Below are positions 1 to 64,000 of a DNA stretch of 64,000 nucleotides, in pieces. Positions within the stretch are counted from its first letter, which is position 1, and each line of letters begins with the position of its first letter. The notes under the pieces are model-generated. The model did no database searches and was not told the DNA's origin. It worked only from the letters and a program-made list of their open reading frames with translations. The position numbers and the translations under genes are program-made. Source of the stretch: an uncultured Lachnospiraceae bacterium (lineage in GTDB: Bacteria; Bacillota; Clostridia; Lachnospirales; Lachnospiraceae); the NCBI GenBank assembly GCA_947624815.1, contig CANQME010000002.1, positions 4,261-68,260 of the forward strand. Direction: 5' to 3'.

Positions 1-196
1 CCCCACGAGCCTCTTCGTCAATGTTTAGCGCTTATGTACTTAAAAAAGTACAATCTTAAGAAAAGATTAAGAGTTTTGTTACATTTGAAGCACGTCTGAC
101 GTACTATATGAAAGGCGGAAGCAGACATCTCTGCTCCCGCCGTCTTCTTTTGATTCTTGAATGCGTCTGTTTTCCATTTCTTCCGGGAAGGTTTCC

Positions 197-1483
197 TTAT
201 AACAGTTCATCAATACATACCGCTCCATACGGCCGTATGCTCATCCGGTATGCGCTGCCCTGTCCCAGCGCCCTGTCCATCATCTCCACGTACTCGTCCA
301 CGATATCGTTGGGCAGCATGGCCATGATAACGCCTGCGAAGCCGCCGCCGTGGACGCGGCAGGCGCCCTTCTGCTTTTCGGCGATGAACAGCTCCGTCAG
401 CGCCAGCGCCACGGTGATCCCCTGCTCCTGCACGTTGGAATCCGTGTAGCAGTTCTGCAGCCATTTCCAGGAAGAATTGCCGGAGGCGGTGATGTTCGCC
501 AGGAAGTCCCCGAAGCGGCCCTCCTTAAGAGCGGCCACCTCCGCGTCGACCCTCTTATTCTCCTCGAAGAAATGAAGCGCCCGGAGGACGGAACGGTCGC
601 CGGCATAGGCGCGTACCTCCGCAAGCCGCGCCAGCACATCCTCCTCCGCGATCTCCGCGCAGACCTCTTTGCCGAAGAATTCCGCCACCTTCTTCATCTC
701 GGACGGAACCGACGAATAATCCGCGCTCAGATCCGCATGGCCCCGTCCCGTGTTCACGATGATCAGACTGTGGTTCTGCGACGCAAAATCAAACTCGATC
801 TTCTCCACCTTCGGCGCCTGAGGCTCATAGAAATCGATAGTGATCAGTCCGCCTACCGCGCACGCCATCTGATCCAGAAGCCCCGACGCCTTGTTCCAGT
901 AATTGTTCTCCGAATACTTGCCGATATGGGCGTAAGCCACCGTACTCATGCGTCCTTCATTGAAAAATGTATTCAGCATGGAGCACAGAAGCATTTCAAA
1001 CGCCGCAGAGGAGCTGACACCGGCAGAGCTGATCACATTGCTGGTGATCACCGCGTCAAAGCCGCCAACCTCATAACCGGATTCCTGGAAGCCCTTCAGA
1101 AGCCCCTTCACCAGATCCTCCGTCCCCGCCATCGCCGGACTGGGCGCAAGATCGTTTAAGTCGATCGTAAATTCCTGGTCAAAGGTCTGGCTGACGATGC
1201 GAACCTTGTCCGTATGATTAACGGCCGCCGCGCCGACGCAGTCCAGATTAATGCTTCCGGCCAGTACCTTACCGTGGTTGTGATCCGTATGATTGCCGCT
1301 GATCTCCGTACGTCCGGGAGAGCTGAACAGCCGCACATCCTCCCCGCCGAACTGACCTGCGAAATCCCGGACCAGCTTCTGATAGCGGACCACGTTCTCC
1401 TCCGCCGCGTCCCCATACAGCTTCCCGAACAGTTCCTTCACCTGTCCCGATTCCAATAACGTCAATGCTTCGTCAATCTTCAT
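197..1483 (-). CDS. Galactokinase-family GHMP kinase
   Basis: SPGRTEISGNHTDHNHG N-terminal motif, AGVSSSAA ATP-binding loop, GLLDQ, RVHGGGFAG. Start moved to ATG 1483 after the AAAGGAGA RBS. Confidence 0.85.
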   Translation of the reverse strand: MKIDEALTLLESGQVKELFGKLYGDAAEENVVRYQKLVRDFAGQFGGEDVRLFSSPGRTEISGNHTDHNHGKVLAGSINLDCVGAAAVNHTDKVRIVSQTFDQEFTIDLNDLAPSPAMAGTEDLVKGLLKGFQESGYEVGGFDAVITSNVISSAGVSSSAAFEMLLCSMLNTFFNEGRMSTVAYAHIGKYSENNYWNKASGLLDQMACAVGGLITIDFYEPQAPKVEKIEFDFASQNHSLIIVNTGRGHADLSADYSSVPSEMKKVAEFFGKEVCAEIAEEDVLARLAEVRAYAGDRSVLRALHFFEENKRVDAEVAALKEGRFGDFLANITASGNSSWKWLQNCYTDSNVQEQGITVALALTELFIAEKQKGACRVHGGGFAGVIMAMLPNDIVDEYVEMMDRALGQGSAYRMSIRPYGAVCIDELL

Positions 1484-1578
1484 ACGTTCTCCTTTCCCGG
1501 GCCGTTCCACGGCCCCTGCCAGTATTTGAACTCCTTCATTCCCTGTCGTTCCGGCAAAACTGCCCTGTCGTTTTCTCT

Positions 1579-1607
1579 ATCATAACTCCCTGCGGCGGAT
1601 TTAGCAA
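1579..1607 (-). promoter_or_regulatory. sigma-A-type promoter for the galactokinase-like gene
   Basis: TTGCTA-17 bp-TATGAT on the minus strand. Confidence 0.55.
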
Positions 1608-1709
1608 ATAATTTCTCACGATAATTGCTCTCGGTTCTCTTAACATCCGCTCCGTCGTGACCGGAATAGATGAAAGAGCAGCATAAGACGAGACCCGCAA
1701 AGAACAGCA

Positions 1710-1837
1710 CACCGGCAAATAAAGATCACCGGCAAAAAGGTTCACTGGCAAAAGAAGGTTCTCCAGCCAAAAAAGCTTTCCGGCCAAAGGGCTCACCAGG
1801 CAAAGGGCTCACAGCCAAAAGAAGGCTCACCGAAAAG
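1710..1837. repeat. Degenerate 15-18 bp tandem repeat (~8 units, consensus CACCGGCAAAA(GA)AGGYT)
   Basis: Units read directly: caccggcaaataaagat, caccggcaaaaaggtt, cactggcaaaagaaggtt, ctccagccaaaaaagcttt, ccggccaaagggct, caccaggcaaagggct, cacagccaaaagaaggct. Confidence 0.7.
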
Positions 1838-1871
1838 ACGCCTTCCGGCGGAAATCCGCCGGAAAGCGTCC
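1833..1871 (-). terminator. Rho-independent terminator after degV
   Basis: gacgccttccggcgg-aaat-ccgccggaaagcgtc stem, followed by a T-tract on the minus strand. Confidence 0.7.
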
Positions 1872-1887
1872 CCATACTCCAGTCAAT

Positions 1888-2727
1888 CTATATGGCCAGG
1901 ATGATTCCTCCGTCGCTTGCATAGACCGTGGCCACACCAGCCGTCTCCGTGATCAGGACATCCTTAAAATCAACCAGCTTCAGAAGCTCCTTCTTCACGA
2001 ACTCCGCCCGCTCCCTGTTATTGCAGTGGGCGATCACCGGGATCCGTTCCTCCGGCTTCTCCGCGCGGCTGACCGCAGCGGCGCACATCTTCATCAGTGC
2101 CCGGTTGATGCCGCGGGCCTGATCCAGCTTAATGATTACGCCCTTCTCTGCGCTCATGACCGGCTTGATGTTCAGGGCCGTCGCGAAAACCGCCGCAAGC
2201 CCTGTCAGTCTCCCGTTTTTCTTCAGTGCGTCAAGACTCTCCAGCACGAAATAGGTCCGCATCTTATCCGCCTTAAACGCCTCGATCTTCTCCACGATCT
2301 CCTCAAAAGCCATGCCCGCTTCGCTGTACTCCTGAATCATCATGGCCAGCCGCATCTCCCCCGGAGACGCCGACCAGGAATCGATGACCGCGATGTTCTT
2401 CGGTCCGAACTCCTCCTCGTACATCCGCTTGCCCACCACGGCGCTGTTATAGCTGCCGCTCAGAGGGCTGGACAGCGTGATCACATACACGTTCTCCTCC
2501 GGACACATATACGCCTGCTTGAAGGTCTCCGGCGACGGGCACGCCGTCTTCGGACAGTTGGGACTTTCCCGCACCAGCTTCAGAAACGCCTGCTGATCGA
2601 ACGTCTCATCGTCCACCACGGAAACGTCGTCCACCTGAAGCGTCAGAGGAATGATCTGAAAATGCGGATCCTTCCTCATCTCCGCCGTAATATCCATACA
2701 GCTGTCGCCGATAATCTTATACCCCAT
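1888..2727 (-). CDS. DegV family fatty-acid-binding protein
   Basis: IIGDSCMD, PKTACPSP, LSSPLSGSYNSA, LKKNGRL, LNIKPV motifs. Start at ATG 2727 after GGAGG. Confidence 0.9.
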   Translation of the reverse strand: MGYKIIGDSCMDITAEMRKDPHFQIIPLTLQVDDVSVVDDETFDQQAFLKLVRESPNCPKTACPSPETFKQAYMCPEENVYVITLSSPLSGSYNSAVVGKRMYEEEFGPKNIAVIDSWSASPGEMRLAMMIQEYSEAGMAFEEIVEKIEAFKADKMRTYFVLESLDALKKNGRLTGLAAVFATALNIKPVMSAEKGVIIKLDQARGINRALMKMCAAAVSRAEKPEERIPVIAHCNNRERAEFVKKELLKLVDFKDVLITETAGVATVYASDGGIILAI

Positions 2728-2882
2728 ATCCCCCTCCGTGTTCAATCCAGTCAAATGTAGTATTCGTTACTACATCCAATTATAATGATTACCACGGAAA
2801 ATGTCAATGGTTTCCATGTCCGTATTCGCAGAAACCAACATGGACAGTTTTTCTGGGGAATTATGGCGGCCTCCGCGCGTGG

Positions 2883-2920
2883 CCTTCGTAAGCCGGTACA
2901 TATGCCCGGCTTACGGAAGG
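2883..2920 (-). terminator. Terminator-like hairpin after the surface protein gene
   Basis: ccttcgtaagccgg ... ccggcttacggaagg inverted repeat. Confidence 0.55.
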
Positions 2921-2964
2921 AAACTCGTTCGTGCTGTTTCCGGAAGGGCGCTCTTATGCTCGCC

Positions 2965-5900
2965 TTACTGAACTCTTGCGCCGTCGCTGCCTACGTAATA
3001 GTCGCCAATAGTCTTATTGGTCGCCATGGCACCGCGGGTTCCGTCGGACTGTTCGTTAAAGTAGTACCAGCGGCCGTCGATCTGCTGCCATCCGGTCATC
3101 ATCCTGCCCATGAATCCATTCGATACCGGGTTCAGATAATACCTCTGGCCGCCGACGTCAACCCATCCGGTCGCCATAGCCTGACGGCTGTTGATATAAT
3201 ACCAGGCCGAAATGCCGTTATAGTCCAGATAATACCATCCACTGGGCGCCAGAGAACCTTCCACGCCTTCGGAAGCCTTCAGGAAATAGTACCACTCGCC
3301 GTTGATCTGCTTCCAGCCGACGGCCATTGCACCCGAAGTGCCTTCTCCCGGCTGATTCAGATAGTATGTCCGTCCGTCCGTATCAATAAACCAGCCGGTC
3401 ACCATATAACCGTCTGCGCCGAAACGGTACCATTCCGTCACGCCGTGATAGGTCAGCTTCTGCCAGGAGTTGGTCGCGAAGGAACCGTCCGGCAGCGGAT
3501 GACGCCAGCCGTTCGCATCCTGAGTCCAGCTGTCGTCCGGCGGAACCGTGGGCTGCTGGATCTGCTGCTCCTGTACGTTATCGTTCTTCTGGGTGTTCGT
3601 GCTTTCCGGCTTCTTATCGCTGTCGGTACTGCCGGTACTGCCTTCAGGCTGACTGCCCTTCATCCGGAAGTTCTGAGCCGTTCTCTTCAAGTCATTGACC
3701 CTGTCCGTACCGCTTCCCTGATTCTGGCTGCCATTACTGACGGACGTCTTGGTACGGAACTCGGCCGCGATCGTGTTGATCGTATCTGTCTTCGCACGCG
3801 TCCGGAAGGTCTGGCTCTTCACCGTGATTCTCGTGCTGCCGCTCTCCTTCGTATAATCTGTGCCGTCGATCAGCCGTTCACCGTTCAGCCAGACGTCTAC
3901 GAATTCCTCGATCACACCGGAGGATACGAAGGTCTGGTCGATGTAATCGGACAGAAGGAAATCATAATTGCCCAGATCGGTACCGATGTGCTCCTCCAGT
4001 ATATATCCTTCATCCGAAGATGTATATACGTTTGCATTGGTATTGCTCTTCACGGTCAGAACCAGATCCTTCCTCGCGGGAGCGAACTTCGCTACGCTGA
4101 ATCCGTCGCCGGCAGGATTCGTCCGTTCGAAGTTGGCCACGATCGTCACCGGGAACGTTCCCTCTTCTCTGGGAACTCCGTAAATCTCGCCGGAATTTTC
4201 ATACAACGTAACTCCCGCCGGAAGCCTGCCCTCCTCGAGCTCAAAGGTAACCTTATTCCAGTCGTACATATTATCGGTCGCGATAATATATGAATACGGA
4301 ACATATTTAACTGCGTCGACCAGCTGATCTGTCACGATAACCGGGTTACCCGCATATCCGGTCAGCTTGATCACCACCTCTTTGTTAGCGTTAGCACTAG
4401 ATATCGTCAGTGTACCTGAGATTTCTCCTCCCTTGCTGTTCGGGTCCGGAAGGAGACGGATCTTCGCCAGGTTAAAGTTGTCTCCTGTCGAATTCATATA
4501 ACTAGAAGCTCTCAACGTATTCGCCGTCTCGTTGATTGTCCAGTAATCATCTAGGACAACATTCTGAGCATCCTCACTCAGTTCAACCTTCAGGTCTGTA
4601 ATATCTTCATCACCAATATTGGCGATCAGGATGTCGTGACGATTTTCGAAGTATTCCGTAAGGAACAACTCCCTTACAGGCTCTTCGCCATTGTCAGGGT
4701 GCTGATCCGGATAATTAACGAACAGTTCCGGTCCATTTGTCGATTGTTCTTTTACTGTCACATAATAACTCTTCCTGTTACCATCATCAGGGAAAAACGC
4801 TGTTATCAGTACCGGGCCGTTTGAAAAATCCAGCTCGGTCTCTCTCGATATCAGTTCTTTATCGCCTATCTGTATCTTTACATTGTCGGCTTTGCCAAAT
4901 ATCAGCTTTACCTTTTTAAGATCAAACTCATCCTGACCATAGCTGGAACTGCTTTTCTGCACGATTACTGTCTGATAGCCGTAGCCGTACAACGTATCAA
5001 TGGTTTGATCCGGATCATTCTCCACATGATAAGATGAACGTCCTACCACTCCGTCGACATGAAACCATGGATCCTGTCGGTTCATAACCGGGTCACTGCT
5101 GTACGGCACATTCGATCCACTAGAACTGGTATCAGGATAAACATATAAATAATAATATTTTATGGACCCATCTTTATATACAACCGTGAATCGCTTACTT
5201 CTTTCATCACTTAAATCTATTTTATAACCATATGGAACCTTGCTTCTGTCAGAAGGCAACACAAGTGCAGTGATATCTGTCGCTTTTTCAACCTGTTCAA
5301 GAGTTCTAAAAGAGCCTTCCACGACTTTACTGATATTGGCCGCCTCAGATTCATCCATCACATAATAATATTCTGCACTCGAATAGCCGGATTTCAAGTA
5401 ATAATACGCATGAAATGGAACGGTAGAATCTCTATAATCAATCTCCATACCGTTCGGCTTCTTCGTAAGGTCAAGGCTACGCCCAGTATTACTATTTCCT
5501 CCGGACGCATCTGCTCTTCTCACAATATCTACCATGCTACCGTCTTCCAAATTATAAACAGACCCCTTCGGAAGACTCGTCTCCCCGGAAAGAACAGTAA
5601 ATATAATTCCTTCATATCCTATTACTGCATCAGAATTCATATCCCGGTAAACGATGCAGAAGAAGTTATTCGCCGCAAGCGCATCCTTCTCATCAACAGG
5701 CGCAAACTGATCAGTTAATCCTGCAGTACTACTACTGGAATAAGTACCGAGCATATCAATCTTTTTCGTAATGTCCAGTCCCTGCTGTGGATCATTCAGA
5801 TAATCCACAAAATCAGACATGTGATAAGCTTCCGCGATGATTCGATTACTGGTAGACATATAATGTCTGACATACAGCCTGTACTGCTTTTCCACACTGT

Positions 5901-6696
5901 AATCGTCGCTGGAAATATAATAACTTACCTCTGTCACCGGCACGTTTGCTCCCACAGTGACCGTTGACGCCTTCTCTGTCACGCTAGTATAATCAATGCT
6001 CCTCCCATTCTCACCATACAGGTGATAATCTAGCGCCGCATAGAAATCATTGCCTAAGTATACGTCCACTGTATAACGAACCGCTTCATAATCAAGCTGT
6101 TCACCGGTACCAATCAAGATTTCAAGCGTATAATACGAATCTCGGTATGCAACAGACAGATCGATCGTATCGTCCAGACCGTATTCCACATAATCATCAG
6201 ACAGATGATAATAGTAATCTCGATCTCCTTCCGGACTCGCGTTTGAATACATATTTATCAGGATCTTTTTTCCTGTCACATCAGGAGCCTCCATAGGCTT
6301 CCAGGTGGTATCATACAGATTCTCAAGAATCGTCCGTATCGGAACCTTCGTAAGCTCCTCATCCGTAAGATCCCTCAGCATCAAATACCCAGTGTAACTA
6401 TGCTTCGGAGGCAACAGTGACATCGGCATCGGCTCGTCTTCATCCGCATTGGCATCAGAAGCCACAGGCACCTCGGATTTCTCCGTCGTTGCCCCCCCGT
6501 CCGGCTCGTCTTCGTCCGTTTCGTCCGTTTCCGTCTCTGCCTTATCCGTCTGACTCTCCGTCGGCACTTCGAGAATCTTCTCGCCGGCTGTTTCGGATAC
6601 CTTCTCCGCTCTGGCCGTCATGCCCGGATTCATGCAGGAAACCAGCACCATCGCCATCACCAGCAGAAGTGACAGCCTTCTTCTTGCACTCCTCAT
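2965..6696 (-). CDS. Large secreted cell-wall-bound protein (signal peptide, acidic linker, beta-rich domains, putative Ig/He_PIG-like domain, C-terminal choline-binding-type wall repeats)
   Basis: N-terminus MRSARRRLSLLLVMAMVLVS...TARA; GRLPAGVTL..SGEIYGVP..EGTF Ig-like motif; repeated WYYF/YYLN..G.M.TGW units. Start at ATG 6696 after AAGGAGG. Confidence 0.85.
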   Translation of the reverse strand: MRSARRRLSLLLVMAMVLVSCMNPGMTARAEKVSETAGEKILEVPTESQTDKAETETDETDEDEPDGGATTEKSEVPVASDANADEDEPMPMSLLPPKHSYTGYLMLRDLTDEELTKVPIRTILENLYDTTWKPMEAPDVTGKKILINMYSNASPEGDRDYYYHLSDDYVEYGLDDTIDLSVAYRDSYYTLEILIGTGEQLDYEAVRYTVDVYLGNDFYAALDYHLYGENGRSIDYTSVTEKASTVTVGANVPVTEVSYYISSDDYSVEKQYRLYVRHYMSTSNRIIAEAYHMSDFVDYLNDPQQGLDITKKIDMLGTYSSSSTAGLTDQFAPVDEKDALAANNFFCIVYRDMNSDAVIGYEGIIFTVLSGETSLPKGSVYNLEDGSMVDIVRRADASGGNSNTGRSLDLTKKPNGMEIDYRDSTVPFHAYYYLKSGYSSAEYYYVMDESEAANISKVVEGSFRTLEQVEKATDITALVLPSDRSKVPYGYKIDLSDERSKRFTVVYKDGSIKYYYLYVYPDTSSSGSNVPYSSDPVMNRQDPWFHVDGVVGRSSYHVENDPDQTIDTLYGYGYQTVIVQKSSSSYGQDEFDLKKVKLIFGKADNVKIQIGDKELISRETELDFSNGPVLITAFFPDDGNRKSYYVTVKEQSTNGPELFVNYPDQHPDNGEEPVRELFLTEYFENRHDILIANIGDEDITDLKVELSEDAQNVVLDDYWTINETANTLRASSYMNSTGDNFNLAKIRLLPDPNSKGGEISGTLTISSANANKEVVIKLTGYAGNPVIVTDQLVDAVKYVPYSYIIATDNMYDWNKVTFELEEGRLPAGVTLYENSGEIYGVPREEGTFPVTIVANFERTNPAGDGFSVAKFAPARKDLVLTVKSNTNANVYTSSDEGYILEEHIGTDLGNYDFLLSDYIDQTFVSSGVIEEFVDVWLNGERLIDGTDYTKESGSTRITVKSQTFRTRAKTDTINTIAAEFRTKTSVSNGSQNQGSGTDRVNDLKRTAQNFRMKGSQPEGSTGSTDSDKKPESTNTQKNDNVQEQQIQQPTVPPDDSWTQDANGWRHPLPDGSFATNSWQKLTYHGVTEWYRFGADGYMVTGWFIDTDGRTYYLNQPGEGTSGAMAVGWKQINGEWYYFLKASEGVEGSLAPSGWYYLDYNGISAWYYINSRQAMATGWVDVGGQRYYLNPVSNGFMGRMMTGWQQIDGRWYYFNEQSDGTRGAMATNKTIGDYYVGSDGARVQ

Positions 6697-6774
6697 CGTA
6701 TTATCCTCCTTCATCGCTTAGGGCGATATCCCACCCGAACTTATTATATATCCAATCTTCCGATCAGGCAAGTA

Positions 6775-9700
6775 CTATTTGGCAAGAGATTCCAACTGCG
6801 CTTCCGGCTGAGAAAAATCCCCGGTCATCCGGATCAGCTCCTCAATTCCGTAAATCTGCGTTTTCCGGATATTCCCCGTCGGATAGTCAAAGTAAAGCTC
6901 GTCTCCCACGATGTCGCACAGATACGGCAGATCGGCCAGGACTTCGCACTGTCCGTTCAGCAGCTGTCCGAAATAATAGCTGTCCGCCGTCGTATACTGG
7001 GCGACGATGTAGTCTCCCACCTGCGTCACATAGGTCAGATAAGCGTCCTCCTCCAGATCCCGGATCTTCCTGCCCGTTTTCGCGTCATACGCGGCGGGTG
7101 TGCCGTGCAGCGGCGATTCGATCCTCAGAGAATCCGTATAGAATTCCTCGTGCATTTGCGGATCGGGCGCGTCGCCGGTCCGTTCCTCCATAAGGGAACC
7201 GTCTGCGGCGCTGTAGGTCCGGACCGTTCCGTCGTTATAGATGACCTCCAGATAGGAGGAGCCGTCCTCATCCCGCCGGTACTGCTGGTCGTACACCTGC
7301 TCCATATCGGGAATATCCGTCTGCGCGATCAGCTCTCCGTCCATCCCATACAGACGGAACTGATCGAACGCGAACAGCATGACCGTGCTGAGGTCGGCGC
7401 TGAACCTGGCCTCATCGTGCATATAGGAGGAATCGTACGCGAATACCTGGGCTTCCGGATAGTCAATGTATTTCATCAGCCGCACGACCGGCGAGTCCAT
7501 GCTTCCGACCATGGCCGTTCCTTCCGCGATCTGGACGAAGTCGCCGCCGTATTCCTTGTCATGGCTCGACATCAGGTTCGCGAAGCTGTCGTAGAACATG
7601 AACTTCTCCTCGGACGTGATCAGGGTATGCCCGCCGCTCCTGGCGAAGCGGAGGATATCTTCCGGCGTCGTTACAAGCGGCTCCTGCTCTCCGGTCACGG
7701 GATGGATCCGGACCAGGAGATTTTCCGTCTGGACGTAGATCCCGCTCTCATCCGTCTGAACACTGAACGGGTGGACCGAATCGAACCCGCCCGTCTGCTC
7801 CTTCCGGACCGTATCAATGACCGAGAAGACCGATTCGGAGGGATTGCTTGCCGAGAACGCCAGGTACTCCTGATAGAAGCCTCCCTCAAAATGGATGTAG
7901 CCGGAATCCTCCTCATACAGAATGATGTCCCCCTCCGGATCCTTCAGATCATAAATCTGCAGAGAACCGTCCGAGAAGCTGACGCACAGCATGGAGCCGT
8001 CGCCGTTCAGCGCGAACAGGTTGTCATTCGGATTGGCGAACACATCATTGACCGTCACCTTCTGATGCCTTCCGCCGAAGTCAACCGTATGAAGGACGCT
8101 TCCGGTCTCCACATCATAGACCACCGCGGATTCCTCGTCCCGGTAAACCGCCGCCGCGCTTTTTCCGTCCTCCGACAGAGCGATCGCCGTGGCGGGACGC
8201 CCCGTCCACAGGATCCTGCCGGCACGGATATCATAGGCCGTGATCCCTTCCGCTCCCGCGAGCAGGAACCGGTCGTTGTCTATGTACTCCGCCTCCGCAA
8301 GCGCGGACTCCACGACCGGCAGCGTATCCATGATCCGGCCGGTATCGGTATCCACGACCGCCGCCTCATATGCGTAAATACACACCGCCGTCTTCCCGTC
8401 CGGAGCGATCGACAGATACAGGGGCGCCGACGGCAGATTCACGACTCCGTTCGTCTTATAACCGTCATAAAGGTCGTACACGCCCAGCGCATCCGCCAGA
8501 GCGCTCTGCGCCTGCGCGGTATACGGCGGCTGCAGAATGCTTCCGGTCCGTTCCGGCAGCGCCTGCAGCGCGTAATCGACGGCTGCGTCGGAATCACCCG
8601 CGGCCAGAGCGTTGCGGGAATACTCCGCCAGCTTAAGCCAGCTCTCCTCCGTCTGCATCCTCTTAAGCCCCACGAACGCCGAAGCCGCGCCGGCCGCGAA
8701 CAGAACCGCAAATACCGATCCCGCGATCCGCTGGCCCAGCTTCATCCGCTTCACCCGCGGATCATTTTCCCTCAGATGGGTGAAATCAAACAGCATCTCC
8801 TCCGCCGTCTGATACCGCAGATCCGGGTTGGGATTCATGGCCTTCATAATGATCCCTACGACCTGCGGACTGAATTCCTTCGGCGAAAGCGGCACGACCT
8901 CCCGGGCGTCCCTGGCCGGACGGTGTCCGCTGAGAAGATGATAGAGCGTAGCGCCCAGACTGTAGATGTCCGACCTGACGTCCGGGACCACGATCCTCTT
9001 GCTGGGAACGGAAGAGGCGGTGCCAATCCCTGTAGGCCGGGTCCCCTGCGAATGGTACGCCTTCGCGGCCTCCGGTTCCAGGACGCGGGTCATCGTCTCC
9101 CCCCGCTCGTCCGCTTCCCGGTCCAGCGAAACCGTGACCGCGGTTCCGTCGTCAACCGGCAGAACCTCGGTTTTTCCGCCGTCCTCCGGCGCCGGTTCCG
9201 CCGGGGCCTTCCAGCCGGTCGTCACGGTCCGGTAGGTAAACGGCGTATCGATGTCCGTAGAGAAATCCAGACCATAATGCTCCGGCGACGCGTAGCCGGC
9301 GCTGCACCCGATGATATTCTCCTCCCCCAGCGCAAGCGCGATGTTAAAGTCGATCAGGCACACGCTGTTGTCCGGCTGCCGCATCATATTAGCCGGCTTG
9401 ATATCGCTGTGTACAAAGCCTCTCGGCGGATCGCCGTGATTCGGGGTATGCAGATAGCGCAGCGCGTCCAGAAGCTGGACCGCCCACTGGATGACCTGCG
9501 CCTGGGAGAATTTTTCTCCGCGCTTCAGCGGTTTGTCCAGGCTCTCCCCCTCCACATAATCCATAACCGTATAAACGGTATCATTTTCCACAAAGAAATC
9601 ATAGACCGCCGGTATATGCGGATGCTTCAGGTTCTTCAGAACGTCCACTTCCCGCCGAAGCAGCTCGATGCGGGTGGTGACCCTCCGTTTGTCCGCCTTC

Positions 9701-9810
9701 AGCACCACCTTCTTGTCCAGACGCATATGTCTGGCCAGATAGACGTTGCCGCCTCCGCCGGCGCCGATCTTCTCAATGATCTCATACGTTGACGCAATGA
9801 TCTGCGACAT
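6775..9810 (-). CDS. Hanks-type Ser/Thr protein kinase with one TM helix and a large extracellular beta-propeller-like region
   Basis: IGAGGGGNVY, VVLK, HSDIKPAN, LIDFN, GYASPE, SDIYSLGATLY; TM helix IAGSVFAVLFAAGAASAFVGL; WD40/PQQ-like repeats (SIAPDGK, LSEDGK, LNGDGS, YDVETG). Confidence 0.9.
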   Translation of the reverse strand: MSQIIASTYEIIEKIGAGGGGNVYLARHMRLDKKVVLKADKRRVTTRIELLRREVDVLKNLKHPHIPAVYDFFVENDTVYTVMDYVEGESLDKPLKRGEKFSQAQVIQWAVQLLDALRYLHTPNHGDPPRGFVHSDIKPANMMRQPDNSVCLIDFNIALALGEENIIGCSAGYASPEHYGLDFSTDIDTPFTYRTVTTGWKAPAEPAPEDGGKTEVLPVDDGTAVTVSLDREADERGETMTRVLEPEAAKAYHSQGTRPTGIGTASSVPSKRIVVPDVRSDIYSLGATLYHLLSGHRPARDAREVVPLSPKEFSPQVVGIIMKAMNPNPDLRYQTAEEMLFDFTHLRENDPRVKRMKLGQRIAGSVFAVLFAAGAASAFVGLKRMQTEESWLKLAEYSRNALAAGDSDAAVDYALQALPERTGSILQPPYTAQAQSALADALGVYDLYDGYKTNGVVNLPSAPLYLSIAPDGKTAVCIYAYEAAVVDTDTGRIMDTLPVVESALAEAEYIDNDRFLLAGAEGITAYDIRAGRILWTGRPATAIALSEDGKSAAAVYRDEESAVVYDVETGSVLHTVDFGGRHQKVTVNDVFANPNDNLFALNGDGSMLCVSFSDGSLQIYDLKDPEGDIILYEEDSGYIHFEGGFYQEYLAFSASNPSESVFSVIDTVRKEQTGGFDSVHPFSVQTDESGIYVQTENLLVRIHPVTGEQEPLVTTPEDILRFARSGGHTLITSEEKFMFYDSFANLMSSHDKEYGGDFVQIAEGTAMVGSMDSPVVRLMKYIDYPEAQVFAYDSSYMHDEARFSADLSTVMLFAFDQFRLYGMDGELIAQTDIPDMEQVYDQQYRRDEDGSSYLEVIYNDGTVRTYSAADGSLMEERTGDAPDPQMHEEFYTDSLRIESPLHGTPAAYDAKTGRKIRDLEEDAYLTYVTQVGDYIVAQYTTADSYYFGQLLNGQCEVLADLPYLCDIVGDELYFDYPTGNIRKTQIYGIEELIRMTGDFSQPEAQLESLAK

Positions 9811-9827
9811 GGTATTCCTCCCCCTGA

Positions 9828-10007
9828 CTAATGCTTTTTCTTCCTGTCTTTCCGCTTCTTTTTCACTTCCGGACCGTATTCGGCATCCAAAGCGGCGTTC
9901 AGACGGGCTTTGGCGATCTGAGTAATGCAGAAATACAGAAATGCCAGAAGGGCGGAAACTCCGGCGACGATCATGCCGCCGTAAAACAGTATTTCATTCG
10001 TTATCAT
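9828..10007 (-). CDS. Small single-pass membrane protein (59 aa, basic tail); first gene of the kinase operon
   Basis: TAAGGAGG RBS; hydrophobic segment ILFYGGMIVAGVSALLAFLYFCI; stop 17 bp before the kinase ATG. Confidence 0.75.
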   Translation of the reverse strand: MITNEILFYGGMIVAGVSALLAFLYFCITQIAKARLNAALDAEYGPEVKKKRKDRKKKH

Positions 10008-10103
10008 ACTCTGCTGCCTCCTTATCGCAGATCTCTGACCGGATCCCTCCTGCTGCCCTGCCGGCCGCATTCCGCCGGGAGATCTTCATTTCTAAACTGT
10101 TTC

Positions 10104-10132
10104 ATTATACACCCGGCTTTCATGTAAGACAA
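10104..10132 (-). promoter_or_regulatory. sigma-A promoter for the TM-kinase-surface protein operon
   Basis: TTGTCT-17 bp-TATAAT. Confidence 0.65.
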
Positions 10133-10139
10133 GAAACTC

Positions 10140-10168
10140 TTTACAAGTTCCCGTAAAAAAAGTATGAT
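10140..10168 (+). promoter_or_regulatory. sigma-A promoter for the RyR-DHH operon, back-to-back with the previous promoter
   Basis: TTTACA-17 bp-TATGAT. Confidence 0.6.
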
Positions 10169-10232
10169 GAAAAAAGCATAACCAATCCAAGGAATGTCTG
10201 GATGGAATGAAAAGAACAGGAGGCTTATCATA

Positions 10233-10544
10233 ATGAGCGAATATTATCCTGCCCCGATCGACACCAGCGGCGTAACCCTCTCGGAGGACCTTAAGGCCCT
10301 GACGGAACGGCTGGCGGAGAATGTCCACGAAAACTGGGCGCTGGGAAGATTAAACGACGGATGGACCTACGGAACGGTAAGAGACGACCTGCACAAGGAG
10401 ACGCCCTGCCTGGTTCCCTACGACCAGCTTCCGGAAAGCGAAAGGGACTATGACAGGAACACGGCCATGGAGACGCTTAAGGCCATCATCCGGCTGGGCT
10501 ACCGAATCGTACCGCAGAAGGAGGAATGCGCCGATGAAGCTTGA
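10233..10544 (+). CDS. Stand-alone RyR (ryanodine receptor repeat) domain protein
   Basis: Y.PAPIDTSGV.L...L.ERLAENVHENWA..R...GWTYG..RDD..K.TPCLVPYDQLPESERDYDR is the RyR repeat signature; AGGAGG RBS. Confidence 0.9.
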   Translation: MSEYYPAPIDTSGVTLSEDLKALTERLAENVHENWALGRLNDGWTYGTVRDDLHKETPCLVPYDQLPESERDYDRNTAMETLKAIIRLGYRIVPQKEECADEA

Positions 10545-12045
10545 AGATCTGCTCCGATTCCGTGAGATCGTGATCCAGTGCCACGACAATCCCGACGCGG
10601 ACGCCCTCGCCAGCGGCTACGGGCTCTTTACCTATTTCCGGCAGAACGGCAAGAACGTCCGGCTGGTCTACGGCGGCGCAAACGCCGTCAGCAAGCGTAA
10701 CCTGAAGCTGATGACCGACCTCTGCCGGATCCCGGCCAGGCATGTGCAAAGGCTGAAGGCGCCTGAGCTTCTTCTGTATGTAGACTGCCAGCCCGGCGAA
10801 AGCAATGTGCAGGACTTTCCGGCCCGGACCACCGCGGTCATCGACCACCACCGGGTCGCTCCCAACAAGAAGCTGCCCGAGCTTCAGCGGATCCACAGCA
10901 ATTACGGCTCCTGCTCCACCATCGTGTGGCAGATGCTGGAGGAAGCCGGATACCAGGTCAACGACAATCCGGACCTGGCCGCCGCCCTGTATTACGGCCT
11001 GTATACGGACACCGGACGGCTGCAGGAGATCTCCCACCCCATGGATAAGGATATGCGGGACTATCTGAACGTCTCGCCCAGCGTGATCACGCTGTTCCAG
11101 AATTCCAACCTGTCCCTCAGAGAGCTGGAGATCGCCAGTCAGGCGCTGGCCGGTTATCATTTCGATTCGAGATATCATTTTGCTCTGATCGACGCCGAAG
11201 CCTGCGATCCCAATATTCTGGGCGTGATCAGCGACATGATGCTGGAGGTGGACGTGGTCCGTACCTGCGTGGCGTACTGCATCCTGAACGGCGGCGTCAA
11301 GTTCTCCGTCCGCAGCTGCGTGAAAGAGACGCGCGCCAACGAGCTGGCCGAATTTCTGGCCGACGGCATCGGCAACGGAGGCGGCCACGCCAGAAAGGCC
11401 GGCGGCTTCCTAAACGGCGCATCTCTCTTCCCGAAGCGCGGCAACGCAGACCGGATCCACTCGGACGTGTTCCATCTCTTAAACCGGAAGATGAAAGAAT
11501 ATTTCCGCGCGGAGAAAGTGGTCCATGCAGGAGCCGGCCATTACGACTGGACGCAGGCCCCCATCTACCGCAAGAAGAGAGTTTCCGTCGGGTATGTGCC
11601 TTCGGCAGAGATGTTCCCGCCTGAAACCCCGGTCATGGTCCGTATGCTGGAGGGAGATTTCGAATTTAACAGAAAAGAAGACTATTTCCTGATGATCGGC
11701 ACGAGCCACGAGGTCTACACCTGCTCGAAGGAAGTCTTCGCCAAGAACTACGAGGCGACGCAGGAGCCCTACGTCATGGAACAGAACTACCGTTCCTTCG
11801 TGAAGAATCTGCAGACCGGCGAGAAGATCGATCTGGCTTCCCACGCAAAGGCGTGTATCCCGAAGGAAACCTCTCTCGTATACGCCTCCAGGCTGGAGGA
11901 AACGATCAAGCTCTTCCCGCTCTGGGATCAGGAAAACTACATGCTGGGACGCCCCGGCGACTGGATCGTGGCGCAGAAGGAGAACCCAAAGGATATCTAT
12001 ATCGTGAAAGAAGATATCTTCGACCGGCTTTACGAGGCCGTCTGA
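10534..12045 (+). CDS. DHH/DHHA1 phosphoesterase with two C-terminal PGDYG-like domains
   Basis: HDNPDADALAS, VDC, IDHH, GLYTDTG, GGGHARKAGG. C-terminal YRKKRVSV...MLEGD...EVYTCSKEVFAKNYE and GRPGDWIV...IYIVKEDIFDRLYE. Start overlaps the RyR gene end. Confidence 0.85.
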   Translation: MKLEDLLRFREIVIQCHDNPDADALASGYGLFTYFRQNGKNVRLVYGGANAVSKRNLKLMTDLCRIPARHVQRLKAPELLLYVDCQPGESNVQDFPARTTAVIDHHRVAPNKKLPELQRIHSNYGSCSTIVWQMLEEAGYQVNDNPDLAAALYYGLYTDTGRLQEISHPMDKDMRDYLNVSPSVITLFQNSNLSLRELEIASQALAGYHFDSRYHFALIDAEACDPNILGVISDMMLEVDVVRTCVAYCILNGGVKFSVRSCVKETRANELAEFLADGIGNGGGHARKAGGFLNGASLFPKRGNADRIHSDVFHLLNRKMKEYFRAEKVVHAGAGHYDWTQAPIYRKKRVSVGYVPSAEMFPPETPVMVRMLEGDFEFNRKEDYFLMIGTSHEVYTCSKEVFAKNYEATQEPYVMEQNYRSFVKNLQTGEKIDLASHAKACIPKETSLVYASRLEETIKLFPLWDQENYMLGRPGDWIVAQKENPKDIYIVKEDIFDRLYEAV

Positions 12046-12050
12046 CCAGG

Positions 12051-12102
12051 AAGGCCGCCGGAGCAGGTGAACCCTGAACGACTCACCTGGCCCGACGGCC
12101 TT
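12051..12102. terminator. Hairpin between the convergent DHH and TIR-FHA genes
   Basis: aaggccgccgg-agcaggtga ... tcacctgg-cccgacggcctt inverted repeat. Confidence 0.5.
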
Positions 12103-12117
12103 ATCTTTCACTTTATC

Positions 12118-13059
12118 TCATTCCTGACTGAAGTTCACGTTAAGGCTCAGATTACCGAGCTTCAGAAGACCTCCGTTTGTGAGGGGGACGGCTTCCGTCA
12201 CAGGCTTCCCGTCCAGATACGTTCCGTTGGTAGAATTTAAGTCCCGGATCATGACCTGATCGTCCTCCACATAGATCATGCAGTGCTTCCGCGATACGGA
12301 ATTCTCCCCGGTCAGTACGATCTGGCATCCGTCCTTCTGGCTTCTTCCGATCTGGACGCTCTCCAGCTCCGTAAGCTCGGCCTCGAAGCAGAGGTCCTGA
12401 CGGGTCGGACTGGTCAGTGTCAGAAGGTACCGGATCCCGGGATAACCGACAGCCAGCTCCGTCTCCCCTTCGTCGTCGCATTCCGCCAGTACGGTGGCGG
12501 ACAGATCCTCGTCGAACTCCTCTTCCGGTATCTCCTCCGATTCCGGCTGCGTCTTCCGGAATCCTCCGAAGATCCCCAGCTTCTCCCGGACCCCTCCGCC
12601 GCCAAACGGGAAGAGCCGGTTCTGTCCGCGGCATTTCTCAAGGTTGACCGTCGTATAAAGCTTGGCGAAGCTCTGCTCCTGGGAACCGTACTGGTTCCAG
12701 AAGATTGCCTGCATACGGCTGTTGCGCAGGGCCAGACCGCCCTCCAGATTCACGTCCTCCAGATAGATCAGAAGCCGGTTCCGGATACCCGCGTCCCTGG
12801 AACGGTTCAGCTCATCCTTGCAGTTCTCCGAATTCAGGTAGTTCCTGGTCAGAAACACAAAGAAGTAATAGCAGCCGCACAGACGCTGATCGATATAATC
12901 CGCCCACTCCGAGCCCGGCGCGATCCCCTCGTCATACCATACATAATACCCGTCCTCCTGCATGCGGGAGATGATCGGCCATACCGTCCTGCTGTCCATA
13001 TGGGAATAGCTGACGAAGATATATGGTTTGTTTCCTTTATACGATACCGGCTTCTGCAT
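12118..13059 (-). CDS. TIR domain - acidic linker - FHA domain protein
   Basis: YIFVSYSHMD, VWYDEGIAPGSEW, YLNSENCKDEL (catalytic Glu position retained); FHA motifs IGRS, SVSRKHC, DLNSTNGTYLDG. Confidence 0.9.
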   Translation of the reverse strand: MQKPVSYKGNKPYIFVSYSHMDSRTVWPIISRMQEDGYYVWYDEGIAPGSEWADYIDQRLCGCYYFFVFLTRNYLNSENCKDELNRSRDAGIRNRLLIYLEDVNLEGGLALRNSRMQAIFWNQYGSQEQSFAKLYTTVNLEKCRGQNRLFPFGGGGVREKLGIFGGFRKTQPESEEIPEEEFDEDLSATVLAECDDEGETELAVGYPGIRYLLTLTSPTRQDLCFEAELTELESVQIGRSQKDGCQIVLTGENSVSRKHCMIYVEDDQVMIRDLNSTNGTYLDGKPVTEAVPLTNGGLLKLGNLSLNVNFSQE

Positions 13060-13097
13060 TGTCCTGTCTGCGCCCCTTTGAATATCATGATAAGGAC

Positions 13098-13126
13098 ATT
13101 ATACTTGAAATGGCTCCTCCGGTCAA
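13098..13126 (-). promoter_or_regulatory. Near-consensus sigma-A promoter of the TIR-FHA gene
   Basis: TTGACC-17 bp-TATAAT. Confidence 0.7.
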
Positions 13127-13172
13127 TATCCGAGTTCCTAGATGATCCGGCCCCATCCCGAGCTTCCCTCTT

Positions 13173-14351
13173 TCAGTGATGGAACAGGCGGATCCCCGTA
13201 AATACCATGGCCATCCCGTATTTATCACAGGTAGCAATCACCTGGTCGTCCCTCACGGAACCGCCCGGCTCGGCTATATAGCGGACGCCGCTCTTCTTCG
13301 CGCGCTCAATGTTGTCGCCGAACGGGAAGAACGCGTCGCTTCCCAGCGCCACATCCGTCATCCGGTCGAGCCACGCCCGCTTCTCCTCGCGGGTAAATAC
13401 CGGCGGCTTCACCTTAAAGGTCTTCTCCCACACGCCGTCCGCCAGAACATCCATATATTCCTCTCCGATGTAAACGTCGATGGCGTTGTCACGGTCCGCC
13501 CGCTTGATGCCGTCCACGAACTGCAGCGACAGCACCTGCGGCGCCTGACGCAGAAACCAGTTGTCCGCCTTCTGTCCCGCCAGTCTCGTGCAGTGAACGC
13601 GGGACTGCTGTCCGGCGCCGATGCCGATGGCCTGTCCGTCCTTCACGTAGCAGACCGAATTGGACTGGGTATACTTCAGCGTGATCAGCGAGATCGCCAG
13701 ATCTCTCTTCGCCGCCTCCGGGATCTCCTTATTGGCCGTCACCACGTTGGACATCAGCTCGTCGTCGATCTTTAATTCATTGCGCCCCTGCTCGAAGGTA
13801 ATGCCGAACACCTGCTTTTTCTCGGTCGGATCCGGCTCATAGCTCTCGTCGATCCGGATCACGCAGTAATTGCCGTTCTTCTTGCTCTTCAGGATCTCCA
13901 GCGCCTCCGGCTCGTACCCCGGAGCGATCACGCCGTCGGACACCTCCCGCTTGATGATCCTGGCCGTATCCGCGTCGCACACGTCCGACAGGGAAATGAA
14001 ATCTCCAAAGGAAGACATCCGGTCCGCCCCACGCGCTCTTGCGTAGGCGCAGGCAAGAGGCGACAGATCGCCCATATCGTCTACCCAGTAGATCTTCTTA
14101 AGCGTCTCGTCAAGCGGCAGTCCCACCGCCGCTCCCGCCGGCGACACATGCTTAAAGGACGTGGCCGCAGGCAGTCCCGTCGCCTTCTTAAGCTCCCTCA
14201 CCAGCTGCCAGCCGTTGAATGCGTCCAGGAAATTAATGTAGCCCGGCCGTCCCGACAGCACCGTGATCGGCAGCTCCTTTCCGTTCTCCATAAAGATCCG
14301 CGACGGCTTCTGGTTCGGATTGCATCCATACTTTAACTCAAGTTCTTTCAT
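13173..14351 (-). CDS. purH: AICAR formyltransferase (PurH transformylase domain only)
   Basis: LKYGCNPNQ, SFKHVSPAG, QSNSV, GAGQQSR, SDAFFPF, PGGSVRD, RLFHH. No N-terminal cyclohydrolase domain. Confidence 0.9.
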   Translation of the reverse strand: MKELELKYGCNPNQKPSRIFMENGKELPITVLSGRPGYINFLDAFNGWQLVRELKKATGLPAATSFKHVSPAGAAVGLPLDETLKKIYWVDDMGDLSPLACAYARARGADRMSSFGDFISLSDVCDADTARIIKREVSDGVIAPGYEPEALEILKSKKNGNYCVIRIDESYEPDPTEKKQVFGITFEQGRNELKIDDELMSNVVTANKEIPEAAKRDLAISLITLKYTQSNSVCYVKDGQAIGIGAGQQSRVHCTRLAGQKADNWFLRQAPQVLSLQFVDGIKRADRDNAIDVYIGEEYMDVLADGVWEKTFKVKPPVFTREEKRAWLDRMTDVALGSDAFFPFGDNIERAKKSGVRYIAEPGGSVRDDQVIATCDKYGMAMVFTGIRLFHH

Positions 14352-14370
14352 CTCACGAATCCTCCTCTTC

Positions 14371-15084
14371 TTATACGTTCTTGTTCACGATCCTGGTCTC
14401 ATACGCGCCGGTGGCGATATCAATGAACCGCACAAACAGAGACACCTTGTTCTCCTCGTTCAGATTCTCCCAGACCATCTGCGTAAATTCATCGATGGTT
14501 CCGGCGATCTCCACCCGCTTCGGCTCGCCCTCAAAGCTGGGCAGGGGATTTCCGTCATGCATATACGTATGGATAAAATGACCCTCTCCCGCCAACGGCC
14601 TCTCATAGGCAAACGTATACCTCTGGCAGGACTGCGGATCACCGTCCGCGCTCTTTAAGATCGACATGGCGTAATTGTAGCCGCCGCCTTCCATATGCAT
14701 GATCCCTGAGATCCGCGGGGTATAATTGGGGCCGTCCGGCTCGAACTCCCGGGACCTCAGGCACTGCTCAAAGGTCAGCTGCTTATCCATGCCCTCATAA
14801 ATGGTATCCGTCTGGTCTCCGTTGGTCACGATGGTTTTATTGCCCAGCACGCGCACCGGCGCGTAGATGATCAGGCTGGGATCCTTCAGCTTCGCCGGGT
14901 CATACGCCTGGGTACGGATTCCCTCTCCGTCCTCCACGAACACGCGGTTGCGGCTGTTCTCGCTGCGTCCCATGATGAAATACGCCGTTACCGCCTTCGT
15001 GCCGTCCGCCGACTTGCCGATGACGATCCCGCGGCCGGGATACGCATTTTCCCTCAGCTCCTTCGCCAAATCCAGTTTCTGCAT
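14371..15084 (-). CDS. purO: IMP cyclohydrolase (PurO-type)
   Basis: YPGRGIVIG, YFIMGRSENSRNR, IVTNGDQTD, FEPDGPNYTPRISG; directly upstream of purH. Confidence 0.85.
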   Translation of the reverse strand: MQKLDLAKELRENAYPGRGIVIGKSADGTKAVTAYFIMGRSENSRNRVFVEDGEGIRTQAYDPAKLKDPSLIIYAPVRVLGNKTIVTNGDQTDTIYEGMDKQLTFEQCLRSREFEPDGPNYTPRISGIMHMEGGGYNYAMSILKSADGDPQSCQRYTFAYERPLAGEGHFIHTYMHDGNPLPSFEGEPKRVEIAGTIDEFTQMVWENLNEENKVSLFVRFIDIATGAYETRIVNKNV

Positions 15085-15203
15085 CGCTTTGTCCTCCTTA
15101 TATGGTGTGATCATGTGTGTCCGGGTTCCGCGTCATTTTTACCTCGCCCCTGATCCGCCCGCAGGCCGTGCCCGGGGCGGCGCCTACAGCTGCCTCTTGC
15201 GAT

Positions 15204-15243
15204 AAAAAACCGCCTGGACACCACAAACAGAATGCCCAGGCGG
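15204..15243 (-). terminator. Riboswitch expression-platform terminator
   Basis: ACCGCCTGGGCA...TGTCCAGGCGGT followed by a T-tract; its 5' arm overlaps aptamer P3. Confidence 0.8.
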
Positions 15244-15306
15244 TCGGCTTTTCAACATGCGTGCTCCCCCGTGGTTGCCCACTGACTCCGCCAGTCGCAC
15301 GCTCTG
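15233..15306 (-). ncRNA. ZMP/ZTP (pfl) riboswitch aptamer
   Basis: Minus strand GCGTGCGACTGGCGGA...CCACGGGGGAGCACGC...GCCGACCGCCTGGGCA matches the pfl consensus; lies upstream of purO-purH. Confidence 0.92.
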
Positions 15307-15402
15307 CCATTATCATAATGGAAATCGAATTCCATTGCAAGTACTATTTGACAATTTCTTCAAATTCCCGGATGATCCGTATGTCCTTCGGACATGCTTC
15401 CG

Positions 15403-15810
15403 TCAGCTCTTCCCGGTAAAATCATGGCCGCATTTACGGCAATGGATGCTGATCTTCCCATGTCCCCTCGGGATGCGCAGCTTCTGCCCGCAGTTGGGGC
15501 AGCGGAAGATCTTGTACTGTCTGGCCTCCTTCATACGGGCAGGCCATTTCTTCCAGCCTTCCGTGATCATAAACCGCAGATTCAGGTACTGCTGGTTCTC
15601 TTTGAAGCGCTTCCCCGTATTCTTCGAAAACATACGGAAATAGATCCAGACCAGCAACGCCAGCTCCGGTACAAACAGTATGCCTGTCCGCAAAAACAGG
15701 CTCACGACAACCAAAATCAGGATCAGCGCCGACAGGAAGCGGTTCAGTTCATCGGTGCCGTACCGGCCTACCATGAATCTGGCAAAGCTCACCTGCCATC
15801 TGTGCAGCAT
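15403..15810 (-). CDS. Membrane protein with C-terminal zinc ribbon
   Basis: FMVGRYGTDELN, two TM segments, CPNC...CRKC. Confidence 0.75.
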   Translation of the reverse strand: MLHRWQVSFARFMVGRYGTDELNRFLSALILILVVVSLFLRTGILFVPELALLVWIYFRMFSKNTGKRFKENQQYLNLRFMITEGWKKWPARMKEARQYKIFRCPNCGQKLRIPRGHGKISIHCRKCGHDFTGKS

Positions 15811-15870
15811 ATCTCTCCATCCACTGTTTCGTCTCATCCAGCCGCACCTCCCGCCTGCCGTTCGTTTCTC

Positions 15871-16494
15871 TTACACGCACTGAAGCACCGCGGTCTGCGC
15901 AGGCGTCTCCTTCGTCAGAACCAGCGTATTGGTATCATGGACCACCACATCGTCGCACAGGGACGTATAATTGTCCAGAGTAGCCAGCACATCGAATCCG
16001 AACTTCTCGCTCCGGTAGTGCATCGGTACCGTGACTCTCGGTTTCACCGCATCCACAACGGCCTTCGCCTGCTTCGCGTCGATCGTGAAGAAGCCGCCCA
16101 CCGGAATCAGCATCACATCGACGCCGGCCAGCGCCTCCCTCTGCTCTTCGGTCAGCGCGCAGCCCAGATCTCCCATATGCGCCAGGCGGAACGTGCCGTC
16201 GTCCAGAATATGGATCTTGTTCGGTCCCCGCTTCGCGCCCTTCACATCATCATGGTATGTATCCAGCACCGTCACTGTAAACGGAGATACGCCGCCCTTC
16301 TGCACATCGATCACTCCCACTGCGTTATGGTCGCCGTGGCCGTGGCTGCACAGCACCTCATTGGCCGCCGCGCGAAGCGGGCCCAGGCCCTGCACATAAC
16401 CGTCTTCATAAGGATCCAGAATGATCGAATAGCCCTGGGATTCCACCTTGAAGCAGGAATGCCCCAGCCATGTAACTGTCATCTTCTCTGACAT
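15871..16494 (-). CDS. MBL-fold metallo-hydrolase
   Basis: WLGHSCF, SHGHGDHN, HMGDLG, IPVGG, PMHY. Confidence 0.85.
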   Translation of the reverse strand: MSEKMTVTWLGHSCFKVESQGYSIILDPYEDGYVQGLGPLRAAANEVLCSHGHGDHNAVGVIDVQKGGVSPFTVTVLDTYHDDVKGAKRGPNKIHILDDGTFRLAHMGDLGCALTEEQREALAGVDVMLIPVGGFFTIDAKQAKAVVDAVKPRVTVPMHYRSEKFGFDVLATLDNYTSLCDDVVVHDTNTLVLTKETPAQTAVLQCV

Positions 16495-16640
16495 GCCATA
16501 TGCCTCCTTCTGTCCGATCGGACGTTTCATCAATCTATCAGAAATATCATACCACAGATTCCGGTTCCTCGCTACTTGTTTTGCGTAAATATATGTGGTT
16601 GCTCATTAGGGTGGAAATATTTATGCACATATTCGTGGAA

Positions 16641-17353
16641 GGGACGCAACGGGTACGCGAACGGAAGTCCCACCGTATGCGCTCATGGTTCCGGAGGGAA
16701 GAGTCTCTAAGACAAAAAAGTTCCGGTTTGGGGGCACTGTCAGATTCGCGAGAATTTCTGAAGAAATTCTCGCTCAGACTGACACTGCGTCCATGACTTG
16801 TGGTCATGGCCGCAGACCCCCAAACCGGCCCTTTTTTGCCTAAGATACTCTAACCCTCCTCCTCGAAATCGCGCATACGGTGGCACTTCCGTTCGCTGTA
16901 CTGTCGCAGGCGCTAGAGATAAAAGCAGATTGTTGCTGTTGTTTTACAGAATGCTGAGAATTAAGGCCCCTCGAAGGAATGGGGTGATTCGGATACAATA
17001 ATTCTGCCAAGAGTAATCAGCACACCACAAAGGAGCCGCTAAGCGGTTCGTCGCGCCCGCAAATAAACAGCGCGACAGGCGGGGATCGGGACACATCCTG
17101 GGCGCGATTTCACGGAGAAGGGTTAGTCTTTCTTAATGAAAAAACGACAGTTTGAGGGTCGACGCCCATGACCACAAGTCATGGGCGGAGCGGCAACCTG
17201 AGCGTGAACTCATCAAGAGTTCACGCGAATTTGCCGTTGCCCTCAAACTGACGTTTTTGAATTTAGAAAGACTTCCCTTCGGAGTCATGAGCGCACAGGA
17301 TGTGTCCCGATCCCCGCCTGTCGCGCGTACCTCCCGCGTATCTCCCGCGCATC
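16641..17353. mobile_element. Paired-hairpin element copy 1 (module A 16657-16896, module B 17070-17326); putative non-autonomous element
   Basis: Near-identical inverted copy at 31395-32260. Each module is a long interrupted stem capped by two small hairpins. Mobility is inferred from the dispersal. Confidence 0.7.
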
Positions 17354-17359
17354 CCCTCA

Positions 17360-19306
17360 TCAATCCAGCTCCGAAAGCCCGGTATACAACTCGTAATACC
17401 GCCCCTTCTGCGCCAGCAGATCGTCATGATCCCCTCGCTCGATGATCTCGCCCTTCTCAAGCACCATGATCGCATCGGCATTACGGACCGTCGACAGCCG
17501 GTGAGCGATCACGAACGTGGTTCTGTCCTTCATCAGCCGGTCCATACCATGCTCGATGTGCCGCTCTGTACGGGTATCAACCGAACTGGTCGCCTCATCC
17601 AGGATCAGGATCGGCGCCTTCGAGATCGCCGCTCGGGCAATATTCAGAAGCTGCCTCTGCCCCTGGCTCAGGTTCGCGCCATCGCCGGTCAGCTCCGTGT
17701 CATACCCCTTGGGCAGACGCATGATAAACGAATGGGCCGATGCCGTCTTCGCCGCCTGGACGACCTCCTCGTCGGTGGCATCCAGCCGTCCATAGCGGAT
17801 GTTCTCCCGCACCGTTCCCGTAAACAGGTGCGTATCCTGCAGAACCATCGCGATATTTTCTCGCAGATTGTCCATTTTCAGATGCTTGATGTCCACACCG
17901 TCGATGGTGATGGTTCCCGACTGGATATCGTAGAACCGGTTGATCAGGTTGGTGATCGTGGTCTTGCCGGCACCGGTGGAACCGACGAAGGCGATCTTCT
18001 GCCCCGGCTTCGCGTAGAGGCTGATGTCCTTCAAGATCGTCTTATCCGGGTTGTAGCCGAAATACACATGATCCAGGATCACATGGCCCTGCATCGGCGT
18101 AAGCGCCACGGCGTCCTTATCATCCGCCGGTTCCGGCTCCTGATCCATGACCGCAAACACTCGCTCCGCGCCGGCCAGAGCCGAGAACACCTGGCTCACC
18201 TGCTGGGAGATCTCATTGACCGGCCGCGAGAACTGCCGGGAGTAATTTAAGAACACCGTCAGTCCGCCGATATCGAAGCCCCGCAGCACGCAGAGCACGC
18301 CGCCGATGGCCGCCGTCAGGGAGTAGTTCACCTGGCTCAAGCAGTTCATCACCGGGCCCATCAGGCCGCCGAAGAACTGGGCCTTGATCTGATTCTCCCG
18401 CAGATCGTCGTTTAAGATATTGAATTCCTCTTTGGCCACGTCCTCATGGCAGAAGACCTTCACCACCTTCTGGCCGCTGACCGTCTCCTCCACGTAGCCG
18501 TTGACCGCACCCAGAGACTCCTGCAGCGATTTGAAATACTTGCGGCTCCGCATGGCGACCGCGCCACCCGCCCGAAGCATGAGCGGCATCATCAGAAGCG
18601 TTACCAGCGTCAGCCAGATATTGGTGTAGATCATAAGCGCCAGTGTGCCGATGATGCTGAGCGCGCCAGAGAACAGCTGTACCAGCGTGTTGGAAAGCAT
18701 CTGGCCCAGCACATCCACGTCGTTGGTGAAACGGCTCATCAGATCGCCATTGTTGTTATTGTCGTAGAAACGCACCGGCAACTCCTGCATTTTCGTAAAC
18801 AGATCGTCGCGGATCCGCTGCAGGGCGTTCTGGGCAATGTTTAACATGGTCTTGGCCTGCAGGTAGTTGGCCGCGACGCCCGCCACGTAGATGGCCGCCA
18901 TCACAAGCAGGGATCTGAGCAGTCCGGCCGCGTCGCCGCGACTGCCGTCCAGCGGCGCGATGTAAGTGTTGATGATCGGGCGGAGCATATAGGAGCCCGC
19001 CAGATTGGTAATGGTGCTGATCAGCACGCAGGCAAAGGCGATCAGCATCTTGGGTTTATCCTCTCCCAGGTAAGTAAAGATCCGGCGGATGGTCTTGCCG
19101 CTGTCCTTCATGGCGCCCTTTGGGACCGTCTGCTGGGCCGCGTTCCGTCCGCGCCGTCCTGGGCCGCCGGGTCCGGGACCTCGCATGCCGGCTCCCTGAG
19201 AGGAGGTATATTTGCTGTATCGTCTCTTCAGGCTTGCGACGCGGGCAGCCTGATCGACGGCCGCATTCGCGTTACCGTTTTTCATGATTTCATTGCTGCT
19301 CATCAC
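17360..19306 (-). CDS. ABC exporter, fused permease/ATPase subunit B
   Basis: GSTGAGKTT, LSQGQRQ, ILDEATS, IAHRLST; multi-TM N-terminus. Confidence 0.92.
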   Translation of the reverse strand: MMSSNEIMKNGNANAAVDQAARVASLKRRYSKYTSSQGAGMRGPGPGGPGRRGRNAAQQTVPKGAMKDSGKTIRRIFTYLGEDKPKMLIAFACVLISTITNLAGSYMLRPIINTYIAPLDGSRGDAAGLLRSLLVMAAIYVAGVAANYLQAKTMLNIAQNALQRIRDDLFTKMQELPVRFYDNNNNGDLMSRFTNDVDVLGQMLSNTLVQLFSGALSIIGTLALMIYTNIWLTLVTLLMMPLMLRAGGAVAMRSRKYFKSLQESLGAVNGYVEETVSGQKVVKVFCHEDVAKEEFNILNDDLRENQIKAQFFGGLMGPVMNCLSQVNYSLTAAIGGVLCVLRGFDIGGLTVFLNYSRQFSRPVNEISQQVSQVFSALAGAERVFAVMDQEPEPADDKDAVALTPMQGHVILDHVYFGYNPDKTILKDISLYAKPGQKIAFVGSTGAGKTTITNLINRFYDIQSGTITIDGVDIKHLKMDNLRENIAMVLQDTHLFTGTVRENIRYGRLDATDEEVVQAAKTASAHSFIMRLPKGYDTELTGDGANLSQGQRQLLNIARAAISKAPILILDEATSSVDTRTERHIEHGMDRLMKDRTTFVIAHRLSTVRNADAIMVLEKGEIIERGDHDDLLAQKGRYYELYTGLSELD

Positions 19307-21048
19307 GCGCTCACCTGCCTTTCCTTCTCCTGATCCCTCTGGGAGTAATAGATCTCCTGGTATGCCTCGCAGGTCTTGATCAGTTCGTCATGGGTTCCCA
19401 TGCCGATGATCTGACCGTCGTCCATCACCAGGATCTTGTCGGCTCCCTCTACGGAGCCGATCCGCTGCGCGATGATGATCTTCGTCGTATCCTTAAGCGA
19501 CGTGCGGAAGGCTTCCCGGATCTTCGCCTCGGTAGCCGTATCCACGGCGCTGGTGCTGTCGTCCAAAATCAGGATCTTCGGCCGTTTCAGCAGAGCCCTG
19601 GCGATACAGAGACGCTGCTTCTGACCGCCGGACACATTGGTTCCGCCCTGCTCGATCTCCGTCTGATAGCCGTCCGCAAAGCCCATGACGAATTCGTCCG
19701 CCTGGGCGCTCTCGGCCATCTGCCGGATCTCCTCCATGGAAGCGCTCTCATCGCCCCAGCGCAGGTTCTCCTCCACGGTGCCGGAGAACAGCTCGTTCTT
19801 CTGCAGCACCATTGCCACGCCGTTGCGCAGGTTTCTGAGGGAATAATCCCGCACATCCACGCCGTCCACCAGAACCTGGCCCTCGGTCGCGTCGTAAAGC
19901 CTGGGGATCATCTGCACCAGCGTGGTCTTGCCGCTGCCGGTGGTACCGATGATACCGATGATCTGTCCCGGCTCCGCCGTGAAATTGATATGCTCCAGAA
20001 CCTTCTCGCCGGCGTCGGAGCTGTAGCTGAAGCTGACGTCCTTAAACTCCACGCGGCCCTTCTCCACCTGCAGGTCTTTCTTCGTGGCTGCATCGTCGGT
20101 CAGGTCGATCTCGGCGTCCAGAACCTCATTGACACGCTTCACAGAGGCCATGGCGCGGGCGCCGTTTAAGAAGATCATGGAAAGCATCATCAGCGACGAC
20201 AGGATCTGCACGATATAGGTGGTAAATGCGGTCAGATCGCCGACGGCCATATGGCCCGCGATGATCTGGTTGCCGCCGAACCACACCACCAGGATCGTCG
20301 TGACGTTCATGGCCATCATCATGACCGGCATTGTGGTAATGACGATGTTCATGGCCTTTAAGCTGTGTTCCTTCAGATCCAGGTTCATGCTGTAGAACCG
20401 CTTGTTCTCGAAATCCTCGCGGACGAAGGACTTGATCACGCGCACATTGGTCAGCGCCTCCTGGATGCCGGAGTTCAGCCGGTCGATCTTCTGCTGCATG
20501 ACGCCGAACAATGGGTACGCCTTGATCATCAGAAACGCGATGGCTCCCGCCAGCAGCGGGATCACGATCAGTACGATCACCGCCAGGCTGGCGTTCATGG
20601 AGAGCGCCATGATCAGCGCGCCCACGAACATGCCGGGCGAACGGAAGGCCATCCGCAGGCACATCATGACCACCATCTGGATCTGGGTCAGGTCATTGGT
20701 CAGCCTGGTCACCAGAGAACCGGTGCTGAACTGGTCGATATTGTGAAAGGAAAACTCCTGCACCTTGGCGAATAAGTCGCGGCGCAGATCGGCGGTAAAG
20801 CAGGTGGACGCCTTGGTCGAGAAATAGGCTCCGCCCACGCCGCCGATGATCATAACGCAGGCCATCAGGATCATCACGAACCCGATTTCGATGATATAGG
20901 CCACGTCGTGGTTGGCGACGCCGTTATTGATGATCAGGGACATGAGCTTGGGCAGAGCAATCTCGCCCACCACCTCCGAGAGCATCAGGATCGGCGACAG
21001 AATGAACGCCGCCAGATACGGCATAATATACTTCTTGTAGCGTTTCAA
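19303..21048 (-). CDS. ABC exporter, fused permease/ATPase subunit A (degenerate site)
   Basis: GTTGSGKTT, VSGGQKQR, ILDDSTS, IAQR: the heterodimeric exporter pattern. Confidence 0.92.
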   Translation of the reverse strand: MKRYKKYIMPYLAAFILSPILMLSEVVGEIALPKLMSLIINNGVANHDVAYIIEIGFVMILMACVMIIGGVGGAYFSTKASTCFTADLRRDLFAKVQEFSFHNIDQFSTGSLVTRLTNDLTQIQMVVMMCLRMAFRSPGMFVGALIMALSMNASLAVIVLIVIPLLAGAIAFLMIKAYPLFGVMQQKIDRLNSGIQEALTNVRVIKSFVREDFENKRFYSMNLDLKEHSLKAMNIVITTMPVMMMAMNVTTILVVWFGGNQIIAGHMAVGDLTAFTTYIVQILSSLMMLSMIFLNGARAMASVKRVNEVLDAEIDLTDDAATKKDLQVEKGRVEFKDVSFSYSSDAGEKVLEHINFTAEPGQIIGIIGTTGSGKTTLVQMIPRLYDATEGQVLVDGVDVRDYSLRNLRNGVAMVLQKNELFSGTVEENLRWGDESASMEEIRQMAESAQADEFVMGFADGYQTEIEQGGTNVSGGQKQRLCIARALLKRPKILILDDSTSAVDTATEAKIREAFRTSLKDTTKIIIAQRIGSVEGADKILVMDDGQIIGMGTHDELIKTCEAYQEIYYSQRDQEKERQVSA

Positions 21049-21548
21049 TGTGAAATATCCTCACTTTCTATCGGAATTGCTGCGCCTTCGCCCAGCTCCA
21101 GGCGCACCAGATTCTCCATGATCCGGTCAAAATAACCGCCCATGGCGGTAAACTCCTCCTTCGTAAAACCCGAGAACATGGCCTTCTCCACTTCCGAGAA
21201 GATCCTCCGGCTGTCCTTTACGACCTGCTGGCCCTTCTCCGTGACTGTGATCTGGTTGAACCGGTTGTCCCGTTCATCCACCGTGCGGCTGATGTAGCCG
21301 CCCTTCTCCAGCTTCTTAAGCGTCACGGCGATGGTCGCCGACGTAACGTCGTTCATCCGCGCCAGCTCCTTCTGGGAAATGTTCGGATGATCGTGGATGC
21401 ACATCAGCACCCGATGCTGACTCCGGTAGACTCCCGTGGAATTCAAGCGTTTCTCCAGCACGCACCGGTGCTTGCGGGCGATCCGCATGTACTGGCTCAG
21501 AAGCCTGCCCTCCGGCGTATCGTGCCGCGGCTTCCTGTAATTACTCAA
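21045..21548 (-). CDS. MarR family transcriptional regulator
   Basis: SQKELA...SATIAVTLKKLEKGGYISR..DERDNR winged helix; stop overlaps the ABC start. Confidence 0.9.
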   Translation of the reverse strand: MSNYRKPRHDTPEGRLLSQYMRIARKHRCVLEKRLNSTGVYRSQHRVLMCIHDHPNISQKELARMNDVTSATIAVTLKKLEKGGYISRTVDERDNRFNQITVTEKGQQVVKDSRRIFSEVEKAMFSGFTKEEFTAMGGYFDRIMENLVRLELGEGAAIPIESEDISH

Positions 21549-21601
21549 GATCTCACCTCCGTAATCACCCGCCGGGCGGGCCGTAAGGTGCCCCGGCGTA
21601 A

Positions 21602-21666
21602 TTAGTTGACTGATAGTTAGTTAATTAACCGTTTGATAGTATACTATCCAGATCCTGAAAATGCAA
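21602..21666 (-). promoter_or_regulatory. sigma-A promoter plus probable MarR operator
   Basis: TTGCAT-17 bp-TATACT (21666-21638); imperfect palindrome AGTTAGTT/AATTAACC and a repeated TAGTT just downstream. Confidence 0.55.
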
Positions 21667-21714
21667 CAATTTTATAGAAATTTTATGACTTTCCTTTCCA
21701 GTAAGGCGCGCATT

Positions 21715-21761
21715 AAAAGGCCGCCGCAAACCAGCAACCGGTTTGCGGCGGCCCCGCTTTT
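21715..21761. terminator. Terminator after the GH78 gene
   Basis: aaaa-ggccgccgcaaacc ... ggtttgcggcggcc. Confidence 0.75.
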
Positions 21762-21784
21762 GGATCTTCGTCCTCAGACTCCGC

Positions 21785-24448
21785 TTATCCGTAGATCCCT
21801 TCGATCAAATACTCGCCTGCCCTAAGCGCCCCGTCCGGCGCCGCGGCGGCAGCCGTCTTTCCGTCGACCGTTACATCCGCCCATTTCGGATCCAGTTCCA
21901 GCTGCGCGCTGCATCCGAAGGGCACGCTCAGACGGCACACGACCTTTCCGCCGTCCCATTTCCAGCCGGCCCTGTACTCCCCGGCCACAGTGTCGTAGGA
22001 CGCTTCCGCGAACTCCAGCCGCCGGTCCGGCTGCGGCGAGAAGAGGATCTGTCTGGGCCCGCTGCCGTCCGCCTTAATCTGAAGACCGCAGACCCGCCCG
22101 TAGATCCATTCCACGATGGAGCCGTAGGCGTAGTGGTTTAAGCTGTTCATCCCTGTGCTGCTGATGCTTCCGTCAGGCAGAAGGGAATTCCAACGTTCCC
22201 AGATCGTGGTCGCACCCAGGTTCACCTCGTAGAGCCAGCTAGGATAGTCCTCGTTCAGAAGAAGCGTATACGCCAGATCCGCATGCCCCGTAGCCGACAG
22301 GGTCTGGCACAGATAGGCCGTGCCCACAAAGCCTGTGGCCAGATGCAGGTTCCATTCGTGCAGAAGCGCGCACAGCTCGTCGGCCGCTGCCGGGATCTCC
22401 GCCTCGTCGTAGAGCTTAAACCAGATGGCCAGCACATACGCGGTCTGGGTACGGATCGTAAGCTTCCCGCCGTCTCCCAGATAAGTCTTCCTGGCCGCTG
22501 CCTTCACCTCCGACGCGATCCGTTTATAATACGCCGCGTCCTCCGTTTTACCCAGCTTCTCCGCCGCCATGGCCGTCAGCTCCGCCGCATGCATGTAGTA
22601 CATGGTCGCCACAAAGTACGGATCCGTTCCTCCCTGGGGATTATCGCCCTTTGCGTCCAGGGACAGCCAGTCGCCGAAATGGAAGCCGCAGTTCCAGATC
22701 CGTTTTCCTCCGCAGTGCTCCTCGTCCATCCGGATGATGAAATCCGTCCACTGCTTCATATTGTCATACTGCTCGCCCAGCCACGCCAGGTTGCCGTAAT
22801 GGGAATACATGGTCCAGGGAATCACCGTGGCCGCATCGCCCCAGGCACAGGAGCCGGCCTCTCCCCAGGCGGGGGACGCCGGATCAAAGCCGGGTTCTCC
22901 GGCCTTCTTCCGGGCAATGCTCAGCACATCCGGCACCACGAAGGGCACCGACCCGCCGATCTGTCTCTGCTCATAGGCCATATCCTTCAGATACTTGCGG
23001 TAGAATACGGGCGTCAGCATATGGTACGAAGCCGCCGACGCGAAGATCTGCGCGTCTCCGGTCCAGCCCAGGCGCTCGTCCCTCTGGGGGCAGTCCGTGG
23101 GAATATCCAGGAAATTGTCCTTCTCGCTCCATCTGGTATTCAGGATCAGCCGGTTCACCTTTTCACTGGACGTCTTCAGATACCCGGTCTCCGTCAGATC
23201 CGAATACAGCGCCCACGCCTGGAAGCAGTCCCTGTTGGTCTCATCCACCTGCATGCCGGTCACCTTCACATAACGGAACCCATAGAATGTGAAATGAGGC
23301 CGCGCCAGCTGCTTTCTTCCGGCCGATATAAACGTATACTCCGCCCGGGCCGTACGCAGGTTATCGCGGTAGAATCTGCCGTTCTGCATGATCTCACTGT
23401 ACTGCAGACGAACCGACGCCTCCCTGGGAACATCCGCCGTAAATGTCACCCATCCGGTGATCTCCTGTCCGAAATCCAGGATCGTCTCGCCGATATCGGA
23501 GGTAATGATCTCCTTTACCGGAAGCACCTCGCGCCGCCTGACAGGGACGCCTGTCATGGGGCTCAGCTTACCCGCCGGGGCGTCCGCTTCCAGCGCGGCC
23601 GGGATCCGGGATACCGGCGTTGCCTTAAGCGCGTCCTCCATTCTGGCGTCATAGTCTTCTCCGTAGTAGATGCCGGACGCCACGACAGGACATTTATACG
23701 CCAGCCAGTTCTCATTGGTCCCGACTACACGGGCCAGCCCGTCGCAGTCCACCATATACAGATCCGCCAGAAGCTTAAACTCATCTCCATAATACTCCCG
23801 CAGAAGTCCGCTGTGCGCATAGCAGAAGGTTCCCTTATACCAACCGTCTCCCATCCAGACGTCGATCCGGTTCTCACCGGCTTTCAGATACTTCGCCACA
23901 TCGTAGGTCTGATACTGGATCCAGCCCCGGTAGTCCGTATAGTAAGGCGTCAGATACTGGTCTCCCACCTTCTCGCCGTTTAAATAGACCTCATAAAGCC
24001 CCAGTCCGCAGATATACAGGCGGGCCGTATCAAGCTCCTCCAGCTCCTCCTGTTCCAGGTCGAAGGTCTGGCACATCACAGGCGCGATCTCCCGGGCAAA
24101 CGGCGGCCGGATCCACTTGCCGTTCCATCCTCCGTCCGGATGACCGCCCTCGAAGGTTGCGACGTCGCTGATTCCGGTGCTTCCGGCGTCGTCGGTCACC
24201 TCCACGGTCCAGTAATATTTCACAGCCGGCTTCCAGGCCGTCTCCGGCACGAACGCGCAGCTGTCCAGATCCGCCCTGCCGCTGTCATAGACGATATTCC
24301 GAAATCCGGCGTCTTCCGCCACCACCAGTCTCGCCCAGTCCTGAACCTTTCCTCTGGCCCCGCTTACCTTCCAGGAAAACACTGCATGATCCAGGTCGAT
24401 GCCCAGAGGATCGGACTGGTAATTAACCTTCAAATCATAGATTTTCAT
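21785..24448 (-). CDS. Alpha-L-rhamnosidase (GH78)
   Basis: LYICGLGLYE, DFGQEITGW, IPTDCPQRDERLGWTGD, GATTIWERW, SLNHY. Confidence 0.92.
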   Translation of the reverse strand: MKIYDLKVNYQSDPLGIDLDHAVFSWKVSGARGKVQDWARLVVAEDAGFRNIVYDSGRADLDSCAFVPETAWKPAVKYYWTVEVTDDAGSTGISDVATFEGGHPDGGWNGKWIRPPFAREIAPVMCQTFDLEQEELEELDTARLYICGLGLYEVYLNGEKVGDQYLTPYYTDYRGWIQYQTYDVAKYLKAGENRIDVWMGDGWYKGTFCYAHSGLLREYYGDEFKLLADLYMVDCDGLARVVGTNENWLAYKCPVVASGIYYGEDYDARMEDALKATPVSRIPAALEADAPAGKLSPMTGVPVRRREVLPVKEIITSDIGETILDFGQEITGWVTFTADVPREASVRLQYSEIMQNGRFYRDNLRTARAEYTFISAGRKQLARPHFTFYGFRYVKVTGMQVDETNRDCFQAWALYSDLTETGYLKTSSEKVNRLILNTRWSEKDNFLDIPTDCPQRDERLGWTGDAQIFASAASYHMLTPVFYRKYLKDMAYEQRQIGGSVPFVVPDVLSIARKKAGEPGFDPASPAWGEAGSCAWGDAATVIPWTMYSHYGNLAWLGEQYDNMKQWTDFIIRMDEEHCGGKRIWNCGFHFGDWLSLDAKGDNPQGGTDPYFVATMYYMHAAELTAMAAEKLGKTEDAAYYKRIASEVKAAARKTYLGDGGKLTIRTQTAYVLAIWFKLYDEAEIPAAADELCALLHEWNLHLATGFVGTAYLCQTLSATGHADLAYTLLLNEDYPSWLYEVNLGATTIWERWNSLLPDGSISSTGMNSLNHYAYGSIVEWIYGRVCGLQIKADGSGPRQILFSPQPDRRLEFAEASYDTVAGEYRAGWKWDGGKVVCRLSVPFGCSAQLELDPKWADVTVDGKTAAAAAPDGALRAGEYLIEGIYG

Positions 24449-24515
24449 CTCTGCTTTCTCCTTCTTCATCAAAATGCGAACCCGCCCGCGCCGGGAACAT
24501 AAATAACCGCCGCGC

Positions 24516-26591
24516 TCAGCACGGGAACGGGTTGATCCCTTCAAATTCCACTTCCCACTGCCCGTCCTTCGGGAACCCCGGAAGCGGGCCGCTTCCCGGG
24601 TAACCGGCCGTCATCAGGGTTGCCGCCAGAAGCAGCGATCCGTTGCCCGGCAGATACAGGGGCAGATCGTTTCGCCCCTTCTGGAAATTATTGCCGCTCG
24701 TTACATAGGTATTCTTCGGCGTATCCGCCAGCAGAAGGCGGATCGCGTGTTCCGGCCTGCCAAGCCTAACCGCCGTCATCGCCATGACCGCGAAATCCCA
24801 TCCCCAGAGAGACGAGTAATCCCATACCTTCTCCACCCGGCGCAGGGAATTCTCCATGATCTCCGGATCCGTCCGGCCTCCGTCGATAACGCCGTACGCA
24901 CAAAGCATGGAGGGATGGTCATGAGCGAACTCCCCATAGCTGTCACGGCAGCCGTCATGGGCCAGATAGCAGCCATCCTCCGCGGCCATCGGAGCCATAT
25001 GCTCCGACACCGTTTGCCACGCGTCCGGGCAGGGTTCTCCCAGCCGTCCGGCCCACCGGACGGCAAGCCGCAGCGTATACTGCCAGTACTCCACCTCAAA
25101 GGCCGGATTCCTCGTGTCTTCGGGCCGGTGATTCTCCTGCACGGGGATCAACGGGGGCAGAAGCTCATATACGCCCCGTTCTTCGTTATAAGCGGCGAAA
25201 TCCGCCATGAAATCCGCCGTTTCCTTCACCAGAGGATAATATTTCTCCAGAAACTCCCTCTTCTGCTGCCCGAGACTTTGGTAGGCCATCTCCAGCATAT
25301 AGATGAGATGCGGCTGCTGCCAGACCAGGAGCGTGGCGATACTGGACGGGCTGTCGATTGCGTCCTCCGCCACCATCTTCGGCCAGCGGGCTCCCCGAAA
25401 GCCGTTGCGCGCGGCATTCTGCCGGGCCTGGGGAAGATGCCTGAGGAACCAGTCCAGGCTGCGCGTCAGAAGCCTGGTATGGTTCCACAGGGGCAGATAC
25501 GCCTCATGCCAGAAATACATCTCCAGATGGGCCTTGCCATACCAGCTGTTGCAGGTCAGCCCTGTCTCCGCAGGCGGAACGCTGCCCGCGGACTGGATCG
25601 CCAGCAGATACCGGGACAGAACGATCCGTCGTTCCAGCTCCGGCGCGCGGCTGTCGCGGCTTCTGTGCAGATCGATCGCTCCGCCCTTCTCCCAGAACTC
25701 ACAAAAATACGCCCGGCTGGCGAGAAAGACCTCCTCCGTGGTCAGCGGCTTGCGCTCCTCCGCCGGCGAAGCCGTCCCCGTCTTCCGGAATTCGGCCGTC
25801 AGACCGATAACGGATCTTCCTGCCCCAGCCGTCACCAGGAACCGGTGTCTTCCGACTGCCTCAAGCCCGGCGCCCTCCAGGCCGACCGTCACCTCGTAAC
25901 CGTCCCGGTCAAGCGTCCGCCGGAGTACGGCGACATGCTCGTCCTCTGTCAGAAGCTCCGTAGAATGGGCCTCTTCCCTCTCCCAGTCGGAAGCCGAAAT
26001 ATCCGGACTTCCATACGGGAATGCGATCTCCACCGCCAGTCCCCGGCCAAGCAGTTCCGAGCGGATCGTAAAACCCACCGCATCCCTCTCCCCCGCCACG
26101 GCCGTAAGGATCCGGCAGTCCTCCCCGTCCAGCATAAACCGGCTGTCCAGGATCCCCTCATACAGGTTCAGTTCCTGACGGATCCCCGTGATCCGGTCTG
26201 GACGGATCTGTCCGCCGTTCCATACCAGACCGATCCGGGCCAGGTTAAGCCTGTGGGGATTCTGCCGCAGCCAGTCGTAAACCGCTTCATTGCCCTTTTT
26301 CTTCTCGGACGCGTAACGGACTGTTCGACCCCGATAGGGATACCCGGTCATCTCCACCTCGTCCGGCGAATACGCATAGCGCTCCGCACTTACAGGCGTC
26401 GTGTGCCATCCCCACTGCGCCATGGTACACAGAGGCAGCACCTGTTCATACGTCTCATACAGGGTCTGCATCCCCGTAATATCGGCTGTATACGCGAAAT
26501 TCCCGTTCCCGACAGACAGGGGAGAACACTCGTCCACCTCCGTCAGAACCGGATTATGTCTGCTTACCAGCGCGTAACGATCAATCGACAT
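24516..26591 (-). CDS. Six-hairpin glycoside hydrolase (GH65/GH95-like, uncharacterised)
   Basis: PLSVGNGNFAYTADITG, ETGLTCNSWYGKAHLEM, GARWPK, WGWDF, YLPGNG. Confidence 0.7.
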   Translation of the reverse strand: MSIDRYALVSRHNPVLTEVDECSPLSVGNGNFAYTADITGMQTLYETYEQVLPLCTMAQWGWHTTPVSAERYAYSPDEVEMTGYPYRGRTVRYASEKKKGNEAVYDWLRQNPHRLNLARIGLVWNGGQIRPDRITGIRQELNLYEGILDSRFMLDGEDCRILTAVAGERDAVGFTIRSELLGRGLAVEIAFPYGSPDISASDWEREEAHSTELLTEDEHVAVLRRTLDRDGYEVTVGLEGAGLEAVGRHRFLVTAGAGRSVIGLTAEFRKTGTASPAEERKPLTTEEVFLASRAYFCEFWEKGGAIDLHRSRDSRAPELERRIVLSRYLLAIQSAGSVPPAETGLTCNSWYGKAHLEMYFWHEAYLPLWNHTRLLTRSLDWFLRHLPQARQNAARNGFRGARWPKMVAEDAIDSPSSIATLLVWQQPHLIYMLEMAYQSLGQQKREFLEKYYPLVKETADFMADFAAYNEERGVYELLPPLIPVQENHRPEDTRNPAFEVEYWQYTLRLAVRWAGRLGEPCPDAWQTVSEHMAPMAAEDGCYLAHDGCRDSYGEFAHDHPSMLCAYGVIDGGRTDPEIMENSLRRVEKVWDYSSLWGWDFAVMAMTAVRLGRPEHAIRLLLADTPKNTYVTSGNNFQKGRNDLPLYLPGNGSLLLAATLMTAGYPGSGPLPGFPKDGQWEVEFEGINPFPC

Positions 26592-26736
26592 TCCATCTCC
26601 ACCTTCCGCCGCGGCGCCTTCTCTGTTCCGTCCAACCGGCGCCGGCATCCCTGCCGTCTGCCTCCGTCATTTCCCTGCTGCTCCCGATGCAGCCGCGCGG
26701 GCCTGCCTGCGCCATCGGGCATCCCCGGATAAACAA

Positions 26737-26772
26737 GGGCGGCGGCGCGGTCCCAAACCGCAGCCGCCGCCC
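26737..26772 (-). terminator. Hairpin after the isomerase gene
   Basis: gggcggcggcgcgg ... ccgcagccgccgccc. Confidence 0.55.
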
Positions 26773-26799
26773 CGAATGAACGATTGTCGGCCGAACCGA

Positions 26800-28278
26800 T
26801 TATGCGAACGGATTCTCCGTCGGATACGGCAGGCTCTTCGGCTGATTGTATCCGATGTTCTCCGCGCCCAGATACTTGAACACCTCGAACAGCGCCTTGC
26901 CATAGTGACCGAACGCCACCGCGCCGTGATGCGGGAAGCCTCCCTCGATCAGCACATGGCGGTAGAAGCGTCCCATCTCCGGAATCGCGAATACGCCGAC
27001 GCCCCCGAAAGAACGGGTCGCTACCGGCAGGATCTCGCCCTGCGCCACATAGGCGCGCAGATGGTTGTCCGCGGTGCTCTGCAGACGGTAGAAGGTGATG
27101 TCACCAGGCACCAGGTCGCCCTCCAGCGTACCCTGGGTCACTTCCTCCGGCAGAGACCGGGCCATGATCAGCTGATACTTCATCGAGCAGCTGGTCAGCT
27201 TCTTGGAGCAGGTGTTGCCGCAGTGGAAGCCCATGAAGGTATCCTTGTGCGTGTAATTGTATTTGCCCTTGATATCGGCCTCGTACATATCCGCCGGCAC
27301 CGAGTTGTTGATGTCGAGCAGCGTAACGATATCGCCGCTTACGCAGGTTCCGATGAACTCGCTCAGAGCGCCGTAGATATCCACTTCACAGGAGACCGGG
27401 ATGCCGCGTCCGGTCAGACGGCTGTTCACATAGCAGGGAACAAAACCGAACTGGGTCTGGAATGCGGGCCAGCACTTTCCGGCGATGGCCACGTACTTAC
27501 GGTAGCCCTTATGATCCTCCACCCAGTCAAGCAGAGTCAGCTCATACTGAGCCAGCTTCGGCAGGATCTCCGGCTTCATATTGCCCTTTCCAAGCTCTGC
27601 CTCCATGTCGGCCACGACCTCCGGGATCCTGGGATCGCCGGCATGCTTGTTGAACGCCTCGAACAGATCCAGCTCGGAATTCTCCTCGATCTCCACGCCC
27701 ATGTTGTACAGCTGCTTGATGGGAGCGTTGCAGGCCAGGAAGTTAAGCGGTCTCGGACCGAAGCTGATGATCTTAAGGTTGGCAAGGCCTACCATCGCGC
27801 GGGCGATCGGCAGGAACTCCTCGATCATATCGGCGCACTCCTCAGCCGTACCTACCGGATACTCCGGAATATAAGCCTTTACATTGCGAAGCTTTAAGTT
27901 GTAGCTGGCGTTCAGCATGCCGCAGTATGCGTCGCCGCGGCCCTGGATCAGGCTGTCGCCTGCTTCCTCGGCAGCCGCCACATACATCACCGGGCCGTCG
28001 AAATGCTTCGCCAGAAGGGTCTCGGAAATCTCCGGACCGAAGTTGCCCAGGTAGACGCACAGGGCGTTGCAGCCCGCCGCCTTCACATCCTCAAGAGCCT
28101 GAACCATATGGATCTCGCTCTCCACGATGCAGATGGGGCACTCATAGATATTGGCGGCGTCATACTTCTTCGTATAGGCGTCCACCAGCGCCTTGCGGCG
28201 GTTTACAGACAGAGACTCCGGGAAGCAGTCGCGGCTGACGGCCACGATTCCCAATTTTACTACCGGTACATTGCTCAT
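26800..28278 (-). CDS. L-fucose/arabinose isomerase-family protein, probably a clostridial-type xylose isomerase (XylA-II-like)
   Basis: GNFGPE, RGDAYCG, KCWP, SCEVD, GFHCGN, FPHH; in an operon with xylB and DUF4867. Confidence 0.75.
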   Translation of the reverse strand: MSNVPVVKLGIVAVSRDCFPESLSVNRRKALVDAYTKKYDAANIYECPICIVESEIHMVQALEDVKAAGCNALCVYLGNFGPEISETLLAKHFDGPVMYVAAAEEAGDSLIQGRGDAYCGMLNASYNLKLRNVKAYIPEYPVGTAEECADMIEEFLPIARAMVGLANLKIISFGPRPLNFLACNAPIKQLYNMGVEIEENSELDLFEAFNKHAGDPRIPEVVADMEAELGKGNMKPEILPKLAQYELTLLDWVEDHKGYRKYVAIAGKCWPAFQTQFGFVPCYVNSRLTGRGIPVSCEVDIYGALSEFIGTCVSGDIVTLLDINNSVPADMYEADIKGKYNYTHKDTFMGFHCGNTCSKKLTSCSMKYQLIMARSLPEEVTQGTLEGDLVPGDITFYRLQSTADNHLRAYVAQGEILPVATRSFGGVGVFAIPEMGRFYRHVLIEGGFPHHGAVAFGHYGKALFEVFKYLGAENIGYNQPKSLPYPTENPFA

Positions 28279-28358
28279 GTGAATATCCTCCATTTTAAAT
28301 TATTTACCAATCAGACAGCTTTCGCTGCTTCATGCACAACTTCTCCGGCGCGGCCGCA

Positions 28359-28979
28359 TCACAGCGTGATGTTCTCGCCCTTCAGACCAATGAACGCACC
28401 CTCGTCCAGGCCGCCTTCCGCATGGCCGATCAGCCATTTGTTCTTCGCAAACAGCAGCTTATCCTCGGCAAACACCGGGTCTAACGGCTCCAGATCCGTA
28501 TTCGTGCCGGCCGGAAGAACGACCACGCAGCGGAATCCGCTCTCGTCCGTATGGCAGGGAGCGTAATGAAGCGTCGTCGCGTACACCTCGATAACGGTGC
28601 CCGCCGGAACCAGATAGGCTACCACCTTCGACGTATCGTAGGTGTAGTCCGCTTCGATATCCTGCTGTCTTCCGATCAGCAGAACCAGATCCGTGACCGC
28701 CACGTTGATCTCAGAATTCCTGTGGTATTCCAGGGCGTTCAGTTTCTTATTGTGGCCGTTGCAGTAGCCGACCTGAACCGGAAGCTGCCCGTACAGATTC
28801 TTCTGCATCAGCTTCGATACAGCCAGATCCTCCAGCTCCTTCACGGACGGCACATAGACCACGTCGTCCGGAAGCGGCGTCTTCTCCTTCATCACCGCCA
28901 AAAGCTCGCTCACATCGTAACCGGTCACCACCTTGCCGTACTCGGCAAACGACGGGTCTGTGACTTTTCTGATTTCCAT
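28359..28979 (-). CDS. DUF4867 family protein (cupin-like)
   Basis: GYCNGHN..LNALEYHR.SEIN, TTLHYAPC, NKWLIGH. Confidence 0.8.
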   Translation of the reverse strand: MEIRKVTDPSFAEYGKVVTGYDVSELLAVMKEKTPLPDDVVYVPSVKELEDLAVSKLMQKNLYGQLPVQVGYCNGHNKKLNALEYHRNSEINVAVTDLVLLIGRQQDIEADYTYDTSKVVAYLVPAGTVIEVYATTLHYAPCHTDESGFRCVVVLPAGTNTDLEPLDPVFAEDKLLFAKNKWLIGHAEGGLDEGAFIGLKGENITL

Positions 28980-29097
28980 GGGAAATGCCCTCCTTTTATT
29001 CCCTTGCGGGATAATTTTCCAAACCGCGATACACTGCGCCATGACCGCGTTCTGCCGTACTCCGGCCCTTCGGTTCTACCGCGGCGCGCCGCGCCGT

Positions 29098-30621
29098 CTA
29101 TAACGCCGCCAGCTCCTTATAGCTGTTCTTCAGGTCGATATAAAGCTTCTTATAAAGCCTGTGATACTCTGCATACCGCTTCGCATCCTCAGGATCCGGC
29201 TCGCTGCACTTGTCGGCCGACACCAGCTTCGCGCAGGCCGCTTCCACGCTTTCGTATATGCCGCAGCCCACGCCGGCCAGGATCGCCACGCCAAGGGCCG
29301 GGCCCTCAGACTGGTGGACCGTCTTCACCGGACAGCCGTACAGATCGGCCAGCATCTGACGCCAGATGGCGCTCTTGCCGCCTCCGCCGCAGGCCATCAT
29401 CTCATCCACTGCCACGCCCATCTCCCGGAGAATATCGTTGCAGTCCGCCAGGGAATAGGACACGCCCTCCATCACCGCCCGCAGCAGGTGGGCCTTGGTG
29501 TGGATAGCCGAAAGTCCGAAGAACACGCCCCGGCAGTCCGGATCCAGATGAGGCGTTCTCTCGCCCATCAGATACGGCAGATAGATCAGCCGGTCGCTGC
29601 CTGCCGGGATACTCTTAATATCGTGATTGATCAGGTCATAGACGTCCACCCGCATCTCATCGGCGGCCGCCACATAATCCTGACAGAACTGATCCTTGAA
29701 CCACTTCAGGGACAGTCCGGCTCCCTGCGTCACGCCCATGACATGCCAGGCTCCCGGCACCGCGCAGCAGCAGGTATGGACACGGCCCTTGGGGTCGATC
29801 GTCACCTGACTGGAATGGGCGAACACGACGCCGGAGGTTCCGATGGTGGTAAATGCGGTTCCGTCCCGGACGACGCCGGTTCCCACGGCTGCCGCCGCAT
29901 TATCTCCCGCTCCGCCGACCACCACGGTATCCGGAGTGAGTCCGGTAGCCTTCGCGATCTCTGGCAGAACCCGTCCCGTGACCTCGCAGGACTCGTAGAC
30001 CCTGCCCAGCCACTCCTTCGGGATCTCAAGCTTCTGAAGCACCACGTCCGACCAGCACCGCTCCGGCACGTCCAGAAGCTGCATGCCGCTGGCGTCCGAC
30101 ACCTCGGTGGCGAACTCGCCGGTCAGGATATAACGGATATAATCCTTCGGGAGAAGGATATGACGGCACCGGGCGTAATTGTCCGGCTCGTTCTTGCGGA
30201 CCCACAGGATCTTGGCCGCCGTCCAGCCGGTCAGAGGCGGATTAGCCGTAATCTCGATCCACTCCTCCCTGGGCATCAGCTTCAGCATGTCCTCCACCTC
30301 AGCCCCGGTTCTCTGGTCGCACCAGATGATGGACGGACGGATCACCTCGCCAGCCTCGTCGAGCATCACCAGACCGTGCATCTGTCCGGAAATACCGATT
30401 CCCTTAATATCCGCGGCCGCCACGCCGGCCTGCACCGTCACCTGCTTCAGGGTCTTAAGCACCGCATCCCGCCAGTCCTCCGGCTTCTGCTCCGCCCAGC
30501 CGTTATGGGGCTGATACAGCGGATAATCGGCGGAAGCGGACGCCATGATCGTTCCCTTCTCGTCAAATAAAACCGTCTTCGTCGCCGACGTTCCCACGTC
30601 GATCCCTATCAGGTAATACAT
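29098..30621 (-). CDS. xylB: Xylulokinase (FGGY family)
   Basis: GIDVGTS, SGQMHG, WCDQRT, GGAGDNAA, GTSGV, PYLMGERTP, RAVMEGV. Confidence 0.9.
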   Translation of the reverse strand: MYYLIGIDVGTSATKTVLFDEKGTIMASASADYPLYQPHNGWAEQKPEDWRDAVLKTLKQVTVQAGVAAADIKGIGISGQMHGLVMLDEAGEVIRPSIIWCDQRTGAEVEDMLKLMPREEWIEITANPPLTGWTAAKILWVRKNEPDNYARCRHILLPKDYIRYILTGEFATEVSDASGMQLLDVPERCWSDVVLQKLEIPKEWLGRVYESCEVTGRVLPEIAKATGLTPDTVVVGGAGDNAAAAVGTGVVRDGTAFTTIGTSGVVFAHSSQVTIDPKGRVHTCCCAVPGAWHVMGVTQGAGLSLKWFKDQFCQDYVAAADEMRVDVYDLINHDIKSIPAGSDRLIYLPYLMGERTPHLDPDCRGVFFGLSAIHTKAHLLRAVMEGVSYSLADCNDILREMGVAVDEMMACGGGGKSAIWRQMLADLYGCPVKTVHQSEGPALGVAILAGVGCGIYESVEAACAKLVSADKCSEPDPEDAKRYAEYHRLYKKLYIDLKNSYKELAAL

Positions 30622-30720
30622 GTTGATCCTCCTTGCAGTATGCCGCCCTGGGCCTGTCGCCCTTATCCTGCTTTGTTCCGGTGTTTTGTCCTCTCTTCGT
30701 TCGGACACCGAACCGGCGCG

Positions 30721-30744
30721 GGTATAATCTTTGTCAATTATACC
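30721..30744. promoter_or_regulatory. Palindromic operator candidate overlapping the extended -10 of xylB
   Basis: GGTATAAT-N8-ATTATACC with perfect 8-bp arms; TGGTATAAT on the minus strand. Confidence 0.5.
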
Positions 30745-30809
30745 ATTATTTCAGCAGATAATAAAGGGAAAATATAAATTATGAACTATTTTTCTTAAAG
30801 CTCCTGGTC

Positions 30810-31202
30810 TCAGAAATGGAATTCCTTCGCCGGCTCCGTAAACGAACAGATCTGCGCCGTCACGTTCTGCAGATAATAAACTTCCGTATTGCCGTCGCCG
30901 GGCTGATACATAGCCTGCAGGGAAGGATAAGCGTCCAGCATATGCTTCTGGGCCTCGATCTGCTCGTCCAGAACCGCTTCCGCCGTCACCCGGATCCACC
31001 GTCCGTCCGCCATTCCGGAGATCTCCACCTTCGGATTGGCCTTCATCTGATTGGCCACCGGCTTCACCTTGCCGGTCTGGATGTAGAGCTTTCCCTCAAA
31101 GAGATCGACGGTCCCAAAGGGACGGACATGCGGCTGATCGCCCTCAGCGGTCGCCAGATAGTACACTCCGCATTTTTTCAGGAATTCATAAACCTCGTTC
31201 AT
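30810..31202 (-). CDS. Pyridoxamine 5'-phosphate oxidase-like (NimC/NimA) flavin-binding protein
   Basis: YYLATAEGDQPHVRPFG, KPVANQMKANPKVEIS. Confidence 0.85.
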   Translation of the reverse strand: MNEVYEFLKKCGVYYLATAEGDQPHVRPFGTVDLFEGKLYIQTGKVKPVANQMKANPKVEISGMADGRWIRVTAEAVLDEQIEAQKHMLDAYPSLQAMYQPGDGNTEVYYLQNVTAQICSFTEPAKEFHF

Positions 31203-31394
31203 AGCATAGCCTCCTCGTACAAACATTTCGGAGCAGTCTCCGTATATGATCATTTTACCTCAGAATGATGCGGCTGGCAAATATTTTTGTGCGTTTTTCG
31301 AGGGGATTTTTCGCTGGATTGCAGTGGGAAAGAATTGCGCATACATCGTGGGTAAGGGACATGCGAGAGATATGCGTGAAGGAGGAGAAAGACA

Positions 31395-31449
31395 GATACG
31401 TGAAGGATACGCGAAAGATTCGTGAAAGATACGCGAAAGATACGCGAGA
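31395..31449 (+). repeat. 11-bp tandem repeat (GATACGYGAAA x5) running into the module B stem
   Basis: gatacgtgaag gatacgcgaaa gattcgtgaaa gatacgcgaaa gatacgcgaga. Confidence 0.8.
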
Positions 31450-32260
31450 CAGGCAGGGGCCGGGACACATCCTGTGCGCTCATGACTCCGAAGGGAAGTC
31501 TTTCTAAATTCAAAAACGCCGGTTTGAGGGCAACGGCAAATTCGTGAGAATTTCTGAAGAAATTCTCACTCAGGTTGCCGCTCCGCCCATGACTTGTGGT
31601 CATGGGCTCCGACCCTCAAACCCGTCGTTTTTTCATTAAGAAAGACTAACCCTTCTCCGTGAAATCGCGCCCAGGATGTGTCCCGGCCCCTGCCTGTCTC
31701 GCTGTTTTTTTGCGGGCGCGACGGACCGATTATTGACTTCTTCGCGGTGCGTCGATTAACTCTATGCAAAATTTCACGCAATAAAGGACGTACGTATACC
31801 TCGTTTCTGCGTTGGTTCTTCCGAAGCTGGATGTACTTACCCATATTGTATCCGAATCACCCACTCCTTCGTTGATTCTCTCAAAACGGGTATTCCCGCC
31901 CGCAACACCCCGAATCACATCATTCCATTAAGATTTCCAGTCCATGCAAAAGCCGTTAAATCAATCAGCAATGCTCTGCTCTTTTGTCTCTAGCGCCTGC
32001 GACAGCACAGCGGGCGGAAGTCCCACCGTATGCGCGATTTCGAGGAGGAGGGTTAGAGTGTCTTAGGCAAAAAAGGGCCGGTTTGGGGGTCTGCGGCCAT
32101 GACCACAAGTCATGGACGCAGTGTCAGTCTGAGCGGGAATTTCTTCAGAAATTCCCGCGAATCTGACAGTGCCCCCAAACCGGCACTTTTTTGTCTTAGA
32201 GACTCTTCCCTCCGGAACCATGAGCGCATACGGTGGGACTTCCGCCCGCGTCCCCCTCGC
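31395..32260. mobile_element. Paired-hairpin element copy 2, inverted relative to copy 1 (module B 31444-31702, module A 32010-32249)
   Basis: Reverse-complement match to 16657-17326 with compensatory changes and a longer internal spacer. Confidence 0.7.
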
Positions 32261-32306
32261 GACTATATTCACACCCAATCCCCCCCGCGAAGACCTCCCA
32301 TTCCCT

Positions 32307-35300
32307 CTACTCCAGCAGCCTCGCAATCTCCTCAAAGCTCAGGCTCCCCAGCGACACATTCTCATCCGTCACCACCTGATCCGCCAGCGACGCCTTCGCC
32401 TTCTGCAGCTTCAGGATATTCTCCTCGATCGTCCCCCGTGTAATCAGCTGGATCACCGTAACCGTCTTCTCCTGCCCGATCCGGTGGGCGCGGTCAGCAG
32501 CCTGATTCTGAGCCGCCACATTCCACCACGGATCATAATGGATCACCATATCCGCCTTCGTCAGGTTCAGCCCGGTGCCGCCCGCCTTCAGCGAGATCAG
32601 AAACACCGGCGCCTCGCCCCTCTGGAACGCATTGACCCTCTGCTGCCGTTCCTCCTTCGGCGTCTCTCCCACCAGAAGAAGACTGGCGATCCCCATCTCG
32701 TCGAGCCTGCGGCGGATCAGATCGAGCATGGACGTAAACTGCGAGAACAGAAGGATCCTGTATCCGGCCTCCACGCCGGAATTCAGAAGCTCCATACAGG
32801 TCTCCAGCTTGGCCGAACCGCCCTGATAGCCTTCATAGATCAGCCTGGGATCGCAGCAGACCTGCCTCAGCCTGGTCAGGGCCGCCAGGATCTGGATCTT
32901 ATTCTCCGTCTCCCGGCCCTCCAGCGTCTCCTTAAGCTGCATCGCCCGGGCCGCGTAAAGCTCCTTCTGCTCCCCCTCCATCTGCGAATAGACCACCGTT
33001 TCCAACTTCTCCGGCAGCTCCTTCAGCACATCCCGCTTCAGCCGCCTCAGAATAAACGGCCCGGTCATCCGGCGGAGCATCCCTACGGCGTCCCCGTCTC
33101 CCTCCCGCACGATCGGCGACTCGAATCGCTCCTTAAAGCGTTGATACGAATAGAGGAATCCGGGCATCAGAAAATCAAAAATACTCCAGAGCTCGCTCAG
33201 CCGGTTCTCGATGGGCGTGCCCGTCAGGGCATAACGGGTCTGCGCCTGCACCGCCTTCACAGCCCTGGCGCTCTGCGTAGCCGGATTCTTGATATACTGC
33301 GCCTCGTCTGCGACCTGAAAACGGAAATGAAGTCCCTCGTAGAGAGGCAGATCCCTCTTCAACAGGTCGTAAGACGTGATCACGACATCGTGATCCGCCG
33401 TGTTCCGAAGCTTCTCCTCCCGCTCCCCGGCGTTTCCGGTGATCAAAAGAACCCGCAGGGACGGGGCAAATTTCATGAATTCGTATTCCCAGTTATAGAT
33501 CAGGGACGCCGGACATACGATCAGGGATACCTCTGCTTTCCCATCCGCTGCGCGGCGCTTTCTCTGCACCTCGTCGAAGATCACACTGATGACCTGCACG
33601 GTCTTCCCCAGCCCCATATCGTCGGCCAGTATGCCGCCGAAGCCGAAGAAATCCAGCGTCTTAAGCCACCGGAAGCCAACCTTCTGGTATCCGCGCAGCT
33701 CCTTCGCAAATTCCTCCGGAATCTCGAAATCACTGTCCTCCACCGATTTCATACCGCGGACGATCGCCTTAAAATGCGAATCCCGTTCCAGACGGATATC
33801 GTGTCTCTCCCGGTAGAGGCTGTCCAGATAGAGCGCCCGGTACTTGGGCACCCGGAACACATTTGCGGCGGCTGTACCGCCGGAAGACCCGGCATCCGCC
33901 CCGGTCAGGGCGGCCGCGTTCTTCTCCGGCGTTCCCACATAATCCACCATACGGGCCACGGTCAGCAGGCCGTTGTCCGCCAGCTGCAGAAACTCCCCGC
34001 TCTTCAGCCGGTAATAGGGCCGCTTCTCCCGGTACGCCGTCAGGATCCGTCCCAGCTCCGCTCCGCTCAGATCCCCGGCGTCTACGGTCAGCTCCAGCCA
34101 GCCGCCGGCTGCCTGGATCCCTACGGACACCGGCCGGGGCGGGAGTACCTTCAGACTGCCCATGCTGTCCGCCAGCAGCACTTCTCCCAGCTCCTTCAGC
34201 TCCGCGATCCCTTCCGACAGAAGACGAAAAACCGCCGTCTCATCGTCCCGGATCACCAGATCGTCGGTAGCGGAATCCCGGTATGGAAAATATTTCGTCA
34301 GTACCTGACTGATACGAAACTCCCCGGGCACGTCGCGGACCACCGACGACGGCACGCTTTCGTCCCTCAGGGGGTGGAAGGTAAAACTTCCGTAGCTGAG
34401 CTGCGGCCGCAGGATCACCTGGTCGGGGCCGGGACTTTCCAGTTCGAAACGGGCTTTCAGCGCCGCGGGCCGGCAGCGTTCCAGCTCCACGCCATCGGAA
34501 TGCAGAACGCCCAGACGTTCCATTTTCCGAAGCACTCTCTCGTAGAACAGAGGCACATCCTTTTCGTTGACCGTCACCTCATACGGCGCGCCGTAGCCCT
34601 GGGTCATCTGGCTGAAGAACACGCCCATCTCGCGGCTGAATTCCTCACTGCACTGGTAAAGCCTGCTGCCCTTCAGGACATAGAGATGCTTCTCACCGCT
34701 GAAGGTAACGATATCCCGGTCGAGGGATACGCGAAGCCCGCGCGCGCCGGCTCTGCGGACATCCACGATAAAATCCGGATTCCCGCTGCACACCAGAAGC
34801 TGGCGTCTGCCGCCTCTGCCGTCCTCCGCCTCCACCTCCCGGCCAAGCAGGAGTCCGAAGAAGCGGTCCCTCCGCACCCGGCTCAGGTTCAGCTCCCGGA
34901 TCGGCGGCACCGGAACATAAATGCTCTTTTTGAATTCAAAATAATGCTCCCGGTAGGAATCGGCCAGCTCCAGCACCAGATCAAGAAGCTCCCTGGAATC
35001 CTCGGAGAACGCCTCCCGGCTGTGATAGAAGGCCAGCCCCTTACCGTATTCCACATAGGATCCCTTCTCGACAGCCTCCGCCAGTGCCGACAGATCCCGG
35101 ACCACATAGCTGCGCCCGGCGCCGATGCGGAATTCCACACGGATCTCCTGCCGGTGCAGAAGCAGGCGGGGAACCAGCTCTACCGGCTTTGCGTGACCGC
35201 TGCGGGCTATACCCGCCACCTCGCGGTTGGTGTATTCCCGGATCATGCTGCGGACCTGGGGAGAGGTGGATACAGGTCTGGGGGAATCCTCGTCCGCATG

Positions 35301-35507
35301 CTCCAGATAGTATTTCAGAAGAGCCTTCTCATGGACGCAGGGACGTGTATAAGTCCCTTTCATTTTACAGGAACAAGAGCAGCTGTAAAGCTCGCTGCCC
35401 TTGACCTCCAGACGCACATGATATTCGTAACCCAGATCCTCCACGACGCCTTCCACGCCGGTTTCGCCTTTCCAGAAGGTCCGGGTCTGCATACTCACGA
35501 TCCGCAT
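32307..35507 (-). CDS. SNF2-family helicase with SWIM zinc finger
   Basis: CSCSC...CVHE, ILADDMGLGKT, DEAQ, LTGTPIEN, SLKAGGTGLNL, RAHRIGQ. Confidence 0.92.
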   Translation of the reverse strand: MRIVSMQTRTFWKGETGVEGVVEDLGYEYHVRLEVKGSELYSCSCSCKMKGTYTRPCVHEKALLKYYLEHADEDSPRPVSTSPQVRSMIREYTNREVAGIARSGHAKPVELVPRLLLHRQEIRVEFRIGAGRSYVVRDLSALAEAVEKGSYVEYGKGLAFYHSREAFSEDSRELLDLVLELADSYREHYFEFKKSIYVPVPPIRELNLSRVRRDRFFGLLLGREVEAEDGRGGRRQLLVCSGNPDFIVDVRRAGARGLRVSLDRDIVTFSGEKHLYVLKGSRLYQCSEEFSREMGVFFSQMTQGYGAPYEVTVNEKDVPLFYERVLRKMERLGVLHSDGVELERCRPAALKARFELESPGPDQVILRPQLSYGSFTFHPLRDESVPSSVVRDVPGEFRISQVLTKYFPYRDSATDDLVIRDDETAVFRLLSEGIAELKELGEVLLADSMGSLKVLPPRPVSVGIQAAGGWLELTVDAGDLSGAELGRILTAYREKRPYYRLKSGEFLQLADNGLLTVARMVDYVGTPEKNAAALTGADAGSSGGTAAANVFRVPKYRALYLDSLYRERHDIRLERDSHFKAIVRGMKSVEDSDFEIPEEFAKELRGYQKVGFRWLKTLDFFGFGGILADDMGLGKTVQVISVIFDEVQRKRRAADGKAEVSLIVCPASLIYNWEYEFMKFAPSLRVLLITGNAGEREEKLRNTADHDVVITSYDLLKRDLPLYEGLHFRFQVADEAQYIKNPATQSARAVKAVQAQTRYALTGTPIENRLSELWSIFDFLMPGFLYSYQRFKERFESPIVREGDGDAVGMLRRMTGPFILRRLKRDVLKELPEKLETVVYSQMEGEQKELYAARAMQLKETLEGRETENKIQILAALTRLRQVCCDPRLIYEGYQGGSAKLETCMELLNSGVEAGYRILLFSQFTSMLDLIRRRLDEMGIASLLLVGETPKEERQQRVNAFQRGEAPVFLISLKAGGTGLNLTKADMVIHYDPWWNVAAQNQAADRAHRIGQEKTVTVIQLITRGTIEENILKLQKAKASLADQVVTDENVSLGSLSFEEIARLLE

Positions 35508-35582
35508 GGATCTCCTCCATTCGCCCCTGCCGGGGTACGTTTAGACGCTTCCTTCACCCTTCCGGGCAGACGTGCCGCCGTA

Positions 35583-37403
35583 TCACATCCGGTCCGGCGC
35601 GTCGAAGCCGAGCAGACCGATGCAGCTTTCCAGCACGTCCTTCACCAGCCGGATCAACCGGATATAGCCGGCCTTCTTCTCCGGATCCTCTTCCTTTAGG
35701 ATCATCGTCGTGTTATAGAAGCTGCCGAACGCGTCGGACAGTTCGTAAATGAACTGACACAGCCTGTGGGGCGCCTTCTCCGCGAACGCCGTCTCCACCA
35801 CGTCGTTGTATGCGGACAGCTTCCGCATCAGGGTCTTCTCCTCCTCCGACTGGGCGGGCCGCATCCTGCCTTCGGCAGACGCCGCGGAAGCGCCCTCCGC
35901 TTTCCCGGCCGCCGCCAGGGCTTCCTCATATTTTGCCAGGATCGACTTGATCCTGACGATCGTATACAGAATATACGGTCCCGTGTTTCCCTCAAAGGAA
36001 GTGAACCGGTCGACGTCGAACACGTAATCCTTCGACACCTGGTTGGACAGATCGCCGTATTTCAGCGCCGCCAGGCCGATGGTCCGGGACGCCTCCCGCG
36101 CTTCCTCCTCGCTCATGGTCCGGTTCTCCATGATCCGGTCGTAGACCGCCTCGTCGATCTCCCGGATCAGGTTCTCCAGACGCATGACGCCGCCGGCCCT
36201 GGTCTTGAAGGGCTTGCCGTCCTTGCCGTTCATGGTGCCGCACATCATATGGGTCATCTTCGTCTCAGGCTTAACGTAGCCCGCCTTTTTCGCCACACGG
36301 AACACCTGGATGAAATGCAGCTCCTGCCGCTTGTCCGTGATGTAAATATACTCTGCGGGGGCATAGTCCCGCTCCCTCTCGATGATCGTCCCCAGATCCG
36401 AGGTCGCGTAAAGCGCCGCTCCGTCCGATTTGCGGATAATACAGGGCGGAAGCTCCTTCGGGTCGTCCGGCCGGGCGATATCCACCACCAGCGCTCCCTC
36501 GCTCTCATAGGCCAGACCCTTCTTCTGCAGATCCTCGATCAGACCGGGGATGTACGGCTGGGCGTCGCTCTCCCCCTTCCACAGGTCGAAGGTCACGTTC
36601 AGACTGCCGTAATTCTTCTTCAGATCCGCCAGGGACACGTTCATGATATGGCGCCAGATCGCCCGGAACGGCGCGTAGCCGCTCTGCAGCCGGAAGGTCG
36701 CCTCCTGAGCCCTGGCCCGGAAATTCTCGTCCTCCTTGGACCGCGCGCTGGCCGCCGGATAGATCTCCTCCAGCTCGCTGATCGTAAACGGGGCCTCCTG
36801 CGGATATTCTCCCGTAAAATTCTCGTCAAAATACGGCAGCTCCGGCTTCCGGTCCCGCAGCTCTTCGATGATCAGGCCCATCTGCAGGCCCCAGTCGCCC
36901 AGATGCACGTCGCCCACCATATGGTATCCCAGGTAATTGCCCATCCGCTTGATGCACTCGCCGATGATGGCCGTGCGCAGATGCCCTACGTGAAGAGGCT
37001 TGGCTACATTGGCCCCGCCGTAATCCACGATGATCGTCTCGCCGCTGCCGCATTCCTCCACGCCGAGCTTCGCCTCGCTGCGCATGCCGTCCAGATAAGC
37101 AGCCAGATAGTCGCCGCTCAGCTTCAGGTTAAGGAAGCCCGGCATCACCGCTTCGACGGAAGAGAACATGGGAACCGCCCCGGCCGTCTCCTCCGCCTGC
37201 CGCTTTAACGCCGCCGCCACGTCTCCGGCGATATCGATGGGCTTCTTATGATACGCCTTCGCCGCCGCCATGGCCCCGTTGCACTGGTATTCACACAGAT
37301 CCGGCCGGTTGGAAAGCGTCACCTTCCCGTAATCCGCCGCATATCCGCAGCTTTCAAACGCCGCCCGCACCTGTTCCGCCGTCAGATCAAGTATCTTCTT
37401 CAC
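35583..37403 (-). CDS. argS: Arginine--tRNA ligase
   Basis: ANVAKPLHVGHLR, HLGDWG, PFKTRAG, FEGNTGPYILY; GTG start. Confidence 0.95.
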   Translation of the reverse strand: MKKILDLTAEQVRAAFESCGYAADYGKVTLSNRPDLCEYQCNGAMAAAKAYHKKPIDIAGDVAAALKRQAEETAGAVPMFSSVEAVMPGFLNLKLSGDYLAAYLDGMRSEAKLGVEECGSGETIIVDYGGANVAKPLHVGHLRTAIIGECIKRMGNYLGYHMVGDVHLGDWGLQMGLIIEELRDRKPELPYFDENFTGEYPQEAPFTISELEEIYPAASARSKEDENFRARAQEATFRLQSGYAPFRAIWRHIMNVSLADLKKNYGSLNVTFDLWKGESDAQPYIPGLIEDLQKKGLAYESEGALVVDIARPDDPKELPPCIIRKSDGAALYATSDLGTIIERERDYAPAEYIYITDKRQELHFIQVFRVAKKAGYVKPETKMTHMMCGTMNGKDGKPFKTRAGGVMRLENLIREIDEAVYDRIMENRTMSEEEAREASRTIGLAALKYGDLSNQVSKDYVFDVDRFTSFEGNTGPYILYTIVRIKSILAKYEEALAAAGKAEGASAASAEGRMRPAQSEEEKTLMRKLSAYNDVVETAFAEKAPHRLCQFIYELSDAFGSFYNTTMILKEEDPEKKAGYIRLIRLVKDVLESCIGLLGFDAPDRM

Positions 37404-37462
37404 CGTTAAACTCTCCTTCTGTTATGCACATTTCCTCGTGACTGGCATTCTGTTCTATATGG

Positions 37463-37494
37463 AAAAAACCCCCTGGGACGGATCCCAGAGGGGA
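37463..37494 (-). terminator. Terminator after efp
   Basis: cccc(t)ctggg ... cccagggggt stem plus T-tract on the minus strand. Confidence 0.7.
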
Positions 37495-37515
37495 CTTCAT
37501 ACGAAGCTGTAATTC

Positions 37516-38073
37516 TTACGCTCTGGACAGATACTCGCCGGTGCGGGTATCGATCTTGATCCGGTCGCCGGTGCTGACGAACAGCGGCACAAATACGGTG
37601 GCGCCGGTCTCCACGACAGCGGGCTTGGAAGCGCCGGTAGCGGTATCGCCCTTGAAGCCGGGTTCCGTGTCCGTGATCTCCAGCTCCACAAACAGAGGCG
37701 GCTCCACGGAGAATACCTTGCCGTTATAGGAGCAGACCTTGCACATCTCGTTCTCCTTGACGAACTTCAACGCGTCGCCGATCAGCTCGCTGCTTAAGGC
37801 AATCTGCTCGTAGGTGTTGGTATCCATGAAATTGTAAAGATCGCCGTCCTGATACAGATACTGCATGTCCACTCTGTCGATCCTGGCAGCCGGGAACTTC
37901 TCGGTCGGACGGAAGGTCTTCTCAACCACGCCGCCGCTGATGACGTTCTTGAGCTTCGTGCGGACAAACGCCGCGCCCTTGCCGGGCTTCACATGCTGGA
38001 ACTCCAGTACCTGGAATACGTTCCCGTCGATCTCCAATGTCACGCCGTTCCTAAAATCGCCTGCTGATATCAT
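37516..38073 (-). CDS. efp: Elongation factor P
   Basis: [35 protein letters not shown]. Confidence 0.97.
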
Positions 38074-38203
38074 AAATGTAGCTCCTCCTTCAAATACTGA
38101 CTCACTTTACGGTGTTTGATCCATTACATTCTATACTAAAACTGTAGTTCTTTCAACCATTTTTTGTAAAATCTCGCCCTGAAATGCGATTTTACGTGCT
38201 TTC

Positions 38204-38635
38204 CTATGCCTTTCCCGTCAGATAATCCATGGCCAGTTCGTAACCCTTTAACCCTAAACCCACAATCTGACCTGTACACACCGGCGCGGTTACGGATGTG
38301 TGGCGGAATTCCTCCCGCTTATGGACGTTGGAAATATGAACCTCGATCTTCGGGATCTCCACCGAGGCAAGCGCATCCCGAACCGCATAGCTGTAATGGG
38401 TGAACGCGCCCGGATTGATGATGATGCCCTCCACCTTCTCGTGGTAAGCCGCCTGGATCCTGTCGATGATGGCGCCCTCGCTGTTGCTCTGGAACACCTC
38501 CAGCTCATGCCCCTCCGCCTTCGCCTTATTCTGAAGCGTGTTTACCAGATACTCATAGTCCTCCGTTCCGTAGACGCCCTTTTCCCGGATACCCAGGAAG
38601 TTCAGGTTCGGACCGTTGATTACCAAAAGCTTCAT
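38204..38635 (-). CDS. aroQ: Type II 3-dehydroquinate dehydratase
   Basis: NGPNLNFLG.RE..VYG, NPGAFTHYS, EVHISN..REEFRH. Confidence 0.95.
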   Translation of the reverse strand: MKLLVINGPNLNFLGIREKGVYGTEDYEYLVNTLQNKAKAEGHELEVFQSNSEGAIIDRIQAAYHEKVEGIIINPGAFTHYSYAVRDALASVEIPKIEVHISNVHKREEFRHTSVTAPVCTGQIVGLGLKGYELAMDYLTGKA

Positions 38636-39234
38636 TCTCTGCCGCCTCCTTCCGCGTCCCGCAGCGCGGGCGCTGTCTGTAATTGTCTGATGATCTCTTC
38701 CGCGATCTCCTCCGGCGTCCGGCCGTCCGTATCCACCGCCAGGTGCGCCGTTTCCTCATAGACCGGCCCTCGCCGGGCCAGAAGCTCCTTCGCCTTCTGC
38801 TGCCGGTCGCCGCCGGCCAGAAGCGGTCTCGTGGTATCCCCGGCCAGCCGTTCGCATACGGTCTCCGGCTTCGTCCTCAGATAGACGACCCGCCCAAGGC
38901 TGCGCAGCGCCCGGCGGTTCTCTTCCCGCATCGGCATCCCGCCGCCTGTGGAGATGATCACCGGCTGCCGTCTCTGGGCAAGCCCCTCCAGCACCTCCGT
39001 CTCCGCGGTGCGGAACGCGTCCTCCCCGCGGACGGCGAAGATCTCGCTGATCGTCATCCCGGCCCTGGCTTCGATCATGGCGTCCGTGTCCAGAAGCTGC
39101 CGCGACAGCTTCCGCGAAAGCCACCGGCCGATCGTGGACTTGCCAGCTCCCATAAAGCCGATCAGAATGATATGCTGCCCGCCGCCCGCCGCCATCTCCG
39201 GCGCCGGACGCGCGGTCCTCCTGTTCTCATCCAT
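38632..39234 (-). CDS. aroK: Shikimate kinase
   Basis: IGFMGAGKST, DTD, FRTAE, STGGG, RPLL. Start position uncertain. Confidence 0.9.
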   Translation of the reverse strand: MDENRRTARPAPEMAAGGGQHIILIGFMGAGKSTIGRWLSRKLSRQLLDTDAMIEARAGMTISEIFAVRGEDAFRTAETEVLEGLAQRRQPVIISTGGGMPMREENRRALRSLGRVVYLRTKPETVCERLAGDTTRPLLAGGDRQQKAKELLARRGPVYEETAHLAVDTDGRTPEEIAEEIIRQLQTAPALRDAEGGGRE

Positions 39235-40198
39235 GCAGCCGCTCCTCCATTCCCGCGCGGACCCTGTCCACGACCTCCCTCGGTACCCGAAGGCCCGGGT
39301 TCCACAGCTCAAGCGCCGCCACGCCCTGATAGATCAGCATATCCAGGCCGCCGCAGGCGCGCCCTCCCACCGCCTCCACATATTCCATGAACCGCGTCCG
39401 CGACGGCGTGTAAACGATATCCACCGCCCGGGCGATCTTCCCATAGAACTCCCGATCCTCGATGGGAGCGGCGCCCGTATGCGGATACATGCCCACGCTG
39501 GTGGTCTGGACCGCCAGATAGGAGCTGCCCGGAAGCTGCCGCCACTGGTCAAGCGCAAGTACCCGAACCTCCGGCGCGGCTGTCCGGCCCGTCTTCTCCG
39601 CCATCCTTCTCATCGATTCCGCCAGCGCCTGCGCCTTGTCAGGACTCCGGTTCAGGATCGCGACCGACGCCGCGCCTTCCCGAACCATCAGATACGCCGC
39701 CGCGCTTGCCGCGCCTCCGGCGCCGATCAGCAGGCAGTCCTGCCCGCCGATCTCCATGCCCTGCTCCCGCATCGTGCGGTACAGACCCTCGGCGTCCGTA
39801 TTGTATCCTTTATAACCTGTCAACCCTGTTTCCTCGTCTGAGGGTACCGTTTCATCCGTCCTTTTGCCGGATCCGTTCTGCCGTTCCACGGCCGCGGGAC
39901 CACCCTGCGTCAGACGTACCAGCGTGTTGCACGCGCCGATGCAACGTACCGATTCATCCGTCTCCGTCAGAAACGGAATGACACGCTGCTTATAAGGCAC
40001 CGTCACATTCAGCCCTGCAAACCCAAGGGCATAGGCGCCGCGGACCGCGTCGCCGACCCTGTCCTCCGCCACTGCACAGGGTACATAGATATAGTCAAGG
40101 CCCATGGCCTTCGCGATCTCATTATGCATATACGGCGAAAGGGAATGCCCCACCGGGTTCCCGATCACGCCGCAGACCATCGCATTTCCGGTAATCAT
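39227..40198 (-). CDS. aroE: Shikimate dehydrogenase
   Basis: GNPVGHSLSP, NVTVPYK, GACNT, NTD, GAGGAA, MLIYQG. Confidence 0.93.
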   Translation of the reverse strand: MITGNAMVCGVIGNPVGHSLSPYMHNEIAKAMGLDYIYVPCAVAEDRVGDAVRGAYALGFAGLNVTVPYKQRVIPFLTETDESVRCIGACNTLVRLTQGGPAAVERQNGSGKRTDETVPSDEETGLTGYKGYNTDAEGLYRTMREQGMEIGGQDCLLIGAGGAASAAAYLMVREGAASVAILNRSPDKAQALAESMRRMAEKTGRTAAPEVRVLALDQWRQLPGSSYLAVQTTSVGMYPHTGAAPIEDREFYGKIARAVDIVYTPSRTRFMEYVEAVGGRACGGLDMLIYQGVAALELWNPGLRVPREVVDRVRAGMEERLHG

Positions 40199-40723
40199 TC
40201 AGTTTTCCTCCGATATTCCTGATCCTTCGGTCCTTCTCCTTTGATAGAAGAACAGCACCACTGCCTCCAGATACCGTTTGAACACGATCTGGATCTCCTC
40301 ATGGGGATCGATGGGCTTCGTCAGATAGGTCCGGATCCCGGCCCGGTTGGCTCCGTACACATCCGTGAAGATCTGATCCCCCACGAATATGGTTGTGTCC
40401 CGGCCGGTACCCATAAGCGTCATGGCCCGCTCATACCCCTTCACGCCCGGCTTGCCCGCCTTGTGGATATAAGGCGAATCCACCTGCTGCGCGAACGGCT
40501 TCACCCGCGGTTCCTTGTTGTTGGACAGAATGCAGGTCTTCATGCCCATCCGGTGAAACCGCTCAAAAAGCGCGAGGGCCCTCTGATCTGCAGGGGCCCC
40601 ATGGGGAACCAGGGTATTATCGATATCGAAGATAATCCCCCGGACGCCTTGTTCAAATAACTTCTCGTACGGAATCTCATAGGCGGAATCCGCCCATACA
40701 TCCGGATATAACAGTTCAAGCAT
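40199..40723 (-). CDS. yqeG: YqeG family HAD IIIA phosphatase
   Basis: FDIDNTL, SNN, AGKP, VGDQIFTDV.GANRAG. Confidence 0.9.
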   Translation of the reverse strand: MLELLYPDVWADSAYEIPYEKLFEQGVRGIIFDIDNTLVPHGAPADQRALALFERFHRMGMKTCILSNNKEPRVKPFAQQVDSPYIHKAGKPGVKGYERAMTLMGTGRDTTIFVGDQIFTDVYGANRAGIRTYLTKPIDPHEEIQIVFKRYLEAVVLFFYQRRRTEGSGISEEN

Positions 40724-40742
40724 GCTGCCTCCGCGGTCCGTC

Positions 40743-41195
40743 CTATTTCTTCAGAAGCTTCCCGATCTCGTCGATAAATGTGTTCACGTCCTTGAATTCC
40801 CGGTACACGGAAGCAAAACGGACGTAAGCGACCTCGTCCAGCTCCTTAAGGCCCGCCATGACCAGCTCGCCGATCACCGACGTGGCCACTTCCTTCTCCT
40901 CCAGATTGAACACGTCGGACTCCACCTCGTTGATCAGCACGTCGATCTGCTGGGGCGATACCGGACGCTTGTGGCAGGAGCGCAGGATTCCGGCCTCGAT
41001 CTTCGACCGGTCGTAGACCTCGCGGGTCCCGTCCTTCTTGACCACCATCAGGGGCATGGTCTCCAGCTTCTCATACGTGGTGAACCTCTTGCCGCAGCTC
41101 TCGCACTGGCGTCTGCGGCGGATGGCGGAATTCTCCTCCGCCGGGCGTGAGTCGATCACCTTCGTATTGTCTTCATTGCAGTATGGGCATTTCAT
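40743..41195 (-). CDS. nrdR: Transcriptional repressor NrdR
   Basis: MKCPYC...VIDSR...IRRRRQC..C..RFTTYE, VAYVRFASVYR. Confidence 0.97.
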   Translation of the reverse strand: MKCPYCNEDNTKVIDSRPAEENSAIRRRRQCESCGKRFTTYEKLETMPLMVVKKDGTREVYDRSKIEAGILRSCHKRPVSPQQIDVLINEVESDVFNLEEKEVATSVIGELVMAGLKELDEVAYVRFASVYREFKDVNTFIDEIGKLLKK

Positions 41196-41303
41196 ATGCT
41201 GTTCCCTCCAATGTATCGGATATCCGGCAGTCCCGGCGCATCTGCCGGTCTGCTGTCATTTTACACAATGCCTTGCCGGCTTTCTGGGAAATTCCATCCG
41301 GCC

Positions 41304-41885
41304 TCAGGCGCCGCCGCGTCCCGGTCCCAGATTGCCCTGCATATGGTGCCTGCGGCACAGGGAAATGTACCGGTCGTTGCCGCCCATCATCACCTGCTCG
41401 CCCTCGCGGACCATATGGCCGTCCTCTCCGATCCTGGCGTTGCAGGTAGCGGCCCTGCCGCACCAGCAGACGGTCTTGATCTCCTCGATCTTATCTGCCC
41501 AGGCCATGAGCCACAGGCTCCCCTCGAAGAACTCCCTCCGAAAATCCGTCCGCAGCCCGTAGCAGATCACCGGCACCTCCAGATCGTCCACGATATGGAC
41601 CAGGAATTCCACCTGGGCCTTGGTAGCAAACTGGGCCTCGTCCACGATGACGCAGTCGAATTTCTTCAGATCCTCATCGCTCATGGCCGTCAGCTGCTCC
41701 AGAAGAATGCCCTCTTTGGCCAGGCCGATCCGCGAACGGATCGTATAATCGCCGTCCCGGCTGTCCAGCTTCGGCTTGACCAGAAGCGCCTTCTTCCCTC
41801 TCTCATAGTAATTATACTCGACCATCAGGGCGTTCGCCGTCTTGGAACTGCCCATGGCGCCATAGCGGAAATACAGTTTCGCCAT
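41304..41885 (-). CDS. tdk: Thymidine kinase
   Basis: LYFRYGAMGSSKT, VDEAQF, YGLRTDF, zinc-binding Cys residues. Confidence 0.93.
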   Translation of the reverse strand: MAKLYFRYGAMGSSKTANALMVEYNYYERGKKALLVKPKLDSRDGDYTIRSRIGLAKEGILLEQLTAMSDEDLKKFDCVIVDEAQFATKAQVEFLVHIVDDLEVPVICYGLRTDFRREFFEGSLWLMAWADKIEEIKTVCWCGRAATCNARIGEDGHMVREGEQVMMGGNDRYISLCRRHHMQGNLGPGRGGA

Positions 41886-41945
41886 ATCGTTCTCCTCTCT
41901 GCTTCCTGCCGCGCGCGTCCGTCCCCGGCCGGCCGCATCCGCCGC

Positions 41946-42443
41946 CTATTCCGTCACAAACGGGATCTGCCGCGCCCTCAGGTACTTCTCCACTGCCTCG
42001 TCCCAGGCACGGTCCAGGCTTTTGTCCATCGTAAAATAATTCACCGCCGTTCCGGTCACGCACCGAAGCACCCCGTCCTCGTAGCGCACGTTCAGATACA
42101 GGCCCTTCACCTGCTCCGCCCGCATGTCCACGCCGTTATCGGACAGGAAACGCTCCGTCGCGGCGGCCGGATACTGGAATACGATCCGGAAGCTTTCCGG
42201 CAGCTTCTTTCCCCGGATCAGCGAATAGCAGAACGGCTTCACCGCCGTCCACAGGGAATATTCCTCGATCCGTTCCTCTTCAAGCTCCTCTTCCGTAAAA
42301 TATCCCTGGCGGATCTTCCCGTCGACCGTAAACACATTAAAAGTGACGATCACCGCCTCCCGCAGGAAGAAGCGGTCGAACAGTGTGCCGACAAACAGCT
42401 CCGATGTAAACCTTTTCTGATCCTCGATCCGATACGCGACCAT
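41946..42443 (-). CDS. Conserved hypothetical protein (DUF5721-like)
   Basis: FDRFFLREAVIVTFNVFTVDG, LIRGKKLP..F, FTMDKSLD..WD resemble a Lachnospiraceae family. Confidence 0.7.
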   Translation of the reverse strand: MVAYRIEDQKRFTSELFVGTLFDRFFLREAVIVTFNVFTVDGKIRQGYFTEEELEEERIEEYSLWTAVKPFCYSLIRGKKLPESFRIVFQYPAAATERFLSDNGVDMRAEQVKGLYLNVRYEDGVLRCVTGTAVNYFTMDKSLDRAWDEAVEKYLRARQIPFVTE

Positions 42444-42618
42444 CTGCCCTCTCCCGTCATGCTCCGCGCCGCGCATTCCTGCACGCCGCGCCGTTATTTC
42501 CTATTCTATCTTAATATCGGCCTTATTTCAACTAAAACTTGCAGGACCTGCCGCAGTTGTGCTATACTGGATTCGCTTTCCTGAAATCATCAATTTCGAT
42601 CAACATAAGGAGCCTGTT

Positions 42619-43914
42619 ATGAATATTTCTGAAGATACGAAACAGTTAATGACCCTTCTGGATGCCGCCGTTTCTCCGTTCCACTGTATTCAGGAGGCGG
42701 CCCGCATCCTAACCGCGGCCGGCTTTACCCGTCTGGAGCTGACGGACCGCTGGGAGCTTAAGCCGGGCTGCGGCTACTTCCTGCCTCTGTTCGGTTCGAC
42801 GCTGGCGGCCTTTACCGTCGGCGAAGATATGACCGGACGTCCTTCGCTCCGCCTGGAAGCGGCCCATACCGACTGGCCGTGCCTGCGCGTAAAGCCGTCG
42901 CCTGAGGTCGCCTCGGAGCGTTACGGCCGTCTGAACGTGGAGGTCTACGGTTCGCCGATCCTTAACACCTGGCTGGACCGGCCCCTGTCCATGGCGGGCC
43001 GGTTAAGCGTCGCCGGACCCGATCCGTTTCAGCCTGATATCCGTCTCGTCGATTTCAGGGAACCGTTACTGACGATCCCCAACCTGGCGATCCATATGAA
43101 TCCGGAGGCCAATGACGGCGTCAGGCTTAATCCGCAGGTGGATATGCTGCCTCTCATGACCCTGATCGCCGGCGGCCAGGACAAGGACCGTTTCTTCCTC
43201 GACCGTCTGGCCGCAGAGGCCGGATGCGCGCCGGAGGAGATCCTGGACTACGAGCTCAGCGTCTATAACGCGGAGCCCTGCGCGGTCACGGGCTTAAACA
43301 GCGAATTCCTGAGCGCGCCCAGACTTGACAATCTGACCAGCGTCCAGGCCTGCCTTCAGGCCATCACCGCCGGCACGCGCGCAAACGGCGTCAATATGAT
43401 CCTGCTCTTCGACAATGAGGAGATCGGCAGCCGCACCAAACAGGGCGCCTGCTCCTCCGTGACGGAACGCGTCCTGGAGAAGCTCTTCCTGGCTCTGGGA
43501 TACGACCGCGAGACCTATCTGAACGCGGTGATGGACGGATTTCTGCTGTCCATGGACGTCGCCCATGCCATCCATCCCAACCATCCGGAGAAATGCGACA
43601 TCAAGAACCGTATCTGCATGGGCGACGGCGTGGTGCTGAAGATGAGCTCGCGTCAGTCCTACGCCACCGATTCGTCCTGCCTCGGCGTGATCGAGAGTAT
43701 CTGCCGCAGCGCGGATATCCCCTACCGGAAGTTCTCCAACCGTTCGGACATGAGAGGAGGCTCCACACTGGGAGCCATCTCGTCTGCGGAGCTGTCCGTG
43801 AGAACCGTGGATATCGGCGTGCCGATCCTGGCCATGCATTCCTCCAGAGAGGTGATGGCCTGCGCCGACCAGACCGCCATCAACCGTCTAGCTTCCGAAT
43901 TCTTCCTGATATAA
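42619..43914 (+). CDS. M18 family aminopeptidase
   Basis: SPFH, AHTD.P, WLDRPL, RLDNL, DNEEIGS, DVAHA.HPN, GGSTLG, AMHS.RE. Confidence 0.92.
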   Translation: MNISEDTKQLMTLLDAAVSPFHCIQEAARILTAAGFTRLELTDRWELKPGCGYFLPLFGSTLAAFTVGEDMTGRPSLRLEAAHTDWPCLRVKPSPEVASERYGRLNVEVYGSPILNTWLDRPLSMAGRLSVAGPDPFQPDIRLVDFREPLLTIPNLAIHMNPEANDGVRLNPQVDMLPLMTLIAGGQDKDRFFLDRLAAEAGCAPEEILDYELSVYNAEPCAVTGLNSEFLSAPRLDNLTSVQACLQAITAGTRANGVNMILLFDNEEIGSRTKQGACSSVTERVLEKLFLALGYDRETYLNAVMDGFLLSMDVAHAIHPNHPEKCDIKNRICMGDGVVLKMSSRQSYATDSSCLGVIESICRSADIPYRKFSNRSDMRGGSTLGAISSAELSVRTVDIGVPILAMHSSREVMACADQTAINRLASEFFLI

Positions 43915-44919
43915 GGAGAAGAACCCGGTCGTCGTGGAACCGTCGTTTCCGTCGAAACGGATCTCCGGCCAGAAATCTTCCGCGAAGGCGGCCGGACTGT
44001 CCGTCCCAAACTGTTCATTGATCTGACGAAAGACCTGATTCTTGCGTTCCTCGTAGATTCGGGTCTTTCTTAATTCCGTAGCTTCCTCGTCGTAATCGCT
44101 GACGCACCGGATGATATAATACCATCCGCCGCTCTCTACCAGCGGACTGATCTCTCCCGGCGCCAGCGCGAACGCGGCGTTCTCCGCCTCCTCAGGCAGC
44201 TCCCCTCTTCCCAGCTGGCGCTCCGTCTGCTCGCCCTCGCTCGTCTCCCTGGCGATGGACAGGAAATCGCTTCCCTCCTGGCTGATCCGGCGGTAAACCG
44301 CCTCCGCCGATTCCCTGCTGGAGATCTGGATGATCTGAACCGTGATCACCTTGGCCTCGCTGTCGCTGACCTCCAGATCGATCCCCTCGGTCAGGGCACC
44401 GACCGCCTTATTGGCCAGATAATAATCCTGATAAAGCGTCAGAACATCTTCTTCCTCTGCTCCGATGTATTCCCGGTCCTCCTCGGTAAGCCCGTCGTAG
44501 TACCTCTCAGCCAGCGCCCTGAGCCGGCTCTGCTCCGCGCTGGTCAGGACGATCTTCTGCTGTCCGGCCAGCAGATCCATGGTCTTCAGATTGGTGAGGA
44601 ACTCCTTCACCTGATCCAGAAGATAGGCTTCGAACGTTCTTCCATCCTCCAGGGCGACGCTCCAGATCCGGTCCGTATAGACCTCTTCATAACGGTTTCT
44701 CTCCGTGGCCACAATGATCATGGCCTGCGGCTTCGTATAGCCGCCGGAGGACGCCTCCTCCTCATCGAAGGGAAAACCCGCGCCGCAGCCGGACAGCAAA
44801 ACGGCTGAAGCCGTCAGAAGCGCCGCCGCGCTCCGTCCCAGCCTCCGGCCGGCTTTCCATCTATCGTCAAAGCGCGCCCAGGCGCACCGTATCATCCATC
44901 CGAAACGTTCATCTTTCAT
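43888..44919 (-). CDS. PrsA-like lipoprotein with parvulin/rotamase domain
   Basis: Lipobox LLSGC; DFLSIARETSE, AAFALAPGEISPLVES.GWYYII. Confidence 0.75.
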   Translation of the reverse strand: MKDERFGWMIRCAWARFDDRWKAGRRLGRSAAALLTASAVLLSGCGAGFPFDEEEASSGGYTKPQAMIIVATERNRYEEVYTDRIWSVALEDGRTFEAYLLDQVKEFLTNLKTMDLLAGQQKIVLTSAEQSRLRALAERYYDGLTEEDREYIGAEEEDVLTLYQDYYLANKAVGALTEGIDLEVSDSEAKVITVQIIQISSRESAEAVYRRISQEGSDFLSIARETSEGEQTERQLGRGELPEEAENAAFALAPGEISPLVESGGWYYIIRCVSDYDEEATELRKTRIYEERKNQVFRQINEQFGTDSPAAFAEDFWPEIRFDGNDGSTTTGFFSLYQEEFGS

Positions 44920-44943
44920 GAACGGCTCCTTCTTTCCATCAGA

Positions 44944-45732
44944 CTACAACAGCAATTTCAGAATCTTCAGCACGCCGTCGTTCACGTTCGTATCGGCCAG
45001 AAAGCGTGCCGCTGATTTGGCTTCCGGAACCGCATTCCCCACCGCGAAGCTGTAGTATGCCTTCCCAAGCATATCCACGTCGTTCTGCTGGTCGCCGAAC
45101 GCCATCGTCTCCTCAGGACTGATCCCGAGATCCTCCTGAAGTCTCTCGATCCCCCATCCCTTGCTGACGCCGGGCATCACAAAGTCCACCCATCTGTCGC
45201 CGGATACCATAACATGAAGACGGTCCGCGTACTTCTCCCTCAGCCGCGCCGTCTTCCTCCTGATGTCCCCTGCTCCGCTGTACACCGCCATCTTGATGAC
45301 AGGCTTCGTCACGGCGGTCACATCCGCCACTCTCTCCATGGCGAACCGGTATCCGTAGGTAAGCAGATCCAGAAAATCCCGGTCCCTCGTGTCCATATAC
45401 ACGACGTCCGGGCCGCTGACCATGTATTCCAGTCCCGGCTGACGGCGGATATCCTCCACCATCTCCATGGCCAGCTCCCTGTCGAAATAGTTCAGAAACA
45501 ATTCCCGTCCATGACACCCCACATAGGCGCCGTTGTCGGAAATATAGAATATCTTCTCCTTGACCGGAGCAAACAGCTTCTCAATGCTGACCCACTGGCG
45601 CCCGCTGGCTCCGGCGAACTGGACGCCGCGGGCGTGCAGCTCCCTGATCACACCGAAGATCTCCGGATTGATCTCATGGGAACCGTCTCTTACCAATGTG
45701 CCGTCTATATCGGATGCAATCAGTCTGATCAT
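44944..45732 (-). CDS. Cof-type HAD hydrolase
   Basis: ASDIDGTL, ASGR, SKG, AFGDQQND. Confidence 0.9.
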   Translation of the reverse strand: MIRLIASDIDGTLVRDGSHEINPEIFGVIRELHARGVQFAGASGRQWVSIEKLFAPVKEKIFYISDNGAYVGCHGRELFLNYFDRELAMEMVEDIRRQPGLEYMVSGPDVVYMDTRDRDFLDLLTYGYRFAMERVADVTAVTKPVIKMAVYSGAGDIRRKTARLREKYADRLHVMVSGDRWVDFVMPGVSKGWGIERLQEDLGISPEETMAFGDQQNDVDMLGKAYYSFAVGNAVPEAKSAARFLADTNVNDGVLKILKLLL

Positions 45733-45775
45733 TCAAGTCTCCCGCGCCGGCGCCCTTTCCGCGCGCCGGTACGCA

Positions 45776-46234
45776 TCAATACGCCATGCCCACAAGCACC
45801 GCGATCAGAATTCCCAGTACCGCCCCCGCAAATACCTGCAGCGGGGTATGTCCCACGAACTCCTTCAGGCGCTTCTCTACCTCCTGGTTGTCCAGCTTAA
45901 ACCAGTCCTGCTGCACGATCAGATTCAGAAGCTTGGCCTGCTTGCCGGTCTCCTGCCTGACGCCGATGGCGTCATACATGACGATGCTTGCCAACACGAA
46001 GCAGACCGCGAATTCAAACGATTCCAGGCCGTATTTCATGCCGGCGGCCACTGTCAGGGCGCATACCGTGGCCGAATGGGAGCTGGGCATACCTCCGGAG
46101 CCCACCAGCCGCTCGGGCCGGAAGGACCGGTTAAACGCCATATCGATCAGCGTCTTAAGCACCTGGGCCACCGTCCAGCCCACCACGGCGCTGATCAGGA
46201 TCTGGTTGCTTATGATTGCCTGCCATACACCCAT
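45776..46234 (-). CDS. Divergent PAP2 family protein (DUF212)
   Basis: GSGGMPSSHSA, YDAIGVR, LKEFVGHTP.QV. Confidence 0.88.
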   Translation of the reverse strand: MGVWQAIISNQILISAVVGWTVAQVLKTLIDMAFNRSFRPERLVGSGGMPSSHSATVCALTVAAGMKYGLESFEFAVCFVLASIVMYDAIGVRQETGKQAKLLNLIVQQDWFKLDNQEVEKRLKEFVGHTPLQVFAGAVLGILIAVLVGMAY

Positions 46235-46334
46235 ATTCCCACCATCTCTCTTATGTCTGTCCAAACCGCGCGCCTCCTCCGCGTCTCAGCACGGGAATAA
46301 TCGCGCGCCTGCTGTCTCTGCCTGCCGTCCGTCT

Positions 46335-47777
46335 CTATCCGATCAGCCAGTCGTACAGTTCCTGATACTTGAGCGCGGAAGCGTTCCACGAGAAGTCCTG
46401 GGCCATGGCCCGGTCGATCATCTTGTTCCACTCCCGTCTCCTGTCGTAATAGATCTGCTCCGCATAGCGGATCGTGCCCAGCATCTCATGGGCGTTGTAA
46501 TTGGCGAAGGAGAATCCGGTGCCGGTACCCTCGTATTCATTATAGGGCTGCACCGTATCCTTCAGTCCTCCCGTCTCCCTGACGATCGGAAGCGTGCCGT
46601 ACCGAAGCGACATCAGCTGGCTTAAGCCGCAGGGCTCGAACAGGGACGGCATCAGAAATGCGTCGCATGCCGCATAGATCTTATGGGACAGCGGATTCGA
46701 ATAATAGATGTTGGCCGACACCTTGCCCGGATACTTCCAGGCGAAATGACGGAACATGTTCTCATAGCGCTCCTCGCCGGTGCCCAGGACCACCAGCTGC
46801 ACCGCGTCGCGGCACAGATCGTCCATCACATACTGGATCAGATCGAAGCCCTTCTGATCGGTAAGCCTGGATACGATCCCGATCATCATGGTCTTCTCGT
46901 CCTCTTCAAGCCCCAGCTCCTTCTGCAGAGCCTTCTTGTTCTTGATCTTCTCCTTGCGGAAGGTCTGGGCGTTATAATGGGCGACGATGTACTCGTCGGT
47001 CTCCGGGTTGAACTCATCGTAGTCGATTCCGTTGACGATACCCCGCAGACTGTTCGCCCTGGCGCGCATCAGACCGTCCAGATTCTCGCCGTAGAACGGC
47101 ATCTTGATCTCCTCGGCGTAGGTGTCGCTGACCGTGGTAATGGCGTCCGCGTAAACGATTCCGCCCTTTAAGAGATTCCCGTTCTTATAAGCCTCCAGCT
47201 TATCCGGCGTGAAATAGTAATCGGACAGACCGGTAAGCCGCTTGATGGTGTCCACATCCCAGACGCCCTGGAACTTCAGGTTATGGATCGTGATCACGCT
47301 CTTGATGCCGCGGAAGAACTCGCCGCCGGCGAAGCGGTCCTTCAGATACACCGGGATCAGTCCGGTCTGCCAGTCATGGCAGTGGATCAGATCCGGCCTA
47401 AAGCCGATCACCGGAAGCGCCGAAAGCGCCGCGTTGCAGAAGAAGGAGAATTTCTCCAGATCGTAGAGCCAGTCGCCGTAAAGGGTGCTGCCGTTAAAAT
47501 ACCATTCGTTGTCGATGAAATAGAACTTTACGCCCTCGTATTCGCACATCAGAATGCCCACGTAACGGCTCTGTCCCAGATAATCCATATAGAAATGGTC
47601 GATGTAGCTCAGCCGGTCCTTCCACTCCTGCTTCATGCACATATACTTGGGAAGCATGACGCGCACGTCATAATACTCTTTGTTGAAGCACTTCGGAAGC
47701 GAACCGGCCACATCCGCCAGTCCTCCGGTCTTGATAAATGGAACTGCCTCGGATGCGACAAATAAGATCTTCTTCAT
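46335..47777 (-). CDS. glgA: Glycogen synthase
   Basis: PFIKTGGLADV, HCHDWQT, TIHNL, PSLFEPCGLSQ. Confidence 0.96.
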   Translation of the reverse strand: MKKILFVASEAVPFIKTGGLADVAGSLPKCFNKEYYDVRVMLPKYMCMKQEWKDRLSYIDHFYMDYLGQSRYVGILMCEYEGVKFYFIDNEWYFNGSTLYGDWLYDLEKFSFFCNAALSALPVIGFRPDLIHCHDWQTGLIPVYLKDRFAGGEFFRGIKSVITIHNLKFQGVWDVDTIKRLTGLSDYYFTPDKLEAYKNGNLLKGGIVYADAITTVSDTYAEEIKMPFYGENLDGLMRARANSLRGIVNGIDYDEFNPETDEYIVAHYNAQTFRKEKIKNKKALQKELGLEEDEKTMMIGIVSRLTDQKGFDLIQYVMDDLCRDAVQLVVLGTGEERYENMFRHFAWKYPGKVSANIYYSNPLSHKIYAACDAFLMPSLFEPCGLSQLMSLRYGTLPIVRETGGLKDTVQPYNEYEGTGTGFSFANYNAHEMLGTIRYAEQIYYDRRREWNKMIDRAMAQDFSWNASALKYQELYDWLIG

Positions 47778-48033
47778 GAAAATACCCTCCTCCGGTTGTG
47801 AATACTGCATACTGATATGGCGCAGTCCAACTGACGCCGCCCCGTTTACAAAAACGAAGAACTGCGCGGCAAACAACCGCAGCGTATGCCGCGCAGTACG
47901 CATATAAACCCCTTACAGACATAGTATACAATACTTTTTCCGAATTAGGAAGTACATTCTTTGAAGTTTTGTGTGAAGTTTGCCAGATTGGCTTACAGTG
48001 GGCCGTCCGCGGTGCAGACCCCGCTGCCATGAA

Positions 48034-48846
48034 TTACATCCGCTTATAATCCAGCCGGATCTTGTCGGACAGTAATGCGATAAACTCAGAATTGGTCGGC
48101 TTTCCTTTGCCGTTGCTGACGGTATAGCCGAATATCTCATTGATCGTGTCCATCTTGCCCCTGCTCCACGCCACCTCGATGGCATGACGGATCGCCCGCT
48201 CGACGCGGCTCGGCGTGGTCTGGTGCTTCTTCGCGATATTGGGATACAGCACCTTCGTCACCGACGCCAGCATATCCTGATCGCAGACCGAAGAGATGAT
48301 CGCGTCGCGCAGGTACTGGTAGCCCTTGATATGGGCCGGTACGCCGATCTCATGGAGGATCTGCGTCACGTCGTTCTCCAGATTCTGCTCCATATACTCC
48401 ACCTGATTCTCATAAGGACGGATCTTGCGCGAATGCGGCAGGGACATCCCCTTCGGCTTCGAAGCGCTGCCGGCCAGACGGCGCACCTTATCCACGACCA
48501 CCTCGCGGGTAAACGGCTTCATGATAAAGTAGTTCGCGCCCAGGCGAAACGCATCCTCGGTCACATTCTCGCTTCCGGCCGCGGATACCATGATAAACGA
48601 GGGCTTCTTCGTCAGCTTTTCTTCGTTTTTGACCTTTTCCATGACCGTAAGGCCATCCATGCCCGGCATGATCACGTCCAGAAGGACGACGTCCGGTTTG
48701 GTGGAAACGATCATCTCATAGGCTTCGTCTCCTGTCTCTGCCTTCCCTACGATCTGGATGCCATCCTCCTCAGACAGCATCTGATTCAGGAGATCTAATG
48801 TTTTCGGGTTGTCCTCTGCGATTGCTACGCTCAGAGTGGGTGTCAT
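48034..48846 (-). CDS. spo0A: Sporulation master regulator Spo0A
   Basis: Receiver LLDVIMP; [43 protein letters not shown]. Confidence 0.97.
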
Positions 48847-48909
48847 GGTTTGTCCTCCTTTTTGGTTCGTCTGTAACTGCAAAATTCGGGGACAGTTACG
48901 TGTATTTCG

Positions 48910-48963
48910 ATTATAAACGCGCGGATAGGCCGGTGCAAATGGATTCTATCGCAAGTTTCGACA
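48910..48963 (-). promoter_or_regulatory. spo0A sigma-A promoter with upstream 0A box
   Basis: TTGCAC-17 bp-TATAAT (48938-48910); TGTCGAA at 48963-48957. Confidence 0.65.
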
Positions 48964-48974
48964 AGTTTAGGGCC

Positions 48975-49018
48975 AAAAAATATCCCCGTCCGCCGTTAAA
49001 CCAGGCGGCGGACGGGGA
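48975..49018 (-). terminator. Terminator after the glycosidase cluster
   Basis: tccccgtccgccg ... cggcggacgggga plus T-tract on the minus strand. Confidence 0.75.
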
Positions 49019-49025
49019 ATTCCTG

Positions 49026-51650
49026 TCAGATTCCGTAAGGCTTCGCTCCCTCATATACGGAGCTTTCCATAACGATATGCAGAATCCGCTTCGCGGCCGC
49101 CCGCAGCTCACCCAGGGTCAGCGGGTACGAAACCTCGCCTTCCGACGCGCCCACGGACCTTATGATCTCGTCCACGTCCTCCTGGCTGCCCGGCATGGTC
49201 AGGTCGTTGCCGGCCTTGACGCAGCCCGCCGCGTTGGAGCTGCCGTACTTAAACGTCTTGCCCGGCTCCATCTCAATGACGCCCGTGGTGCCCCAGTCGG
49301 TCATCACAAAGCCCTTAAAGCCCCACTCCTGACGGGCGATCGCCGTCAGAAGCTCGTAGCTGTTGGCGGTATGGAGACCGTTGACCAGGTTGTAGGACGT
49401 CATGATCGACATGGGCTGGGAACGCTTCACCGCGATCTCGAAGCCCTTTAAGTAGATCTCGCGGGCCGCCCTCTCGCTCACATGGGAATTCACATGCATC
49501 CGGTTGTCCTCCTGGTTATTGAAGGCGAAATGCTTGATCGTGGTTCCCACGCCCGGATGCTTCTGCACGCCCAGCGTATCCGCCATGGCGCACATACCGG
49601 CGATCAGCGGATCCTCGGAATAGTATTCGAAGTTCCGGCCGCACAGCGGGTTGCGGTGGATGTTCATACCGGGGGCCAGCCACAGGGTTACTCCCAACTC
49701 CTCCATCTCCTCGCCCACGATATCGCCGGCTTCGGCAATCGCGTCCACATCCCAGGTCTGGGCCAGCAGCGTAGCGATGGGGATCGCCGTGCAGTACTGG
49801 TAATAATGCACCGCATCCTCGGGGATCACCGGATCGGGAATCAGCGCCTCCATGCCGGGGATCGCCGCCGTCCCGGCGCCCGGGATCTCGTTGCCGTCAT
49901 GGTCAACGATGAAATGGGTAGACAGACGCAGGCCCGCCGGACCGTCCGCCAGGATCATGTTGCGGATGTTGCGGTCGGAAAGCATCAGGGACGTGGTGTC
50001 TCCGGCCGCGCCCGGACACGCCGCCGACGCCGAACCGATAACAGATTCTCCTCCCAGACCGCCTCTGGCCGTACCCACGGACAGCGTCGCCATCTCTTCC
50101 ACGGTCAGCTGATTTACCAGCTCATCCAGCGTGTAGGTTCCGGCCATGACCTCGTCCATGGTGATCTTATGCGCGCCGTTATCCGGCTCCGGCTGCTCTC
50201 CCGCGCCGATGGGGCTGTATACTGCCGTAAAGCACGGAAGCTTCGCGGCATCGATGGCAAGCCGCGGGGCCGCCGCCTTCTCCGCCTCCTCGCCCTCGTA
50301 GGTATAGGGGCTGGCGCCGGCAGCGGAAATCTCCTCCATCTCCACATCCAGCTTCAGATAGTTGGCCAGCTGCTCCGTCACCACTTCCTTCTCAAGAACC
50401 AGGGCCGCCGCTACCTTCGTCGCCCGGGAATGCTCTCCCACACGCACATAGTAGACGCCCGGCTCCAGCACATACGCCGCCTTCGCCTCGCTGTAGGAAG
50501 CCATTTCCGTCACCTGATAGCCGATGGTCAGAACCTGCTTCTCACCCGGAGCCAGAAGCTTCGCCTTCGCATAAGCCGCCAGCTCCTGATAAGGCTTCTC
50601 AAGCGCTCCCTGGGGCGCGGAATAATACACCTGCACGACTTCCCTGCCGGAATAGACGCTTCCGGTATTCGTAACCTCTACAGTAACCGTAACCTGATTG
50701 CCGTCAACGGTTACAGACTTACATTCCATGCTGAAATCCGTATAGGATCTGCCGTATCCGAAAGGATATGCCGGAGTCACGCCAAAGGTATCAAAATACC
50801 GGTATCCGACATAGATCCCCTCCCGGTAATACTCGTCGTTCACATCGCCGTTCACATGGCTGAAATTCATCGCACCCGGATAATCCGCGTACTGCTCCGC
50901 CCAGGTAGTGGTCAGATGTCCGCTTGGCGTCACCTTGCCCAGAAGCACGTCCGCCAGCGCATAGCCGCCGATATTGCCCGCCTGGCTCATCAGAAGGACC
51001 GCGCCGATGCCCGGCGTCTGACGCAAAAACCGCGTATCCAGCACGCCGCCCACATTCAGCACCACGATCACATTCCGGTAATAGGATACCAGCGTCCGGA
51101 TCGCCTCTTCCTCCTCCTCGAACAGCTCGAAATCACCGCGGACCGGAGCCCTGTCCTTGCCCTCGCCCGAATTGCGGGACACGATGTAGACCGCCGTATC
51201 CGTCTCCGAAGCGTCCATATCCTCCTTCGTCACCGGGATCACCGCCGGCTCCTTGAACGGATTGTTGAACAGCTCCATAATCGCGGCTCCGCCCAGCTCC
51301 GCAAGCTTCTTTCTGAAAGATGCGTAATACTCCGCCTGGGCGCCGTCGGCAACCCGGTCGTACCGGTCCAGCCATCCCTTCGTGGTAACCGTGATCCCCG
51401 CGGCCTCCAGGCCCTGCTCCACATTCACCACCTCGCGGCTGTTCACGTCGCCGGAGCCGGTACCGCCCTTGATCGTGCGGCGCGCGCCGTTGCCGAACAA
51501 AGCCACCTTCTTCGTCTCCGCCTTAAGCGGCAGCGCCCCTGCATTCTCCAGAAGCACCATGCCCTGCGACGCCACCTTCCGCGCCCTCTCCATGTTCCTG
51601 ACCTCGCGCTCGCTCACAGCCGAGGTCGTCGATGCATGAAACTTTGCCAT
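49026..51650 (-). CDS. GH3 beta-glucosidase with permuted domain order (GH3_C-Fn3-GH3_N)
   Basis: N-terminal GMVLLEN..GGTGSG, YPFGYG.SYT; C-terminal ADGPAG, GRNFEYYSEDP, IKHF, VMTDW. Confidence 0.9.
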   Translation of the reverse strand: MAKFHASTTSAVSEREVRNMERARKVASQGMVLLENAGALPLKAETKKVALFGNGARRTIKGGTGSGDVNSREVVNVEQGLEAAGITVTTKGWLDRYDRVADGAQAEYYASFRKKLAELGGAAIMELFNNPFKEPAVIPVTKEDMDASETDTAVYIVSRNSGEGKDRAPVRGDFELFEEEEEAIRTLVSYYRNVIVVLNVGGVLDTRFLRQTPGIGAVLLMSQAGNIGGYALADVLLGKVTPSGHLTTTWAEQYADYPGAMNFSHVNGDVNDEYYREGIYVGYRYFDTFGVTPAYPFGYGRSYTDFSMECKSVTVDGNQVTVTVEVTNTGSVYSGREVVQVYYSAPQGALEKPYQELAAYAKAKLLAPGEKQVLTIGYQVTEMASYSEAKAAYVLEPGVYYVRVGEHSRATKVAAALVLEKEVVTEQLANYLKLDVEMEEISAAGASPYTYEGEEAEKAAAPRLAIDAAKLPCFTAVYSPIGAGEQPEPDNGAHKITMDEVMAGTYTLDELVNQLTVEEMATLSVGTARGGLGGESVIGSASAACPGAAGDTTSLMLSDRNIRNMILADGPAGLRLSTHFIVDHDGNEIPGAGTAAIPGMEALIPDPVIPEDAVHYYQYCTAIPIATLLAQTWDVDAIAEAGDIVGEEMEELGVTLWLAPGMNIHRNPLCGRNFEYYSEDPLIAGMCAMADTLGVQKHPGVGTTIKHFAFNNQEDNRMHVNSHVSERAAREIYLKGFEIAVKRSQPMSIMTSYNLVNGLHTANSYELLTAIARQEWGFKGFVMTDWGTTGVIEMEPGKTFKYGSSNAAGCVKAGNDLTMPGSQEDVDEIIRSVGASEGEVSYPLTLGELRAAAKRILHIVMESSVYEGAKPYGI

Positions 51651-51670
51651 TCTGTCTTCCTCCTCGTCAT

Positions 51671-54013
51671 TTATATGATGGTTATAACATCCTTCCCAAG
51701 CCGCAGCACCAGATCGCCGCCGTCTGCCGCAACCGTCACGCCGTCCGCAGCCGCACCGATCATGTCCGCAGAAGACGCATACCCCACCAGTCGGACTGTA
51801 CAGTCTTTCGCCCCTGCGATCCTCCCGGTAAGCCTTCCGTCCGCCAGCCTAAGCTCCAGGCGGGCCGTCTCCGCCCCCTTCTGCCAAACGCAGAATTCGA
51901 CATCCGTAAACGGTCCATACACCCGAAACTCCAGATTTCCGGAGAAGTCATATTCCGCCCTCTCATACCTTCTTCCGACCGGGATCACGCTCCCGGCCTT
52001 CACCCACAGCGGGATCGACAGATACCCGTGCTTCTCCTTCCTCCACACGCCGCCGTCCGCCGTCTCGCCGGTCAGGAAGTTGGTCCATTTCCCTTCCGGC
52101 AGATAGTAATTGGCGATTCCCTGGTCATTGAAGACCGGCGCCACCAGGAGACTGTCTCCCAGCATATACTGCTTGTCCAGATACCGGCAGTTCATGTCCT
52201 CCGTAAACTCCATGGCCATGCTGCGCATCATCGGCACGCCGGTCCGCGAGGTATTCACCGCGCTGCTGTACAGATACGGCGTCAGGCTGTGCTTCAGATC
52301 CGTGAAGAACCGCACCACGTCCACCGCCTCCTCGTCATACAGCCACGGCACCCGGTAGGAACCGCTCCCGTGCAGACGGCTGTGAGAAGACAGAAGCCCG
52401 AACGCCGCCCACCGCTTATACACATCCGGCGTAGACGTATTCTCGAAACCGCCGATATCGTGGCTCCAGAATCCGAAGCCGCTGCTGGTCAGAGACAAAC
52501 CGCCCCGCAGGCTCTCCGCCATGGACTCATAATCAGACCAGCAGTCGCCGCCCCAGTGGACCGGGAACTTCTGCCCGCCCGCCGTCGCAGACCGGGCGAA
52601 CAGCACCGCCTCGCCGTGCCCCCGCTTCCGCTCCAGCAGATCGAACACCGTCTTATTGTAAAGGTATGTATAGAAATTGTGCATCTTCACCGGATCCGCG
52701 CCGTTAAAATAGACGCAGTCCGTCGGGATCCGCTCGCCGAAATCCGTCTTAAAGCAGTCCACGCCCATATCCAGAAGCTCCGAAAGCTTCTCCTGATACC
52801 AGCGGCACGCCTCCGGGTTGGTAAAATCGACGATCGCCAGCCCCGGCTGCCACATATCCCACTGCCAGACGTCGCCGTTTGGCCGCTTCAGGAAATACCC
52901 CTTCTCCGCACCCTCGTCAAACAACGCCGACTCCTGACCCACATAGGAATTGATCCAGACGCAGATCCTCACGCCCTTCTCCTTGATCCTGGCGATCATC
53001 CCCCTCGGATCCGGGAACACCCGGCTGTCCCACAGAAAATCCGTCCAGTGGAACTCCTTCATCCAGCAGCAGTCGAAATGGAACACAGACAGCGGGATCC
53101 CCCGCTCGTGCATCCCGTCGATAAAGCTCATGACCGTCTGCTCATCATAATCCGTCGTAAACGACGTAGACAGCCACAGGCCAAACGTCCACTGAGGCGG
53201 CAGAGACGGCTTGCCGGTCAGATCCGTATAGCGCATCAGCGCCTCCTTCATCGTGGGACCGTTAAAGAAATAGTAATCCAGGCTCTCGCCCTCCACCGCG
53301 AACGCAATCCTGCTGGCCTGCTCCGTCGCCACCTCAAACTCCACCCGCCCCGGATGATTGACAAACACCCCGTATCCCTTGCTGGACAGATAGAACGGAA
53401 TGTTCTTATACGACTGCTCCGTACTGGTGCCACCGTCCTCATTCCAGATCGAAACCGACTGCCCGTTCTTCACAAACGGCGTGAACCTCTCGCCCATACC
53501 GTAGATATTCTCATCCACCGCCAGACCCAGCTGCTGACACATCCAGGCATTGCCGCCCCTATCATAAGCCATACCCGTCCAGTTCGTCTTCACATAGCCC
53601 AGGTCCCGCGAACCCGCCTTCGTGATCACATCAGCCCGTTCGCCCCGCTCAAACGCCATCGACCAGTTCTCCCGGTCAATCACCAGACTCAGGCTTCCGC
53701 TTCCCACCGTCAGAAGACTCCCCTGCTCCGATACGCACAGCGCCCTCTCGTCCCGAAGCTGCAGCTCAAACTCTGGCTCCCTCTTCCTCACGCCCTTATG
53801 ATGATACACCTGCACCCGAAGCACCTCCGGCGCCGGCGAAGAAATCCGCATCGTCAGATTAATCCCGCCCAGCGTATCGCCCTTCCCCCGGATCCGAGAA
53901 GTCGGCGCCACCAGCCGCACCTCCGTCTCCGCGACATAAGTCTCATAGACGTGCTGCGGCCCAAACCACGACACGCCCTCCTTCATCAGCCAACAACCAT
54001 TATGAAACTTCAT
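51671..54013 (-). CDS. yicI: Alpha-xylosidase (GH31)
   Basis: YKNIPFY, FHFDCCW, FKTDFGERIP, HWGGDC, WSHDIGGF, HSRLHG. Confidence 0.92.
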   Translation of the reverse strand: MKFHNGCWLMKEGVSWFGPQHVYETYVAETEVRLVAPTSRIRGKGDTLGGINLTMRISSPAPEVLRVQVYHHKGVRKREPEFELQLRDERALCVSEQGSLLTVGSGSLSLVIDRENWSMAFERGERADVITKAGSRDLGYVKTNWTGMAYDRGGNAWMCQQLGLAVDENIYGMGERFTPFVKNGQSVSIWNEDGGTSTEQSYKNIPFYLSSKGYGVFVNHPGRVEFEVATEQASRIAFAVEGESLDYYFFNGPTMKEALMRYTDLTGKPSLPPQWTFGLWLSTSFTTDYDEQTVMSFIDGMHERGIPLSVFHFDCCWMKEFHWTDFLWDSRVFPDPRGMIARIKEKGVRICVWINSYVGQESALFDEGAEKGYFLKRPNGDVWQWDMWQPGLAIVDFTNPEACRWYQEKLSELLDMGVDCFKTDFGERIPTDCVYFNGADPVKMHNFYTYLYNKTVFDLLERKRGHGEAVLFARSATAGGQKFPVHWGGDCWSDYESMAESLRGGLSLTSSGFGFWSHDIGGFENTSTPDVYKRWAAFGLLSSHSRLHGSGSYRVPWLYDEEAVDVVRFFTDLKHSLTPYLYSSAVNTSRTGVPMMRSMAMEFTEDMNCRYLDKQYMLGDSLLVAPVFNDQGIANYYLPEGKWTNFLTGETADGGVWRKEKHGYLSIPLWVKAGSVIPVGRRYERAEYDFSGNLEFRVYGPFTDVEFCVWQKGAETARLELRLADGRLTGRIAGAKDCTVRLVGYASSADMIGAAADGVTVAADGGDLVLRLGKDVITII

Positions 54014-54090
54014 CCTACCTCATCTCCTTCTTACACTTCGCCCCATCTCACCATAACCTCAGCCTCTCCATCCAGCCTGCCGAAAACCCA

Positions 54091-54293
54091 GCGCAGAGAC
54101 TCCGGCCCAGCTCAGGTGAGTTTTTCGAGCGCCCAAAAATCCTTAGTGAACAGCAATTTGCGTTATTCCGAAAAATGGACGTGTCTGAGCGAAGCGAGTT
54201 GTCCATTTTTCGGAATGCCATTAGCAAATTGCTGTGAACTTAGGATTTTCCCGCGAGAAATCCCGAACCTGAGAAGGGCCGGAGTCTCTGCGC
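54091..54293. repeat. Solo long interrupted hairpin (module C), related to modules A/B
   Basis: Stems gcgcagagactccggccc/gggccggagtctctgcgc, acagcaatttgc/gcaaattgctgt and attccgaaaaatggac/gtccatttttcggaat; tip gtgtctgagcgaagcgagtt. Confidence 0.85.
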
Positions 54294-54389
54294 GGACCTT
54301 CCGCGCTTTCGCCCAAGCGCCCGAGCCGCTCCTAAGCCCGCTCCCATGCCAACACAGCGCAGTCTCAGTTTCAGCTCAGCCGGCACTGC

Positions 54390-57311
54390 TCAACGCTTAA
54401 CAAGATAATAACACAATCTGGCGTCTCCCGCCACCCGAATTTCCACCGCATGGCAATCTTTTTCCAAAATCTCCCCCACAATCGGCATCACCACATCCGT
54501 ATACTCCACCGGCCAGGTCTTCGCCTGCTCCACAGCCTCTCTGCGTCCCTTTTCATCCATGGCCGGGAAACCACCCTGCCGGTAATCCTTCGTATTGCCT
54601 TCCCACGTCGCCACAGGCACGCCGTCCACCAACACCTTCACGCTGCAGCCCGCGCCGCTCCTGAGATGCAGAACAAACGCCTTCGGATCCTCTCCAAGCA
54701 CACAGTCCCCGTACCGCAGCACGCCTTCCATAGCCGGATCCGCCAGCGTCACCGCCTTATAGGCAAACTGGCCCTCCGTCAGAAGCATATTCTCATAATC
54801 ATCGTAATGATCCGCACGGATCTTCCCCGTCAGATCCCGCCTGCCCGGACGCAGCCCCGGGATATCCACCTCAGCCGTCAGCCTCTGATCCGCACTCGAA
54901 GCCCCCGCGAAGATCCGGTAGCGTCCCTCCTCCACCATCAGCGTCCCGCTGATCGTATCATAGAAACGCAGCTCCTCCGCCGGCACCGTAAACTCCACGC
55001 GCCGGCTCTCACCCGGCTCCACCGCCTTCACCCGCTTAAACGCCAGCAGCTGACGCAGAGGCTTCTTCACCCTGGACGCCGGAGCGACACCGTAGATCTG
55101 CACGACCTCGTCACTGGTGCAGCTCCCCGTGTTCATAACCGTCAGAGAGATCTCAAGATCCTTAAACTTCACAAGTCTCACGCTCAGATCCGAATACGAA
55201 AACTCCGTATAGGTCAGGCCATACCCGAACGGATACAGCACCTCCCCCTCAAAATAGCGGTAGGTCCTGCCACACTTAATGATATCATAGTCATTCATAT
55301 CCGGCAGCTGACTATCGCTTAAATACCAGGTCTGATTCAGCCTCCCCGCCGGCGCGTTGACCCCAAACAGCGTCTCCGCCATGGCACAGCCCATATCCTG
55401 AGCCCCGGTAGCACTCATCAGGATCGCCGGCGCCTTCCCCTGGATCTCGCCAAGCGCATAAGGGAAGTTGGTAAACAGCGCCACCACCGCATCCGGCTTC
55501 ACCGCCGTCACCGCGTCAAACAGCGCCTGCTGCGGAGCCGGGAACGCGATCGATGCCCGGTCAAGCGTCTCCTTACAGTCGATCAGAGAATGACAGCCCA
55601 GCGCCAGAACAACCTTCTTCGCCGCGGCAGCCGCCTTTTTCGTCTCCTCGATGCCGGAAGAGACCACCTCCATCACGAATTCCGCAGGCGCTGCTCCATG
55701 TACGGAGCGGACGGCCCCCGACGCATCCACAGTCAGCGGCGCGCCGAACCGGTCGGTCACCGTGACCGTCACGCCGTTCTCCGCCTCTTTCTCAGTCAGA
55801 TGGAAGATCTCCACCACGAACCAGTCAAACGCCTGATCCTTCTCCGCCGCGATCCGGCCCATATCCGCCGCCTCGCCAGGACCCATCGGCATCCGCAGGT
55901 TCCACAGCTTCCCGGTACGGACGCTTCGAAGCGCATAGAACCCGCCGTCCCACGCCTCCTTCACGAACACGTCCGGCGTATCGGAAAGCACAAGTCCTCC
56001 GTCGTCAGCAATGGCAACCGCCTGGTCTCCGCATCGGAACACCACCCGGTCCCAGCCGTCCACGCAGACGCTTCCCTCACCCAGAAGCTCCGCCACGCCG
56101 TCCTTCAGGGTCTTCCGATACGGAGGCTCTCCGCCGTACCAGTCCTGATACCAGGCGTCCGAAAGCGGTCCGATGATGGCCAGGTCCTTCGCGGACATGC
56201 AGCGGTCCAACGGCAGGGTGTTATTCTCATTCTTCAGAAGGATCACAGCCTCCCGCGACAGCTGGCGGCAGACCTCCTCGCTCTCCTTCGAGAGAAGATC
56301 GGCCTCGGTCACATTGTCATAGGGGTTGCGGACCGGCTCGTCATAGATGCCCAGGCGCAGCTTGGTGCGGAACATGTTGCGGACAGCCCGGTCCACCTCC
56401 GCCTCGGTCATCAGGCCCAGCTCCCATGCCTCCTTCGCCGCCGCGGTCACGCCCTCCTGGCTCTCCGACATTGCGTCCACGCCGGCCCGGATCGCGTTCG
56501 CCACGGTCTCCGCATGGGTTCCGTAATAGTGATGGGCATCCGCCACCATGCTCATGGCTCCGCCGTCGCTGACCGCGTGCTTTAAGCCGTACTGGTCCTT
56601 TAGGATCTCCTGTACCTCCCGGTTTAAGATACCGGGGGTTCCGTTGATCTTATTGTAAGCCGTCATGGCCGCCTCGGCGCCGCCGTCCTGGATGGCGCGG
56701 CGGAACGGCTCCAGATAGAGCTCGTATTCATTGCGGGGATCGATGGAAGAATTCTTCCAGCCGCGTCCCTCCTCCACATTGTTGGCGTAGAAATGCTTCA
56801 GGGTGCTGGCAATCCGCAGATAATGTGGATCGTCTCCCTGCATGCCCTGAATATAGGCCGACGCCATCGCTCCGGTCAGGACCGGATCCTCGCCGTAGCC
56901 CTCCTCGTTCCTGCCCCATCGGGGATCCCGCTCCAGATCGATGGTCGGCGCCCAGCGGCTTAAGCCCCGATCCGGATGACGGTGGTAGATCACCCTGGTC
57001 TCGATACCGGTCACCTCTCCGGCCTTTCGGATCATCTCCGTATCCCAGGTAGCGCTCATGCCGATGGGTTGGACAAAGGATGTGGTCGGCTCCGCAATCT
57101 TCAGATCGTTCTGATCGTTTCTCGCCTCCACGCCATGGGCGGCTTCCCCGCCCACGTTCATGCCTGGGATCCCCAGCCGCTCCAGATCCGGAACGCTGGA
57201 CGCCAGGCAGCTTAATTTCTCCTCGATCGTCATCTCGCTCATCAGCCAGTCCAGACGCTTCTCAACAGGCAGAGACGCGTCCCAAAACGGTGTATTTCTT
57301 TTGCTCTCCAT
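54390..57311 (-). CDS. GH3 beta-xylosidase/glucosidase with internal insert and C-terminal CBM6-like domain
   Basis: EAAHGV, RDPRWGRNEEGYGEDP, LKHF, VSDG, YPFGYGLTYT. Confidence 0.88.
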   Translation of the reverse strand: MESKRNTPFWDASLPVEKRLDWLMSEMTIEEKLSCLASSVPDLERLGIPGMNVGGEAAHGVEARNDQNDLKIAEPTTSFVQPIGMSATWDTEMIRKAGEVTGIETRVIYHRHPDRGLSRWAPTIDLERDPRWGRNEEGYGEDPVLTGAMASAYIQGMQGDDPHYLRIASTLKHFYANNVEEGRGWKNSSIDPRNEYELYLEPFRRAIQDGGAEAAMTAYNKINGTPGILNREVQEILKDQYGLKHAVSDGGAMSMVADAHHYYGTHAETVANAIRAGVDAMSESQEGVTAAAKEAWELGLMTEAEVDRAVRNMFRTKLRLGIYDEPVRNPYDNVTEADLLSKESEEVCRQLSREAVILLKNENNTLPLDRCMSAKDLAIIGPLSDAWYQDWYGGEPPYRKTLKDGVAELLGEGSVCVDGWDRVVFRCGDQAVAIADDGGLVLSDTPDVFVKEAWDGGFYALRSVRTGKLWNLRMPMGPGEAADMGRIAAEKDQAFDWFVVEIFHLTEKEAENGVTVTVTDRFGAPLTVDASGAVRSVHGAAPAEFVMEVVSSGIEETKKAAAAAKKVVLALGCHSLIDCKETLDRASIAFPAPQQALFDAVTAVKPDAVVALFTNFPYALGEIQGKAPAILMSATGAQDMGCAMAETLFGVNAPAGRLNQTWYLSDSQLPDMNDYDIIKCGRTYRYFEGEVLYPFGYGLTYTEFSYSDLSVRLVKFKDLEISLTVMNTGSCTSDEVVQIYGVAPASRVKKPLRQLLAFKRVKAVEPGESRRVEFTVPAEELRFYDTISGTLMVEEGRYRIFAGASSADQRLTAEVDIPGLRPGRRDLTGKIRADHYDDYENMLLTEGQFAYKAVTLADPAMEGVLRYGDCVLGEDPKAFVLHLRSGAGCSVKVLVDGVPVATWEGNTKDYRQGGFPAMDEKGRREAVEQAKTWPVEYTDVVMPIVGEILEKDCHAVEIRVAGDARLCYYLVKR

Positions 57312-57330
57312 TCCATAAACCTCCTCGCTT

Positions 57331-58665
57331 CTAACCTTTCACGTCGAATTCCATGACAAACGGCGCTTCCCGCCGGCAGAGCTCCCACCTCGGAAGCCCT
57401 TCGCCGTTGGGATCACCGGTCTTCATGAAATTCGTCCAGTACCCAAGCATCCGTTCGCTCAGCTCTCTGTCCGCCTCCGTAAGCGGCCTCCAGCACCGGT
57501 TAAGCGTCCCGAACATGTACCAGAGCTCCGCGGAATGGAACGCCCCCGCGTCGTCCCCGGGCAACTGTCTGGTAAAATAATACACATACGAAGGATTCTG
57601 CCGCAGCGCTTCCATCCGTTCGCTGAACGCCAGACAGCCCTCAAAAAGCGGTCCCCTCTCGCCGTCCGCCGTATCCTTCTCCGATATCATAATGTCATTT
57701 TTATTGCTTCCAAGCAGATACGGGATATTCCTGATCTTCTTCTGATCGACCGTCTCATAATATCCCTGCTTCAACACATAGCCGTCTATATTGGGCATAA
57801 ATACAAGCCATTTCCCCATCCTGACCAGCTCCTGCTGAAGCTTGTCCATGGTCTCCCCGATCTGTGAAACCGTCATGGCTCGCAGCTGTGCCAGATCCCG
57901 GGCGCCGCTGAGCCGTACGAAAAGCTCTCCGTAGCTTTCGGCCTCCGACAGAGGCATGTCGCTGTGGAGTCCCTTTCCGTAGCTGCCGCCGCTCTGCATA
58001 ATGGCTCTGGCAGCCATATCTCCGATCAGCTCCGAAGACACCAGCGTCTGAACGCTCATCGCTCCGGCCGACTGCCCGAAAATCGTGATGTTCTCCGGGT
58101 CGCCTCCAAAAGCGCCGATATTCTCACGGACCCATTTCAGCGCGGCCAGCTGGTCCAGGATCCCGTAATTGCCGGAGATTCCCATCCCGCTCTCCTCGCT
58201 CAGCCACGGATGCGCCAGAAAACCGTAGACGTTCAGCCGGTAATTGACGGTGACCAGGATCACGCCCCGCTTCGCGTAAGCCTCCCCGTCGAACTCCATT
58301 TCACTCCCATATCCGTTCATAAAAGCGCCGCCATGGATCCAGAACGCCACCGGAAGCTTTCCCTCTCCGCGCTCCTGCGGCGTCCAGATGTTCAGATACA
58401 GGCAGTCTTCGCCGGCCGGCACCTGATATTCCGGCACCTCATAGAATTCCTTTCCGTAAAAACCGCCTCCGCCATCCCCCTGCAGCGCCTTCGCGGAAAA
58501 ATGATCCGCCTCGTAGATCCCGTCCCAGCCTTCCGTCTCCTGCGGCGGTCTCCACCTGAGCCCGCCGACCGGCGGCTTCGCGTAAGGAACGCCTTTGTAA
58601 ACGATCACGCCGTTCTGCACAACTCCCCGGATCCTTCCCTTTGCCGTCTCCGCAATCACATTCAT
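57331..58665 (-). CDS. Type B carboxylesterase
   Basis: GVPYAKPP, EDCLYLNIW, HGGAF, GQSAG, FHSAEL. Confidence 0.92.
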   Translation of the reverse strand: MNVIAETAKGRIRGVVQNGVIVYKGVPYAKPPVGGLRWRPPQETEGWDGIYEADHFSAKALQGDGGGGFYGKEFYEVPEYQVPAGEDCLYLNIWTPQERGEGKLPVAFWIHGGAFMNGYGSEMEFDGEAYAKRGVILVTVNYRLNVYGFLAHPWLSEESGMGISGNYGILDQLAALKWVRENIGAFGGDPENITIFGQSAGAMSVQTLVSSELIGDMAARAIMQSGGSYGKGLHSDMPLSEAESYGELFVRLSGARDLAQLRAMTVSQIGETMDKLQQELVRMGKWLVFMPNIDGYVLKQGYYETVDQKKIRNIPYLLGSNKNDIMISEKDTADGERGPLFEGCLAFSERMEALRQNPSYVYYFTRQLPGDDAGAFHSAELWYMFGTLNRCWRPLTEADRELSERMLGYWTNFMKTGDPNGEGLPRWELCRREAPFVMEFDVKG

Positions 58666-58710
58666 ATGACCGTTTCCTCCTTCTGGCAGAAAATGCCTTC
58701 TCTCCTTTTC

Positions 58711-58739
58711 ATTTTACATGACCGGCAGCACACTTTCAA
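58711..58739 (-). promoter_or_regulatory. sigma-A promoter of the esterase-GH3 genes
   Basis: TTGAAA-17 bp-TAAAAT. Confidence 0.55.
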
Positions 58740-58893
58740 GCCTGACTTTCTCCGTGCGGCTTTTGCGGTGCTGAACTGCAAAGGGACCCGACACCATACG
58801 ATGTCAGGTCCCTAAGCTCATTTTCTGCAGAACAAGCCGCCATGATTCAACGTGTTGCAGACAAACCGCACCCGCAGGAAATAGTCCGGCTGC

Positions 58894-60363
58894 TTAATCG
58901 ATCTGAATCTTAAATACCACCGGCATCTCGCTTTCGATCATCTGCGTCTTCACGATGAGGCCGTCCTGATCCCTCGTCCATTCCGGCGCTTTCTCATATC
59001 CCAGCACTTCCACCGATTTGATGATGCCGTGGAAATTCGGCGCATGGGAAGCGTCCGCCTCGGCCAGCGAACGGATGCAGACGGTATCCCTGCCCTTCAT
59101 GTTCAGGCAGGTCGCGTAGAGATAGCCACCGTTTACGGTAAACCGGATATCCTCCGCGGTGTAGCCCTTGTCTTCCGAATCCGCGAACTGTCCCTCCACG
59201 ATCTTCGTAGGACCTTCCGCTGACTTTCTCCAGATCTTGGAGCCGTAAATGGCCTCACCGTTCACCTTCATCCACTCTCCGATCGCAAGCAGGATCTTCC
59301 GGTCCTCGTCCGGGATCGTTCCGTCCGCCTTCGGCCCGATATTCAGAAGCAGGCGGCCGTTCTTGCTGACGATATCCACCAGATCGCGGACGATCTGCTG
59401 CGGGGTCTTGTAAACATTTCCTTCCGTATAGCACCAGGAATTGTTGGCCACAGAGGTGTCCGTCTGCCAGACGTAGGGCTTGGCGTCGGCAAACTGTCCC
59501 CGCTCCACGTCGATGACGGCGGTTCCGAAATCAAAGGCGTCGTGCTTATAGTTGATGACCACTTCCTCGCCCCATTCTTCCGCCCGGTTGTAGTAATACG
59601 CGGCGAATTTCCGCAGATAGGGCTTCACGCTGCTGTGCTGGATCCACCAGTCGAAATAGATGATCCTCGGACGGTAGCGGTCCACCAGCTCACAGCAGCG
59701 GCAAAGCCAGTCGTTAAGGAATTCTTCCGTAGGCGTCGGCTCGGAATACAGGTCGAAATGATCCTCCGGCTCCTTCATGGCGGGCCAGTAGAAATCCCCC
59801 CGCTTTAAGGGTTCTTTGATATCGGAGTCGAACTCCTTGCCATGGCTCATGAAAAACCAGTGCTCCACCCGGTGCGTGGAAGCGCAGGGATAGAGACCCG
59901 CCGCGCGGCAGGCGGCGTGAAGCTCGCCCAGGACGTTCCGGTGCGGTCCCATTTTCACCGCGTTCCAGTCGGAAAGGGCGCTGTCATACATCTGGAAGCC
60001 GTCGTGATGCTCGGCTACCGGCACCACATACTGGGCGCCGGCCTCCTTAAAGAGGCTGATCCACGCCTCCGGATCGAACTTTTCCGCGCGGAACATCGGA
60101 ATGAAGTCCTTGTATCCGAAGTCCTTATGGGGGCCGTACGTCGCGACATGGTGCTCGAATTCCCGGCTGCCCTGAATGTACATGTTTCGGGAATACCACT
60201 CGCTGCCGAAAGCAGGCACGGAGTAGACGCCCCAGTGGATGAAGATGCCGAATTTGGCCTTCTCATACCACTGCGGAACGTGATACTGCTGAAGGGACTC
60301 CCAGGTGTCCTTGTAGCGGCCGTTCGCAATGACCTCGTCGATGGTTTTCAGATATTCCTGCAT
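58894..60363 (-). CDS. Alpha-L-fucosidase (GH29)
   Basis: AKFGIFIHWGVYSVP, EHHDGF, YFDW, VSKNGRLLLNIGP. Confidence 0.93.
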   Translation of the reverse strand: MQEYLKTIDEVIANGRYKDTWESLQQYHVPQWYEKAKFGIFIHWGVYSVPAFGSEWYSRNMYIQGSREFEHHVATYGPHKDFGYKDFIPMFRAEKFDPEAWISLFKEAGAQYVVPVAEHHDGFQMYDSALSDWNAVKMGPHRNVLGELHAACRAAGLYPCASTHRVEHWFFMSHGKEFDSDIKEPLKRGDFYWPAMKEPEDHFDLYSEPTPTEEFLNDWLCRCCELVDRYRPRIIYFDWWIQHSSVKPYLRKFAAYYYNRAEEWGEEVVINYKHDAFDFGTAVIDVERGQFADAKPYVWQTDTSVANNSWCYTEGNVYKTPQQIVRDLVDIVSKNGRLLLNIGPKADGTIPDEDRKILLAIGEWMKVNGEAIYGSKIWRKSAEGPTKIVEGQFADSEDKGYTAEDIRFTVNGGYLYATCLNMKGRDTVCIRSLAEADASHAPNFHGIIKSVEVLGYEKAPEWTRDQDGLIVKTQMIESEMPVVFKIQID

Positions 60364-60457
60364 ACGTAATCTCCTCCTTTATGGATCGCTTTGTATTTGC
60401 TGCATTGTCCTGCATAATACGGTTCCTTCCGATTCGGCGCCGGGGCTGCCCGGCGTC

Positions 60458-61558
60458 TCATATGCGCACGAACGGTTCCGGCCGCTCACAGCCGGATCCG
60501 ACGGTCACGAATTCTCCCGACTCGCCGCTCGTCAGCATCGCATGGAGCACATCCAGCACGTGAACCGCCAGCTCCGCATCCGTTCTGGCCTTCCGTCCGG
60601 TCCGCGCCGCGTCTGCCAGCTCCGCGGCGCCAAGTCCCCGGCTCTCTTCGCTGTATTGGTTTACCGGCTCCAGCTTCTCAGGCACAGGCGGCTTTCGAAG
60701 ATCCTCCGGATCTCGCAGAAGCGTCACATCGCCGCCGAACTGATTCGGATCCGTCAGGTACAGGATCCCCTTTGTTCCGTAAATGGCGAAGAACGACTGA
60801 TCCTCCCGCACGCTGTCCGAATTTACCATAAATGTCCCTGCGACCCCGCTCTTCATCCGCAGGATTGCGGATACCTCGCTCTCATTCGGCGTATCCATCA
60901 CCTTGCCGTAATCCGGACTCTGCGGAAGGATATTGACATGGGTCGGATACGGAGCGCGCACCATGGCGGCCACCCGGTCCACCGGTCCCAGAAGACTGAC
61001 GAGCGCCGTGACGTAATATACCGCATAATCATAGCAGACGCCGGCACCCGGTTCCCGCAGAAACGGAAACAGGCTCAGAAGCAAGTCGTTGCTTCGGTTC
61101 GCCGCGATCGCGAAGGACGTGATCTCCCCGATCACCCCGTCGTCGACCGCCTTCCTAGCCGTCTGCACGGCGGCGCCCAGGAAGGTATCCGGCGCGCAGC
61201 CAAGGTACAGTCCCTTTTCCTTCGCCAGCGCCGCAAGCTCTCCCGCCGTGCACGGATCATCCGTCATGGTCTTCTCCGTATAGACATGCTTTCCGGCCAG
61301 CAAAGCCTTCCTGATAATCTCATAGTGAGCCCCCACCGGCGTCAGGTTCAGGACCATATCTATGGACGGATCTGCCAGCATTTCCTCCAGGGAACAGGCT
61401 GCGATCCCATATTCCTGCGCTTTCTTCTCCGCCCTCTCCCGGTGAGCCGCGCAGACCGCAACCACCTCCAGGGACGGAAAGCTCTTCTGGATCGTGCCGA
61501 TATAGCGGCCGCTGATCGCGCCCGCTCCTATGATCCCGATATGAAACCGTTTCTCCAT
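60458..61558 (-). CDS. Gfo/Idh/MocA oxidoreductase
   Basis: IGAGAIS, AGKHVYTEK, APDTFLG. Confidence 0.9.
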   Translation of the reverse strand: MEKRFHIGIIGAGAISGRYIGTIQKSFPSLEVVAVCAAHRERAEKKAQEYGIAACSLEEMLADPSIDMVLNLTPVGAHYEIIRKALLAGKHVYTEKTMTDDPCTAGELAALAKEKGLYLGCAPDTFLGAAVQTARKAVDDGVIGEITSFAIAANRSNDLLLSLFPFLREPGAGVCYDYAVYYVTALVSLLGPVDRVAAMVRAPYPTHVNILPQSPDYGKVMDTPNESEVSAILRMKSGVAGTFMVNSDSVREDQSFFAIYGTKGILYLTDPNQFGGDVTLLRDPEDLRKPPVPEKLEPVNQYSEESRGLGAAELADAARTGRKARTDAELAVHVLDVLHAMLTSGESGEFVTVGSGCERPEPFVRI

Positions 61559-61662
61559 TTGACGTCCCCCTTTCCTTCTTTTCTGATTCGGACTCCTGCC
61601 GCCTTCTGGCGCCGCACAGCGCGCGCCATGCCTGAAAGCATGACGCTCTGCTTCCGGGCGCT

Positions 61663-62400
61663 TTATGCAATGGCAGAAAACCCATCTGTGTCCACCCGCC
61701 ACAACCGGTCTGCCTCCGCCGATTCCCGCAGGCAGAGCCGCACGTTCGCCATATCGCTGTAATCCACGAACCGGGCCGCCTCTTCCGCGTCCACGCCGGT
61801 CAGGATCCGGCGGGCGATCAGACGCTGCCGCAGGAAATCCTCATCCGCCACCAGGCGTACGGTATAGTCCGCATAGGCCTTCAGCTCCTTCCAGCCTGGC
61901 CGGTTCAGCAGCAGGTAGTTTCCCTCCAGCAGGATCACCTCGCCCGTGATGCGGACCGCGTTCTCCCGCGGATCGTGGAGCAGACGGTCATATTCCGGCC
62001 AGCCGCAGGTCTCTCCTACCGCCACACGGCGGATCCGATCGGTCAGGCGCTCCAGATCAAAGGTTTCCGGCGCGCCCTTCACCCGCACCATGGGGATCTC
62101 CTCGCCTCCGCGGACGATAGTATGGGTCAGAAGATAGTCCTGATAACGGTGGAAACCGTCCATTCCGATCGTCGTGACCGGCGCGCAGCCCTCCGTCCCT
62201 GCCGCCAGCTCCTCCAGAAAACTCAGAAGTGTACTCTTGCCTGCCCCCGGAGGGGCCGCCAGAAACATAAGGACCCGCCTCCCCTTCTGCTCTCTCAGCT
62301 GCGTGAGCGTCTTCAGCAGCGGAAGGAAAAGCCCGGAAATATTCTCTTCGCTGAACCTTACCGTGCATTTGATTCCGTTGATCTCCGTCTCATAGGTCAT
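61663..62400 (-). CDS. P-loop nucleoside/sugar kinase (YggC/FrcK-like)
   Basis: APPGAGKST, MDGFH, KGAPETFD, EGNYLLL. Confidence 0.85.
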   Translation of the reverse strand: MTYETEINGIKCTVRFSEENISGLFLPLLKTLTQLREQKGRRVLMFLAAPPGAGKSTLLSFLEELAAGTEGCAPVTTIGMDGFHRYQDYLLTHTIVRGGEEIPMVRVKGAPETFDLERLTDRIRRVAVGETCGWPEYDRLLHDPRENAVRITGEVILLEGNYLLLNRPGWKELKAYADYTVRLVADEDFLRQRLIARRILTGVDAEEAARFVDYSDMANVRLCLRESAEADRLWRVDTDGFSAIA

Positions 62401-63298
62401 CGTCAGCTTCCTTTCCGGTCCCCGCCTTCTCCCACAGAAGCAGGTTGTCCTCAAACCGTGCCGTGACCCGTCCGGTATCCTTAAGCCACGACAGATATGA
62501 CCGCACCGTACTTCCCACCAGCACGTACTGCTGGGCGTTCATGACCAGGCCGTAACCGTCGAACAGCCGCTTAAGGACCGCCTCGAAGCAGAGCGGCCCG
62601 GCGCAGGTCTCCGCGATCTTCTCCGCCACCTCCAGGGTCCTGTCGATATTATACTGTGCCAGCGACGCGATGTCCGCTGCCGCTTCCGCGTGAGCGGGCA
62701 CGAACATCCGGGCCGTCATGTTCTTCACCGTTTCCAGAGTCTTAAGATAGGCTCCCACGTCATAGAGATAACCGATCTTATACTTGTCCAGGGTCTCACG
62801 GCTGGACAGGCAGTCCGCCAGATACACCACGCCGTCATCCGTGCGAAAACCTGTCATATCGAACGCGTGACCCGGAAGAGGGAACATCTCAAGTCCATCC
62901 GGAAGCGACGCCTCCGTCAGCTCCTCCGCATCGCTCTCCTGCGCCATCAGGAACTTATTGCGCAGCTCCTTAAACGGATAGCCGCCGTACAGAAGCGACG
63001 GCTCCAGCACCGGATGTCTGGTGAAGTCCAGCTCGATTCCCGGCGCATAGATCCTGCAGCCCGTCTGAGCCTGAAGATACCTGCACCCGCCGATGTGATC
63101 CGCATGGGAATGGGTGCAGTAAATCGCGGTCAGATGCCAGCCGTTCTTATCCAGGATCTGCCGCACCTTGCGGCCGGCGTCTTTGTCGCTGCCGCTGTCG
63201 ATCAGGCAGACGTCGGAATCCGAACACCTGACGACGCCGATACGGGCAGGACACTGGATATAGTATGACTTTTCGGTGATCTGGATCAGTTCGTACAT
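62390..63298 (-). CDS. MBL-fold metallo-hydrolase
   Basis: LIDSG, THSHADHIGG, LPGH, ADC, PAH. Confidence 0.88.
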   Translation of the reverse strand: MYELIQITEKSYYIQCPARIGVVRCSDSDVCLIDSGSDKDAGRKVRQILDKNGWHLTAIYCTHSHADHIGGCRYLQAQTGCRIYAPGIELDFTRHPVLEPSLLYGGYPFKELRNKFLMAQESDAEELTEASLPDGLEMFPLPGHAFDMTGFRTDDGVVYLADCLSSRETLDKYKIGYLYDVGAYLKTLETVKNMTARMFVPAHAEAAADIASLAQYNIDRTLEVAEKIAETCAGPLCFEAVLKRLFDGYGLVMNAQQYVLVGSTVRSYLSWLKDTGRVTARFEDNLLLWEKAGTGKEADDDL

Positions 63299-63510
63299 GG
63301 CAGATTTCTCCTTTTCTTTCCTACATCTCCATTATATACCGGAACCGCCGCTATGTCATCTGAATTTGTCTGCTAATCCATAATTTCATCCATAATTCCC
63401 GTATCATCCGCTATTCTGTTTTTCTCTCTCATATGATAGGATAAGCCAGGAAGCGACTGTGTTGCAAGGTGGTAAGCCTCCCGGCTTTTAAAAGAAGGGA
63501 GGTGATGCAT

Positions 63511-63606
63511 ATGGATCTGTACGAAGCATTAAGCCTGCTTTTTCTGGGCGGTACGTTCCTTGTTGCATTGCTTGCCTATATTGATAGGACCAACAGGCAA
63601 AAATAA
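63511..63606 (+). CDS. Putative holin-like type I toxin, 31 aa (MDLYEALSLLFLGGTFLVALLAYIDRTNRQK)
   Basis: GGGAGGTG RBS; one TM helix with charged C-terminus; below the ORF-track size cut-off. Confidence 0.8.
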   Translation: MDLYEALSLLFLGGTFLVALLAYIDRTNRQK

Positions 63607-63693
63607 ATAAGCCTACCTTGTACTTGACGGTCTAGGTAGGCTTATAATTAATCCTCACGGAGGTCAACCACTTTGTGGGCGGTCGCTTCGCTT
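63600..63693 (-). ncRNA. Putative cis-antisense antitoxin sRNA (~90 nt)
   Basis: Minus-strand promoter TTGCAA-17 bp-TATTGT (63728-63700) and hairpin taagcctacc/ggtaggctta (63608-63644) with T-tract; overlaps the toxin 3' UTR. Confidence 0.6.
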
Positions 63694-63744
63694 AATTACA
63701 CAATATCATATTTTATATGAATTTGCAAGACCAACTTTCCGGGC

Positions 63745-64000
63745 TCATTCTTTCGCACCGCTCACGATTCCGTAGTACGCTCCCGCCGTCATTTTATACA
63801 CTGCCGCATAGCACACGCCGTACACTAAAAAGCACAGCTGGGCCATCCGCACGAAGAGCGACAGATCCACGGAGCCGAACAGCCGCAGAAGCTGCCACAG
63901 CAGCGGGAACGCGAAGATGAGATGGATCCCGGCGAACACAAGCGGCAGGAAGAACACCGTCAGGATCTGGGAGTTGATGCTTCTGCGGATCTCCCGCTTC
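63745..64000 (-). CDS. 3' end of an FtsX/BceB-like ABC transporter permease (truncated by the window edge)
   Basis: IRRSINSQILTVFFLPL..AGIH..FAF...YKMTAGAYYGIV is a typical terminal TM region. Confidence 0.75.
   Translation of the reverse strand, partial: KREIRRSINSQILTVFFLPLVFAGIHLIFAFPLLWQLLRLFGSVDLSLFVRMAQLCFLVYGVCYAAVYKMTAGAYYGIVSGAKE

Follow-up and report, generated by a model that had tools for sequence, protein, structure and literature searches.

A six-gene block of a Lachnospiraceae bacterium that may join a receptor kinase, a TIR-FHA protein and a tailed DHH phosphoesterase in outside-in signalling

Our analysis of a 64,000-nucleotide stretch of DNA from an uncultured Lachnospiraceae bacterium (the window) revealed a block of six genes at 2965-13059. 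We give somewhat better than an even chance to the reading that this block is two modules joined in one outside-in signalling pathway. Module A, the core, would be a family-wide pair in which a TIR enzyme has its own dedicated DHH-DHHA1 phosphoesterase, the latter ending in a tandem PGDYG-like barrel; a RyR protein often accompanies the two. Module B would consist of a receptor Hanks kinase together with a small membrane peptide and a protein anchored in the wall, a set that elsewhere goes with other FHA proteins and PP2C. We observed the domain identities, the conservation of catalytic residues, the gene linkage, a domain swap and the recurrence of the set in other genomes. The pairing of TIR with the tailed DHH enzyme is widespread and apparently undescribed.

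The original prediction had placed six accessory genes between degV and purH, and Pfam confirmed the genes, their domains and the flanking genes for DegV and AICARFT/IMP cyclohydrolase. In the congener locus L151, whose AICARFT is 97% identical, DegV directly adjoins AICARFT and the block is missing, and no TIR-FHA gene was found at the AICARFT-DegV site in any of 29 congeners. The block is therefore accessory. Among congeners the site is variable. The predicted back-to-back promoters were recovered as consensus matches, namely two sigma-70-like sites on opposite strands (10104..10168; 10/12 each), of which one reads on the minus strand (TTGTCT-17-TATAAT, 10132-10104) and the other on the plus strand (TTTACA-17-TATGAT, 10140-10168), with their -35 boxes 7 bp apart. 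Another promoter-like site (TTGACC-17-TATAAT, 13098..13126, minus strand; consensus match 11/12) belongs to the convergent TIR-FHA gene, which closes the block as had been proposed. Between the convergent DHH and TIR-FHA genes sits a GC-rich hairpin with a U-rich tail, a candidate bidirectional terminator (12047..12101; −33.1 kcal/mol, z −2.97).

The TIR-FHA gene (12118..13059, minus strand) encodes a soluble protein of 313 aa (TIR_2 E 4e-17, FHA E 3e-18) with no predicted TM helix, and it is the only TIR_2 gene found in the window's assembly. Glu83 aligns with a Glu kept in 62 of 64 DHH-linked TIRs, the other two being shifted by one column, and TIR-FHA has the catalytic Glu of Thoeris-type TIRs. 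The FHA motifs GR...SRKH...NGT are visible, with the pThr-binding residues in place. Bacterial TIRs of such type are expected to be NAD+-consuming enzymes, not scaffolds.

DHH-DHHA1 proteins of about 500 aa with the tandem PGDYG-like tail were found in the genomes of at least 581 species. In 53 of the 80 best species-level loci a TIR gene lay within three genes of DHH, directly adjacent in 45, and none of the 501 ORFs further away in the same loci was a TIR. All seven Pfam-annotated neighbourhoods of DHH homologues had a TIR_2 gene no more than one gene away. The DHH frame was checked by hand in five high-GC loci. In about a third of the DHH loci no TIR gene lies close by, and among these are syntenic loci whose sole difference is the TIR. 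The DHH-TIR pair mostly occurs without a kinase. A TM helix follows the TIR in 45 of the 53 TIR ORFs, with at least 300 aa beyond the helix in 42, and the outer domains are diverse (propeller, NPCBM, TPR). Judging by these ORFs, the TIR of most genomes would form the cytoplasmic head of a receptor that crosses the membrane once and carries a large outer domain.

The DHH-DHHA1 phosphoesterase of the block (10534..12045, plus strand; Pfam) has 503 aa. Its ORF spans 10450-12045 on the plus strand, and the likely start at 10534 gives an 11-nt overlap with the RyR gene. H18, D22, D24, D85, D105-H106-H107, D160 and GGG(H) are invariant or nearly so among 87 DHH sequences, and the protein shows the motifs I-IV and the two-domain fold of the DHH/DHHA1 superfamily. 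Its AF2 model (pLDDT 94) was nearest to TmPDE, GdpP, Rv2837c, NrnA and DhhP in Foldseek, with E 1e-19 to TmPDE and GdpP. The two-domain fold, the motifs I-IV and GGGH are shared with NrnA, the GdpP catalytic domain, Rv2837c/CnpB, TmPDE and DhhP. However, identity to these stand-alone phosphodiesterases is only 17-20%, and the window's DHH differs in its extra 180-aa tandem barrel tail, in its linkage to a TIR gene and in a DHHA1 Arg-rich motif reduced to K..S.R. A housekeeping nanoRNase was ruled out, because the score against the NrnA equivalog of NCBIfam was 27.3 bits, far below the cut-off of 350, because housekeeping-type DHH genes are present elsewhere in the assembly (contigs C11 and C142), and because the distribution is patchy within the genus (about 9/36).

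The protein had been described as DHH-PGDYG. The DHH and DHHA1 parts were confirmed by Pfam, but the C-terminal 180 aa reached only 15.1 bits (E 0.03) against PGDYG (PF14083), below the Pfam threshold of 27. The model of the tail is confident (pLDDT 91). Foldseek found no PDB fold for the tail at E<=0.001, and the VIA-align matches, SH3/Tudor-like barrels, stayed at Z<=4.6, so that no functional fold was assignable. The tail resembles phage proteins, some annotated as PGDYG, in part by structure (55 aa, 34-36% identity), and its look-alikes occur stand-alone in phages and also fused to HAD/DHHA1. For the enzyme as a whole, we put close to an even chance on a signal-switched effector and somewhat less on an eraser that cleaves the TIR nucleotide or its product; the eraser role originally proposed is no better supported than that of a signal-controlled effector.

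The RyR gene (10233..10544, plus strand) encodes a stand-alone single repeat of 103 aa within an ORF at 10194-10544, plus strand, with the likely start at 10233. The Pfam match (PF02026, E 4e-35) scored 120 bits, above the curated cut-off of 27.4, and the protein also matched the RyR-like protein 3NRT of B. thetaiotaomicron (E 7e-36) and 6UHI (E 1e-35 per repeat). HENW and the Asp of EReYDR are conserved in the RyR proteins of L035 and L095, two loci that are described below. Where the RyR repeats of animals and B. thetaiotaomicron have a His next to the conserved Pro, the window's RyR has Thr. A 2026 preprint reported that phage RyR domains bind or cleave the cyclic ADP-ribose isomers 2'cADPR and 3'cADPR, and that the ligand and catalytic residues of RyDEP are H75, W78, H100 and D117 (PMC13232231). 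The original prediction that RyR reads the TIR product now has experimental precedent in these phage domains (PMC13232231); RyR is a proven cADPR binder in phage proteins only. The window's RyR belongs to PF02026, as do the phage RyDEP/RyR anti-Thoeris proteins, and like them it consists of one repeat of about 100 aa that would be expected to form dimers; as compared by motif and not by RyDEP numbering, it appears to retain H-x-x-W and a downstream Asp. In contrast to them it is encoded by the host, in translational coupling with a DHH enzyme and next to the TIR. Stand-alone phage homologues exist, and 228 phage records contain RyR; DyoEdafos, sought for the RyDEP sequence, was not among the phage RyR matches listed. 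A close match was found in an unverified 'Bacteriophage sp.' contig with no DHH alongside. Two further arrangements were seen in other genomes, namely a NUDIX gene inside the DHH-RyR operon of L014, and RyR-DHH behind a Card1-like nuclease protein in L021, whose contig ends 195 bp past DHH and is therefore uninformative on TIR.

TIR serves as an NAD+-depleting effector in CBASS, Pycsar and SPARTA contexts, and the TIR of the block might likewise arrest growth, with RyR and DHH recycling or detoxifying ADPR-type products. We regard this as improbable. In its favour, the catalytic Glu of the TIR is intact, and family II pyrophosphatases, to which DHH has a weak NCBIfam match (E 3e-9), are DHH enzymes; the fold, however, is nearer to NrnA/GdpP (TM by target 0.62-0.71) than to pyrophosphatases (about 0.5, rmsd 12-13 Å). 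The linear ADPR produced by phage RyR, which feeds NAD+ resynthesis, would suit recycling (PMC13232231), but a relation of signal partners accounts better for the dedicated, conserved ligand-type tail of DHH and for how closely TIR and DHH are paired.

The original prediction that the gene set is unlike Thoeris, CBASS and Pycsar agrees with PADLOC, which matched no system to the six proteins. It gave only the generic kinase matches PD-T4-6 and MAD6 and weak ThsB-like matches (E 1.7e-3), and no ThsA or effector match for DHH or RyR. Thoeris TIR signalling senses events inside the cell. Thoeris systems, of types I-XI and further predicted types, combine a ThsB TIR with a signal-activated effector (Yirmiya et al. 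2025, 10.64898/2025.12.03.692087), and the accessible parts of that preprint's text and four supplements name neither DHH, RyR, FHA nor kinase (10.64898/2025.12.03.692087). Shared with Thoeris are a catalytic-Glu TIR tightly linked to a second gene, whose product unites an enzymatic domain and a putative module for ligand binding, and the RyR domain, of a kind known to recognise Thoeris signals (PMC13232231). Unlike in Thoeris, the TIR is a membrane-receptor head or would be recruited to a receptor kinase via FHA, its partner is a DHH-DHHA1 phosphoesterase with a PGDYG-like tail, and the loci, judged by the annotated neighbourhoods, appear to lie outside defence islands. We found no adjacent effector with a known Thoeris signal-binding domain (SLOG, Macro). 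The literature searched held no paper on PGDYG, none joining 'RyR domain' with DHH and nothing relevant on Thoeris or TIR with DHH; for FHA, TIR and kinase together it held only general Aravind-group surveys, which name neither DHH nor RyR.

The kinase (6775..9810, minus strand; 1011 aa; Pkinase E 1e-34, PQQ_2) has the catalytic residues, the TM helix and the outer domain of a Hanks-type receptor Ser/Thr kinase. The cytoplasmic kinase domain is followed by one TM helix (residues 362-380) and an outer domain of about 630 aa, which is a PQQ/WD40-like beta-propeller; PASTA repeats are absent from it. K38, D136, N141 and D154 are kept in three orthologues, with HSD and DFN variants, and an insert between subdomains VIII and IX carries a conserved T-E-[LV]-[LV]. 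Ahead of the kinase lies a gene for a small single-pass membrane peptide (9828..10007, minus strand; ORF open to 10070), which has 59 aa from the likely start at 10007, preceded by GGAGG. Upstream of the kinase, homologous peptides with LFY..G...AEYG.K(K/R) were found in L035, in L095 and in 10 of 11 kinase-wall loci (from 15 loci around homologues of the wall protein). The wall-anchored surface protein (2965..6714, minus strand; 1249 aa) has a signal peptide, a He_PIG Ig domain and choline-binding repeats (Pfam/NCBIfam). Its N-terminal half is variable and low in GC (down to 0.42 at 4500-6000). Over residues 573-1018 it shares 33-34% identity with its counterparts in L035 and L095, which anchor via SLH domains and not via choline-binding repeats. 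Against the orthologue in the congener G009 it shows 46% identity, while flanking genes show 90-96%.

The full set of TM peptide, kinase, wall protein, RyR, DHH and TIR-FHA recurs in L035 and L095 in a different order, which bears out the prediction that the three transcription units co-occur elsewhere. Both loci lie outside the genus, with AICARFT 72% and 69% identical (within the genus 87-97%), and their TIR-FHA proteins are distant (27% and 37% identity). Among the 80 DHH loci, the soluble TIR-FHA forms (window, L035 and L095) are exactly the kinase-bearing ones. The TM helix and outer domain of the kinase are homologous to those of the TIR receptor of L019 (33% identity over 540 aa, E 7e-76) and of seven other TIR receptors (E 2.5e-15 to 1e-4). 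The predicted kinase-to-FHA-TIR link thereby gains Rosetta-stone-type support, since in at least 42 other genomes the TIR is joined directly to a TM and outer part homologous to that of the kinase. Direct TIR-Pkinase fusions exist in other genomes, and L112 has TIR-FHA with PP2C and kinase. The nearest homologue of TIR-FHA (53%) adjoins a RES gene, and the 13 kb covered there contain neither DHH nor kinase.

The block, originally proposed as a system, is not indivisible, as the kinase-wall and DHH-TIR parts mostly occur apart. The kinase-wall operon lacks TIR, DHH and RyR in 11 of 15 loci, where other FHA proteins and PP2C accompany it; an obligate association with TIR/DHH is thus ruled out. 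At the same site, congener G009 has orthologues of the TM peptide, the kinase (73%), the wall protein, DegV and GalK, and it has a Tad pilus cluster, DUF6382-FHA and PP2C where the window has TIR-FHA, DHH and RyR. The operon looks ancestral at this site when the two genomes are compared. Because it is also usually independent of TIR/DHH, its adjacency to them could have arisen as a side effect of cargo exchange where the genome is variable.

Two unrelated modules could thus lie side by side, one left over from an envelope apparatus of Tad-pilus or T7SSe-like type and its regulators, the other an independent Thoeris-like cassette (RyR-DHH-TIR-FHA) that replaced pilus genes. The phosphoprotein read by the FHA of TIR would then be a different one, such as a substrate of the PrkC-type housekeeping kinase encoded on contig C109; the window's assembly does hold other Hanks kinases and a PP2C outside the block. 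Among the components listed for T7SSe are DUF6382-FHA, a PPM phosphatase, a membrane kinase, a TM protein of small size and a large envelope protein rich in Ig domains (PMC11217815). Envelope cassettes of Hanks kinase, PP2C and FHA, such as TseD, TseF, TseJ (DUF6382-FHA), TseK and TseI of T7SSe (PMC11217815) or the actinobacterial PknB-PstP-FhaA/B, resemble the block in that a membrane kinase bearing an outer domain goes with a small TM protein and a large envelope protein, and an FHA reader serves as the output. In the window, by contrast, the FHA reader bears a TIR and no PP2C gene was found in the block; of T7SSe only regulatory-type components were seen, in G009, where the neighbours are Tad pilus genes. 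We consider two unrelated modules unlikely. The combination recurs in two extra-genus genomes with another gene order and distant TIR-FHA, TIR-FHA and kinase are strictly co-present among the DHH loci, and the kinase outer domain is of the type fused to TIR elsewhere. Furthermore, in the loci examined the FHA partner was either DUF6382-FHA/TM-FHA or TIR-FHA, and the two kinds were never seen together; FHA and PP2C adjoin the same kinase operon in other loci, and no DUF6382-FHA was found in the window's own assembly.

For the joined pathway, we infer the following biochemical steps and output. The window's TIR would have shed its receptor part and acquired an FHA domain. The kinase would be activated by a cue from the wall or the outer face, in whose sensing the wall protein possibly takes part, and would autophosphorylate on threonine, with T-E-[LV]-[LV] in the insert as a candidate site. 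FHA docking would concentrate TIR-FHA at the membrane, and the clustered TIR, its catalytic Glu intact, would convert NAD+ to an ADP-ribose-derived nucleotide, most likely a cyclic ADPR isomer. A RyR dimer would bind or open this nucleotide, and DHH would either be switched on by it via the PGDYG-like tail or cleave it or its product.

We put an even chance on defence against phages or competitors as the output. A second-messenger circuit for envelope physiology, with TIR as writer, DHH (with RyR) as eraser and readers elsewhere, would be analogous to diguanylate cyclase/phosphodiesterase pairs and is a lesser but real possibility. The sensors are extracellular and one partner is wall-anchored; the annotated DHH neighbourhoods hold mostly housekeeping or regulatory genes, and no known lethal effector domain was found in the block. 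The nearest DHH structures are c-di-AMP/pApA/nanoRNA phosphodiesterases, the NUDIX gene of L014 sits in a DHH-RyR operon, and a second, long RyR protein encoded on contig C10 of the window's assembly could be the reader. On the other hand, such a circuit sits poorly with the patchy distribution even within the genus, with insertion at a site that varies and, in one congener, is empty, and with the extreme diversity of the sensor domains. RyR and the PGDYG-like tail, the two putative modules for ligand binding, both have stand-alone counterparts in phages, which also suggests a conflict role (PMC13232231).

With animal Toll-like receptors and IRAK, the proteins described here share an outer sensor, one membrane helix and a cytoplasmic TIR, or, as a variant, a kinase and a TIR that meet at the membrane; this is an analogy of architecture only, not of the descent of whole receptors. 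We tentatively propose, at somewhat less than even chances, that gut Clostridia have a large family of TLR-shaped receptors that turn an extracellular or envelope cue into an NAD-derived nucleotide, read by DHH via a new module (the tandem PGDYG-like barrel) that phages have copied as a sponge, and that in a derived form a kinase recruits the TIR by pThr-FHA docking.

Hundreds of species thus link an outward-facing receptor TIR to a DHH enzyme class and a ligand-type module, and neither this class nor the tail module is, apparently, described as a TIR partner in the literature searched. If true, phosphorylation-gated TIR signalling would have its first bacterial example here. One outer domain would act through a fused TIR in some genomes and through a kinase with TIR-FHA in others, a natural experiment that makes the trigger, TIR activation by induced proximity, directly testable. 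The family may also offer a simple bacterial setting for the relation between cADPR and RyR domains, and a candidate function for orphan PGDYG-type phage proteins.

The genes originally predicted between DegV (1888–2754) and the AICARFT gene (13173–14351) were all recovered by our ORF list and Pfam scan. The block (2965–13059) encodes a secreted 1249-aa wall protein that combines a He_PIG Ig domain with choline-binding repeats, a 1011-aa Hanks kinase whose single TM helix (362–380) is followed by a PQQ/WD40-like propeller, a small TM peptide beside the kinase, a 103-aa RyR protein of one repeat, a 503-aa DHH-DHHA1 protein (DHH) whose gene overlaps that of RyR by 11 nt, and a 313-aa TIR-FHA protein from a convergent gene. 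The proposed back-to-back promoters, with −35 boxes 7 bp apart, are present as consensus matches only. The TIR-FHA gene has a near-consensus promoter-like site of its own, and a strong hairpin lies between it and the convergent DHH gene. A PADLOC scan recognised no described system in the block, in agreement with the original prediction. The latter had also assigned a PGDYG domain to the DHH tail; we did see this Pfam match, but it was below threshold.

Our analysis showed that the DHH family (about 500 aa) is large, with more than 3400 matches in a word-index search, and that it occurs in at least 581 species genomes of the GTDB set. A TIR_2 gene was found no more than one gene from the DHH gene in all seven Pfam-annotated neighbourhoods, and directly adjacent in six of them. 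With an HMM made from the TIRs of these neighbourhoods, we examined the best 80 species-level DHH loci of the at least 581. TIR lay within three genes of DHH in 48 of 75 loci (directly adjacent in 45 of the 48) and was also found in five further loci whose DHH frame had been missed by the automatic ORF choice, which gives 53 of 80. Of the 501 ORFs farther than three genes from DHH in the same 80 loci, none was a TIR. The Glu equivalent to TIR Glu83 is retained throughout the DHH-linked TIRs, and the DHH motifs are invariant across 87 sequences. DHH and TIR together make up the conserved core; a RyR gene joins the pair in about 10 loci, either in the short form of the window or in a form of about 455 aa. 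In one syntenic group (L078, L083, L093, L102 and L109 versus L077, L082, L099, L104 and L108) the DHH gene is constant while the TIR receptor gene, located between DHH and another conserved gene (about 570 aa), is present in some loci and absent from others.

A TM helix C-terminal of the TIR was found in 45 of the 53 DHH-linked TIR ORFs, and 42 of the 53 continue for at least 300 residues past it. The regions predicted to lie outside consist of propellers, NPCBM or TPR, or have no assignment. Since an N-terminal signal sequence is absent, the TIR has to be in the cytoplasm, with the large domain on the outer side. Judged by their sequences, these TIRs are predicted to be receptor-shaped. The subgroup L034, L041, L075 and L026 has the gene order DHH, TIR receptor (1120–1170 aa), giant surface protein. 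These surface proteins, from 1441 to more than 6000 aa with Big_2, DUF285 and LRR_5 domains, are homologous to one another and have no homology to the wall protein of the window.

The TIR of the window has no TM helix; an FHA domain stands in its place. The kinase, in turn, has a TM helix and outer domain homologous to the corresponding parts of the TIR receptors: it is 33% identical to the L019 receptor over 540 aa (E 7e-76), L027–L029 match it beginning at the TM helix, and phmmer matches its TM/outer region to seven further TIR receptors. The window thus appears to carry a split version of the fused TIR receptor. The original prediction took as its decisive test the co-occurrence of the three transcription units in other genomes, and they do co-occur. 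Only L035 and L095 among the 80 DHH loci have another TIR-FHA gene; they are exactly the two loci with such a kinase, and both also have the wall protein, RyR and small TM peptide. Both genomes are outside the window's genus (AICARFT 72% and 69% identical versus 87–97% inside it). Their RyR-DHH-TIR-FHA cassette is downstream of the wall gene, whereas that of the window is upstream of the peptide. Identity to the window is 27% for TIR and 37% for FHA, and the wall protein is anchored by SLH domains rather than choline-binding repeats. The part of the window's wall-protein gene encoding the N-terminal half (4000–6500) has a GC content of 42–46% against about 56% in its surroundings, and this half is not homologous to the wall proteins of L035 and L095; it may be a swapped or fast-evolving outer module, with which these features are consistent.

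The nearest TIR-FHA homologue (53%; L111:2277-4367) is tail-to-tail with a RES-domain gene, near NPCBM/zinc-ribbon membrane proteins, and neither DHH nor kinase occurs in the 13 kb around it. A further TIR-FHA (L112:671-9756) is clustered with an LRR protein, two more multi-TIR proteins, PP2C and a 1468-aa kinase-Card1-nuclease protein. In gut metagenomes the window's TIR subfamily is fused to Pkinase directly, FtsZ/tubulin, guanylate kinase, Sel1, LRR_5, MORN and DUF1292 (P0184, P0208, P0210, P0212, P0173 and P0189).

With the conserved portion of the wall protein as query, 400 genomes of the order were searched and 15 loci retrieved. The kinase adjoins the wall gene in 11 of these, with the TM peptide detected in 10 of the 11, and DHH, RyR and TIR-FHA are absent from all 11. 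Three have an FHA protein and PP2C a short way upstream. The kinase operon can therefore exist independently of TIR and DHH. The congener G009, whose flanks are 90–96% identical to the window's, has an orthologous, syntenic operon (TM peptide, kinase 73%, wall protein 46%, DegV, GalK). The slot of TIR-FHA, DHH and RyR is there occupied by a Tad pilus cluster, then DUF6382-FHA and PP2C (L180:711-10715 and L185:318-3401), directly upstream of the TM peptide-kinase-wall operon. The Tad cluster contains TadZ, TadA, TadB/C, an A24 peptidase, and WG-repeat and DUF5702 proteins. No DUF6382-FHA was found in the window's genome, and its PP2C genes are located elsewhere in that genome. Another congener has an empty site, AICARFT being followed directly by DegV. 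The occurrence of the operon without TIR/DHH and the G009 swap indicate that different FHA proteins can serve as the kinase's presumed output; in three lineages this is a TIR accompanied by DHH and RyR. The closest description of the kinase module is that of T7SSe, whose components include DUF6382-FHA, a PPM phosphatase, a membrane kinase, a small TM protein and a large Ig-rich envelope protein (PMC11217815); the G009 set beside the kinase operon resembles its regulatory components.

The RyR protein of the window consists of one canonical repeat (E 7e-36 to B. thetaiotaomicron 3NRT). Phage RyR domains bind or cleave 2'cADPR and 3'cADPR, and one such protein, RyDEP, cuts the ribose-ribose bond (PMC13232231). 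The window RyR retains an H-x-x-W motif and an Asp, with Thr at one position that is His in the animal and B. thetaiotaomicron repeats. A second, long RyR-domain protein of 456 aa is encoded in the same genome (L148:8302-9672, contig C10); proteins of this type occur within DHH operons in other genomes, and this one lies beside a Tn916-type integrase. In L021 (2075-5053, minus strand) a 992-aa protein shares an operon with RyR and DHH. Its N-terminus is Rossmann-like, an internal 'EHRRW...GW' stretch resembles RyR, and its C-terminal domain is a Card1-like nuclease; the protein might act as a nuclease effector gated by RyR.

The DHH model (pLDDT 94) is nearest to pApA, c-di-AMP and nanoRNA phosphodiesterases, at 17–20% identity. 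Its 180-aa tail, residues 353–531 of P0001, is confidently modelled (pLDDT 91) as small barrels in tandem, for which the PDB gave no match of known function. Elsewhere the module is fused to HAD or DHHA1 hydrolases or stands alone in phages, sometimes annotated PGDYG. A ligand-type module common to different phosphohydrolases and copied by phages would fit a nucleotide-binding role.

The most economical mechanism is a five-step pathway. A cue outside the cell would activate the kinase; phospho-threonine sites would arise, with T-E-[LV]-[LV] of the kinase insert, conserved in three orthologues, as the candidate; FHA docking would cluster the TIR, which would make an ADPR-derived nucleotide; and RyR and the DHH tail would bind it. 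That two-gene TIR-DHH loci offer no other candidate effector favours DHH as a signal-controlled output, which by analogy would act like ThsA in Thoeris, while its nearest relatives, being turnover enzymes, and a NUDIX gene in the L014 operon favour an eraser. As to whether the system's output is defence, the evidence points both ways: the distribution is patchy (about 9 of 36 congeners), the block is inserted at a variable site, the sensors are hyperdiverse, the wall gene is low-GC and fast-evolving and both putative binding modules are copied in phages, but the neighbourhoods are housekeeping, the sensor is extracellular and a lethal domain is absent.

The block resembles Thoeris in having a TIR with a linked partner, and by gene membership it falls outside the described Thoeris types. 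The DHH-TIR linkage is strong and wide, and the split and fused receptors, as read from their sequences, would provide a clean mechanistic hypothesis.

Follow-up and report, generated by a model that had tools for sequence, protein, structure and literature searches.

A RyR-DHH gene pair beside a TIR gene in a Lachnospiraceae genome: a candidate host module for handling TIR-made nucleotides

Bacteria, plants and animals all use ADP-ribose derivatives made by TIR domains as immune signals. To our knowledge, no host enzyme switches off 2'/3'cADPR, and the one degrader of this signal known to date was described in 2026 and is a phage RyR protein. We also know of no function for PGDYG, a domain widespread in phages, and a literature search by its name found no paper. 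Phage RyR proteins such as RyDEP and RyR-Tad bind or hydrolyse TIR-made 2'/3'cADPR (PMC13232231; 10.64898/2026.06.04.730250). Of the RyDEP homologues assayed in the preprint, most bind this signal and leave it uncleaved. A survey of Thoeris systems distinguishes 29 putative types (10.64898/2025.12.03.692087); neither its text nor the supplementary files covered here mention DHH, RyR or PGDYG by name. Three 2025-26 preprints show phage RyR proteins binding or cleaving TIR-made 2'/3'cADPR, and a host RyR, DHH or PGDYG component is listed in none of them. A literature search that combined Thoeris with DHH returned no relevant paper, and PADLOC has no model matching RyR or DHH.

We analysed a stretch of 64,000 nucleotides (the window) from an uncultured Lachnospiraceae bacterium, in which a RyR gene, a DHH gene and a TIR gene are neighbours (Table 1). 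A first reading, made from the sequence alone, had proposed that a stand-alone RyR gene is translationally coupled to the DHH gene with an 11-nt overlap. Both points were confirmed: Pfam recovers the expected domains in the two ORFs, which share exactly 11 nt (10534-10544). The RyR ORF has an AGGAGG 8 nt upstream of its ATG, and the start of the DHH ORF at 10534 is conserved, with M1/L3 found in 97-100% of 120 homologues. Overlaps of 10-14 nt are seen again in relatives, and the overlap together with a convergent TIR gene recurs in loci L059, L060-62 and L080. The linkage of the two genes thus extends to other genomes, but its breadth is limited to the closest relatives: four further loci retain the coupling, all of them with a convergent TIR gene, whereas RyR was not found in the flanks of any of the 21 genus-level orthologues of the DHH gene that were searched. 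This indicates that RyR is an add-on of one sub-clade. A complex prediction for RyR with the full DHH protein scored 0.00 and was counted neither for nor against an interaction.

Table 1. Features of the RyR-DHH locus and its neighbours, with positions in the window.
Feature	Position	Strand	Remarks
Hanks-type Ser/Thr kinase with beta-propeller region, 1011 aa, divergent	6775..9810	-	Pfam Pkinase E 1.3e-34, PQQ_2
Promoter-like site TTTACA-17-TATGAT	10140..10168	+	Ahead of RyR-DHH operon; consensus scan 10/12 matches, pattern match only
Stand-alone RyR (R12-type) domain protein, 103 aa	10233..10544	+	Pfam RyR E 3e-35
DHH-DHHA1 phosphoesterase with C-terminal PGDYG-family domain, 503 aa	10534..12045	+	
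DHH catalytic domain, aa 12-155	10567..10998	+	Pfam DHH E 1.2e-13
DHHA1 domain with GGGH motif, aa 222-294	11197..11415	+	Pfam DHHA1 20.9 bits, under 25.9 cut-off; GGGH invariant
PGDYG-family domain, aa ~329-503	11518..12042	+	Two SH3-like half-barrels, ~28-aa insert
Convergent TIR-FHA protein, 313 aa	12118..13059	-	Pfam TIR_2 E 4e-17, FHA E 3e-18

The RyR protein scores 120.8 bits against Pfam PF02026, above the gathering cut-off of 27.4, and its best PDB matches are 3NRT from B. thetaiotaomicron (E 5.5e-36) and a RyR2 repeat (E ~1e-22). With RyDEP and RyR-Tad it shares the PF02026 domain, its small size and, probably, the association with a TIR-made cADPR-type signal. Aligned to RyDEP, its residues H32, W35 and D74 occupy the positions of H75, W78 and D117, which are the catalytic dyad and the adenine-stacking Trp. 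The His-x-x-Trp motif and the dyad Asp are thus conserved, and three of the four named ligand residues of RyDEP are retained. At the fourth position, the phosphate-contacting H100 is replaced by T57, and the three DHH-coupled RyR proteins that were aligned (from the window, L059 and L060; the L080 partner was left out of this comparison) all have Thr here. The RyDEP residues do not discriminate between cleavage and binding, because sponge-type homologues keep the same ones. In contrast to the phage proteins, the window RyR is host-encoded, lies in a chromosomal core-type context, is coupled to a DHH gene and stands beside a host TIR gene.

The catalytic core of the DHH enzyme resembles NrnA, GdpP, Pde2 and PggH in its DHH motifs I-IV (DxD, D, DHH, D), its DHHA1 GGGH motif and a two-domain organization of similar size. 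All of these motifs are complete, and 120 homologues show no variation at H17, D21, D23, D84, D104-H105-H106, D159 or G283-G284-H285. Solved members match weakly in sequence (E 1e-6 to 1e-9) and only over the DHH domain, to which family II pyrophosphatases (E 3.6e-9) and NrnA (E 3e-6) come nearest. The window enzyme differs from these proteins by an additional helix and PGDYG-family domain of together ~200 aa, and its linkage to TIR is new. Genomes carry one or two copies of the DHH-PGDYG enzyme, orthologues are 40-57% identical across genera and their contexts are core-type (guaB, purH, glnS, tRNA synthetases, recO/era); inheritance of the gene looks vertical, not tied to an island.

A long helix (aa ~305-325) lies ahead of the C-terminal domain, for which the AlphaFold model has a pLDDT of 92. 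The sequence-only reading had noted a resemblance to PGDYG and described two PGDYG-like repeats arranged in tandem. The Pfam PGDYG profile (PF14083) gives 15.0 bits with this region (E 0.033) and does not reach its cut-off of 27. Profile-profile comparison and fold nevertheless show that the resemblance is real: hhalign of the whole-region profile with bona fide PGDYG gives 98% (E 1.5e-13), collinear over 103/103 template columns, and BFVD models named 'PGDYG protein' match the domain locally with a probability of 1.0 and an rmsd of 1.7 over 55 columns. The tandem arrangement, in contrast, had to be abandoned. The two stretches are only weakly alike (BLASTP E 0.006; hhalign E 8e-4, probability 25%), and they match successive parts of PGDYG, repeat 1 its first half (96.6%) and repeat 2 its second half (94.8%), so that they form a single expanded PGDYG-family domain. 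This domain is ~70 aa longer than PGDYG because of the insert between its halves and an N-terminal helix, and it carries the motif PGDW instead of PGDY. We therefore filed it as a divergent PGDYG relative, not as a Pfam member.

Stand-alone phage copies account for BFVD matches at E 4e-9 to 2e-4. Matches in the ESM Atlas reach TM scores of 0.74-0.83, an Atlas cluster with PGDYG has TM 0.59/0.69, and the Atlas cluster of stand-alone module copies is 70% viral. Against PDB, the module profile gave only chance-level sequence matches (E about 1) and Foldseek found no match at E <= 0.001; a wide VIA-align search retrieved only SH3/Tudor-like barrels (Z <= 5.4). The suggested comparison with Acb and Tad sponges brought up no likeness to Tad1, Tad2, Acb2 or Acb4 in the Foldseek PDB and wide VIA-align searches, in which a real similarity may go unmatched.

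The module is also joined to other second-messenger enzymes. Class III cyclases carry it in 9 of 27 odd-length members, and further fusions were found with GGDEF (P0172) and HAD (P0266). In L056 a cyclase-module fusion adjoins a TIR gene, and L055 has a REC-cyclase gene after which comes a separate gene for the module only, again with a TIR gene adjoining. Six same-family loci with a full-length DHH-module gene have a GGDEF-EAL gene 1-3 genes upstream, and some members of the DHH-PGDYG enzyme family have true PGDYG domains attached to them.

A TIR protein, to which the sequence-only reading of the pair did not refer, is the general partner of the DHH-PGDYG enzyme. In 151 same-family genomes, a TIR_2 match lies within 5 kb of 15 of the 26 genes that carry the PGDYG-like domain, while about 0.2% per gene is expected by chance (97 TIR matches in roughly 450 Mb). 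A class-wide sample of four families gave an adjacent TIR gene at 10 of 18 loci. At least five partner architectures were found (beta-propeller, FHA, NPCBM, MORN and DUF6273), placed upstream, downstream or convergently; this diversity points to repeated recruitment rather than to one inherited neighbourhood. The TIR catalytic Glu (E83 in TIR-FHA) is invariant among 17 TIR neighbours of DHH-PGDYG enzymes. P0263 unites TIR, DHH and the PGDYG-like module in a single protein, and the L076 operon encodes, in this order, a RyR-bearing channel-like protein, a TIR-MORN protein and a DHH-module enzyme. At 6 of the 11 same-family loci without a nearby TIR gene, the genome holds no TIR_2 match at all, showing that the enzyme can function without TIR. 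In the genome of the window, the TIR-FHA gene is the sole TIR_2 match and its product is likely the generator of the signal. We also considered a split sensor, in which the propeller of the neighbouring kinase would be homologous to the TIR-linked propellers, and rejected it, since the best match between them (E 0.007 over 53 aa) is not significant. Like Thoeris, the locus combines a TIR protein having a catalytic Glu and a sensor-like C-terminus with genes for nucleotide-binding domains; unlike Thoeris, its DHH gene looks vertically inherited.

We tentatively favour, at somewhat below even confidence, a reading in which the RyR-DHH operon serves the TIR signalling locus as its nucleotide-handling arm, capturing and degrading the signal. 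TIR-FHA would make an NAD-derived cADPR-type nucleotide, possibly when the divergent Ser/Thr kinase activates it through phospho-threonine binding by the FHA domain. The 103-aa RyR protein would capture this nucleotide and might open its ribose-ribose bond, as phage RyDEP does, to yield ADP-ribose. The PGDYG-family domain would then hold the nucleotide while DHH-DHHA1 cuts the remaining phosphoanhydride or phosphoester bond. This would reset the signal, or hold it below threshold in cells that are not stimulated. This reading is supported by the frequent adjacency of diverse TIR partners, by the invariance of the TIR Glu and of all DHH/DHHA1 motifs, by the recurrence of the overlapping pair with a convergent TIR gene, by the action of RyR proteins on 2'/3'cADPR with H32, W35 and D74 kept in the window protein, and by the pyrophosphatases being the nearest solved DHH domains. 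GGDEF-EAL fusions join the maker and the breaker of one signal, and the P0263 fusion resembles them. L076 already has a candidate effector in its RyR-bearing channel-like protein, which leaves an accessory role for the DHH enzyme. A host off-switch enzyme beside a signal maker would recall the ring nucleases of type III CRISPR systems, by analogy only, as fold, chemistry and signal class are unrelated. Several observations weaken the signal-removal reading: the enzyme occurs in TIR_2-free genomes, most loci are without RyR, H100 is replaced by Thr in the aligned DHH-coupled RyR proteins and most tested RyDEP homologues bind without cleaving. The usual substrates of DHHA1 enzymes, moreover, are 5'-phosphorylated oligonucleotides or pAp rather than ADPR.

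The fusions of the module to cyclases, GGDEF and HAD also count against removal, because they fit a regulatory sensor better than a substrate clamp. They are the usual pattern of a ligand-sensing domain and lead to the main rival, which we judge rather unlikely: the PGDYG-family domain would be the receptor for the TIR-made nucleotide and DHH-DHHA1 the output, the signal triggering degradation of another nucleotide (c-di-AMP/pApA, pGpG, pAp or nanoRNA). The enzyme would then be a Thoeris-like effector or a relay into second-messenger pools, with RyR buffering against self-activation. The GGDEF-EAL genes upstream at six loci agree with this rival, as do the stand-alone phage copies, which recall sponges that mimic receptor domains. 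A nanoRNase-type activity, however, is no obvious growth-arresting effector, P0263 would place generator, receptor and effector in one chain, the L076 operon has its candidate effector elsewhere, and neither RyR nor DHH is matched by a PADLOC model. The copy number, the conservation across genera, the core contexts and the genomes with the gene but no TIR would also be expected of a vertically inherited housekeeping nanoRNase, pGpG-ase or pAp phosphatase, unrelated in function to the TIR and RyR genes that tend to insert next to it. Its C-terminal domain would bind short nucleic acids, as the SH3/Tudor-like barrels among the nearest PDB folds (Z up to 5.4) might suggest. We give this explanation a low probability, as the same genomes carry a separate NrnA-like DHH gene (for example G000:C11), TIR adjacency with at least five architectures is far above chance, the P0263 fusion exists and the module travels with cyclases beside TIR genes.

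SH3/Tudor-like barrels often bind peptides, and TIR is the effector in TIR-STING and TIR-SAVED systems. The PGDYG-family domain could on these grounds be a protein adaptor that docks the enzyme on the TIR protein or its target, TIR being an NADase effector. This appears very unlikely: the TIR partners carry sensor-type domains of their own (beta-propeller, FHA, MORN, NPCBM), like signal-making ThsB-like TIRs, they are too diverse for one conserved docking surface, and the co-occurrence of RyR points to a small nucleotide. We consider it least credible of all, and barely probable, that RyR is a phage-type anti-Thoeris gene borne by a prophage or island and placed beside DHH by chance. The RyR proteins characterised so far are indeed phage anti-Thoeris factors (PMC13232231), and RyR matches occur in 228 phage records. 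The pair in the window, however, has no flanking phage genes and a GC content that resembles the surrounding DNA, and at least four genomes show RyR translationally coupled to a gene of the core type.

With its RyR protein coupled to a phosphoesterase next to the TIR of the same host, the locus would be a candidate off-switch for 2'/3'cADPR. The recurrent pairing and fusion of a PGDYG-family domain with TIR gives a domain of unknown function a testable one and points to a possible crosstalk of TIR signals with the metabolism of cyclic nucleotides. The locus also lends weight to the view of the RyR domain as an ancient receptor of cADPR-type ligands. A broader proposal, doubtful as it stands, is that PGDYG is an unrecognised receptor fold for TIR-made nucleotides that couples TIR to phosphodiesterases and cyclases in Clostridia, a host RyR glycosidase with PGDYG forming the first host-encoded off-switch for cADPR isomers.

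If PGDYG is such a receptor, the many small stand-alone PGDYG proteins of phages would form a new family of anti-Thoeris sponges. Searching phage genomes by tblastn with the module or the true PGDYG domain gave few matches. Two of these are good, MT836910 and MT836060, both of them unverified scaffolds from faeces, and the gene context of MT836910 is bacterial. A BFVD lead, gp128 of Arthrobacter phage Qui ('nicotinate ribosyltransferase'), was set aside: it is a weak half-domain match (E 0.0035), and no NAD-salvage operon was found around its gene. Qui gp128 is a protein of 182 aa with a hydrophobic N-terminal part.

The RyR and DHH genes of the window overlap by 11 nt, as the sequence-only reading had described. 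AGGAGG is found 8 nt 5' of the ATG of the RyR gene, and the start of the DHH gene at 10534 is the real one, since Met1 and Leu3 of its product are kept in 97-100% of 120 full-length homologues. The RyR protein is a complete stand-alone domain in Pfam; it matches the solved 103-aa Bacteroides thetaiotaomicron protein 3NRT (E 5.5e-36), and its alignment with the first Repeat12 unit of mammalian RyR2 spans nearly the whole protein (domain E about 1e-22). Long stretches differ from the RyR2 unit or 3NRT by conservative changes only, a similarity that is unusually high for a domain found in both bacteria and animals. The 503-aa protein is composed of a DHH domain (aa 12-155), which among solved structures comes closest to its counterparts in family II pyrophosphatases (E 3.6e-9) and in NrnA (E 3e-6), a DHHA1 domain (aa 222-294) and a C-terminal module (aa ~329-503). 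All catalytic motifs (H17, D21, D23, D84, D104-H105-H106, D159 and G283-G284-H285) are invariant across the enzyme family, and the protein should therefore be an active phosphoesterase.

Coordinates of the RyR, DHH and TIR features in the window and at other loci (L-numbers; G000, the window's own genome)
Feature	Position	Strand	Basis
Promoter-like site ahead of RyR gene	10140-10168		Pattern resemblance
Stand-alone RyR protein, 103 aa	10233-10544	+	Pfam RyR, E 3e-35
DHH-DHHA1 protein, 503 aa	10534-12045	+	Pfam domains, conserved start
TIR-FHA gene, TIR partner	12118-13059	convergent to RyR-DHH	
P0123, 456-aa RyR protein, outside the window	G000:C10:41304-42695 (L002:1489-2856)	-	Identity to L076 RyR protein
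Larger RyR protein/TIR locus	L072:64-1695 with L072:1701-3176	+ / +	
Larger RyR protein/TIR loci	L099-L102		
Larger RyR protein/TIR locus	L076:2095-3468		

The C-terminal module had been read as two tandem PGDYG-like domains. Pfam PGDYG matches it below threshold (E 0.033), and the two stretches resemble each other weakly. An AlphaFold model of aa 296-503, with 62 homologues in the alignment, is confident (pLDDT 92) and places a long helix ahead of two small β-barrels. No sponge family appeared in the search of solved structures, where the matches are generic SH3/Tudor-like barrels only (Z up to 5.4). Among predicted viral structures, the module matches phage proteins with tandem barrels (E 4e-9 to 2e-4) and also models named 'PGDYG protein' (probability 1.0, with an rmsd of 1.7 over 55 columns). 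In the ESM Atlas the same module occurs in DHH-DHHA1 and HAD-DHHA1 proteins, as stand-alone proteins of bacteria, and in two clusters, a 226-aa one with mostly viral members and another whose annotation is in part PGDYG. The decisive comparison came from members of the DHH-module enzyme family that bear, besides the module, a bona fide PGDYG domain (Pfam E as low as 4e-28). Across all 103 columns the profile of the window's module is collinear with these domains (98%, E 1.5e-13); repeat 1 aligns with the first half and repeat 2 with the second. PGDYG homology thus stands, and the supposed two domains are, by this profile alignment, the halves of one expanded, divergent PGDYG-family domain. Gp128 of Arthrobacter phage Qui (L103:3105-3653; 182 aa, hydrophobic in its N-terminal part), annotated 'nicotinate ribosyltransferase', weakly matches half of the module (E 0.0035).

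The main result of the analysis is the linkage of this module to TIR genes. Among 151 genomes of the same bacterial family, 15 of 26 module genes lie no more than 5 kb from a TIR_2 match, against a background of roughly 450 Mb with 97 TIR matches; when 300 genomes were sampled across the class, 10 of 18 loci, representing four families, adjoin a TIR gene. These counts overstate any formal test because related genomes are not independent. The diversity of the partners and a gene fusion are stronger arguments. The partners are TIR-β-propeller (about 1000 aa), TIR-FHA, TIR-NPCBM, TIR-MORN and TIR-DUF6273 proteins, encoded upstream, downstream or convergently; they are not one inherited gene, and their catalytic glutamate is invariant. 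The metagenomic representative P0263 (689 aa) carries TIR_2 (aa 15-107), DHH (aa 205-348) and the module (aa 489-684) in a single chain. In the window, the partner TIR-FHA gene is the sole TIR_2 match of the genome, and a divergently transcribed Hanks kinase gene lies near the RyR-DHH pair. On scaffold MT836910.1 (L079), a TIR-DUF6273 gene precedes a DHH-module gene amid chemotaxis and peptidase genes.

The module also has other enzymatic partners. In two genomes a class III nucleotide cyclase, matching Pycsar PycC models (E 6e-25), replaces DHH beside a TIR gene. These loci are split and fused forms of one system: downstream of the TIR gene come either a REC-cyclase gene and then a separate gene for a 332-aa protein with the module only (L055:335-3666), or a single gene for an 837-aa cyclase-module fusion (L056:8522-11822). 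GGDEF and HAD are further partners among 569 module-family representatives.

The coupling of RyR to DHH is real and restricted to one sub-clade. Of the 151 genomes, 22 hold a full-length DHH-module orthologue (40-47% identical), and no RyR gene was found within the 1.5-kb flanks of those in the other 21. The closest relatives do have the link: at P0006 and P0012 (52-54% identical) a 101-104-aa RyR gene shares 10-14 nt with the DHH gene, and a convergent TIR gene lies downstream, a layout found again in the L080 genome. On MT836850.1 (L078:7046-8493) the neighbour that a stand-alone RyR gene overlaps, by 4 nt, is not DHH and has a weak RCK-like match; this scaffold and MT836910.1 are faecal 'UNVERIFIED Bacteriophage sp.' entries that look bacterial.

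Larger RyR proteins (458-575 aa), in which the RyR domain is C-terminal and which have a common Rossmann-like middle part, directly adjoin TIR genes at 6 of 7 loci examined in the same family. The one at L072 contains a Pfam Ion_trans_2 channel domain as well. These look like bacterial pairs of a TIR and a RyR-gated channel, which may overlap with the 'type X' Thoeris, with its ion-channel effector, of 10.64898/2025.12.03.692087. In the L076 operon the RyR protein is followed by TIR-MORN and DHH-module genes. P0123, encoded on another contig of the window's genome and 57% identical to this RyR protein, has two predicted N-terminal hydrophobic helices and a GxGxxG stretch before its RyR domain; no TIR gene was seen beside it on a contig that ends 2 kb away, and it could be an effector in trans with the TIR-FHA protein of the window.

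Mycobacteriophage RyDEP, a phage RyR-domain anti-Thoeris protein, hydrolyses 2'cADPR and 3'cADPR to ADPR at their ribose-ribose bond, with H75, W78, H100 and D117 as key residues, and other phage homologues are nanomolar sponges (preprint PMC13232231); a second phage RyR sponge is also described (preprint 10.64898/2026.06.04.730250). Aligned with the RyDEP sequence from its genome record, the window RyR protein keeps H75, W78 and D117 as H32, W35 and D74, but has Thr57 at the phosphate-contacting H100, as do the other aligned DHH-coupled RyR proteins. In these bacteria, host RyR domains thus look like the receptors of TIR products.

Both RyR and the PGDYG-family domain accompany TIR, and we therefore read both as putative binders of a TIR-made, cADPR-type nucleotide. 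The RyR-DHH pair is tentatively a signal-removing one, with ligands and activities that we infer throughout: RyR would capture the cyclic nucleotide and perhaps linearise it, and the DHH enzyme, brought in via its PGDYG-family domain, would cleave the remaining phosphoanhydride or phosphoester. We favour signal removal because the DHH gene is coupled to a RyDEP-like protein, because the L076 operon already has a candidate effector, and because the TIR-DHH fusion recalls maker-breaker fusions such as GGDEF-EAL, where signal maker and breaker form one protein. The variety of enzymes to which the module is fused is better suited to the main rival, a less probable arrangement in which the PGDYG-family domain is a receptor and the DHH (or cyclase) a regulated output with a different nucleotide as its substrate. 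That the enzyme is a housekeeping nanoRNase with accidental neighbours is improbable: its gene does occur in core contexts and in genomes without any TIR match, but TIR adjacency and the TIR-DHH-module fusion are hard to reconcile with such a role.

The components are of known kinds, namely TIR signalling, RyR nucleotide binders and DHH enzymes. What appears not to have been described before is their combination, a RyR protein encoded by the host, and a tie between the PGDYG family and TIR. No PADLOC model matches the window RyR or DHH protein, and our literature search found no paper naming PGDYG. The preprint 10.64898/2025.12.03.692087 catalogues 29 putative Thoeris types, and DHH, RyR and PGDYG are absent from its text and examined supplementary files. 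RyDEP is phage-encoded, whereas the window RyR is host-encoded and coupled to a DHH gene.

At six loci (L038, L039, L042, L045, L047 and L053) a GGDEF-EAL protein (cluster c2) is encoded upstream of the DHH-module gene, at a distance of one to three genes and often close to guaB, purH-like and glnS genes; L055 and L056 have c2 fragments at their ends. This proximity may be inherited synteny or may hint at a role in pGpG or c-di-GMP turnover.

Follow-up and report, generated by a model that had tools for sequence, protein, structure and literature searches.

The paired hairpins found in this stretch of Lachnospiraceae DNA most plausibly belong to a family of non-autonomous repeats of the MITE/BIME kind that carry no genes and are restricted to one lineage, a reading to which we assign a probability of roughly 0.55. 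Elements and half-elements of this family have come and gone, or been replaced, at orthologous intergenic sites, and their cores have been copied between loci within a genome. Mobilization would be supplied in trans, by an enzyme not encoded beside the element.

The window, by which we mean the whole 64-kb stretch of DNA that was analyzed, comes from contig C2 of a MAG (G000; 207 contigs, 3.54 Mb) and carries two inverted copies of the element (Table 1). A repeat finder gave 95% complementarity between the arm at 16645-16925 and that at 31981-32261, and 87% mutual complementarity between the B-type arms of the two copies, confirming the claim of an initial annotation of this DNA that a unit made of two modules, A and B, recurs in reverse complement. 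Modules A and B are themselves 79% alike, in inverted orientation. The units lie where they had first been described, but their edges reach further out, to about 16624 for copy 1 and to 31336-32273 for copy 2, once the terminal leader is included. Similarity between copies ends just upstream of the terminal TGCACATATT motif on the A side of copy 1, and the 5' end of module B1 is found 17 nt past the stop of a co-oriented ABC transporter gene. A scan of ten ORFs at 15.9-35.5 kb of the window revealed no transposase, as had also been remarked. A ZMP/ZTP riboswitch (RF01750), scoring 63.9 bits where the gathering score is 39, occupies positions 15227-15308 on the minus strand, with the minus-strand ORF 14371-15114 downstream of it.

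Table 1. Repeat-family features of the 64-kb window, with positions counted from its first nucleotide.
Feature	Position	Strand	Description
Element copy 1	16624..17352		Leader, A hairpin, spacer, B hairpin, leader
Copy 1, A-side outer leader	16624..16659	+	Terminal TGCACATATT motif, then 11-mer units ending TACGCG
Module A1	16657..16896	+	Imperfect palindrome of about 240 nt with three-way-junction tip
A1 junction arm P2	16738..16784	+	Conserved asymmetric ATTCG / CTCAG internal loop and covarying hairpin
A1 junction arm P3	16791..16809	+	CCATGAC-TTGTG-GTCATGG; CCCTGAC...GTCAGGG in other copies
Copy 1 spacer	16897..17069		77-92% homologous to spacers at other loci of the genome
Module B1	17070..17326	-	Homologue of A in inverted orientation
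Copy 1, B-side outer leader	17327..17352	-	Two exact CGCGGGAG[G/A]TACGCG units
Element copy 2	31336..32273		Inverted relative to copy 1
Copy 2, B-side outer leader	31336..31443	+	Terminal TGCGCATACAT motif and about 8 degenerate 11-mers
Module B2	31444..31702	+	
Copy 2 spacer	31703..32009		Copy 1 spacer plus extra inserted sequence
Module A2	32010..32249	-	5' end 40 nt past the stop of the co-oriented SNF2 helicase gene
Copy 2, A-side outer leader	32250..32273	-	TGTGAATATAGTCGCG...
Lone family-D hairpin	54091..54305	-	Leader unit CGCGGAAGGTCCGCG, 3' CGCTGGGTTTTCG tail and tip-loop motif as in A/B; stem unrelated

A full element measures 0.7-1.0 kb and consists, in order, of a leader, a hairpin of about 250 bp, a spacer, a second hairpin in inverted orientation and an inverted leader. 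The initial annotation had taken A and B for the ends of a longer, gene-carrying element; instead, this leader-hairpin-spacer-hairpin-leader arrangement is the element itself. Terminal inverted repeats are present in the form of a TGYGCACATRGT-type leader of about 25 nt at both outer ends, made up of TGYGCACATRGT and one to eight tandem 11-mers (CGCGRRAGRTA; one copy has 13-mers). When copies are aligned together with their flanks, TGYGCACATRGT marks the point at which their similarity begins (terminus consensus from 79 copies). The last 11-mer of the leader continues into the hairpin foot, and the inner side of the hairpin closes with CGCTGKKTTTTCG.

The number of repeats in the leader is highly variable, with about eight 11-mers at one end of copy 2 (31362-31446 of the window) and, in contig C7 of G000 (at about 1470-1520), four exact copies of a 13-mer (TTACGCGAGACAG) repeating the opening bases of the hairpin foot. 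This variation points to slippage or cutting that has recurred at the CGCG foot. Foot-triplet hypervariability was also considered as the product of a special mechanism, an idea that we dropped when the variants proved to mark sub-lineages (contigs C7, C8 and C39 share one). Repetition occurs in a spacer as well: at G000:C51:13150-13300, between hairpins of families C and D, there are about four tandem copies of a unit of about 45 nt (AAAAACCAGCACAGGAACCGTATTCA...), an intra-element minisatellite. A B element at G000:C65:16040-16145 has had nearly all of its hairpin deleted and keeps leader, foot and tail within about 90 nt.

The second palindrome of an element often comes from a different hairpin family. 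Contigs C51 and C53 of G000 carry pairs of families C and D with leader and tail as in A/B, and hairpins of families X, C and D all have the same ends as the A/B elements. Judged by eye, the families seem to have short motifs in common at the tip and at corresponding internal loops (ATTCG / CTCAG), and their stems are unrelated. At one locus the copy in G014 is a B hairpin between two inverted 24-nt leaders, and sister species there have a leader, B, a spacer, an X hairpin and a leader. An inverted leader also lies 12-410 nt downstream of 14 of the 35 modules called as solo by the profile; each of these 14 must therefore either be paired with a hairpin from another family or have arisen by deletion. 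The hairpin families are exchangeable on common ends.

Whichever strand is folded, module A1 forms a single long stem with interruptions that ends in a three-way junction (-152 and -165 kcal/mol; z-scores of -14 and -16), and none of 200 shuffles was as stable. The long stem ending in a junction with two arms that had been proposed from the sequence is therefore what the fold gives, the arms being P2 and P3 of Table 1. The CCATGAC hairpin, described at that time as invariant, is so inside the window; elsewhere, however, it covaries. Pairing was assessed in an alignment of 74 copies and 299 columns, for which RNAalifold predicted 79 pairs. Fifty of these pairs have double changes that keep the pairing, many pairs occur as three or four Watson-Crick types, and stem cells are 95.8% Watson-Crick, compared with 25-37% when the 3' partner column was slid by 1-3 positions and 74.9% when partner letters were shuffled within columns (maximum of 76.0 in 300 shuffles). 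The proposal that the stems of A and B differ and still pair, with their bulges retained, is borne out by this level of pairing and by the conservation of the internal loops.

The mismatches that remain bear on the nature of the constraint. Among about 5,800 cells there were 48 G-T and 48 A-C combinations, both rarer than other mismatches, with one loop-closing T-G pair left out; a second, profile-based alignment gave 53 and 48. Since G-U disrupts an RNA helix far less than A-C does, this parity indicates a constraint that is equal on both strands. Two copies have, in addition, had one arm rewritten. In the copy at L042:2471-2746, the 5' side of a conserved asymmetric loop is now the exact complement of the 3' side, and in that at L065:671-944 the 3' side is now the complement of the 5' side, so that arm-to-arm conversion is seen in both directions. 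Based on the parity of G-T and A-C and on this rewriting, palindromy is kept at the DNA level and not as an RNA fold.

Quasipalindrome template switching is a mechanism known from mutagenesis work in E. coli. Judging from the end states of the two rewritten copies, the change of one arm to match the other would be the signature of such intramolecular template switching or of hairpin repair (quasipalindrome correction), a process that would yield compensatory changes without selection on each pair. A protein that binds the double strand was rejected as the cause of the covariation, because variable positions differ freely among the copies of one genome. The asymmetric internal loops persist in 72 of the 74 copies (about 97%) and across hairpin families. 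As they survive the homogenizing pressure, these loops are probably under selection, and they probably act as recognition features for a protein that works on extruded or single-stranded DNA. All 75 copies compared have the tip in the standard orientation relative to the stem loops, and none has the inverted (flip/flop) form.

We also examined how widely the modules are distributed. BLAST and an nhmmer profile located them at no fewer than 20 loci in G000, which include seven A/B pairs, several single modules and two with the distal part deleted; nine of the loci are at contig ends. The repeat is gene-less and multicopy, with the polymorphic presence described below, and to this extent the earlier reading is supported. 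Carriers make up 9 of the 41 genomes of the genus, with up to about 20 matches each, and modules were absent from all 16 genomes from other families of the order. When 185,579 species genomes were scanned with a 21-nt degenerate core motif, the matches were to rabbit-gut MAGs named 'uncultured Lachnospiraceae bacterium Lapin-...' and to five further genomes in unrelated phyla, one match each, which we took as chance. The leader pattern, with up to two mismatches, was not found in 400 other genera of the family; no match was returned for the leader pattern in JGI metagenome contigs, for the core-loop pattern in IMG/VR, or by blastn in distant mode against phage and plasmid collections. A match to a known Rfam family, which the initial annotation had named as grounds for setting its reading aside, was looked for as well, and no family matched the repeat: at gathering thresholds the only hit was the ZTP riboswitch elsewhere in the window, and a permissive E-value gave chance-level matches only. 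From these searches, the family appears to be restricted to a few rabbit-gut Lachnospiraceae. The sequencing runs listed as containing the stretch were all DNA contig runs from one rabbit-gut sample, with no RNA run among them. In these runs the repeat core stood at 5-40x the depth of its flanks, and one internal-deletion joint was present. No excised, empty or inverted form was found in the contigs of that sample, rare forms being beyond the reach of contigs.

Fixed presence at orthologous sites had likewise been held to speak against the proposal, and sites are in fact empty, half-filled or differently filled in sister species. At the site of copy 1, between a lactamase_B gene and the ABC transporter gene, G004 has a short leader-like remnant only, and the intergenic region of G001 and G055 is short and free of modules. 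A single X hairpin stands there in G050; G009 combines that hairpin with a B half-element inserted tail to tail, and in G000 the site holds A and B, differently placed. The site of copy 2, between the PNPOx and SNF2 genes, is empty in G050, G009 and G023, holds D and A in G004 (a family-D hairpin taking the place of B) and holds B and A in G000. No clean insertion junction could be defined at either of these sites. Similarly, no target-site duplication was recognizable at two loci compared with empty sites, where the flanks are only about 80% identical between species. The 'empty' site of G004 looks like a deletion footprint rather than a naive site. Short CGCG-rich, leader-like remnants such as CGCGCGCTTCCCCGCG were observed at the orthologous spot of sites that have no hairpin, both at L071 (G001:C54), beside the stop of the ABC gene, and at L070 1280-1300 (G004); they look like the footprints of lost elements. 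A search for an uninterrupted palindromic target, with a leader directly facing an inverted leader, gave chance matches only.

Copying between loci is seen most directly in contigs C7 and C8 of G000, where a 682-bp block is 99.3% identical and the flanks are unrelated. The block spans the last A-side 11-mer to the B foot, and its identity stops inside the leaders, so that gene conversion between resident copies could explain it as well as transposition does. Spacers, too, are homologous across different loci. Many sites are common to several species and most copies are therefore old. The 14 kb between the two copies of the window encode ABC transporters, MarR, a rhamnosidase, a sugar isomerase and kinase, and the PNPOx protein. 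The gene order and orientation of this block are unchanged in G050, where copy 2 is absent, which identifies the block as ancestral chromosome and not cargo; a composite transposon or an inversion of the block was rejected on the strength of this synteny.

Gene context was taken from GC3-aware gene calls, which are correct for the four cases in the window. Thirty-two of 44 single modules start at most 120 nt past the stop of a gene that has the same orientation, and 10 are oppositely directed, although the loci are partly orthologous across species and these counts are not independent. Paired elements have one module in sense and the other in antisense orientation. At the ABC transporter gene, the B module of G000 occupies the place of an ordinary terminator hairpin present in G004, G050 and G009. 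The 3' tail, CGCTGKKTTTTCG, is T-rich and begins 3-4 nt past the stem; it is weak in the A copies of G000. A scan for consensus terminators, which counts no more than 20 pairs and needs a loop of 3-8 nt, found no match, and the consensus scan returned one promoter-like site, as chance predicts. The placement fits a terminator or 3'-end role and an insertion bias tied to the direction of transcription or replication alike. Given its location immediately after co-oriented genes and its T-rich tail, the element is probably also an incidental transcription terminator or 3' end structure.

No recurrent gene neighbors the elements, the only large cluster consisting of ORFs that run through the repeat itself. 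A long version enclosing a recombinase gene would have fitted the initial reading, and the only long one found (L030:2930-5264, in G050:C8) holds none: its hairpins enclose 2.3 kb of low-GC DNA encoding an EamA-family transporter, a tRNA_bind-domain protein and a 159-aa protein without a Pfam match that looks membrane-embedded. This insert indicates that foreign DNA can sit in, or enter, the spacer. Y1_Tnp (PF01797) was not found in six of the nine carriers (G000, G009, G004, G014, G023 and G054; MAGs that are 80-93% complete), and rve is absent from all nine. G000 lacks DDE_Tnp_1, Transposase_mut and DDE_3, has no IS4, IS256 or IS630 transposase, no IS110 match above the cut-off, and no other transposon-like pair or IS with the same termini. 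Its sole TnpB-like frame (C51:276-482) is truncated and about 12 kb from an element, and its 17 tyrosine and 9 serine recombinase matches are not linked to the element. One serine and two tyrosine recombinase genes were observed at G000:C13:35278-39712, the module with which that contig ends (42447-42513) being 3-7 kb away; these genes may mark an integrated element beside the repeat, or their position may be a coincidence. Because the carriers are incomplete MAGs, and MAGs often lose insertion sequences, the absence of a transposase is weak evidence.

The element is akin to the BIME/REPIN, ERIC, Correia, BOX and bcr1 repeats and is a member of none of them. Like the BIMEs and REPINs of proteobacteria, it is intergenic, multicopy, gene-less and placed after genes, it has two palindromic units inverted around a spacer, and pairing is kept between copies. 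However, BIME/REP units measure 20-40 nt, compared with 240-280 nt and a branched, three-way-junction tip here; no RAYT/Y1 gene was found in most carriers (6 of 9), unlike the REP/REPIN-RAYT systems; and the terminal inverted leaders with 11-mer arrays and the host, Lachnospiraceae rather than proteobacteria, also set the element apart. With ERIC/IRU, Correia (CREE/NEMIS), the pneumococcal BOX/RUP and bcr1 of B. cereus it shares imperfect palindromes in transcribed intergenic DNA, polymorphic presence at sites, internal-deletion variants and a probable incidental influence on termination or the ends of mRNAs. It differs from these in having two long palindromes per element instead of one, and families that are exchangeable on common ends. 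Further, in comparison with structured MITEs, no TSD and no parent IS were found, and the covariation is strictly Watson-Crick with no excess of G-U. PATEs and IS200-IS605 ends resemble it in being gene-less and hairpin-bearing with no obvious target duplication, but here hairpins and leaders are inverted and not on the same strand, TnpA (Y1) was not found in 6 of 9 carriers, the junctions have no common target word and the hairpins are ten times larger. The units, at 240-280 nt, are indeed much larger than REPs and IS200/IS605 ends, as the initial annotation had stated. Its comparison with parvoviral T-shaped ITRs holds for shape, in that a long stem with two small arms stands inverted at both ends of the unit, but not for flip/flop isomers (0 of 75) or replicon context: there are at least 20 chromosomal copies instead of replicon ends, no viral or plasmid match was found, no Rep gene was noticed in the vicinity, and the enclosed DNA is a spacer of 0.1-0.5 kb, once three non-Rep genes. 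Eukaryotic foldback (FB) elements likewise have long inverted terminal parts and short tandem repeats in variable number, and are often non-coding; they belong to another domain of life, and each terminal part here is itself a palindrome.

Several other explanations must be weighed against a MITE/BIME-like repeat. An enzyme acting on single-stranded DNA, whether a HUH nickase, a tyrosine recombinase or another, might recognize the hairpin in its folded, three-way-junction form and mobilize the element by way of a single-stranded intermediate, the hairpins then serving as folded ssDNA ends in the transposition reaction, as the initial annotation had supposed. Such an enzyme would account for covariation that is Watson-Crick only, for asymmetric loops shared by families with unrelated stems, and for single modules that are oriented with the upstream gene and thereby, in Firmicutes, usually with replication. 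It is also in keeping with the lack of a visible target duplication, as in insertion of the IS200/IS605 type, and with half-elements apparently gained singly (G050 compared with G009). We nevertheless regard it as rather unlikely, given six of nine carriers without a Y1 HUH gene, hairpins so inverted that each strand presents the 'module' face of only one (unlike IS200/IS605 ends), no flip/flop isomer in 75 copies, no conserved short target word, and 17 tyrosine and 9 serine recombinase matches in G000 of which none is linked to an element. A bolder version, which is doubtful, is that of a new class of prokaryotic mobile element, in which an enzyme neither Y1-HUH nor classical DDE would read the three-way-junction hairpins through their asymmetric loops and cut at the CGCG foot units, the hairpins being exchangeable 'heads' on common ends. 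An RNA role would instead make the module a structured 3' UTR or terminator, similar to ERIC, Correia or bcr1, that stabilizes or ends the upstream transcript and whose fold is selected as RNA. The very stable fold, the T-rich 3' tail CGCTGKKTTTTCG, the start of 32 among 44 single modules no more than 120 nt past the stop codon of a gene in the same orientation, and the direct replacement by the G000 B module of the ABC terminator hairpin of G004, G050 and G009 all favor it. It is unlikely, though, because G-T is no commoner than A-C (48 of each, both below other mismatches) and one module of every pair is antisense to the operon, and there is neither a conserved promoter, a terminator-like site in the consensus scan, nor an Rfam match. 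Such a role may nonetheless exist, as a by-product.

The repeats could also be structural sites of the host, forming cruciforms or binding proteins as do the BIMEs bound by IHF and gyrase, and spread and homogenized by recombination only, with no transposition. Many sites orthologous across species, cores homogenized within a genome beside leaders that are locus-specific, and the failure to find a transposase are what this would predict, but host sites of this kind would hardly be limited to a single genus and to 9 of its 41 genomes, nor would different hairpin families occupy one site in sister species or truly empty sites exist; we consider this explanation distinctly improbable. Finally, A and B form an inverted repeat interrupted by a spacer, and the two copies of the window form another across 14 kb, as in an invertible switch (inverton) or in units bounding a composite transposon or invertible segment of 14 kb. 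This possibility is largely refuted and has very little probability left, since G050 shares the gene order and orientation of the 14-kb block, lacks copy 2 and has a single hairpin at the site of copy 1, and no inverted joint was found in the rabbit-gut sample contigs. Recombination within hairpins should, moreover, leave chimeric modules that do not pair, of which there were none among the aligned copies, and the tail-to-tail arrangement with locus-independent spacers also argues against it.

Small gene-less repeats shape bacterial genomes by breaking assemblies, ending transcripts and seeding rearrangements, and those of gut Firmicutes are almost undescribed. The present family is unusually large and ordered: each element has a pair of branched 250-bp palindromes, several hairpin families with unrelated stems share the same ends, and the asymmetric loops are conserved. 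Nine contigs of G000 end inside the repeat, and recognizing it would aid the assembly and annotation of rabbit-gut genomes. The family also offers what appears to be a clean natural example of palindromes kept perfect by arm-to-arm correction at the DNA level and not by selection on RNA, and such upkeep is a caution for the discovery of RNAs from covariation. If a dedicated enzyme does read the hairpins, it would represent a new DNA-recognition activity, and possibly one of use in genome engineering.
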